Assembly: GCF_026210795.1 (NCBI RefSeq)
Contig: NC_089431.1
Location: forward strand, 2,232,001 to 2,296,000
Source: Rhizophagus irregularis
Lineage: Eukaryota
Length of the DNA: 64,000 bases
Direction of reading: 5' to 3'
The position numbers were made by a program, and so were the translations under genes. Numbering within the stretch: the first letter of the stretch is position 1; every line of letters starts with the position of its first letter. Positions 1-64,000 of this stretch are shown here, one piece after another. Below the pieces are notes generated by a model that was not told the DNA's origin, did not search any database, and saw only the letters and a list, made by a program, of their open reading frames with translations.

Positions 1-2752
1 CTGGAACTTCCTCTCGGTCTACAAAACTTGTTCATGGTGGTGTTCGATATTTAGAGAAAGCCATAAAGGAATTAGATTATGAACAATTCAAGCTTGTAAA
101 AGAGGCACTTCATGAACGTGCCACATTTTTACATATTGCGCCATATATAAGTTATCAATTGCCAATTATGTTGCCTATATACAAGTATGATTTAACGATC
201 TTTTTTGAAAAAATTTTTTAATCGTTTAAACCGGATTGAATTCACAATAATATTACTCATTGATTAAGGTGGTGGCAAGTCCCGTATTTTTGGATTGGTT
301 CGAAATGCTATGATATGCTTGCTGGCAGAGAAGCTGTGGAAAGTTCATACTTTCTGACACGTGGCAAAGCACTTGAAGTTTTTCCATGGTTGAATAAAGA
401 CAAGCTAGTTGCTGCAATGGTTTATTATGACGGTTCGTAAAATAATAGCTCAATTACTCAGAGTAATTGTTCTATGTTCCTAACTTCAATAAGAAATTGA
501 TATTTTTCGCTGCAGTGTCCGCGTAATCGGTAGATCATTGATGTCCATTCAACCTACCTTCATTCAGGTCAACATAACGATGCACGTATGAATGTAGCAA
601 TTGCTTTAACTGCAATTTCACTTGGTGCCGTCGTTGCTAATCATGTGGAAGTGAAAAAGTTGGCGAAAAATGAAGAAGGCAAAGTTAGTGGTGCATATGT
701 AAAAGACACTCTAACCGGAGAAGAATGGCTAATAAGAGCAAAAGGGGTCATAAATGCTACTGGTGCATTTACAGGTAGGTTTATCCTAATTTATCATTTT
801 TATCTTTAATGATTTCTCAGGTTATAATTATAAAATATAATGAATAAGTTTAGTCATTACAATATAATTCACTATGAATTATATTTACGTTAGATTTCAA
901 ATATATGGCAAAAGTTAACATTTAGCGCCAAAGGCGATTGAATAATAAGAAAGTTTAAACGATTCATGATTGACATTTGGAGGTGCGTCAGCTATCAACT
1001 GACGCAAATCGTCTCCTAAGGCAAGACATATACAAACAAAAAAAAATCTGATCAAATTTTTTTTTTAAAAAATTTCAGACAGTATTCGTTCAATGGATGA
1101 CCCCAGAAATGAAAATATTGTTGCACCTTCTTCTGGAGTACATGTTACTTTACCCAATTATTATAGTCCCCGAAAAATGGGCATGATTGATCCATCAACG
1201 TCTGATGGAAGAGTTATTTTTTTTTTGCCTTGGGAAGGAAATACTATTGCTGGTACAACTGATTCACCTACAGAACTAACATATAACCCAATGCCGAAAG
1301 AAGAAGAAATACAATGGATATTGGACGAAATTAAGCGATATCTAAGTCCGGGTATATGTTATTTTAATAGTAATTTAAAAAATTTTCGTTTCTTCTATTT
1401 CATCAAAGTCTTTACATAATTTTATTTCAATTGTAGATATTAAGGTTCGTCGGGGTGATGTTTTAGCTGCATGGTCGGGAATAAGACCTTTAGTACGCGA
1501 TCCTTATGCAAAAAACACTTCAGAGTTAGTACGAAGTCACATGATTTACGTTAGTAATTCTAATTTAATTACTATTGCTGGTGGTAAATGGACAACTTAT
1601 CGCGCCATGGCTAAAGAAACGGTTGACAAAGCTATTGAGATATTGGGTAAGCAAATATATATAATATATGATATTTGTTTGTTTGTTTCCTTTTTTATTT
1701 TTGTAACTATAATACCGAAACTCTCATTTTCATGTGTTGTGAAGGATTAAAGCCTCAAAACGAGTGTCTTACAGAAAAAGCTAGACTTATTGGCTCGCAT
1801 GGGTATTCAAAAACTATGTTTATTAAGCTTATTCAGCAATTTGGATTGGAAACTGAAGTAAGTTTCATGTTACAATGTAAATAAATAATTAAGTTTGAAA
1901 TTATAATATTTCTTGCTTTATATAGACCGCTCAACATTTAGTGAATAGCTATGGGGATCGCGCTTGGGCAGTTGCCGCATTATCTAAACCTACAGGCAAA
2001 CGATGGCCAGTATTTGGTCAACGGATAAGTCCTTTTTATCCATATATTGAAGCTGAAGTACGCTATGCTGTTCGTCGAGAATATGCTTGTACTCTAGTGG
2101 TATGTAATTTTAATTATGTTTAAATTATTGATTTAAATTAGTTTAAGGTTAAATTCTATTATGGCGATACTTTTAGGATGTTATTGCACGTCGTACAAGA
2201 TTATCTTTTCTTAATGCTCAAGCAACTCTTGAATCTCTACCTCGAATTATTGAAATAATGAGTGAAGAACTTGAATGGTCTTCTGAACGACAAACTCAAG
2301 AATTTGATAAAGCTGTTGAATTTTTGTTCACTATGGGATTACCTAAACCAAAAGAAAAATTAACTATAAACAAAGTTCGAATTGAATCCTCAAAACGTTC
2401 AGAAAATGGAGTTCTTTATTCTCGTTCACAATTTCAGCCAGAAGAATTGGCTAGTTTTCAAAAGGTCTTTTCAGATTTGGATATTTCAGGTGATGGACGT
2501 ATAATGACAAGCGATTTAGAAAAAGCTTTAGTATTAGTAGAATATTCTATCCCTAAAAATACGTTAAATTCAATTATTTCTGAAGCAAAATTTGATAGAG
2601 AAGATTCCATTGAATTTGAAGAATTTTTGGAATTTATGAGTGATGTAAAAGAGGCACAACTTAAGCATGCATTTCCCGAGATAGTTGATTATCAAATAGG
2701 CAAGCATGAACAAAAGAGAATTCCAATTGAAAGATCATCTGGCGGTGTATAG
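1..2752 (+). CDS. GUT2: Mitochondrial FAD-dependent glycerol-3-phosphate dehydrogenase with C-terminal EF-hand region (5' end lies outside window; 8 exons visible)
   Basis: Spliced translation gives TSSRSTKLVHGGVRYL, GQHNDARMN, VINATG, DGRVIFFLPW, IAGGKWTTYRAMA and C-terminal IPIERSSGGV. Exons approx. 1-185, 269-432, 568-774, 1079-1351, 1437-1646, 1745-1857, 1926-2099, 2177-2752, joined by GT-AG introns. Confidence 0.95.
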
Positions 2753-3181
2753 ATTTAATGACATTATTAATTTCTTCGAAGTTGTTTATGTTGCAGATGA
2801 AAATTAATTTTATTCCATTTATTATTATATATCTTATAAATTACACTATATTTTTTTTATCTATTAAATTGCTATAATTACTATGCTAATAATTAAATGG
2901 TTATCTTTTTTTTTGTGGAATTACAAAAGTAAATATCACTTAATTACTGTGGTCCGAGTTATCGGATTAATTTATGGGAAATTTTGCGATCCACTTAAAA
3001 ATATAACAATAAATTATTTATTAGCTAAAAAATGCTTGTTAATTTCAACTTATTGTAGCATCACAGTATCACAGTATCAATTATAAAAAAAAAATCTTAG
3101 ACGCATCATTGCTGATCAATCTAATTGATAAAAATGATAACCATAGCCGATCAAGAAATTTTTTTTCCCTCGGAAAATTAA

Positions 3182-5898
3182 ATGACAACTACAGAAGAAA
3201 AACATTCAATAGCTTCTTTGAATACAAACCAAAACATTTTTGGTTCAAATTCTTCATTATGTAGTAAAACCACATTATTTGTTCGTAGGATACCATATGA
3301 TGCTATAAACAGTGAATTTGAAGAATTCTTTTCAAGTATGGGGCCTCTTAGATCCTGCTTCCTCGTTAAAGATAAGGAAGAAACTAACAATGCTTTAATA
3401 AGCAATTCTATTAGCGACGATTCGATTTTTCCTTCCATTAGTAGTGAAAAAATAACTTTCACTAAAGGAATGATTCCAGTGGTTAAGAATACAGAAAAAA
3501 ATAAAGGTTTTGGTTTTGTTCAATTTGTTTTGGCTCAAGATGCCGAAAAAGCTTTAAAAGAATTAAAAAAAGTTAAGTTTAGAGGTAAAGGTACTTTGAA
3601 AATGGAATATGCTACTAAAAAACATGAAAAACCTCCTGAAGCTATTCAAAAAATTATTAAAAGAAAATCTTCTCCACAAGATGATAATAATAAAAGAAAA
3701 TTAATAAAAATGGAATTCATTGAAAAAGATAGTGATAGAACCATTGTATTACAGGATTTACCTAAAAATTTGACTAGGAAAAAAATTTATAAAAAAATTA
3801 GGAAATTTGGTTACGTTCAAGATATGAAATTTCCTAACGGTGAAAATTCTACTGATATTGGTAAGTCTGCTTATATTTAATATTTAATTTAAAGGAAAAG
3901 ACGTATTAAAGTTAAATTTATTTTCTTTCTTTCTTTTTATATTTATATATAGTACACGTTATTTTTAAATCAGTCAAAGATGCTAATGATGCATTATTGC
4001 ATTTGGATGGTCACACTTTCCATGGATTAACGATGAGCGCAAAATTATTGTCAAAGGCAAATGACAAAAAAGGTCGCTTGATAGTTCGCAACATTCCATG
4101 GCAGGTATGTATGTAACACTGATTTAAAGACTGTAATTTACCTGTAATTTACTCTTTAACTAAAATTTATAATAGTATCGCGAACAAGAACTTTTAAAAA
4201 TTTTTTCCAGATATGGTGAAGTAATAGAAGTAAATTTGCCACGTAAATTCATAGGGGGTCCTTTACGTGGATTTGCGTATATACAATATACTAATCCCAA
4301 ATATGCAGAGAAGGTATCATTTTTTATATATAATGTGAAATCTTTATTACTTTAAAAAAATATATTGATTTATATTTTTTGTAGGCGATTGGTGAACTGA
4401 ATGAAACGAAACATCATGGACGTACTATAGCTGTGGATTGGGCATTACCAAAAGACAAGTATTTGGAAGCTATTGGATCACGGCAAATAGGGAAACTTGA
4501 TGAAGAGAGAATGCAAAATAATGATTCTGAAGAAAAGGGAATGGGTAATGATCAGGAAGAAGACAACGATGTTGAAGATGAAATGGAGCAGGATGAGGAT
4601 GAACAAGAGGAAGATAATATTATAAATGAAGGCGATGATGAGTTGCAGTATGAGAAACAAGAGGTAGATGATGATATGAACTACACAAATGTGTCAGATA
4701 ATGTTAGCTCTGTTACTGAAAATAAAATTCCTGGTGAAGTTAATGATAAGGAAAAATCAAGCGAGGACGAGAGCGATGTTATAGAAACCCATAACGAAGT
4801 ACCAAAGATGATGTATCCGCTTTCTAAAGGAACTGTATTATTCATTCGGAATCTATCTTTCGATGCCACAGATGAAGAACTCTCTAATATGTAATATCAT
4901 ATTTGTTAGCTTGATATTTCTGCAAAATAGATGATATTAATAATATTATTATGTCCTTTTACATCTTTTACATCTTTTACATCTTTTACATTAGATTTAG
5001 ACCATTTGGACCATTACGTTATTGTGTAATAACGATAGATCATCAAACAGGACGTTCACGTGGCACAGGATTTGTTTGTTTCAAACAAAAAGAACACGCG
5101 GAAGCATGTTTAGACGAAGCAAGAAAATCAAATCAAGAAATGTTTAGTGAATGGGAAGTGAATAATAAGAAAAAGAAACGAAAAGAAATAATATTTAAAT
5201 CGATTCTTACAGCAGATCCATCAGATTCATTAGCTAACAAATTTACATTACACGGAAGAGTATTATCAATAGTTAAGGCTGTTGATAGAAACGAAGCGGA
5301 TAAATTAACGAAAATGAATCAACAAAGAAAGCGCAAAGAAGACAAAAGAAATGTTTATTTGATGCAAGAAGGAGTGATCTTTCCAAATACAAAAGCAGCT
5401 AAATTATTAACTCCATCAGAAGTTAACAAATTTGTTGCATCATATTCTATGAGAAAGAATTTATTAGCAAAAAATCCGAATCTTTATATTTCAAAAACTA
5501 GATTATCGATAAGAAATTTACCACTAACAATAGATGAAAATAAATTAAGAATTTTAGGAAAAGAAAGCATTAAAAAGTTTAAAGAGGAGGTTGAAAGTAA
5601 AGAAAGGAAGGATTTGACTGAAAATGAGAAAATAGGATGGAATAAAAAAGTAGTTATTAAGCAGGCTAAAATAGTTAGAGCCAAGGATAGAATAGATACA
5701 GTAACGCAGAAACCACGCAGTAAAGGATATGGATTTTTGGAATTCGCGCAGCATGCACATGCATTAGCAGCGTTAAGATATCTTAATAATAATCCAGAAT
5801 TATTCGGGGAGAAGAAAAGATTAATTGTAGAATTTGCAGTAGAAAATTTTATTATTGTCAAAAAGAGATTAGCAAGATTAGGCAATAATAAAAAATGA
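3182..5898 (+). CDS. NOP4: Multi-RRM nucleolar protein (Nop4/RBM28 family)
   Basis: RNP1 motifs KGFGFVQF, RGFAYIQY, RGTGFVCF and KGYGFLEF, an acidic linker, and C-terminal SKTRLSIRNLP...AHALAALRYLNNNP...RLIVEFAVEN. Exons approx. 3182-3860, 3953-4104, 4176-4313, 4386-4890, 4995-5898. Confidence 0.9.
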
Positions 5899-6209
5899 CG
5901 TTAAATAAGACAATACTAAGAAGAGAAAGGTTAGTGTATAAATATTTTATTAGTAATAAATAATAATGATTTACTACTTAAATATTTATTATCTAATTTT
6001 ATTCTAGACATGATAATAAATTTAGTAAAATTCTGTATTTTCATGAATCAGTGAATATTATACAATATGGCGACATGTATCTTCTCTATTGATTAATAAT
6101 AATCTCATAATAATACTAATACATTAGAAAATCAATGGTAATAGAGGAAAAAAAAAAATTTTTTTTTGTGTCTGAAACTAAAAGTAAAAAAGCCTAATCA
6201 TTTAATTAA

Positions 6210-7823
6210 TTATGTATCTAAACATTCCCGAATATAATCTTTTGGAATGTGAGAATCGACTAAGGTTAAAAACGCTTTTAGAGTACATAAAGATTTATCT
6301 TTAGGGTGATGTTTATCATCATTTTGACAGGCAGGCAATTCTAAAATTTTATCGTTATATCTTACACGAACATAATGATTATCTTGAGCAGAAGAAAATT
6401 CTTCCTTGGATTCAAATAATTCTAATATAAGATGTGAATTGAATTTTGGCCATCTATGATCAAATGCATTGAATGTTGCTATTAAAGGAGCTAATGTTGA
6501 ATCATGTCCACTGTATATTGCAAATTTTAAATCTTCTGCTTCGGGTATATTGTTTACTTTTGAGAGAATAATATCACGTAAATCAGCAATGAATGGACCT
6601 ATTGCTAATCTTCTCATTTCTAATGTTTCATAAAATCTTTTTATATAAACTAGATATTAGTGCACAGTACTTGCCGGAATTGAGAAATTATTCTTGCCAA
6701 CTTACCCATTAAACCATTCACCAGTGGATATTTCATCGATTTTATCTATAACTTCTTCAGTGAATTCTTTCGGAATAGGAATTTTATTTGCTTTTGCTAG
6801 AAAATTAAAAGGTTGTAATAATAAAAAACTCTAGAGAATTGACGTCCAATATTCTACTTACCTGCAGTTACAGTATCAAATATTTCGTTTAAAGAAGGCT
6901 TAGAATCAAGCTTAACTTCGTTTACAATAGGTTTTAATTGAGTAGTTAAATATTTTAAATCGGATTCATAACGTAATTTTGAAGCCTCCCCAAATTGCTT
7001 AATCAGTGTCATTAAGCGCTTACATTTACTATTTTGATGTAAAGTTTCTTTATAAAAGGCTCTATTTATATAAGAATGTTAGATATTAATATTTTATTAC
7101 TAAGATCATATATTAATATATTAATAAATAAATACCTAGTATGAATTTTTAAAACGTACGAATTGGATCTGTATTGGGATGGATATAATCCGCCAATAAC
7201 TAGCTGCTGCAATGATTCGAATGTTCTTGCATAGTTGGTTGAACGTAAATAAAGTAATTTATCGTTTGATAATTTTTCATCCAAAAATTTTAATTTGTCT
7301 ACATATAATGTTCGAAAGTGAGCACCTAACTCAGTCATTGACCTACGCCCAATATCTGTTAACTACTCGAGCCAAAATTTTATTTAAAAATTTTAAATCT
7401 TAAATACTATTTATATACTCATATTATATATTCTATATTTTTATTATTATTTATTATTACCTGTCCAAACGCGCATGTTCCGGGAGAGGGAAAAGAATGA
7501 GAGTCAATACGTCTATAAGTAAATTGCTCGTACCCTAATTTTAAATTATCTTGATTATTTTTGTCCTCTTGAAATAATAAAATACTCGATTGAAATTCTT
7601 TTGCTTCGTGACATAAATTCCACAATGGGGGTATAACATGTTCTAGGAATGGTTTAACTGGCGTACGTTCACCTAAGTAATAATAAATAAAATAAAAATA
7701 AAATTTTTTACATAAATGTCACTTTTTAATTATACCGTGTCTATGAATCACTTGAACCAATTTCAATTGTAAATGATCTGGATAATAAAATCGGATTTTC
7801 TCATCGTCGTATGACGGAGGCAT
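6210..7823 (-). CDS. Histidine acid phosphatase (clade 2, ACP6-like)
   Basis: ATG at 7823; the RHGERTP catalytic motif is split by an intron near 7674-7735; later RSTNYARTFESL and YSGHDST (HD motif); several GT-AG introns. Confidence 0.9.
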
Positions 7824-8084
7824 TGTTACAATAAAAATTTTTTTTTGATTGCCTTATATAATTTAAATAATAACAATTGAATTTTTTTTCTATTGTCATG
7901 TTTTAAAATGTAATTTACTATCACATAATAATTTAGCTTTTTTTTTAGTGATACATAATTTTCAGGAGTTAAAAAAAGCATCGCAGGTCGTTTTTTATTT
8001 AGGTTTAAAACAAATAATTTTTAATAAATTTCATTGGCGATACTGAGTCGATTACAAATTGTTCACGTTATCATTCTTTCAACA

Positions 8085-10153
8085 TGGAAATTACAAAAGA
8101 ACGACGTGTAAACAAAGTAAATAATACGTTCAATGATTTCTTGGAAACTACGTACAGACCAAGGCAAATATAAAAATATAAATTAATTTATTTTAAATTA
8201 TGGTCTTTTTACTTAAAAACCGACTTTATAATCTAGAACATGGGTAATTCAAAAAATTGAATCGATGATTGAAAGATTATTGTTTGATATTGCAAAGAAA
8301 CGTCCACCAGTAATTAATTCGGTATCGAATATCAAACGAAAAGAGAATCATTCCAGGTAGTCTAAATATTTGTGCGAAAAAATAATTTCTTCAGCTAAAA
8401 ATTTTCATGATATACCGTAGATATGACGCACAAAATGGCATTATACGAAGAAAAAACAATAATCTTTCTAATAAACAAATACAGTTTTTATCAACAAAAA
8501 ATCCCAAAACATTTGTTATTATGATTCGTATTCTTGATATTTGCCATGAACTTTTAATTCAAAATGTAACTGCTACTAAACGTGACATTTATTATAAAGA
8601 TGTCAAATTATTTGGTAACTCACAAACTGTTGATCTGGTAAGATCAAACAATGCTTAAATTTACAAATCGAAAAAAATTTACATATCTTTTCACTTAGGT
8701 AATAGATGAATTGGCATGTTTTTTTCAAATACCAAGATCCTGTTTAAATGTGGTAAGCAACTTGTAATTTGTTACGTATATGATAATTTATGTGAATTAA
8801 AATTTTTCTATTCATAAGATTGCTTCCGCCAAAGGATTAGTCGCTGGTTCATTAAAAATAATTCAAAAAGATAGGTCTATATTAGATTGCTCAAAAACGA
8901 GTTGTCAGGTAATTCAGTAAAATTACTTTATTTAATTTAACGAAAATTTTTTTTTACGTGTTCTCTTTTTTATAAGGGAACGCTTATACCAACTATGGAT
9001 CTAATTGATAATATCCTTTAAGTGTCATAACATTTTATTAATTAAAATAAAAAATTTCCCTTAATAATTCAAACGAATTGAGACCAATGCTGAATTCGTC
9101 TTGGTCATAGAAAAAGAAGTATAACATACTTTTGTTTATTATACTCATTTTTTTTTCTTTCGATTTTATTCAAAATTTATATCATTTTTAATATAATTAG
9201 GCAACATTTCAATACATTTTATCGAGCAAAATGCACGAGCAATTTGGACCTTGCATCTTAATTACAGTGTGTAAAATTGATCATATGTATATCATTTATT
9301 TTTATTTTTCAAATTAAATTAATCTTGTATTTTTTTATTAAAGGGAAAAGGGTATCCGGTTTGTATCATTTTATGAGTTTGATATATTAAGCATTGTAAC
9401 AATTTTTATCGCAGTAAATTAGGATATAGCCACTCGTCAATTAGTTAAAAATTTAAGTGATTTACGTCGACCAGATGAAACGTATCCATTTCTACAAATA
9501 TTAGGATTCTTTGACAATGATCCATACGGTGAATGACATTCATTTTGATTTTGTGAATTTCTGTTTTTTTTTCTTAAAATTAAAAATGAATTTCGTTTTT
9601 TCGTTATTAGGAATAGAAATTCTTTGCGTTTATAAATTCGGATCATTGGTAATATAAAAATCGGATCTTCTGTAAATTATTAAATGGAAAATAATTCACA
9701 TATAATATACATAATGTAGACCATGTCATTTGACAATGAAAATTTGGCAACGCCTGGTATAAAATGGCTCGGGTTACACTGTTCAGACTGGAAAAAGTAA
9801 AGTACAAAGTTCTTGTCAAACTGGTCAGTTGTAACTATATTGCTAAAACTCTATATATAGGTATAGGATTTCAAAGAGTTCTTTAATAAGGATATCTTCC
9901 GCCGACAGAAAAAAAGCATATCATTTGTTACAACGCAATTATCTTCAAGCCGAATGGAAGTAAGCTATTATCGTTATGTTCATTACGAGATTTACCATTG
10001 TTTAATTACTAAAGTTAATATTGTTTTTTTAGAAAAGAAATTTGCCTAATATTGTATATGGGATATAAAGCTGAAATACAAAGTTTGGACGATTGTGAAA
10101 ATGTGAATTTACTAAATTACCTAATATCCAAAATAAGTCGTAGCCGTTTTTAA
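8085..10153 (+). CDS. SPO11: Meiotic double-strand-break topoisomerase VI-A homologue, about 14 exons
   Basis: Spliced reading gives TKRDIYY (catalytic Tyr), ASAKGLVAG, FVLVIEKEATF, TGKGYPDIATR, FDNDPYG (TOPRIM DxD), IKWLG and KAEIQSL, ending at TAA 10151-10153. The first-exon donor is uncertain (GT at 8152 or GC at 8164). Confidence 0.93.
9011..9074 (+). other. U12-type (minor spliceosome) AT-AC intron in SPO11
   Basis: 5' ATATCCTTT at 9011, branch-site TTTCCCTTAAT at 9055-9065, terminal AC at 9073-9074. Removal joins MDLID-R-IETNAEFVLVIEKE in frame; retention gives an immediate TAA. Confidence 0.9.
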
Positions 10154-10787
10154 ATTTAACTGTATATTACGAAATTTCTTTTAAAAATCACTTTGTAAAT
10201 ATCACATTAATCTTATTTTAAATAATCGGAAATTACACAAATTATACCAAACTGGACGATTTAATCTAGACTATAAAAAAAGCTTCTAGACTTGGTATAG
10301 ATAGACAAAATGATATCATAAATACGTTAGTGTTACTTACATAAATAAAAGATTGTCTTATGACTCTTAAATATTTGGCTAATTGTTTTAGTTTAATTTG
10401 TGTGACAACTTCGAAAAACATGCGTTTATGTAATATGTATGTGTAGCAAATAAATTAGATACGGCACCCATCCGAATAAATCATTCATTGTGATGGGAAT
10501 TTATTTGAATTTTTATTATACATGTATCAGATAAAAAAATAACCATTGTAAGAAAAAAAGAAATAGTCAAAAAAAATTTATAAAAAAATTGAATTTACAG
10601 CATAAAAAAAAACAAATTTATACAACTAAAAATTTCATATTCTAAGTAGTTTAAGCTTTTTTTTTGCTAAATAATCTTATAAACTTACAAACCTTCAATC
10701 AAATGGATATTGAATAAATAAAAAATTTAATTAAATAAAATATCATACAATAATGTTTTTGTTGAATTACTCAAAACTTGCACAATG

Positions 10788-13700
10788 TTATATCTTCGAG
10801 CTTATGGAGCTTATGGTATCCTATATAAACATTTGAATGTGAATGTTAGAATAGAAATGTTACATCTGTTATTGAATGGGAGGCATTCATTTACATACAT
10901 TGCGTCCATCAGGGATAGATATTTCTTCTATAGGATTTTTTACAGGAAATTTATTTATAGTGGCAATGAGATCGTTCATTCCTAATAACATTTTACATAA
11001 ATAAAAAATAAATTTACAGATCAATAAACTTTTACGTTAAATTAATAAAAATATAGATGATGACATACTTAATGGTTTCGTAACATATTCATCCATTCCT
11101 GCAAAAAGACATTTCTCTCGATCTCCTATCATTGCGTGAGCCGTTAAAGCAATTATAGGAACATGACCACCGGTTTCTTGTTCAAATTCTCGTATCTTTT
11201 GTGTGGCTTCAAATCCACCCATTATAGGCATTTGTACATCCATCAATATCTAATTAACAACCAGGGAACGTTAGTAATTTTTTTTTTTAATAACAAATAT
11301 CGATATTATATGTAAGACTCACAAGATCATATCGTTTAGCTTTAAAAGCCTCAACGGCCAATTGTCCATTTGATACTATTTCAACTCTATGGCCAAATTT
11401 CTCTAATATTTTAACCGCTAATTTTTGATTCACAATATTATCTTCGGCCATTAAAATATCTAATGGTTGTTGCCTTGCAAAATCACTTGGAACCGCAGCA
11501 TGAGACTCAAGTGCTGGCAATAAAGCATTCATTAAATCAGGTAAATTCGATGGCGTACTACTATATGATGTGATACCAAGATCAATACAATTTTTCATAT
11601 TTAAGTTAGGTATCTCTGGAGCTAAAAGAACTATGGGGATGTATCTTAAATGTGTAATCTCTCTTAATCTTTCAACAATGCTTAAATCATCAACAATTAC
11701 TGTGTCGAACAAGGGTGTATCTGATTTTCGAGAAGCTGTTATAAGTGCGGCCTCCTCTACAGAACAAGCAATTTTTGGTCTAAGGCTTAATTCTTCAATT
11801 ATACTGACAACACCCGTTTTATCATGCATTGTATCAATAAATAAGACATGCCGACCATGCCAAGGATTCATTTTTTGTTCTATTGTTTCTCGGCTCATTG
11901 TACCCAAAGTTACTTTAACTGTAAAGTAGAATTCAGATCCATGTCCGTATACGCTCTTTACCCATAAATCACCACCCATTAAAGACACAAGACGTTTTGA
12001 TATTGAAAGACCTAAACCAGTACCACCATATTTTCTTGTTGTTGAACCATCAGCCTGACAAAAAGTATCAAATATCATATCAATCTTGTCTTCCTGAATA
12101 CCTATACCAGTATCACTAACGCAAAATTCCAAAATTACTCGATCATCCTCGATTAATTGTGTGTGTACTGAAAGAACAACTTCACCTTCAGTGGTAAACT
12201 TGATGGCATTTCCGATCAGATTTGTTATTACTTGTCTTAAACGTAATGGATCACCGATAAGTTGATCAGGTATTCCATTATCTACATCATAAATTAAATC
12301 TAACTTCTTTTGATTTGCTTTAACCGCAAGTGTTTTAAGTACTCCAAATACGGCTGATCGTAGTGAAAAAGGAATTTGTTCAATAGTCATACGACCGGCT
12401 TCAACTATATTTAATGAATTTAAACATCAAATAAATTTTTAAGTTTCACTATTAAATAAAATAACGATAGATACAAATTGCTCGCTTAACTTACTTTTTG
12501 AGATGTCTAAAATATCATCGATAATTGTCAACAAAGAGTTGGCTAATGTACTTACAATCATCAGATTTTCGCGTTGCTGTCTTGTCAATTCGGTTTCTAG
12601 GGTTAACGTAGTCATTCCAATAATGCCATTCATAGGTGTACGAATCTGTATTCAAAAATTGATCAAATTACAAAATGTGCCTTGTTATTTAAAAAAAGTA
12701 AAAAAAGTAAAACAAATAATAAAATACCTCATGTGACATATTAGCTAGAAATTCACTTTTACTTCTATTAGCTAATTCTGCAGCTTCTCTTGCAGCTGTA
12801 TTCTTTTGAATACTTTCTCTTAAGTTATAAACCATTTGATTGATTTTTGTTTTAAGGGAATCCATTTCACCCGAAGCATCAACAGTAATATACTGTGTGA
12901 AATCGCCATCCGTTGCCGCAGCGGATATTTGAGCAAATGCACGGACCTGCGAAGTTAAGTTGGAAGCCATAGTATTGACGTTAGATGTAATTTCTTTCCA
13001 TGTACCTTTAACATCTTTTACTTGTGCTTGGACTCCAAGTTTTCCCTCTGTACCAACTTCACGAGCTACACGTGTTACTTCAGCAGCAAAGGTAGACAAC
13101 TAATACAGTTTTGTTATAATTTCGATATCAAAAAAAACATTTATATTCAATTTTTTTTTTTAGCTAATAAATTTAATCCATAAAGATAAACATATAATTA
13201 CCTGATCTACCATAGTATTTATAGTATTCTTCAAATCCAAGATTTCTCCTTTGACATTCACTGTAATTTTCTTGCTGAGATCACCACAAGCCACGCTCTT
13301 ACAGACATTTGCAATATCACGTACTTGTGCCGTAAGGTTAGACGCCATGGTGTTGACATTATCCGTTAATTCCTTCCATGTACCACCAACGTCTTTGACA
13401 TGCGCTTGGACTCCAAGTATACCTTCTGTACCTACTTCACGTGCTACACGTGTTACTTCTGCAGCAAACATACGAAGTTGGTCAACCATGGAATTTACTG
13501 TATCTTTTAATTCAAGTATTTCGCCTTTGACATCTACACTGATCTTTTTGCTCAAATCACCGCAAGCTACAGCGGTCGTGACCTCGGCTATAGACCGTAC
13601 TTGCGTGGTTAAATTAGCTGCCATAATATTTACATTATCCGTTAGTACTTTCCACGTGCCTTCCACATCTTTAACAACAGCTTGGCCTCCAAGTTTTCCT

Positions 13701-16235
13701 TCGGTTCCCACCTCTAAAGATACTCGTGTTACTTCCGTAGCGAAAGTTTGTAGTTGATCTACCATAGTATTTATTGTATTTTTAAGATCCCATATCTCTC
13801 CTTTTACGTCAACTGTTATTTTTTTACTTAGGTCACCGCGTGCTACTGCTTTTGATACATTTGCAATATCACGGACCTGAGCCGTGAGATTTGCGGCCAT
13901 AGTATTGACATTGTCTGTTAGTTCTTTCCAAGTACCACCAACATCCTTTACTACGGCTTGTCCTCCTAATTTACCTTCTGTACCTACTTCTCTTGCTACT
14001 CTTGTTACCTCTGCTGCGAATGTTCTTAATTGTTCCACCATAGAATTTACAGTATTTTTTAAATCAAGTATCTCACCCTTAACATCTACAATAATTTTTT
14101 TGCTTAAATCGCCTTTGGCTACAGCGGTAGTGACCTCGGCAATCGATCTTACTTGAGTTGTAAGGTTTGCAGCCATTATATTCACGTTGTCAGTAAGCTC
14201 CTTCCATGTTCCACCTACATCTTTAACTACAGCTTGGCCACCTAATTTCCCTTCAGTTCCTACTTCCAAAGAAACACGAGTAACTTCAATAGCAAATGTC
14301 TGCAATTGATCTACCATAGTATTGATGGTGTTTTTCAGATCTAAAATTTCTCCCTTTACATCCACAGTAATTTTTTTACTTAAATCACCACGAGCTACAG
14401 CTTTTGATACATTTGCAATATCACGGACCTGAGCCGTGAGATTTGCGGCCATAGTATTGACATTGTCCGTAAGAATCTTCCACGTTCCATCGACTCCTTG
14501 AACTTCAGCCTGACCACCAAGCATACCCTCAGTACCGACCTCACGAGCAACACGTGTGACCTCGGCTGCGAACATACGCAATTGTTCAACCTAAGAATAA
14601 GATAGTTAGTAAAATTACAAACCAAACACAATCTACTTATTATAAGTATAAAAATAAGTACCATAGTGTTGATTGTTACTTTAAGTTCCAAGATTTCACC
14701 TTGTACAGGTACGGTAACTTTTCTTGATAAATCGCCACAAGCAACAGCTTTACATACTGTAGCAATATCACGCACTTGATTAGTAAGATTTGATGCCATA
14801 AGATTTACATTGTCGGTCAAATCTTTCCAAATACCGCCAACATCTTTAATATTCGCTTGGCCACCTAATTTCCCTTCTGTACCGACTTCAAGCGATACTC
14901 GGGTAACTTCAGTAGCAAAGGTTTGTAGCTGTTATTGAATGGATGAAAATAAAAAATTAAAAATTAAAAATTAAAAATTACAGTGTGATTAATCTTCAAA
15001 CCCTTTAAAAAGGATCTCAACTAAGTTAGTTAATTTAAAATATCTTACCTGATCCACCATAGTATTTATCGTATTTTTAAGGTCTAAAATTTCTCCTTTG
15101 ACATCAACAGTAATCTTTTTGCTAAGATCACCTCTAGCAACAGATTTAGATACATCAGCAATATCACGGACTTGAGCGGTAAGATTGGCAGCCATTGTAT
15201 TGACATTATCAGTTAATAGTTTCCACGTTCCGCCAACACCTTGGACTTGGGCTTGTACGCCCAATTTACCTTCAGTACCAACTTCATGAGCAACGCGAGT
15301 GACTTCCGAAGCGAATGAATTTAGCTGGTCAACTGCAAAATATATGTATGTATATATGATAAGTATAAGACCAATTCTAAAAATGTATATATTTTTTAGA
15401 AATACTTACCCATAGTATTAATAGTATTTTTCAAAACAAGAGTTTCTCCTTTTACTTCAACAGTAATCTTTTTACTAAGGTCACCGTGAGCGACAGCTGT
15501 ACATACTTCCGCAATATCTCTCACTTGTTTTGAATGGTTACTAGCCATCATGTTCAAATGGACCATCATATCCCTGAAATCACCTTCTAAATTTTCACTT
15601 TTAGATTGTACACCTAGTTTCCCTTCTTCGCCAACCTCGCGAGCAACATGAATAAGTTCAATAGATACTCTGTCAATTTTGTCGACCATGGTATTAATCG
15701 CGTTTCTTAGTGTTAGCATTGGGCCGGATGCAACGGGACAAATAACTCGTTTTTTAAAATCGCCACTAGTAACAGCCAAAGCAACGTTTGTGCATTGATC
15801 CAGACATTCCAGACAAACTCGATCACCATGTTCCAAGGAGGGTGGTGTATTAGGAGAACTGTCTGAATTTGAGTCGTGAATCTGATTATTTATATGATTA
15901 CTATTGATTTGATTGGTTTGACATTTATCAGAAGGTGGAGCTAATATAGCGGTTTCATTAGATTGTTTCACTTGGAGACAATCTTCATTATTAGTAGCGG
16001 GCAAAGAACTGTCTTTAATAATGACTACAGAATCATTTTCATTCAATAGTGATTGGTAACGAGCGACCTCCTCTTCCAGGTAAATATGTTTTTCTAGTAG
16101 TTTTCTTAAAACAGAATCAAATTGTTCAATTTGTTCATTACGTTGTCCTTGATAACGCACTGTCTTGCAATATTCCACATTGCCATCATTAATGTTTTGA
16201 AGGACGTCGGTAACGTATCCGAGAACGTCCGTCAT
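10788..16235 (-). CDS. NIK1: Group III hybrid histidine kinase (poly-HAMP, HisKA, HATPase, receiver domains), NIK1/OS-1 family
   Basis: Nine ~92-aa HAMP repeats plus a terminal HAMP; H-box [22 protein letters not shown] boxes [23 protein letters not shown]; receiver AEDN...ILMDVQMP...TKP. The stop is at 10887, or at 10788 if a last 78-nt intron is spliced. Confidence 0.95.
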
Positions 16236-17480
16236 GTATGATTATTGGATAGCGGTTAATGTCTTATCTATTTTATATCTAATTTTGTACTTTCTAATAA
16301 ATAGTTTAACAGCTTGTAGCTGGAAGTTTGAATGAATTAACTATAATTGCACCAAAGAGTACACGAAACGTGAAAAAAAATATTAAAACATATATGTAAA
16401 AAATATAAATAATATATAAAAGTAGATGTATTTTATGACAAATACCTAAATAACAAATTTGAGATGAAAAAGCGAATTTCTCTTAGAGAGTAAATAAGTT
16501 AACCACCCAAGAACTGGAGGGTGAAAGTTTCTTAACGGAACGGGGAAAAAAAAAAATTTTTTTAAAATTCAGTAAGTCAACATGTACAGTATGGTGATAT
16601 ATGTGTAAGGTGTAAAGCTTGCGTTATATATAATCGAAGCAAAATAAGGTTATTTCTAGGTTATTTATCACTATCACATAGAGTATCACGCATGAACCTT
16701 TTAAGTTTCTGAATTATCACAATAATATCAAATATGATCATATAGTTAAGCTTGAACATCTAGAATTCCAAAAAAAGTTTATACAGCCAAAGACACCAGA
16801 TAATTATAGTTAAGGTCATATGCTCTGCTAAAAATTGATTGGGTATATGACTTCCTATTATCTATAGCTATTGTTAAAACAATGCTTAATATTTTTATAT
16901 ATAGAGATGGTGAAAAAGTCGAGATCTATGGTAAAAAGTTACATTTTTCATATGCCGTTTAATTCCCTAATATTTGGCAATTATCCGCAGCCAGTTCACA
17001 GCTCACGTGATATGTAAAATCCACATGACATATAACAAAAGAATTCACATTTCAAAAAGTCCGTTATATTAATATATATATATATATACAAACTATAGTT
17101 GATAATACAAGTAATACATTTAACAAAGTAGAATTTTCACTAATAAAAACAGGGATGTATAATAATAATATAATGAGTAATATGATAATAAGAGAGAGAA
17201 AGGAATAACAACTAGTATCTACAAGTTTACAACAAATATATATACAAATTAAATCATAGCAAGAGAAATATACAAATAAAAGTTGATATCGAAAAAGCAA
17301 TTGTCCAAACATAGAAAAATAGGAAAAGCTAAATGAAGGAGTAATGTAAAATGCAATAAAAACGTGACAAAATCGCGTACGTTATCCTCTAAATAAATAA
17401 TTATTTACAAAAAAAAATGTTCAACAACATTTATTCTTACACTATTAAGCCTGAATAAATAAAATAAAACACCATATAAT

Positions 17481-19126
17481 TTACCAATAACGAACGACAC
17501 GGTATCGACATCCAACAAACTGAAATTCACGATTACCCATAATAAAATTTCTGGGCCAAGTGTTGTGAGTTTGATCTTTTTGTAGAGGACGTGTACCATT
17601 ATCTTGCGATAATTGTTGTAAAGCAACAGTAGCACTAATTGCTTCATAAAGGTCATGTTCAGTTAAAGGCGATGGTGTTTGTTGAGGAGATGTAGGATAA
17701 ACAGTTGGAGGAGGATACGGAGCGTAAGAATCTATATGTGAGTGATAGGAACTTTTTTTTTGGATAATAGTGCTACCGGAAGATTTAAACGAATGTAAAA
17801 TTTCGTTGTAATGGTCTTTAAACGTTGATTCGACAGCATTGGTAGGTGAGTATTGATACTTTAGATCATTATGTTGAGATGAACTAGAATAAGCTGAATC
17901 TGAACCACGACGACCGATAGTTAAGGTGTTCGGATCACATTCAGATGATGAATTTTCATCATCACCAAGACTACCATTCTCTGAGGATTGCTGCCTTCTT
18001 CGCTTGGACAATAGCTGATTTTCTATCATATTCTCAGCAAAATGTAGGTCCTCGGCTGTTCTCTTTTGTTTGCGCAAAATAACTAAATGACTATTGTTCT
18101 CTGCATTTTGAAATTTGGAGAATTGTATGGATTGATTAACTGCGGAGAAATCATTATGAATTCCGCACTTTACATCATTAATATTACCACCACTATTCTC
18201 TTCAATTGGTGGTGACATAATTATACTAGCTTTTATACCCTTGTCTTTATTATTATTCGTGACAGAAATATTGTCTACGCGTGTGTCCTTTGGTTTGCGT
18301 CTTTGCCGTTTCTTAGTTGGTACTGAGTCAGTGAGGGTCAAGCGGCCAAATCCAGGCTGTGTCGGATCCAGTGCTTGCGAAGGGAACAAGGGTCCAAACA
18401 AAGGAACGAGTTCTTCGCGAACAGCATAGCATGTCCGACGACAGAGCTCATATGCTTTTTCATATGGCATCCTTAAAATATTAAGAAAATAACAGCATTA
18501 AAAATATATTTATGATGCATTTAACTAATAATCAAGTAAATAATCAAAATGATGTAAAATAACATCCATAAGTTAAAAAAAAATATATTCAACGAACCAA
18601 GTTCCTTGGATTTTAAGAAATCCTCCTCTAACTTTCTTGATAGTTGATGCTAAATCCGGATGAGTATCCACTAATCTAGCAATATCGGCTTTATTATTAC
18701 CGAGGGCTTTCCATATTCCAGTAAAATGAACGTATCCATTCTCTCGATCCCACATAATTGGTTGATCATTAATAGTGAATTCATATACTGATCATATAAA
18801 ATAATAGATTAGTAACTCAGCATTTAAAGAAACTAATGGCATCATTAATGTTAATTACCAGGAATGTAACCTCGAGGATCCAAAGAAGTAGAATATTTTG
18901 TTCTCTTGATTTTGATATTAGTAACAGTATATGGACGGTAAGCCTCCGGTTCATTCTTGATCCCATCGTCGTCGTCGGAGACTTGTTGTTTAATAGTCCT
19001 TTTCTTTATCATAGCAGACTTGTGTCTCTGGCCTAATATAAGCGGTAAATTCTCGGTAACAGTTGTCTTTTGGCCAGTAGCACTTGTTTCGGGGAACGTT
19101 TTTAAAGTCGTAATTAGCTGAGACAT
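17481..19126 (-). CDS. APSES/KilA-N DNA-binding transcription factor (Xbp1-like subfamily), 3 exons
   Basis: IMWDRENGYVHFTGIWKALG...KKVRGGFLKIQGTWMPYEKAYELC...ELVPLFG across exons approx. 19126-18859, 18788-18597, 18471-17481, followed by a low-complexity C-terminus. Confidence 0.88.
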
Positions 19127-20064
19127 AAGATAAATGATTGTTCAAAAAGGTTATATTGTGAAACTAATTATGATAATTGCTCAAAGGGTTGATTCCTTGA
19201 GCAATGAATTTAAGGAGAAGAATTGGACAGAAAGTCTAGCAAATTTAGGTTAGATCAAGAACAGCCAAAGATTTTATGGTTGTAAAATTTAAATAAAAAA
19301 AAAGAATGTCCGAAAACCCGAATTCCGTGTTAGAATACAAGAAGAGTTAAATCGTAAGTGAAGGTAAAGTGGAGAAAAAAATTTTACTAGTATAAAATTA
19401 CAGAATTTTTGAAACGGCTTGTTTAAGGAGGGTGTAGTGGAATAGTTGGCGAATAATCGTACAAGATCGTGAATAGAAGAGAAGCAACAAAGAATGAAGC
19501 TCAAGGTAAGCAGAGGAAAGGATATATGAAAGAAAAGGGTAAAGAAAGGCGCGGACGGACTTAAAACTGAGGACCGAGGACAGTTTCCATAGAAGGAGTA
19601 TTGGTAACCCTGAGAAAATTTTAGCCTCACACGACTATAATGTTCCCGCAGTAGATTACCGTACTACCAAAGTTGTGATGAATACCCTTTCCCCCAGATT
19701 CTCGGACAAACACTTTGAATATACAGTATTATTGTAAATTTAATATAATTTATTTATTTATTTTATTTGTATACGGACCATTATAAAACAATGATGTAAC
19801 GGAAATCGGGAGGGAAAAACAGAACCACAGCGAATTTTAAACTATCTCTTTTAAGGTATAAATTGATATCAAGACATTTTGTAGTACAATAAATAATGAA
19901 TTTGGACACGTCCTCGTGACAATTTTACACCAACCTATTTGGCCAGAATTAAAGAAAATTTTGGCAAGTATTATGTCTGTCTCTTGAACAACGATCCATG
20001 CATATACTTATATACTTGTAATTTTTATTTTGTATTACGCATTATTTGTAAAAAAAAACAAAAA

Positions 20065-21764
20065 TTATTTCATTAATTCGATAAGTCCCAGCTCATGTTT
20101 TACTTGATCACCAGCAAAAATAGGCGGATAAAGAGATAGATTCGGTTTAAATGGTTCCAGAGGTTGTAAAATTTTATCACTCGCAACATGAAGAAAGAAA
20201 GTGGATGATATACGCCAGAGAGGACGATCTGGTCTTGTATTTTTGGCATCTTCAATGGCCTAAATTGTAAATCAATTAGAAAGGGTTTATTAAATATAAA
20301 GAATCAATAAGCTATTATTACCTTGATTGTATCTTCTGTTACTACAACTTCATGATATCCAGCTTTTACTTCACCACCCGTAATCCATTCGAATTGTTTT
20401 CCAGCTTGAACTACCGCGAAGTAATAAATTAATCGAAAAAAAAAGTTCAACAAATGAACAGTTTGGAACAAAAAAACATCAAGTTGAAAAAAATACCTAA
20501 GAGGTGACCATCTGGTACGCGGACCTGCATTTTTACGCCTCCATTACGTGGCCAAATGTGTAAGCCAGGAAAACGGGATTTTCCGTGAATAGTCCTACCA
20601 TTTAAATTAATAAACAAATATCCATCAAATTCGTTCAAATATGTGAAAGATTTTCAAATAATGTAATGCTAACAAGAAATTCAGGTCATAATGAAAACCT
20701 ATAAAACGAGGTTTCAGAAATCGTCAGCAAATAATTTTAAATTTGCATCATTAAAAGATTATTTACCGGCAAAAATGTTCCCAAGTTCCCCATACTTGTC
20801 TAAATCACTTCCAGTTGGAGCTAATAAATGTGGTCCATTTTTTGTAAGCTCAGGTAATTCATCGGCACGCATCCCAAATCCAACAGAAGCCATTTCAGCA
20901 ACACCAAGTACAACACGGTGCATTTGACTTCCCCATGCATTCATTATGGCAGGCCAGATATCCTTAAAAGCTATAAAATGCATTCCGTTAGTTCAGTAAA
21001 AAATGATAATTAAACATTCATAGGCAGACCTTCGGGAATTACAGGATCAGCGTTGAGTTGCGGATATTTCGTTTCTTTCGGGATTTCTCCAATTCGCCAA
21101 AAGAATCGCCATTTGGGATCAGGTCCCGATGTAGGCAAGGGTCTATTTTCTACTGGTATCTAATGGTGACCTTAATGAATTCAAAATATAGAAATTATAT
21201 TCAATAGTTATGGAATAACCACATACTTGACTAATTAGCTTTTGACAATCGATATCCTTGTGGCATTTAGGTTCTTCAGTGAATTCTGGAGTAACTCCAA
21301 CTTGAAAACCAACATCTGGACGTGCATCTTTAAGTTTAGCCTTCAATTTTTATTTATAATTATAAATGAAAATATTTTCAAGCGATTTCTTCATCTTTTG
21401 TCAATGCAAAGGCATTTGTTTACCTCTAATGGTTGAGCGAAATAATCTTCAAGTAAATCCTATATGAATCAATAGTAGATGTAATATATAGCAATAATGA
21501 ATTCTTGCACCATTCTAAAATTAATTACAAACCAAAAAACGAGAATTATCATCAGCCTTTACGCCTGAATTATTAATTAATAAAGCTCCATAGTCGCGTA
21601 AAGCATCCGCAGTCTAATAATACTAATATTAATAATATTGAAGCAATAAATTTTGCACCGACATATGAAATCTCCACCTTTTTACATTCATTTATTGCCG
21701 CTAAAGTTGTTTTATCTCTCATATAAAGATCAAAGTCAATTATAGGAAGAACAAAACTATCCAT
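20065..21764 (-). CDS. 2-oxoglutarate/Fe(II)-dependent oxygenase (isopenicillin N synthase-like fold), multi-exon
   Basis: N-terminal LPIID, then PDPKWRFFWRIG, HYD (HxD) in GFHYDLNFLTIHG, distal His in AGYHEVVV, and RxS in WRISSTFFLH. Confidence 0.85.
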
Positions 21765-22149
21765 GTTGGAAATGTTGGAAGTAAAATAAAATAATAAACA
21801 CCCTGCAGACCTGCATTAATAAAAAACACGTGAATTTATTATACATGGCGCAGCTGAAACATATTTCGCGTTTTATTTAAACTATTAATTCAAGTTTCCT
21901 CTGTAAAGAAATCATAATCCTATTACAGTTGAAAACGAAATTTTTTAAAAAAAGTGAATATAAAGGGCCATACTAATACTTGTTATTTACCTTTTAAATA
22001 CAAACTCTATCAGTACCAAATTTTTTGATAATTAAATAAAAAATGTTGCAAAGGATTTAACAAAAACGTTTCGCAACGTTTTTTTTTGAAAATTTGTACA
22101 AAAACGTTTTTTTTTTTGACTAAAATTATGGCTAGACATAAAAATATCA

Positions 22150-22455
22150 AAATTTTTGATGGAGATATTATTCTAATTATAATATAAATATCGTTACTAT
22201 ATGTAAATTTATGAGTAGAACAAGTTTCCCTTAGTTTATTATAAGTAAAATACAATTTTTGTGATTAGTATCAACTCAGTTGTTTTACACATTTATTATT
22301 TAAATTGAAATTATTGAAAAAAAATTGATGATGTTTTTTAACTTTGGCCAAAATTATAATTTTTGGCATGCTTACTTTTACCTTGAAAAGGAGGAGAGAA
22401 TTCTGAATTAAGTGGTATGGTAATAATCACCACTGGTGATATTTAGCAATACTCC
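22150..22455. mobile_element. Truncated copy of the MITE at 52432-52862 (right part including the TIR)
   Basis: Collinear similarity (GAGATATTATTCTAATTATAA...GGCCAAAATTATAATTTTTGGC...ATCACCACTGGTGATATTTAGCAATAC) to about 52505-52862. Confidence 0.8.
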
Positions 22456-22820
22456 TATAAAAATATAGGCCATGTATATGTAATTATAATATTTTATTAT
22501 CAAGTTCATTATATAAAGACAATTTTTGTAAAGTTCTTAAAGAGAGTTTTTAAATATATTTGCTATATACATGTCCTAGTTTTGTAATATATCTGTAAAA
22601 GAAAAACTTCTTATGATGTTGACTACATAGATCTACACCTTTCTAAAGAAGTAAGTTGACTACCTTCTATTTACTAATGCATTTTTCCAATGGTACATAT
22701 TTAGTTAATTTAAAAGGTATAAGTTTCGTTGCGAAGCCTACTGTCTTTTTTTTCATTTTTTTTAACAGTTGTTATTTTTAATAATAGAAAAATTTAGCTA
22801 ATATTTAGTAAACTTTAGTA

Positions 22821-23099
22821 CACTGGTAAAAAAATGGTCTATCCTACACATATCCTACACATATCTTACATATATCGGGTACTCAAAATGTAGAAAATCA
22901 TACACAAATAATACACATATCATATACATATCGGGTACTTATATATATAGTATACCTATCGAGTACCTGATATATGTATGATATATATATTAGTACCCGA
23001 TATGTGTATAATATGTGTATTATTTGTGTATGATTTTCTACATTTTGAGTACCCAATATGTGTAAGATATGTGTAGGATAAATCATTTTTTTACCAGTG
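22821..23099. mobile_element. CACTG-type (CMC/EnSpm-like) MITE, long hairpin
   Basis: Termini CACTGGTAAAAAAATG...CATTTTTTTACCAGTG, 3-bp TSD GTA on both sides, and subterminal CACATATCGGGTAC motifs. Confidence 0.85.
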
Positions 23100-23979
23100 G
23101 TATATAGATTATTATAATGTATTTTAATAAAATAATTTGTTGTTTAATAACATTTAGTATTGTTATATTAATATAATTTATATAAATAATAAAATATTGA
23201 TATGATGTTTATTATCTTTAAAATAATGTACATCGTAATATATGGGCAATGAACATTTTGAATTGGTGATGAACATCAAATATTGTGATATCAATAGTAC
23301 ATTGCAGGGTCTAATGTTTAACATTTTTTTATGATATATATCAAGTGACCAATGTACATTTGATTAATATTTTTCCTGTAATTTTCTGATGCATATTACT
23401 TTTAGGAAAAAAATTATTGGAAAAATAGAAATAATACTTGGTATAGCTATAATATGCTCTTATACAATATAGTATTTATAGAAAATTTTATAAAAATAAG
23501 CAAACTAAATAAAGATAATTCCAGTTCTAATGTAAATATTATATCAATTACAAGTGATATTTAAGACTTATTTGATATTGTGTAGGCAGATTTCATTATA
23601 AAACACTCTGAATATACTACTGAACTTCATAAAAATAGGTTATACATATATTTAAAAATAAGTCTTCTTCCATTATTTTATATAATATATCTGAAAAAGA
23701 CTTATTTTAGAATACATTTTTTGTCTAAGTTTACTTTAAGGATGCTTGTCAAAACTATTTTTTTAAAATTTTAATATAATCAAAATTCAATTTGAATATA
23801 TTTTTTATAATAAACATTAGGAAGTTTTAAGCGGCCATATAATGTATTGAACAATGCCATGTGTTACTCAACTTCAAAAAGTATTGAGCAATAAATCCTT
23901 TGTAAACTGATGCCACTTAAAAATGGTGAAAAACATATATTTTAACATGTAAAATAACAGCAATGTGTTAAATAACATG

Positions 23980-24275
23980 AGGACCCCGGATATCTAATAT
24001 AAAGGTCATAATGGACTTTTGGCCAAAAACACCCTTTTTGCTGAAACTCAAAAAATCGTTTTTTGTAAATATCTCAGCATCCAGTAATTCAATTTTAATG
24101 AACTTTTTTTTATTTTGTAGCCCTCATATAGCTCTACAATTTAAAAAAAAGTTCATCAAAATTGGACTACTGGATGCCGAGATATTTACAAAAAACGATT
24201 TTTTGAGCCCCTGAAAAATGGGCCAATCTGCTGAAAGTGTGACTTATGACCTGTTTTGGAGATATCCGGGGTCCT
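23980..24275. mobile_element. MITE with 8-bp TSD (superfamily uncertain; hAT-like TSD length)
   Basis: TIR AGGACCCCGGATATCT...AGATATCCGGGGTCCT; ATAACATG is duplicated at 23972-23979 and 24276-24283; internal palindrome of about 55 bp per arm. Confidence 0.85.
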
Positions 24276-24739
24276 ATAACATGTATATTGGCATCAATTA
24301 ATGCATTGATTAACAGTATCAACAATGTAAAAAGCGTATATTAAATAGTGTCAATTAAAATGATATAATGTAAATTCTTTATTAATAAATTATTGACTAT
24401 TACTACTTATTATCTATTAATTATTAAATACAAAGTTTCGTAACTTTTAGTTAATGAAATTTACCATCTATCCACTAATAAATCTAAATTTAAAACATAT
24501 AACAAAGTTTCGTAACTAAAGTTATAAAATTTATCATCTAATCCCAAATTCAAAAGTTTCGATTGATGTCTACAAAAGAAAAAAAAAGAAACGTTAAAAA
24601 ACGTTTCTAATAGTAAAAAAATAAAAATAAATACGAAAACTTCCCAAAATTTTGCGAAACTTATCATTTTTATAGACTGAAATTCCAAAGTCCTACAAAC
24701 AAAAGGAAAGAAAATGTTAACTAACATTCTCAATAAAAA

Positions 24740-25020
24740 AAAATATATGGTAATTTATGAAACTTACTATTTTTACCTGAACTTATAAAAAAAATGAAAA
24801 GAACGGTTAGTAAACCATTCCATTATAATAAAAAAAATAATAATAAAACCAAGATTCATATTTGTATCCTATGAATCTTAGTTCATCCATTTGTCAGAAA
24901 TTTTCTGAACCTATAAAAATCAAAGAAAAGAACGGTTATTAGTAACCATTCATAGTGTTTTTTTTAAAAAAAATAAATAAATAAAACCAAGATTCAGAAT
25001 ACTTACGAATCTTGGTAGGA
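24740..25020 (-). repeat. Tandem intron-like/short-exon repeat units
   Basis: On the minus strand: repeated TACTAAC/T-CGTTCTTTT...AG|GTTCAG and CCAAGATTC-GTAAGT-...-GAATCTTGG; the same units recur at 36770-37250. Confidence 0.6.
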
Positions 25021-25294
25021 TCCTGAATAATACTAATATAACTCACAAGTAAACTTTAAGTACTGAAGTAAAAATACATTTTATAATATAACTCTGTCAA
25101 TATTGAAGCCAGAAATTCGATTTTACTATCATTAGAATCCTCTCATTGAGACGAATCCAATGATATAAATTTTATTAAAATCGAATCACTGGTTGTGTTA
25201 AAAATAGGGGTATGTGGGATAACAAATTTTTAAAAATACTTCTGTAATACGCAACTTTTGAAAAATTTTAATATAAACTCTACACAACTCAAAT

Positions 25295-26560
25295 GTGAGT
25301 GTATCACAAATCAAGGATATTTATAACGCCTTTGTTTCCGCAATGCGTTTCAAAAAACTGACCTCTGCACAGTTAGTATATCTACATTCTGCTGTTATTC
25401 TCCCAAAGGTTCACTTTCAATCGCAAGTCACGTATATTCCTAAAATAACACTTGTACGAACCATTGGATCATATTATATTCTACACAAGAAACTCCTTTC
25501 TCTTTCCCGTACTTTTTCTTCTTTGGCTTTGTCATTAAAATTTTTTAATGAAGATACCAATCCATATACATATTTGTGTCAATGACTTATTTTTCGTTTT
25601 ATGGTTTAGGTTTCCCTATATTCCTCTGGTTTCACGTATTCCAACTGGATTATCATCACTTTCTGTACCTTTCAAGCAGCTCTGAAATAGCTTTCTTCTT
25701 TAGACAAAATTTCAAATTTTTCTAAATGGAATTCTGGTCAAAGGTCAATTTACCACAATTGGATTTTTCAGACTTTACGTATCCTTTCTGAAAGTGGTTT
25801 AAATATCAAGCTTCCTGTTGCCCTCTGTCTGGATTTAATGCCTTCTCATTCTATACCACTGGTCACTCTATCATCTGAACTTGCAAATTTTGAGAAAGCT
25901 ATTTGGTTATTTTCTCCACTTTGGTGTCTCATGCAACTTGTTGATCCTTTTCACCAATTTATTTATACTTGGATGGATCTTAAAAAAATGAACTTGGTTT
26001 CTAAAACTGGCAAAACCCCTTTCTGGTTTATTCATCTTATCAACATACCTGATTTATTTTCTTATTTACTGGCTGTTAGTACGTCTGTACAATATCCTTC
26101 CTATTTATTAAAATTACAAGACTCTGCCCTTGCTACTATTGACGAGCACTTTCATCTTGAAGCCCGCAATCAGTATTATTGGATCGTGGAATTAGATGGT
26201 GCTAATTCTATGATTTTTGGACGTGTGTTTTACACTGTTAATATTTATAGCACTCGGATTGTCTATTTCTCGCATTGGATTAACTCTTCTTCTAATTGGC
26301 CCTTTATAACTCCTTGTCAAGATTGTTCCTTGCATGACGAATCGTTAGTAAATGGTCTTCTCCAAGTGTGATCTGTTAGATCCAAATTGTCTTATCGATC
26401 CTGTTTAACGTTTCTTCCTTCTTATAGATGTTTACAATTATTTCATATGTCTTCACATATAGATTCTACTTGTAATAATATTAATTTATTTCTTTCTCCT
26501 TTTTTGTTATGTTCCTTTTTTAAAATTTTATTAGAATATTCTTATGTCCATATTAAAGCT
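25295..26560 (+). pseudogene. Decayed fragment of LINE ORF2 (post-RT region), related to the element at 27930-36114
   Basis: KKLTSAQLVYLHSAVILPKVHFQSQVT aligns with AKLSSKQVVYLHNAVLIPKLEYRMQVT; GKTPFWF with GRIPYWY; YWIVELDGANSMIFGR with NWIVTLDDLGSPIFGK. Multiple in-frame stops. Confidence 0.85.
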
Positions 26561-26662
26561 CTAATCGGGTCAGTTCTAATCTGATAACCTGGACTGAAAA
26601 TTCAGATTGGTCCAGTCTGGATTGATGCTTTAACCCAGACCAAAATCACTGGTCAAAAACCA

Positions 26663-27911
26663 AGGTAAACATAGCATGAGCTTGAATTTTATTAATTAAT
26701 GCCGAAGTAACTTTAGAGAAACACAGAGTGATCTAAAAAGTATCGCAACAAGTGCAGAACTAATAGAAAAACAAAGAACAAATAATCTTCCGAAATTACA
26801 AATAAGAAAAGCTAAGATTAAAAACCCCACCCTCTCTATATAAATAACTACGGCTACTCCCCCCAAATATATCTCAAAATGAGTAAAGTCGACTATGCTA
26901 TACGTAACCCATCCAGCGCCGTACCCACTCCTAGAATCGGTAAAGAACCTCCGAGCTACCATTAGCACTATCAAAAATGCCTAAAATTCAATTTCCCCTA
27001 TTTGACTACATACTATGGATAACAAACCTATTTCACAAAGACCTCTGGGAACTTTTTAGTGTCATGCAGTCCAGCCGATGGGGAACTTTTTAGTGTCGTG
27101 CAATCCCTGAAGGGACACCCACCTCATTTCGAACGATCCCAAACGGAGGACACCCACCTCATTGCGAACAATCCATCGACCTAAGATCTACCTAGATAAG
27201 TCAATCCAATGATAGTCCATCATGTGACCACCTTGATCGGCATACTACAAAAACTGCGGTACCCAACCTGTCACCCCCTTATCACCCCAATGATGATCGA
27301 TTTTGAAAATTGTAACACCAAGCCACCATGACGATCAAATTTTCCAGTATCCCCCACCCCCAAAGAAAATAAGGTTACACCGAAAAAAGTGACCAAGAAA
27401 AACAAAAAGCAAAAAATAAAGACATAAACCTCAGGAAAACTCGAAGTGCAATGAGAAAAACCTGAGTAAAATTCACCAAACATACACCTCAACTCCGTCT
27501 CCTTATTTTAGAAGACTAACTCCCCAGTTAACAACATCAACTAGCAAGAAATACGTTGGTCAGGAGCTCCTTCCAAGAAATACCAGTCCGGCCTGCGAAC
27601 CACTTGGCCAGTTAGACTTTAAAGGCGTAGGAACCAAGACGCACTACTTTTCAACCTTTCAGAAAGCCCAGGGGAACGTTCGTATGGAACTGCCATCTTA
27701 CAGTATTATTGGTAACTCCAAGCACTACGATAACGGTCCTAACTCAATATAAGCCGTAAGGAGTTCAGGCGAAACTAAAGACCTCAGTAATAACTTTATA
27801 TAACATCGAAAAGTCCTTTTACTATCACTCAAGGCAAAAAATCCTCATATTTTTCATCCATAACTTCATGGGAAAAAATGGGCAGAGCCCAACGGGGGAG
27901 AAAGTACGATC
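26663..27911 (-). mobile_element. 1.25-kb non-coding retroelement (non-autonomous, or a 5'-truncated relative of the adjacent LINE)
   Basis: Flanked by the direct repeat ATCACTGGTCAAAAACCA (26645-26662 and 27912-27929). Its 3' end (ATGCTATGTTTACC on the minus strand) and a block at about 26860-26940 are homologous to the LINE 3' end. Confidence 0.75.
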
Positions 27912-28269
27912 ATCACTGGTCAAAAACCAGGCAAACGTGGCATAGTAGCCTTTATCTTTATTAAATTTATTCGAACTTTGACAATTTACAAAAATAAAAA
28001 GAAAGATATAAAAATAAAACTAACTAAAAACAAAGCTATATAGTCTCCTAAGAAAAAATAAAGTAAAAAATTAATCTAAAAAAAGAAAAATCGCATTACA
28101 CTAAATTTCCCCAGATCTTCCCCCTTGATATATTCCAACCAAAGTAGAAGCAACTATGCTAACAAAATAACGAATAGCGCGCCCACTATAAAAATCGACA
28201 CTCCATCCTGCAAAAGCTGTTATTAAGTAGCACCGTTAGACGACCCATAAAACCCGAAAAGTGATTAAA

Positions 28270-31200
28270 CTAAGGCAAACTATATTTCATCGAGTTCTTC
28301 AACCAATCGGTTCCGGAGTCACGTGAATCGTGTAGGGTCGGAGGTGGTAAAGATGAGTAAGGTATGTACATCGACAAAGGCAGATTGGATGGCTTCGGAG
28401 TAGTTTTCAACTTATAGGTAATGTTCATCGCATTTTTCCATCTACTTTTCTCATAAGAACGCGGATTCCAGATTCGTCTTCTGAATTTCTGGACAAAATT
28501 GTTATGAATAGCAGCGATAACTTTAATCGCAGAAGTTCTCGGAATGGATAAATCAACAAATAAGTCGATGAAAAGTTTGGGTAAGCAACCACGGATAAGG
28601 GCGAAGGAGGACCAATTTGTAGAAGAAAAGGACCAGCATGAAAGAGAAGTAAGTTTAGCTATAAATGGAGTAGGATCAGTATCAACCAAATTACTCGCTT
28701 CCAGAAGTTTGGAAATCAAATGATTTTGATAAGATTGGAGAATTTGCTGCATAGGCAGACGTCGTCTTTTGCACATAAAAAGGTGCATCAGGTCTTCCAT
28801 GCGGTCGATACAAGAACGGCAAGTTAATTCGTCCATGTATAAGTCTGGTCGGGTCCGTTTAAGCTTTTCCAGTGTAGGCAAATCATCCAAGAAAAGTTTG
28901 AATTTAAAGGTTAGGTGTCTTGAAGCGTGCTCGGAGTAAAAGATGCATCATGAGAGGGCTTAAAATTTAAGGTGAACCAAGTAAGTTCCCAGTCAACAAT
29001 ATAATCTATATTAATTGATAATAAAGTAATAAAGTGAAATCGCGTTAAATTTAACAAATCGCGCATTAGCTGCGTTTGATAATATTGTTTTAGGAGGTGT
29101 CGTGGATTAAATTCACAAACAACATCATTGTCATAAATTAAGACAAAATCATGGGCAGAGGCCAGGTCCATTCCAGAGATCAAAATACTGGTTGACGCGG
29201 TATGAGCAGTATTGGCCAAAAGGAGTCAGCAAAATCGTTTAAGTAATTGCCAGAATGAGCTTTAACTTTGACGGGAAGGACAGTCAAATTTTTTGAGAGG
29301 ATGGTTCGCTCGATAATAGCCCAAAGTTCAAAATTTGTAGTTTTATAGTACAAACGACTATTTGAATAAATAGAGGAAAAACAACTTCGAGACCATCAAT
29401 GGCAGTTTGCGAGTCAGTATAAATAGTAACTTCTGAGTCACGTGGAGAAATAGTTAAAACTGCATAAATAGCAGCAGCCTCAGCACGAGAAGAAGAGGGA
29501 TTATCACGTATGAGGCCGTGAGCGTAAGTGGCGATAGAGTTAGGAAAACCTGCATCGGGGAGCTATTTGCATCAAGACCAGCCCATAGAGAACGATCGGG
29601 AGTGCTTAAATTAATAAGAGACCCATCAGTGAAAAAGGTATAACGCGAATCCGAGGAAACGACCAGCGGGGAATTTGCAAAGACAGCAGCAGCCGAGGAT
29701 TCAATAGTGACAGGAGTATTAGGGGCTATAGCGGTATCTGCAGAATAAGAATCGGAATCAAAATCCAATCTACTATAATAAAGACGGACACCATCTTCTA
29801 TATCAGCCCAGGTAAAAGGTGAAGTCACTTCAGAGGTAGTACGTCTAATTCGTTCATTGGTAGTGGGCAAAATAAGCGAATGGCGTAGAGAGACCGTAGT
29901 TGTACATAGGGTTAAATCAGCATTCCATTTTTTGGAAGGAGGTAGGGGAATATGGGCAGCGCAGCCAGGGCAAGGAGAAAGTCGAATAAGATCTCCAGGC
30001 GAAGATTCACAATCAGGAGAGACCCAATGGACAATGGAACAAGTACCACGACTTGTTTGGACCAAAAGTTGTTTGCCGAAGATGGGAGAACCAAGATCGT
30101 CTAACGTGACAATCCAATTTTTTGTAGTGGGAGGAGAGGATAGACAAGGTTCCAATTCATAAAATGAAGAAGCATTCGTATGCAGAGTAATAAACTGATC
30201 CAGCAAACGATTATTGGAGTCAGAAACAGTGGTAGCTTGTTGGATATCTTTATACCAATAAGGGATACGGCCAGGGCCACGTCGTCCAACCAAATTATCA
30301 TAGTAAGCCTTCCAGGAAATTAAATGAGTTCCTTGATGGAGTAACAAGCTGAGATAAATAAAACAGTTGTCGTTTACGCAGGATGGGAAAATAGGCTTTA
30401 AAGGCTTTAGGCGTCGTGCATTCAAATAAAGGAACGCATCCATCTATCAAGGACAAATTTGGAAGCTTCGATAATTGAGTGTGAAGCAACCGAAAAGGAG
30501 TAGAAGACAAGAGAGCAATAGTGCATGCGATATAATCTTTTTTGAAAGAAAATAGAGAAGACCATATAGACCAATCTTTAATTAAAAGGGGAGAAATAGG
30601 AATCAAAGAATTATATTGAATTAAACTCAATCTATAAATAAAAAGAGATTGAATAAAAACAGAAGAAGAGTTAGCCATTAAAAATAAATTAGTAATATGA
30701 CATTGTCGTTGATGAGCAAACAAATTAATCAAGCCCAAGGCATGAGACAAAAATAAAATGGAATTAGGTAAAGAACGAGAAAAGTTTGCTTTATGCTTTA
30801 CGACAGATCGTATACTTCTCGTTATTAGGTGACAATCAGATTCAGATAAGTGAGTAACTTGCATCCGATATTCAAGTTTCGGTATAAGGACGGCATTATG
30901 TAAATACACAACTTGTTTGGAAGAGAGCTTTGCAGGTCGGATGGTCGCAGCAAAGGAGCAGCATTCGCGTTTGAGTGCTTTCTTAGACAAAATCACGGGA
31001 GCTCTTAATGTTAAACCAAACACCTAAAAAACGAAAAGAAGTTGTCATGGAAATTGGGGTAATAGTAATGGAAGGAACACTATTTAAAAAGGATAAATCC
31101 AAATTAAAAGTGATAGGGGATAAAGTGGAATTTGGAGTCAAAGGCAACGAATTAGTGATTAACACATATTTGTTATGATTGGCAGAAGTGTTATTGATCT

Positions 31201-33818
31201 GATAAAATTCTTCAGTAATGGATAACATAAATTCCATGCCAGCTTTTGACGAGGAAATAAGAGTAGAGTCATCCATAAATACTAAATTATTAATCTTCAA
31301 ATCAAGAGAAGGACTTGAAGAATCAATTAAAGACGGTGTAGAAAGAACATAAGGGTCCATCATCTCATTCTTCAGAATAGTAAGTAAGGGATCAATATAA
31401 ATGACCCATAAAAGAGGAGAAATAACTTCGCCTTGGTCAATACCAATGCGAACCCTATAGGCAGGCGTAGATCCATGAGCAGTGAAAACGCGATTAGTGC
31501 GTTTCATAAAAAGTGAAAGAATAAACTTAACAGCGGAGGCTGGAAGACGTATACGTTCTAAAGCGAAACGTAACATCATTAAATCAACAGAATCAAAAGC
31601 TTTAGAAATATCTTGGGAAAGAATCCAAAGTGGGTTTTTGTTGATATCAGGCATCATGGATAATAGATTCTAAAGTAATAATAGGGTCGCGGCAAGAACC
31701 TCCAGGAAGACCAGCGAAGTTACCACCTTTAAGAACATCATGTGAAGCCATAATGGTAGAAAGGCGATTATAAAAAAGTTTGACAAGAGATTTCCTAATC
31801 ACTTCAAGTATGGTAATAGGGCGAGTATTTTTTAATTGACACTTCCATTCGTGAGGTTTGGGGATAGGAAAAACCATTGCTTGTCGCCATAAATCAGGAA
31901 TATCAGCTTTGGAAAGACATGCTTGAATCGGAAAATGAGAAGTAAAGCCGAGGTACGAGATCCGAGATGTTTGAGCATTTCATAAGTAATCATGGAAGGA
32001 CAGAGGCTTTACCGTTAGGAGTGGAAGAAACGGTGGATAACCATTCATCAAGGGTAGGGGGATTCATTAAAGAATCATAGATGGAGGAGGACACATCATC
32101 CATAGGTTGATAGGCAGAAGACCATTTATCAGGTAGTGTATCGATAGATACAGGAGGAGTGGACTTTATAGGTACAAAGTTTTGGAAATGGTTAACAACA
32201 GCATCATCTATGTCCTTAGGAGCAGTCAACAACTGAGGTTGAGAAGGATGGTCGATGAAGACACGGTCCAAAGTGATACGGCGACGGAGTGCGAAAGCGC
32301 TGAATCAATAAAGGAGGAAAGGTCAGTTTCAAAATTATTATTCCTATCGTCCAAGTGAGCACGGATGGAGGAGTCTTGGAATTCTTTTTCTTGAAGTAAA
32401 TGAAATCCCCGTAAGGATTTTGAAATATTGGATAAATCATCAAGAAGTGACTTGAAATTATCTTGTCGACATGATGAAAGAGAAAAGGGCAGAGTAGGAA
32501 TGAAAGTAAAAATTTTCTTATATAATTGAAGAATGTTCTGAAGTCGATGCAAATGTATAGACCACTTATGTTCATGAGCAGCAGAATAAGTTAAAGGATA
32601 TTTGCGCAATAGACGTATCGAATGCATTAGGCGATTTAAAAACCGATAATTTTGAGTTAAAATTTCCAGATCTTTAAGGAACCTAGGAGTATAATTATTG
32701 CCAACAGTAGAAGAAGGTAAAGTAGCGTTGGCGGATTTAAGGATTCGCGATTGAAGGTATTCGCACATCTGATTGATATGCCAGGAGGAAAAGGTTGATG
32801 GTGAAACATCACATAAGGCATCAGCTTTGTCAGCAAATTCCGTCCATTGAGTATCAGTTACAGAATCAAATTTGAAAATGCGACGGGTTTGGCGCTTAAG
32901 TTGACGAGCGCGAGCCAATTTGGTAGAGGCAAAAGTAAAGACATATCATAATATGTGATGACAGGGTTGTGATCAGATGTGCAGATGTCTTGAGCATTAA
33001 AAATACAAGCAGTAAGAGCAAATCCTTTGAGAAGATGGCAGGGACCATACATAATCAACACGAGTAATGTGGTCATTGCGTTGAAAGGTACCTAAAGAAT
33101 CGGAAAGATTAATGGGTGTAAAATCTTCATATCCATGGGAAAGGAGATGAAAAAGTAATCGGTGTATATGTTTTGAAGCAATTTGAGGTTGATTAAAATA
33201 AATAGGATAATATTTATCTAAATGCATATTAAAATCGCCACAAACAGCATGATAAAAACCAGCTTGTTTAGTAAGGATAAGTTGTTGAATAAGCAAATCA
33301 ATAGTGTCAGTGCGCAGAACACTTTCAGCAGGGGGAGGGATATAAATAACAAATATACGCAATTTAACATTGCCTTTGAAATATAAATCAACAGAAAGCA
33401 GTCGTGAAGAATGGGATTTAAAGTCTTGTACATGTGATGCAAGAGAATTTTCTATAAATAGGGAAACACCACCAGAAGAGAGAATTTGTTTAGAAGTATC
33501 CAAATTCGAAGAAAACACAGTATAATTAGAAAGTCGTTTGGATAAAAACTTCATTTGTTTAGGGTGGATATGAGTATCAACAATACCACCAAAGGAAATA
33601 TGTTTTAGAGAAAAGAAGGTAGAAATCTCTTCTAATTTAGTCTGACCATGCATTTTAAGGCCATTGACATTAAAAGAGGAGATATTAAATGAATTGGGGA
33701 TAGGAGAAGTGTTACTAGGAGAAGAAAATAATGATTCATGTGAAAAAAGTTCAGTAACATTATTGGGGTTGGGAGGGTTTCGTACAAAGGTGTCATAATT
33801 AAAATTATTGTCCGACAT
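28270..33818 (-). pseudogene. LINE ORF2 (frameshifted): AP endonuclease, reverse transcriptase, RNase H, C-terminal zinc knuckle
   Basis: APE motifs SFNVNGL, GDFN, RVDY, SDH; RT motifs RPITILE, QDISKAFDSV, GIDQGEVISPLLW, FMDD, FRFLG; RNase H motifs FTDGS, RAEAAAI, YTDSQ, VKAHSGNYLNDFAD; knuckle CRSC-x8-H-x3-C. Confidence 0.92.
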
Positions 33819-33887
33819 TAAAACACAATGATAAAAACAGTCGGGGAGATAAGATTTGAAGAAGAAAATTAAATAGAAGAAGCTGAA

Positions 33888-35964
33888 TCAGCTTGTTCTA
33901 GGGGAAGCACCACCAATGGAGCTAATGAATTGTTTGATATGACCAGTAAGTTGGTCCAATTTACTTTCAATAACGACTCTACTATTTTTGAGATCATTAA
34001 TTTCTTCTTGCGTGGAGGAGATAGGGGTAAAAGGAGGAGCATTTGGAGAAAGGTGAGAAGAAGGAAGTGATGTGTCGGGAATAATAGTGAATGTAGGCGA
34101 AGGTCGCGTTAAAATGCTTTTGGGGGGCAGTGAAGATTTAGCGGAAGACTGAATATTAAGCGGAAGCATGAGTTACGGGGGATCTTCTTGCATGAGGTCG
34201 GTTCGGGTTCGTTGGGCGCAGGAAGTGGATCGAGGCCAAGGTGTGATTCAATACGAGTCATCCGTTGGTCAGCAAGTTCAAGAGCGGAGATGCGTTTGTG
34301 AAAGTTGGCAACTTCACATTGTAATTCTCGCAAAAGGTTTAAAATGTTATTAGCATCATCAGGAGATAATGCAGAGTTAGGAGTTTGTTGAGGTAAGGGA
34401 CGTGCTTTAGAACGAGAGGAGGAAGAAAAGGAGACCGATCGTTCTTTGCTATTATGGCGGGCACGATGAGAGGTACTGGGAGGGGGTTTGTTATGATTAT
34501 TATCATTATTAGTGCGGTCGTGGGAAACGTTATTGGCTCGTCCAGAATTGGAAGCGGATCGATCTTTAGATTTGGAGCGAGATCGAGAGCGAACGTGCAT
34601 TGGCAGCATTAGAATTGGAGCGATGAGGTTGATTAACATTAAATCGTTCTTTAAGTTTTGCAACAGGGTCGCGAGTGCGACTTCTACCTCTGGTTTGTTT
34701 GAGTGGGCAAAAATTTGGAGCACAACCTAATTTGCCACATCTGTGACAAAGTTTGTTAGTATTATCTGGGAGGACCAGAAAAGCACTTTGCCTTGGAAGC
34801 TGACAGTCTGTTCCATAGCAGCATCCATGGTTTCTTGGGAATTGAAGGTGACGTAAGCCCATCTTTTGGGCTTGTAAGATTTAGAGAAAGCGGCACATTG
34901 ACAGCTTTGCGCCGAAGTACAGTAAGGGGAGCCAAATTGATATCCTTAACATTGGGGGGAAGTTGGGTGAGGGTGGCAACGTATTGACGGCGCGCAGCCT
35001 TTTGATCACAGAATAAGAACGTGGAGTAATTCGAGGCAGGTGGAGAAACATGCGCAGCCCATTGGTCGGTAAAACGAGCAATAGAATCGGCGTGATCATA
35101 AACAATGCGGGCTTGCTGAACTTTGGCATTAGGCCTGGAGAAAAGGCGGCAAGAGGTGATATTACCAAATTTCTTAAAATAAGCCATGAGGTTGTCTTTT
35201 TTAATGAAGAAAGGGATATCGGTAACTTGGATAGCCCGGAGATCTTCGTGGATCGGAGTTGGCGAGGGTCATGTGCATGAAAGATTAAGTCAGGGAACTC
35301 AGGATGGGTGGAACCAACGCACAGATCGCGTGCTTCAGCTGTATGGAAGTGGATAACGAGGCGTTTGGCTTCACCAGAACCAGTCATACGTGCTTTTCCA
35401 GTAAACGACTCGTAAGTTTCTAAAAAAAGATTATTAACAGCCTCAGCAATGGGCTTTAATTAAGGTAGGAATTTCTTAAGAGATTCAGGGGCAGGCATTC
35501 GGTGCAGCCGCAGCCTGAAAATCTTCTCTGGTTATGGCGAGGTCGCACTGGATCTGGAGTATGATCGTCATCGGAGCGCCGTTGGTATCCAAATTGGGCG
35601 ACGCGTTAGGGGGTTGTTGCAAGTCTTTGTTTAAAGGTGCGTACGTGGACGCGTCCACATTTCCAGAAGACGCGACGTGACTGGGCGCAGTTGGCGCAGC
35701 AGATTTTTTCGGGGAGGAGGTCAAAGTATTTTCGCCAGAGATATTTTGTTGAGGAGAAGAGGAAAATCCATCTACTCCAACGTCAGCCGTCTGGTCATCG
35801 GCAACGTAAGTCTTCTTCCATAGAATTTTCGGTAATCGTACGATTACGTTTCTGCTGGACAGTGTTTTCACCATCGGAGCTTGAGTTATCGGAGTTATTA
35901 TTTTTTCGTTCTTGACGGGAAGCTTTCCTACTGTTAGGGTTATGACACGCCAGGCTCTCGGCAT
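33888..35964 (-). pseudogene. LINE ORF1 (frameshifted): RRM-like region, Cys knuckle, Ser/Arg-rich region and coiled coil
   Basis: YFKKFGNITSCRL (RRM-like), CHRCGKLGCAPNFC, RSRSRSKS and NILNLLRELQCEVANFHKRISALE, located directly upstream of ORF2. Confidence 0.75.
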
Positions 35965-36588
35965 AGTTACCAGACGTAGTAGAGGGCTCGAGTTGGGAAT
36001 ATATAAAATATAAAATTTTATTAGTAGTTTGTATTATTTTTTAAAAATAATAAAAAATATTTTTCGTCGAAAATTTCGTTTTTGAAAAATTCAGGAGAGA
36101 GTTCACTAGTCACTACTGGTCAAAAACCAATATATCGGGTAGCAGATATGTATTAGATATGTACCCAATATGTGTAGTATTAATGCAGAAAATCGGGTAC
36201 CCAATATGTGTAAGATATGTGTAAATATATATATCGTCTACATATCATTTACATATCATATACATATCGGTACCTAATATGTATATGATATATATATTTA
36301 CATATATCTTACACATATCAGGTACCCGATTTTCTGCATTAATACTACACATATCGGGTACATATCTGATACATATCTGCTACCCGATATATTGGTTTTT
36401 GACCAGTGAATATTCGGTCTGGTCTGGTCCGGTTTCGGATTATAAATCTAACCCAGATTGAATTAAACAGGTTGGAACCAACCCGGACTGATAAATATTT
36501 TTGCAATGGTTTATATTAAAACCGTTGCGATTATTTAATTATTAAATAAAAAAATGTTGCGTAATGTTTTTTTAACATATTATTTATA

Positions 36589-36757
36589 CATGCCACCCAA
36601 ATTATTTTGGACTGCCGTAATTATAAGTAAAATCCCAAATTCAATTATGGCATCCCAAATTATTTTGGCACTTTACATAGTAAATTATATATAAACTGAA
36701 TGAATTATGGCATCCCAAATTATAATTATGGCATCCCAAAATAATTTGGGCAGCATG
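36589..36757. mobile_element. About 169-bp MITE flanked by TA (Tc1/mariner-like), copy 1
   Basis: TIR CATGCCACCCAAATTATTTTGG...CCAAAATAATTTGGGCAGCATG with TA on both sides. Confidence 0.8.
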
Positions 36758-36769
36758 TATAGTACTTCA

Positions 36770-37250
36770 GATGCCCACTTAAGAGCTGAACCTAAAAAAA
36801 AAGTAAAAAAAGAACAGTTAATAAATTATTTTATAATAATAATAAAAATAAATAAATAAAAATAAAGATTTGTATTTACAAATCTTTAAAGTTTCTGTAT
36901 TTAAAAAGCCCACCCGAAAGCTGAACCTAAAAAAAGTAAAAAAAGAACGGTTAGTAACCATTCATATAATAAAAAAATAAAAAAAGAAAGATTTGTACTT
37001 CGTACTTATAAATCTTAAAAATACTTTTTTTTCTATCCTTTAGAAGTCCATTTCCTTTTGTTTTCCTTTTTCGTTTTCATTTTACCTTTTCCTTTTATTT
37101 TACCATCTCCCTTTTGTTTTCTTTTTTCCTTTTATTTTTTACCCTTTTTCTTTCCCTTTCATTTTCTAAAATCTATAATAGAAAATATAAGAACAGTTAG
37201 TTAACTGTTCCATAAAATTAAAAAAACTAAGATTACAAATCTTAGTTTTT
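36770..37250 (-). repeat. Tandem intron-like/short-exon repeat units, second tract
   Basis: Repeated CTGAACCTAAAAAAA...GAAC(A/G)GTTA on the plus strand, and AAGATT...AATCTT hairpins around GTAA(A/G)T on the minus strand. Confidence 0.6.
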
Positions 37251-37694
37251 TTATTACTGTTTAATTTGTAGTTTTGACCAGCATTCCAGTTTCTATACAA
37301 TAATCATAAAATTATCGAAAAGGGTAAGTAGGAAAGGAATATTAAAATCAATAAAAAATTTTTTTTGTGTTTATGACAATGAATAAATGAATAAAAGTTT
37401 AAAAAAAGAAAAAAAAAAGAATACATAAGATTCTTTTAATATATGTAATGTGTAATGTGACTATTCAACCAATGTATAATTGTAGATTATGAGGATCCTG
37501 CTTACTTATAAGATAGGTCACCCTCAAGTTTAAGGTAAAAATTATATATAAAATTCTTTGCAGATCCTACTATAAAAGGAAATTTTATGTTACATTGTTA
37601 TAATTTTTTTATTATAAATAAGCGGATCCTAGATTATGGTCGAACTTTTTAATTTTGAATATTCTTTTTTGACTAGTATTCTATAAATATTATA

Positions 37695-37863
37695 TATGCC
37701 ACCCAAATTATTTTAAACTGCCGTAATTATAAGTAAAATCCCAAATTCAATTATGGCATCCCAAATTATTTTGGCTCTTTACATAGTAAATTATATATAA
37801 ACCGAATGAATTATGGCATCCCAAATTATAATTATGGCATCCCAAAATAATTTGGGTAGCATG
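37695..37863. mobile_element. TA-flanked MITE, copy 2
   Basis: Near-identical to 36589-36757, same orientation. Confidence 0.8.
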
Positions 37864-38309
37864 TATAATAAATATAAACTATAATTATTTATAATTAAAA
37901 AAAAAAAATTTGATAGCTCAATTGTTAGGTCATAAAACATAATAACTGAGTTATCAGTTGTTTAATATCATATATTAATGGTAATATTGATAGCTTTGAG
38001 TAACAATATATAATGTGTTAAACTATACATTAAAGTTGAACAACGCATATATTAATATTATGTATTGGTATACTCAATATACGGGTGTTAATAATTATAT
38101 TGAACAACTAGTTAGTATTGATCAACATGTACAGTATACTGGTGTGAATCAACACTTACTAAACTTCCTGATAAAATTAATTGTCTAAACTGTTTTTTTT
38201 TTAAAAAAAAAGATTTTCTAAACAAATAATGATTAGCCAATAAAATTTAATTAATCATGTGATAAGGGGTAACGATGACATTACACGTTTAATGAATAAA
38301 TTCTCTCTT

Positions 38310-38660
38310 AATAAAAAATGTTGCAAAACATTTTTTATTATTAATTTATCAAAAAAAACATTTTGCAACATTTTTTTTTAACGATTTTAATAAAAAATGT
38401 TGCGAAACATTTTTTATTTTTAATTTAAAATAAAAAATACTGTTTCGCAACAGTTTTTTTACTATTTTAATAAAAAACGTTGCAAAATGTTTTTATTATT
38501 AATTTATTGAAAAAAATGTTTTGCAATGTTTTTTTAACGATTTTAATAAAAAATGTTGTGAAACGTTTTTATTATTAATTTATTGAAAAAAAATGTTTCG
38601 TAACGTTTTTTAATGATTTTAATAAAAATGTTGTAAAACGTTTTTTATTTACCATTTTGC
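38310..38660. repeat. AT-rich direct/inverted repeat array (AAAAAATGTTGCRAAACRTTTT)
   Basis: Several copies in both orientations; the same motif occurs at about 22040-22110 and 36550. Confidence 0.7.
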
Positions 38661-38860
38661 AATAGTTTGAACTGGATTTGAACTGGATCTGTTCGAATTA
38701 ATCCGATCTGATCTGATTTTAATGAATTGTTGATCGGATTTGATTCGATCTGAAATGGATCAAATTTTTTTAATTCGGATCGGATCACAGATCATAAAAT
38801 ATATGGTCTAATCTGATTCATCACGGATCAGATCTGCAGATACGAATCAGATCAGTTTTT
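38660..38860. repeat. GATC-rich palindromic repeat (probable MITE remnant)
   Basis: Repeated CGGAT/ATCCG/GATCTG motifs. Confidence 0.5.
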
Positions 38861-38925
38861 TTTTCAGAATACTAGGTATAGAAAATTAGCATTATTAATA
38901 TAAAATTTAATACATAAATAGTATA

Positions 38926-39093
38926 CATGATGCTCAAATTATTTTGGACTGCCGTAATTATAAGTAAAATTCCAAATTCAATTACAGCATCCCAAATTAT
39001 TTTGGTACTTACATAGTAAATTATATATAAACTAAATGAATTATGCCATTCCAAATTATAATTATGCTATCCCAAAATAATTTGGGCAGCATA
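38926..39093. mobile_element. TA-flanked MITE, copy 3 (more diverged)
   Basis: Similar to 36589-36757, same orientation, differing mostly by C>T/G>A changes. Confidence 0.78.
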
Positions 39094-40479
39094 TATAATA
39101 AATAGAATAGAAACAAAAAGAAATAGGTGATATTTAGATCATATAATGGTAGTTAAATACTTAGATTAAATAATGGTAATTAGATTATATATTAATAAAA
39201 ATTATAAATAATAGAAAAGATTAAAGGAATATTTAAAGCATAAAATAGATACCTAATACAAAAAAAAATATAGGTTATATAGTGGTATTTAGATTATATT
39301 ATTTAGATTATATGGTGATACTATAATTTAGAATAAATAGAATACTGCTATATAATATAATTATATTACATAATGGTATCCCACTCCTATATAGCTACTA
39401 TAATTATTTGATAGATAACAGTATACAAATAGAATTCTACTTAAGAATAATGAATAGTTATAAATTACTAATATTAGAGTAATATATAAGTGTAGTATTT
39501 TGTATATTTTTTATTATTTACTTTAATAAATTTATAAATGTACTATGATTTGTAAAAAAAAAAATATATAATTTTCAATATATAACTATAAAGAGAATTG
39601 GTTGTACAACCTATATTATTTAAAATTGGCAAAGTTTTATAAAATTTTGGTTTTATTTGTATAAAAATTGGTAAAAACAATTACTTTTATTTAAAAATAA
39701 CTATTAAAATTAGTATGTCTAACTGAAATATCAGAATTTAATAATAATCAATAAATATTATACTAGAATTGTTGGCAAGGCTAGTTTGAAAGAATTAAAA
39801 TCTGATTTTTCATTAAACTTGTAATATAAAAAGTAGTAAATACTAAATAAAGATAATATTTGATAATATTTTAAATTAAATATTAGGTTTGTTAATTATT
39901 ACTAAAATATGCAAAAATCAACAAGGCTATATTGAAATTAGCAAAACTATTTTAAAAGGGTTAAAATCTGAATTTTTTTATTTGACCTGTAATTGGTACT
40001 GATTATCAATGATAATAAATAGCAAACTTCTTTTCTAAATAAATTGATAAATGCAAAAAGAATAAAATAAAATATAGCATCTTATTAATAAGTTAACAAA
40101 TCTAATTGTATTAGTTTCCAGTAATCAGATTTAATGAATTTTATACCATTTGATTCATCTCACTAAGACAAATCTAATGGTGATAAAATCATTTTACAGA
40201 ACAGCATGTCTAAAAATTATTTTAAGCCAAATTTGGACTAATTTGCCAAAATCAAAATGACTAGACAGGTCAGAATAGTTATCCAAGGTACATCGTATTG
40301 TCATGTATCTCTGTCTTGCGAAATCGTGGAAAACACCACGTCGAACCACTTGAAAGAGATTACATTATACACTAATTATATAATAAATATATTGTATATG
40401 TATAATTATGTGTCTTTGTTAAGCAGAAATTTATAGTAAATCAATTTTGAAATTATTTTTATTATTTAGCATGTAAATA

Positions 40480-41905
40480 TTATTTATTCAAAATAAGAAA
40501 AGTATTCCATCGGCCGCATAAACAGTCTACAATTTGTTTATCTCTGAATTCCGTCGAATCCACTTGCACAAACAAATAGTTATCATTCAGTCTATCAGCA
40601 CCTAAGCCTAATTGTCCATATTTTCCTATAGAAAATTCACATTCTTTAAGTTTTAAGTCGAGAAATAAACCCGTAGCAAATAATTCACATACCCCATCCA
40701 CAACTCCACAATCTGTAATCATCTATGTCGGATTATAATGAATAAGTATTGTAAGTTTTATATTACGTAAAATTTTAAATTCTCTTTTATCTTTACCTGT
40801 AATAGCAACAGTATGCGCGCTCCCGCATGCCACCTTCAATACATTTAATTCAATGTCATTTTCACCACCAAACTCAATCAGTGAGGGTTCAGCACAATTC
40901 ACCATTGAATCTTTACCCGAAGAGATCCCCAATCTCCCAAAGTGATTCCATCCAAAAGTATATAAATCACCCGAGTCTTTACAATTGTCAAGAAAAGTCG
41001 ATGTCTCGCACAAGATATTTAAAAAGTAAAGTATTTTGATTATAATATGTACGTACCAGTAATTACTGCGGAATGAAATCCTCCGCAAGCGATTTCTTTA
41101 ACTCTTAATCCCTGAAAAAATTCAATAGATGTAGGTTTTTCTAATGAGTTTGTAAATTCCCCATGTCCAAGCTGACCAAATCTTCCTGATCCCCAGCTAA
41201 AAACTTCACCGTCTCTTGTTAACGCCAAGGAATGATTCTCTCCACAAACAACGTTTGTGAAAAATGGATTTAAACTTCCGCTCTCATCAAAAGCAGTTAT
41301 TTTCTTTGGTTTCTCATTATTTTTTAAATTAAATTGCCATAACTTTCCATCCACTTTTTTTTAACGATAAGTAAACGATATTTTTACTTATAGCAGTTAG
41401 TAATTAAAGTTTAAAAATTAAGAAACTGCCATATATTACGTACTTGTTACAGCAATTACATTACTTCCGGTCCACATTTGCGCAACATCAACGCACTTTG
41501 CAGGCAGGTTAAAAATCTTTTTGGAATGGCCATAAAGGTTTCCATTAATATCTAAATATCCCTGGATCCCATTGTCATCTCCGAAATATTTCATTATATT
41601 TTGTGCAGGAAAATGGGTAGGAGATATAATTTTATTTCTTGTATCATCAAACCCCCAAAACATCAACTTTCTTTCACTATTAGATAGAATAAATTTCGTT
41701 AAGCAATCATCAAGTATTGATTACAAAAACATTATGATTTTACCAACATGTTGTTTATGCCCAAAGTTGAGCTAATATTGGCCCAGATGATATCATCACA
41801 CTGTGTGAACCCTGTAATATCACTTGGAACACTTATAATATCATCATTATTTGCCGGATTAGTTTGTTGAAAGGAATTATAACCGAACGAATAAATTTGC
41901 CGCAT
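40480..41905 (-). CDS. RCC1-repeat beta-propeller protein (RCCD1/SERGEF-like), multi-exon
   Basis: MRQIYSFGYN, VVCGENHSLAL...FSWGSGRFGQLG, IACGGFHS, LYTFGWNHFGRLG, VACGSAHT, GKYGQLG, CGRWNT. Confidence 0.85.
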
Positions 41906-42227
41906 CTATGATTAATTCGTTAAATTTGTTAATATTATTAGAATTGAAAATATTCCCTTACAACAAGACGAGATGTTCTTATTACTCAGACTAAGAATTC
42001 ATATCAGCATTTGTTAAACAAGCCCATCAGGTAATACATGCTAATTTTTATTAAACATCATAGAAACTAAAACACGGTAATCATTGTCAAGAAAAATTTA
42101 TAATACCTAAAAATTTGGTTCAGAGATACCGAGCATCCAAAAAAAATTCGCTATTATGACATCTAACGTTAAACTAGCCGAATTCGGTTGGGGACCGTGT
42201 TCGGTCACGTGATTTTGCAATATTCAT

Positions 42228-42448
42228 CAGGGTTGTGGTAGTACACCTGTACTAGCAAAATTCTAGTACGTACTGTACTAACAAAAAATTTCGTACAAGT
42301 ACTAAGTACACTGTACTAATACAATTATTACTCTTTAGGATATAATTTAACCATTTTATGTATTTGTACTAAATTTTCAAGTACAAGTACAGTACTTAGT
42401 ACTGTACTATACTGTACTAGTACTGTACTAGTACAATTCCCAACCCTG
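42228..42448. mobile_element. MITE-like element with CAGGGTTG termini and internal GTACT repeats
   Basis: CAGGGTTG...CAACCCTG termini; no TSD could be identified. Confidence 0.55.
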
Positions 42449-42690
42449 CCCTACATCACACCCATCAGTGTTTTCCCATTTATATGTCATGCCGCTATTT
42501 GTCACGTTTTGAAAACTTAAGGAACATTCCCTTTGCACCAGGTGTTCAAATGCAACGTAAGTATTCAAAAATTATCTAATGAAAAAAAATCAATTAATAT
42601 ATTTAATCGAATCGGCTTTAGACCCTCATATAGGCTATAGAGAATTAGAGATCGATCTTTGTATGCATTTATAAAATAAACAGTAGTAAC

Positions 42691-43009
42691 AGGCCTGTTC
42701 ATTTCCGGTCGGTTGGGTTTTTCGGTCGGGTTTCATTTGTTTTGGTTGGCCTGATCTTCGACAAAAATCAGAACAAAAAAAACTAAAAAATTGGGGTTTT
42801 TTTTGGTTCGAAAAATAAATAAAGCACCGCGGCGACCAATAAAAGTCATTTTGCTAATTATTACAAATTTTTATTTGTTTTCACGTGTAAGTCGAACTTA
42901 ACTAACTTAACTGCAAACTTTCAACTCAATTTACAAAATAATTTTATTCGTAAATTTTGAGTAGTACAAAGTCGACCAAAAAATCAGCCGACCAGAAATG
43001 AACAGGGCT
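42691..43009. mobile_element. MITE-like element
   Basis: TIR AGGCCTGTTCATTTCCGGTCGGTTG / CAGCCGACCAGAAATGAACAGGGCT; flanking duplication AAC (or TAACA if the ends are shifted by 1 nt). Confidence 0.7.
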
Positions 43010-43196
43010 AACATTTACGGATTTTGAAACGGCTTTTATACCAATTTTTTTGTAGTTTGAGTTTCTATTTTCTAACTTTCTTTTCTATAGGACGGATTAT
43101 TTAACTACAATAATAAAGTTTCGTAATATGAAATAATTAGACATACTGTAAATAAATTATTTTTTTAATTTAACTTCTTTATTTCTTCCTTTACTT

Positions 43197-44789
43197 TTAA
43201 TAACTAAAAAATGAATGTACATTAATTTGACGTTTTAAGTTTCGAATATAGACAAGAATGTTTAACAATTACCGATAATGTTCAGGTTTAAATGGACCAT
43301 CAACATTAACACCGAGGTATTTAGCTTGAACTGGAGTAAGTTTTGTGAGTTTAACCCCTAATTGTTCAAGATGAGCAGTAGCGACTTCTTCATCAAGTTT
43401 TTTTGGTAACATATGAATACCAAGTGGATAAGAAGCATTATCAGTCCATAGAGCAATTTGTGCTAACGCTTGATTTGTAAAGGAGTTACTCATTACGAAA
43501 CTTGGATGCCCTGTGGCGCATCCTAAATTAACTAATCTACCTTCGGCAAGAATTATTATACGTCGGCCATTTTTCAAAGTATAACGATCAACTTGAGGTT
43601 TAATATTAACATGAGATACAGCATTTTGTTTTAACCAATTAACATCAATTTCAACATCGAAATGTCCAATACTTTAATCAAAAAAAAATAGTATGAACTC
43701 TTTTTTTTTAATAAAAACAAATTTACGGTCGGTAAATTACTTACTTGCATACAATAGCATCATCTTTCATTTGTTCAAAATGCTTGCCCACAATAATATC
43801 ACGATTAGCTGTTGTAGTAACGAAAATATCGGCTTGGGCACATATATCTTCCATAGTTGTAACTTTATAACCTTCCACCGCCGCTTGTAAAGCATTAATC
43901 GGATCAATTTCAGTAATAACAACACGAGCACCAATTCCTCGAAGTGCTGCTGAACAGCCCTTACCGACATCACCATAACCTGCAACAACAGCTAATTTTC
44001 CAGCAATATGCACATCAGTGGCACGTTTAATACCATCAATTAAGGACTCTCGACATCCATAAAGATTGTCAAATTTCGTTTTTGTGACAGAATCATTTAC
44101 ACTGATAGCAGTAATTTTTAATTTTCCTTCCTTGAGCATCTTATATAATTGATGAGCACCAGTTGTTGTTTCTTCGGAAATGCCTTTAATATCTGATAAT
44201 AATTGATTAAACATAAGCCTCACTTACTTTAATTTAGTACCATTTGAAAATAAATTTCCTATACCTTTTAAAAGTTCTGGATGCTTTTCATGGACCATCT
44301 TAGTTAATTCACTACCATCATCAAGTATCATATTAAGAGGTTTTCCATCCTTAAAAGCAAAAAGAGTTTTTTCAATACACCAATAAAATTCTTCTAGAGT
44401 TTCTCCTTTCCATGCGAAAACAGGTATACCCGTATCTGCAATGGCAGCTGCGGCTTGATCCTGTGTAGAAAATATATCACAAGAACTCCAAGCGACTTCG
44501 GCACCTAAATGAGTTAAAGTCTCTATCAAAACCGCGGTTTGAATAGTCATATGTAAACAACCGGCAATACGTGCCCCCATTAAAGGTTTGGTAGGTCCAT
44601 ATTTTTTTCTTAAAGTCATTAATCCTGGCATTTCATTTTCTGCGAGTTCAATTTCTTGTCGACCCCAAGCAGCAAAAGACATATCGGCTATACAAGACAA
44701 ATTAATCAATTTTAATAATGAATTTTTTAATGCGCAAATATAAAATATTTAATCATGTCAATTACACCACCAATTTTGTAGTTAGCCAT
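43197..44789 (-). CDS. SAH1: Adenosylhomocysteinase (S-adenosyl-L-homocysteine hydrolase)
   Basis: [55 protein letters not shown]; five exons, with a 7-nt last coding exon (43197-43203). Confidence 0.95.
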
Positions 44790-45576
44790 TTTTTTTTTCT
44801 TTTTTTTAAAAAAAAATTTCTTGATAACTTTTCTCTTGAGTCTAAGAGTGATATTTGTATATGCAATTTAACGTAATTTTATAAATATGAAGGTGTATCG
44901 TGGTATGCCTAAATAAGATATGGAAAGGATGTTCGAAATAAGCTACAGAGTAACATTTCCATTGGTGGAAAATAAGATAGTTTTTAGCTCAAGTTTAGGA
45001 CAGTTTTACTAAATTTTTATTGTTTTTTTATAGAATGGCTTTCTCTTTTTCATCATGACACAGAAATTTTTAAATAGGTATATGAAGTATTTACCGCGCT
45101 AGTTACAGCTTTTTCATAAGTTACGGACATTCAGAATAAGGTAAACATTATATCGTTAGATTCGGACTTCGGAGCACTTGATCCGAGTACAGCGGAATGG
45201 TTTTAATCTCTACCGAGTTTTACCGAGTTACTTTCGGCGAGACAAGCCGAATAAAAGTGTCAGAGATTGTCAAAGTGACTATAAGTTTACAACGGGTCAT
45301 AGCAACTATGTAAAACCCATAAATAAAAAGAGTTATCTATGTCCTTGCTGTATAAGGTTGTACAAAGTCTTGAATTTAAGACTTTTTTAACAATCACCGA
45401 CCTGGTTTTTATAAGGAATTTATTTTTAAATTAATAATAACAACGATAACAACAATAATAAATTTTTATATTTCATGCTTATTTAATATTTCATGCTTAT
45501 TTAATGAAATATGATTATACAATATTCTATTTAGGAAAAAAATGAAATAAAAAATAATGTAATAATTATTTGATTC

Positions 45577-47105
45577 TTAAGACAAAACTTTAACTATGTC
45601 CCTAGCAAGATTAATTGTTTCACAGATCGTATTACTAATTTCTTGTTCATCATAATGTAAACTTAAATTTTGGTCTATGTTTTCTACAGATCTCCAACGT
45701 TTATTTTTAAGGCTCGTTGTTTGTTGGGTAATTAATTTTCCATTTGAATCTTGCTTAATAGTAGCAATGGAAATTTGGAAAGACCCGTTGCTAATAAATA
45801 TATAATAAAATTTTGGATATTTAAATCAAGATTTTGTACGATAAAGAAAAAAAAATAATTTTTTTTACTTACAAAAATCTTCTTTTTGACATAGTTTGTC
45901 TTACTTCAACCTTATCTAGTTTTCCATCAAAATCCTCAACACGAAACCACATTTCATCTCTCATTTTGAAAGAACGATTATATTGTATTTCATCAATAAC
46001 TTTTGTGAGTTTACTCCCAACTTTCAGATCATAACAAGTTTTCAACAAAAATCTACAGTCTGGAGCTTCATTTCCAGAAATCAAATCCAAAATAGCTTAA
46101 AATAAAAATTAATTATTAAATACCAATTTTTAAAAAATTTCGTATTATAATAATGAACTTACCCATTCGATTGATGCTACGCACACATTTTGTTATTTTC
46201 CATGAACGATCATCTTCATTCCAATGCAACTTAAGTTTTCTTCTTGATGAATCTTGATCAAAATATATAGCAATACTCCCTTTGTCTTTGTTTTTAGAAG
46301 TTATTTCGCTTCTTTTATCTTCTTTAAAATTGAATCCTTTTTCAAGTAAAGACATTTTTTCCAAGATTTGAGGTGCGCTTTGTTGGAACGATGTACAATA
46401 TTTTTTCCCCCATCTACGGAACTTAATCCATTCGCTGACATCAAAGTATTGCTTATCGACATTAGAGAATAGTTCCCGACCGAAAAAAAGATTTAAACGG
46501 ACCTCTCTTCTTTCGGAATCAGTTGGATCAGCTTTTGAAAGTTGTGAATAGATATCATTTAAGCAACTATCCAATTTTTCAGATGTTGTGAATCCACCTC
46601 CTGAAGGAGAAATTTCAAGTTTTTGATCGAACGAATCTGCAAGGTCAAATTCAGAGTCATCTTTTGTCTCTTTCATTAATTGGACAGAATAATGTTCCTT
46701 ATTTTTTGAAAAAACATCGATATCAACCCCCTCAAATTTAATAAATTGAAATTTAGCTTTATTAACATCAGCTATACTGTCCACTTCTAGGAGAGTATAT
46801 CCAATTGTTGGTATAACTAGTGATTTTTCAATGAATGCTTTAATTAGGGTTTTAGCAGCTTCACATTGTTTCTTGTCACCATTAATAATTGCCAAGGGTC
46901 GTTCGCCTTTTTTAATACGGATTTTAGCACCAGATTCAGATCTAAAGTGTAAATTTATTTTTTTTAAAAAAAAATTTCAATAAATTTTTACAATTAATTT
47001 TTAATTAATTAATATTACTTACTCTATTTTACGAGTATTCATATATTTCACTTTTTCCGGAGGGATTGGTATAACAGTATTAGGATTTTTGGTAAAATGA
47101 CTCAT
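45577..47105 (-). CDS. Hypothetical protein with an N-terminal KH-like domain, multi-exon
   Basis: VIPIPPEKVKYM...KIESESGAKIRI...AIINGDKKQCEAAKTLI follows the KH pattern; open spliced frame to TAA at 45577. Confidence 0.6.
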
Positions 47106-47344
47106 CTTTAGAAATGATTTAGAATTATTTAGAATTTTAAAAATTTTGAATCTCTTATCATCATCCCTTTAAATAAAGTTTTGAATCATTTAACACATGT
47201 ATTTGAAAACCTGTTTTGGAATATGGTGATATGATAATTTTATAATAAATCAATATAAATAAACGCCCACGGAAAAGACGTTTTGTTTCTTAATATGGTA
47301 AAAAATTTTTATAAATCATTTCCAAGTTTACAATAACAAAAAAG

Positions 47345-47410
47345 CAACAAAAGCAGAAAACAAAAAGCAGAAAACAAAAAGCAGAAAACAAAAAGCAGAA
47401 AACAAAAGCA
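47345..47410. repeat. 14-bp tandem repeat (AAAAAGCAGAAAAC), about 4 copies, downstream of DAD1
   Basis: Read directly from the sequence. Confidence 0.85.
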
Positions 47411-47473
47411 AGTTCGCAGCAGTGAAAATCTGAACAAATTTAGAAATATCTGCGTCATGATCATCGCATCGTA

Positions 47474-47775
47474 TCATTGTTGATTGTCATCCTTTAGATC
47501 AGCATCTAATGCACCAGCTTCAATAGTATCATTAAAATTTTTCCAAAGTGAAGCAACATTTTCAAAATCTTTTCCAACTGCAACTATACTTTCCAAATTT
47601 TTATTAAGTATAGCCATATTAATGATAATTTGTTCTAGTCCCTGAAATTCGGCATAATAAAAAGTTATATTCAATTTAAAAATGAAAAATAAAATAAAAT
47701 AATATTTACTTGCGCAATATCATTTATTAAGTTATCACGTTGTTTTTGGAAAGTTATTCTATCACCTGATTCCAT
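47474..47775 (-). CDS. DAD1: DASH/Dam1 kinetochore complex subunit Dad1, 2 exons
   Basis: FQKQRDNLINDIAQ|GLEQIIINMAILNKNLESIVAVGKDFENVASLWKNF. Confidence 0.88.
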
Positions 47776-49129
47776 ATTCGAAATAGTGAGTCCCTTTTTT
47801 TAAGTCTTAAGTTTTATGAAAATACAATTTAGAAAGAAGTATAGGGAACAAGCGTGTCAGAAAAAGCGTGTTGAAAGCGCGTCAGTCAAAAATTATGGAA
47901 ACTGATTTTAGGGGTTACGTGTCCTCATCAACCTTATATTTTATAGCTTCGGATCTTTCGGATCTTGTGTAACAAACAAGTGTTCAAAATTTTTTTATAC
48001 TATCGGAGCAGATCGGAACGCTAATTAAGTTCTCTACATACCGCGAAGCAAATATTATCTTTTTGACCCTGCACGACATCCTTTTTTGACCCTACAATAT
48101 AAAATAACACTAAGAGAGTCAAAAAGGTAATTTTTGCTACCGCGAAAGGGAGGATGGAATAATTGGGACATGTCATCAAGCGTACACTTCGGACTAATTA
48201 CACTTTAGACTAATAAAAAAACTAAATTTCATATTTTCGAAGGAAATGACGAAGGAAATGTAGGTAAACATTTTAATACGCGTTTTTATATGTAGGTTTT
48301 GACATTATTTATAATAAAACAAAATATAAAACAAGATTGATTCTATTTTGCCAAGTAATCTATCTTCTATATATTAAAAAACACTGCAATCACGTGGGCG
48401 TTATGTTTAGATTAACCATATAAATAAGTCATTTGAATTGTGTAACCATACTCCTATTCGTCACTAATGTTACACAAGACCAAAAAAGGCAATTTTATTT
48501 CTGGCGAAAAACTGAAATTTTGGGTTACACCGGATTCCATAAAAGGAAATTGTCGGTTACGCAAATTTACAAAAAAGGAAATTCTTTGCAGATCTTTTAA
48601 TTCTGGCCGGAATTACATATTAACTGTTGTCGTAGACAACAGGTGAACACTAGTATATTTAAAAATTAAACTAGCCGCTATTGTACTTTATTTGGGTACC
48701 CAATAACAATCCATTAGGAATACAATTAATTATCCCATCGGTATTATGTATACACCGATGGATTTTTTTGTAAATTATTCCACTGGTATAAAAAGTATAA
48801 AATCCATCAGTGTATATGCCATACACAATGAGATATACCTGTTATTCCCCAAGACATCGGTGAATATTTCAGTTATTCATTGATACCCATGGAATAACAA
48901 GTATATATTTCAATTATCTTTTTCTCAATACCAAAAATTGCTACAAGAAAATTTTCCAAAATAGTTAATCTACAACGTCTCAAATTTTCAAATACTCAGA
49001 TAAATATTGCATCATACTATATAGTATAACAAATAATTTATTGAAGTGAAATATCCGGGAACTCCAGTATTATTTCCAAAAATACCCTTTTTTTAACTCA
49101 AAAAAACAATTAAAATGGAAAATTTCTTT

Positions 49130-49300
49130 GTGATATGGGTGCTTTGCAATAGAAAGGGACGAAACTACTAAAAAAAATAAAAAATGAGTTAATATAAAGT
49201 CTGAACAAATTATAGCATTTAGAATATTTTTGGCATATAAAAGAAAATTTGAATTTTTTCAGTAGTTTTGTCCTTTTTTACTGCAAAGCATCCATATGAC
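49130..49300. repeat. Inverted repeat, about 45-bp arms (MITE remnant)
   Basis: ATATGGGTGCTTTGCAATAGAAAGGGACGAAACTACT versus AGTAGTTTTGTCCTTTTTTACTGCAAAGCATCCATAT. Confidence 0.65.
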
Positions 49301-50993
49301 AAATTTTCTTTGCAATATAACAAATTTTATAAATATAATAAAAATTTTTAATATTTCTTTAACATTTGCTTTCTTTCATTTATTTATTTTTAATTTGAAA
49401 TATTTATATTACATAATTTTAAGTATCTATTGCTAAACAATTATCAAAGCTTTTGTAAAAGGTAAATAGATCGTTCTAATTGCCTATTTTAAAAAAAATA
49501 AGTATATCTAATCTAATACCAAATAAGAAATTTATTTTTTTAACTATTTATCATGTCTAAAAAAACCTATTCTGTAACTCATAATTCTTGCTTTAATTTA
49601 AGAATTTCCAACCTATCCTTCTCAAGTTTCAGCTCTTTCTCTTCTAGTTCTAATTTTTTCTCTCTCAAATAAATCATTTGTTTTTCTTTTTAAGATCATC
49701 ATTTACAATTGATAATGTTAAAGTTTGGGTGACTTTCTTCAATTTATTTATTTTTTTTTCAATGCAGATGGTTCAACCTTATTAGAATAATTTCTTTTTA
49801 CTATAAAAATAAAATAAAGTTAAAAATATAGTAAATAAAAATTTTTGCCAGCTTTTAAAATAATATTAACTGGATCTTGTATTGCTTGCTTTTCTCACGT
49901 TACAACTTTAAGATCTTTTCCAGCTTTTCTAATACCATATTAATCTTAAGTTTGACATGTAATAAAATTTCTATTATTATATTTTTTTAGTTTTAAATAA
50001 TAATGATAAAATATTAATTAAATATAAATAAATAAATAAATAGTTAATATTTTACCTTAAAATTGTGATAACAATTTACCATCTTGATTTTCATTTGTAT
50101 AGTATGATTCAGTCACATTGGTATTATCTGAAGTTTTGTACCAGATATCTTCACTGATAAAGGAATGTAAAATATTTACCGATACTTATATCCAAAGAAT
50201 AATATAAAATGAAATTCAATTTAAAAAAATGCATAATTCAATCATTAACTTCAGTTATAAATAACTTTAAAAGGTTACAAGTCAAAATTTTTTTTCTGCT
50301 AGAAATTTTCTTTTTAACTGAACCAATAATTTTATTTTCTTAATCAGTTTCTCATTCAAAATGCAATCTGATGATTTTTGTGATTTATTTAAAGAAAGAT
50401 ATTTAAGTGATAATGGAGATAATAATATCTTAATTAATCTTATTTATTAATTATTATTAATTAATAAAAAATTTTATGTAAGCTTTCTTACTACTTCATG
50501 TTATTTATTCATATATACATTTTATTTTTTTACTTTCATTCTGTCACAATATACAGTATGTAGGTATGTACAATATAAATAAACATGTTTCTGATTCTTA
50601 TTAAAGTGTATATAATATAATAGTAATACATTGCAAATCATTTATGTAAATACAACTATTGCTTGTGTGACAAATTAATTTTTATATATAATAAGAAATC
50701 AATTTTTCAAAATATTTTGAATTTTTTCCTTACAATATTTAGCAAAATAAAATTTAGCAGAATAGTATTTACTGATATAAATATTTGCTTCAGAAGGATG
50801 GAATATTTTTATTAGTATATTTTAACTTCTAAGTAGAATAATATTTATATAATGAATGTACAGGTTGAAAAGTAAAAAATCAGGCATTAATCAGTCACCA
50901 ATCGGTCATCAATCAGGTAGCTGATTGGTAACTGATTGGTAACTAATTGGTGACTAATTGGTATTTTCGCCAAATACTGTCTCCAATCAGGTA

Positions 50994-51281
50994 GTTTGCT
51001 AACTTTTGATTCAGTGATCAGAAAAGGACAAAATATAGCTCATTGGAATCGTTCCAACAAGACGAATCTAATGGTAGTAAAATTGCATTTCTAGATTAAT
51101 AATTAATAAAAAATTAAATAAAATATAAATGATATATTTTTATTTTTATATTCTACTTAATTTCTCATCAAGTATTAATTCTAGAAATGCAATTTTACTA
51201 CTATTAAATTTATCTTGTTAAGACGATTCCAATAAGCTATATTTAATCCTTTTCTGATCACTGAATCAAAAGTTAGCAAAC
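50994..51281. repeat. Long inverted repeat (about 110-bp arms), preceded by 11-bp AATCRGTYACC-type repeats at 50885-50960
   Basis: GTTTGCTAACTTTTGATTCAGTGATCAGAAAAGG...CCTTTTCTGATCACTGAATCAAAAGTTAGCAAAC; the internal AGACGAATCTAATG motif recurs at about 25150 and 40165. Confidence 0.8.
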
Positions 51282-51949
51282 ACGAACTTTTTTCTCAAAC
51301 CAAAACTGTCTATATTAAATTTTATCACTATATACTGATTTTATTATAAATTTCACGATATTATATATAACGAAGTCTGATCATAAACCAGTCATATGTA
51401 TTTATTTGCGATAAGCCGATTACCACCAATTTTTCACTTTTCGTTTACCAAATCTTTATATGATTGAGTGAAAAAAAACTATATGTATTATTCTTAATAT
51501 CTTTATAAATATTAAAATCTTTAATATACATTCAGACATTCCACATGCCTTTATTTAATGTTCTGCACAAATTAAATTTTTTCTTTAAAAATTGATTTGA
51601 TTTAAACTTAATTTGAATTTAATTCAACCTTCAAAAAATATTATTTTGAATTTAGTAATCCAATTTTAATGATCTTTTTTTTAATTGATAGCTTTTATTA
51701 CTTTGATCAAAATAAAAAAAAAATCTTCAAAATTGGATTGTTAGATTAAAAGTTATTTATAAAATACATTTTTACCTTTTGGAATCAATAAGAGTTATAC
51801 TGTATCATAAATTAATTTGTACAAAACACTATCCTTATTATTCTCAAACATAAAATTTTGGTGTAAAAATTTATTATATATTTTTCTACTTTGACTTCAA
51901 CATAAATTCAAGCTTAAAGAAGATGTAAATAAAAAAATTGCAATACATT

Positions 51950-64000: not shown

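Follow-up and report, generated by a model that had tools for sequence, protein, structure and literature searches.

LINEs of the APE type integrate through target-primed reverse transcription, in which the second strand is cut at a staggered position. In Xenopus, the LINE Tx1L has an internal insertion site and is not known to carry RNase H. Among the transposon-targeting LINEs found in the literature, all examples are animal. Most target-specific LINEs belong to three groups, the early-branched LINEs, Tx1 and R1; RNase H is not listed for Tx1, and R1, Tad1 and Proto1 are RNase H-bearing clades (PMC4640811). The Tx1 clade is described as an animal group in the available part of PMC4494074, which also reports that the crocodilian Tx1-Mar LINEs, together with SINEU, occur in the transposon Mariner-N4_AMi, with 13–90% of copies at the target.

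For fungi, a CACTA element with CACTG termini is on record in the accessible part of PMC12810828, and the same part reports no DNA transposon targeting for the non-LTR elements CNL1 and MoTeR. A curated repeat library of Rhizophagus irregularis lists L1-Tx1, L1-R1, I, CR1-Zenon, RTE-BovB, R2-Hero and SINE families (PMC11075540, in part), and the abundant LINE family analysed here is probably already present in it under one of these labels. Section 10 and the supplement tables of that source hold no target-site or tandem analysis (no occurrence of 'tandem', and none of 'target' in the supplement tables), and the portions consulted of PMC11952901 and PMC5753468 added nothing on targets. The first-pass annotation of the present locus knew of no precedent in these fungi, and a description of TIR targeting in fungi was likewise not found in the literature, Repbase Reports, subscription papers and the GitHub TE library lying outside the search.

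Two inserts at one target in a CACTG element

The window, by which we mean the whole 64,000-nucleotide stretch of R. irregularis DNA that was analysed, contains the 15-mer ACTGGTCAAAAACCA as exact matches at 26648, 27915 and 36115 on the plus strand, and inverted at 36393–36407 on the minus strand. A search of the entire window allowing up to 2 mismatches returned those four sites alone; shuffled sequences gave a mean of 0.23, and none of 100 shuffles contained four. The three direct copies separate two minus-strand inserts, as had been annotated, and the locus is arranged as follows.

26644..26646, plus strand: target-site duplication AAT of the MITE, left copy; the empty site with a single AAT occurs in Logan contigs
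26647..26663, plus strand: left TIR end of the MITE (CACTG...), outermost copy, regenerated as target duplication
26664..27914, minus strand: multicopy non-coding element of 1.25 kb
27915..27929, plus strand: 15-bp target, middle copy, between both inserts
27930..36114, minus strand: LINE of 8,185 bp, apparently full length
36115..36408, no strand assigned: MITE body, with the inner target copy at 36115–36129 and the right TIR at 36393–36408
36409..36411, plus strand: target-site duplication AAT of the MITE, right copy
22821..23099, no strand assigned: related CACTG MITE without any interruption, flanked by a GTA duplication; for comparison only (n = 1)

Position 26663 is common to the outermost TIR copy and the insert boundary. 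When 26663–36129 was excised in silico, a 295-bp CACTG...CAGTG element resulted, with arms of 138 nt that are 93% complementary. The proposal that removal of both inserts restores one CACTG MITE with its own AAT duplication was thus borne out. The right TIR (36393–36408) is intact and carries no insert. CACTG termini together with a 3-bp duplication, AAT here and GTA at 22821–23099, are the features of a CMC/CACTA-type MITE, and the TIR of the comparison MITE differs from the target core by 1 base.

Logan contigs (8 in X1, 6 in X16) pass from 26646 straight into sequence resembling the right flank. These contigs cross the outer site with one AAT, so the surrounding repeat also occurs without an insert. 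An empty copy of the exact MITE family had 0 matches in viral contigs, where none was expected. The whole feature at the locus is real.

A 15-bp duplication flanks the LINE. The 1.25-kb element has one of 16 bp with certainty; a further 3 (ATC) are ambiguous because a second copy of the element, at the metagenome locus L003, has GAT there after AGGT, as its own 5′ end. These extra bases may represent microhomology to the 5′ end of the element itself. Of the 15–19 bp originally claimed for the duplications, the 15 bp of the LINE and 16 bp of the smaller element therefore stand, while the last 3 of the 19 are ambiguous. Insertion of the 1.25-kb element first is the simpler reading of the order of events.

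A reading of the 15-mer as merely an intrinsic terminal repeat of the inserted element was disfavoured, since it lies within the 138-nt inverted arms of the MITE and the proximal 4 nt vary among junctions. After insertion, the outer 16 bp of the TIR are intact but stand 9.4 kb from the remaining arm, and the inner copy is left without the terminal C. We infer that immobilisation of the MITE would be a likelier outcome than transport of the LINE along with it.

Coding capacity and relatives of the LINE

Two open reading frames were identified in the LINE, ORF1 followed by ORF2.

33890..35977, minus strand: ORF1, with an RRM and a CCHC-like knuckle; frameshifted, 3′ end approximate
28270..33818, minus strand: ORF2, with APE at about 33680–32960, RT at about 31865–31000, RNase H at about 29640–29210 and a C-terminal Cys/His motif

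The window copy of ORF1 has ACG where relatives have ATG, and the RRM was seen in the protein P0230. Pfam analysis of ORF2 identified RVT_1 (E = 1 × 10−21) and RNase_H (E = 1 × 10−10), with a weak match to Exo_endo_phos_2 below the cut-off. A low-confidence structural model of the APE domain (pLDDT 51) had L1 endonuclease as its top Foldseek match (E = 7 × 10−6); an APE profile gave no significant match against PDB sequences. The order of ORF1 and then ORF2 with APE and a non-LTR RT is that of an APE-type non-LTR retrotransposon. The element has a 15-bp target-site duplication, its 3′ end carries no poly(A) tail, and no long terminal repeats were found in a self-blast. A tyrosine-recombinase (DIRS/Ngaro) reading was dropped because ORF2 encodes APE, RT and RNase H.

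The nearest proteins are from R. irregularis, where identity reaches 100%, and homologues also occur in R. clarus. Aligned over 1,846 residues with the intact protein P0243 (99% identical), the window copy of ORF2 differs by 21 substitutions and about 14 frameshifts, many of which may be consensus errors. A private stop lies near the ORF2 end in the window copy, and position 28271 is C in most of the Logan contig depth. The APE motif has Asp in 189 of 192 matches among the fetched proteins, and Glu in more distant relatives including Entrophospora. We take this position, by reference to L1 endonuclease, to be that of the metal-binding Glu.

The RT scored alike against human L1 ORF2p and an R2 protein (59–62 bits), and outside Rhizophagus the nearest relatives are from Entrophospora and unnamed APE-RT-RNase H proteins. 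On both counts, membership of the Tx1 clade is not supported. The published description of Tx1 is also unmatched by the LINE, which has a fungal host and possesses RNase H. The domain order fits several clades (R1, Tad1 and Proto1 were considered), and an RT tree of 32 of the 33 chosen rows, midpoint-rooted and built without labelled clade references, assigns no clade.

The 1.25-kb element as a probable partner of the LINE

The smaller insert is multicopy, with thousands of variant Logan contigs; Logan depth was left out as a measure of copy number. It contains no ORF longer than 110 codons and no poly(A) tail. Searches of its sequence found no tRNA and no simple A/B-box pattern match, and Rfam returned nothing at gathering level, the one match in the element being non-significant. 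The head derived from tRNA, 5S, 7SL or snRNA, with Pol III boxes, that defines a classical SINE was thus not seen. The element had no blastx match to 227 LINE proteins and so does not represent a truncated stretch of LINE coding sequence.

The final 28 nt of the element are similar to the terminal 31 nt of the LINE, both containing AATAAA, ARGCT and ATGCYAYGTTTRCC. Similarity at the 5′ ends is marginal (equalled in 1 of 500 shuffles), and 3-bp hairpins in both 3′ motifs were too weak to count. Being non-coding and multicopy, and having its 3′ end and target in common with the LINE, the element displays the features of a non-autonomous LINE partner. Given the common 3′ terminal motif, the smaller insert is probably a non-autonomous partner of the LINE, presumably mobilised in trans. 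The two had been annotated as different retroelements that entered the same site. Entry at the same site (±1 nt) and in the same orientation was upheld; the two are not unrelated, the 28–31 nt motif being common to both.

Recurrence of the target at other loci

Further copies were sought by scanning metagenomes with the 3′ motif, the target being excluded from the pattern. As the pattern was derived from the two ends in the window, its match there is circular, and its value lies in the retrieval of further copies. Ten loci were returned. Two (L003 and L006) were real by blastn, at 87–91% identity, and the other eight were dropped as chance matches without blastn similarity. Scans of viral contigs and of prokaryote genomes found nothing.

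At both L003 and L006 the 11-mer TTTTGACCAGT starts 4 nt past the end of the 1.25-kb element, with a chance probability of about 3 × 10−7 per site at the composition of the window. At L003 the element end is followed by TCAATTTTGACCAGT and a second 1.25-kb copy. At L006 it is followed by TTGATTTTGACCAGT and the 5′ end of a related LINE (alignment score 64, against a maximum of 47 in 500 shuffles), so that the order of elements is the reverse of that in the window. TCAA at L003 and TTGA at L006 could both have arisen from TCGA by CpG decay; the two loci are perhaps not fully independent.

Gene models that read through the LINE terminus (GYYATFA) were found for 5 of 602 fetched proteins, representing 4 loci. 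At both R. irregularis loci, P0015 (strain A5) and P0243/P0574 (DAOM 181602), GYYATFA is followed by WFLTS, which is the 15-mer in frame and the same translation as at the window junction (chance 2 × 10−7). Past WFLTS, the two loci differ from each other and from the window: in P0015 a G follows, and P0243 runs on into a 5′-truncated copy. In R. clarus, the continuation is LNLNSR in P0040 (LILTSR in the translation of L006), and in P0337 it is LNF, followed by what looks like a splice. These R. clarus junctions look degenerate and possibly spliced, as judged at the protein level.

Tandem arrangement was also apparent in gene models fused to a downstream same-strand copy, which make up 10 of the 220 proteins reaching the ORF2 end and represent 7 loci (4 in R. 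clarus, 3 in R. irregularis); this number comes without a control from other LINEs. Some of the fused models could be nested insertions. P0054 joins to an ORF1 start. P0018, flagged as a fusion, was dropped as a self-match. A common 3′ flank or tandem arrays, as expected of a target-specific LINE, were thus found at L003, L006, P0015, P0243 and the 7 fused-model loci. The sequence preference and the target-regenerating tandem arrays postulated from the window are therefore corroborated by independent loci from metagenomes, gene models and fused models.

These loci also bear on whether a single old composite, spread by a DNA transposon or segmental duplication, or a misassembled locus could account for the arrangement. 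No listed Logan piece spans the whole stretch, and the roughly 14 ORF2 frameshifts suggest poor consensus in repeats. The other loci differ, however, in element order, subfamily, truncation point and species, and the outer site is cleanly empty in the Logan contigs. We consider such hitchhiking or artefact very improbable.

Strength and nature of the target preference

Logan contigs were examined at a likeness threshold of 82%, at which mismatches are possible. Among the X16 matches listed, three contigs leave the LINE, cross the 15-mer and the terminal C and continue into mixed flanks; one other crosses the 15-mer and enters a degenerate second target. These 4 contigs through the 15-mer compare with 4 that stop at the LINE end and have mixed flanks, but because 24 of 717 loose-end rows are listed the numbers with and without the target are no fair count. 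At one joint, listed in both X1 and X15, the LINE end is followed by about 21 unrelated letters, and in 3 listed X1 contigs the 1.25-kb end adjoins sequence that matches the target at 9 of 15 positions. A preference for the sequence, taken alone, is highly probable, and it is strong but leaky rather than strict.

One could instead suppose that the element RNA brings the 15-mer with it, by 3′ read-through or as a captured tail, with an unspecific endonuclease and insertion that is homology-guided or largely random. In favour of this, the motif-bearing LINE junctions of R. irregularis are all identical at the visible level (WFLTS), the 15-mer is absent from about half of the listed X16 contigs, and the APE carries Asp in place of the metal-binding Glu. 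A carried tail with random insertion would leave unexplained both the exact placement beside the terminal C of the MITE and the occurrence of arrays in both orders. Moreover, the window copy of the 1.25-kb element has the TIR version of the motif, while its relatives have other versions. This explanation is accordingly held to be improbable.

Whether the motif is mainly a TIR feature is a separate matter. Most of the outside junctions are array-internal and so are evidence of the motif rather than of the TIR. The family might simply prefer a sequence present in several repeats or in its own junctions, arrays perpetuating the target wherever it was first present, with the MITE one host among many. 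The junctions at L003, L006, P0243, P0040 and P0337 fit this account, being array-internal, without a TIR, and with proximal bases unlike those of the window TIR; the X1 contigs likewise contain a partly related target in another repeat. The window itself, the three X16 contigs that diverge after the terminal C, and P0015, where G follows WFLTS, are instead consistent with transposon termini. On balance we regard a motif unconnected with TIRs in the main as unlikely.

The link to the TIR rests on the window, the three X16 contigs and, weakly, P0015. From these few junction sequences the TIR is the probable principal target of the family. The idea of CACTG ends as a multicopy target fits the window and the three X16 contigs; its extension to most copies does not follow, given the 4/4 split in X16 and the array-internal junctions.

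Proposed mechanism of insertion

Together, the locus anatomy, the common 3′ motif, the recurrent target at other loci and the arrays in both orders are observed, and form the basis of a model. We think it likely that the Rhizophagus LINE, with its APE, RT and RNase H, and the 1.25-kb element, the two having their 3′ end in common, both integrate through target-primed reverse transcription, that they prefer ACTGGTCAAAA and duplicate and rebuild this motif, and that CMC ends are its main supply.

In this model, the APE would nick 4–5 nt 3′ of ACTGGTCAAAA, and the RT would prime at the nick on a defined, tail-less RNA 3′ end. Cleavage of the second strand at a distance of about 15 nt, next to the terminal C of the transposon, would yield the 15–16 bp duplication. 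Each insertion would duplicate ACTGGTCAAAA, and the target would thereby be regenerated. Through its 3′ motif the 1.25-kb element may make use of the proteins of the LINE, and ACTGGTCAAAA would be supplied in nature mainly by the ends of CACTG-type (CMC) transposons.

A more far-reaching version can be offered only tentatively. The LINE may belong to a deep fungal lineage with APE, RT and RNase H that lies outside Tx1 and R1 and independently became specific for the extreme end of the CMC TIR, the part that would be costliest for the host transposon to change. Both LINE and partner would then be hyperparasites that immobilise CACTG transposons by splitting the terminal 16 bp from the arm, TIR variants such as ACTGGTAAAAA might be escape forms, and the fixed Glu-to-Asp change could mark the specialised lineage.

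Comparison with known systems

If the proposed model is true, targeting of TIR ends in fungi would be a further origin of the strategy, or a large extension of its range. In Rhizophagus genomes it would account for LINE arrays running head to tail and for wrongly fused gene models, and the interplay of retrotransposon and DNA transposon would become open to testing in a model symbiont. With intact ORF2 copies and a preference of 11–15 bp, this young family would also be material for studying how APE domains gain specificity.

Among fungal elements, CNL1 of Cryptococcus and MoTeR of Magnaporthe are similar in being non-LTR elements that form arrays through site preference, as described in the consulted part of PMC12810828. 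They differ in being R2-like and tied to telomeric repeats or to themselves, and they are not of the APE-RT-RNase H type. Xenopus Tx1 (Tx1L) in Tx1D resembles the present case in that a DNA transposon serves as the multicopy target of a LINE; unlike the Rhizophagus LINE, Tx1L belongs to the animal Tx1 clade, and Tx1D is a non-autonomous piggyBac family (PMC4494074, PMC6719617, both in part).

The Tx1-Mar/SINEU system, as described in the consulted part of PMC4494074, is comparable in several features. In both cases an APE LINE and a non-autonomous partner prefer a non-autonomous DNA transposon, tandem copies enclose a duplication of about 16 bp, and the preference is leaky. The Tx1-Mar/SINEU hot spots lie at about 240 and 830 of the host, whereas in Rhizophagus the terminal 16 bp of the TIR are hit. 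The Rhizophagus system further differs in its host, a fungal CACTG element, in a LINE that carries RNase H, and in a 1.25-kb partner without an snRNA or tRNA head.

Nesting of the insertion locus and neighbouring repeats

The CACTG MITE that hosts the LINE and the 1.25-kb element itself lies within another multicopy repeat, and the locus is therefore nested at three levels. Immediately to the left of this outer repeat, another LINE family, more distant than the first, is represented by a degenerate fragment at 25289-26371 (plus strand), with 29-43% identity to the ORF2 region that follows the RT. Within the 1.25-kb element, two short internal tandem duplications were found at 27040-27170.

Repeats and other features of the window
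about 26560-26646 and 36412-36500, outer multicopy repeat around the host MITE, GGACTG/CCAGAC motifs
11290-15700, minus strand, gene resembling a histidine kinase and containing HAMP-like repeats of 276 nt, from translation only
23980-24275, 38308-38649 and 50994-51281, further palindromic repeats, MITE-like or fold-back
36584-36764, 37690-37870 and 38922-39100, further palindromic repeats, MITE-like or fold-back

An empty CACTG MITE related to the host element occurs at 22821-23099, with a GTA duplication and a target core changed at one base. This single copy may represent an escape variant.

Comparison with related LINEs

In R. clarus, several LINE gene models occur together on small scaffolds, as judged from locus tags (for example, six on one 56.5-kb scaffold), which fits with clustering in arrays. 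P0427, a JGI protein of 2,618 aa, is a distant APE-RT-RNase H relative; between its RT and RNase H lies a weak OTU-like match, under the cut-off (E = 0.0015). The APE domain carries Asp in place of the usual Glu (VDTH, at about 33570), as did 189 of the 192 motif matches among the fetched proteins, whereas Entrophospora and more distant relatives have ET at this motif.
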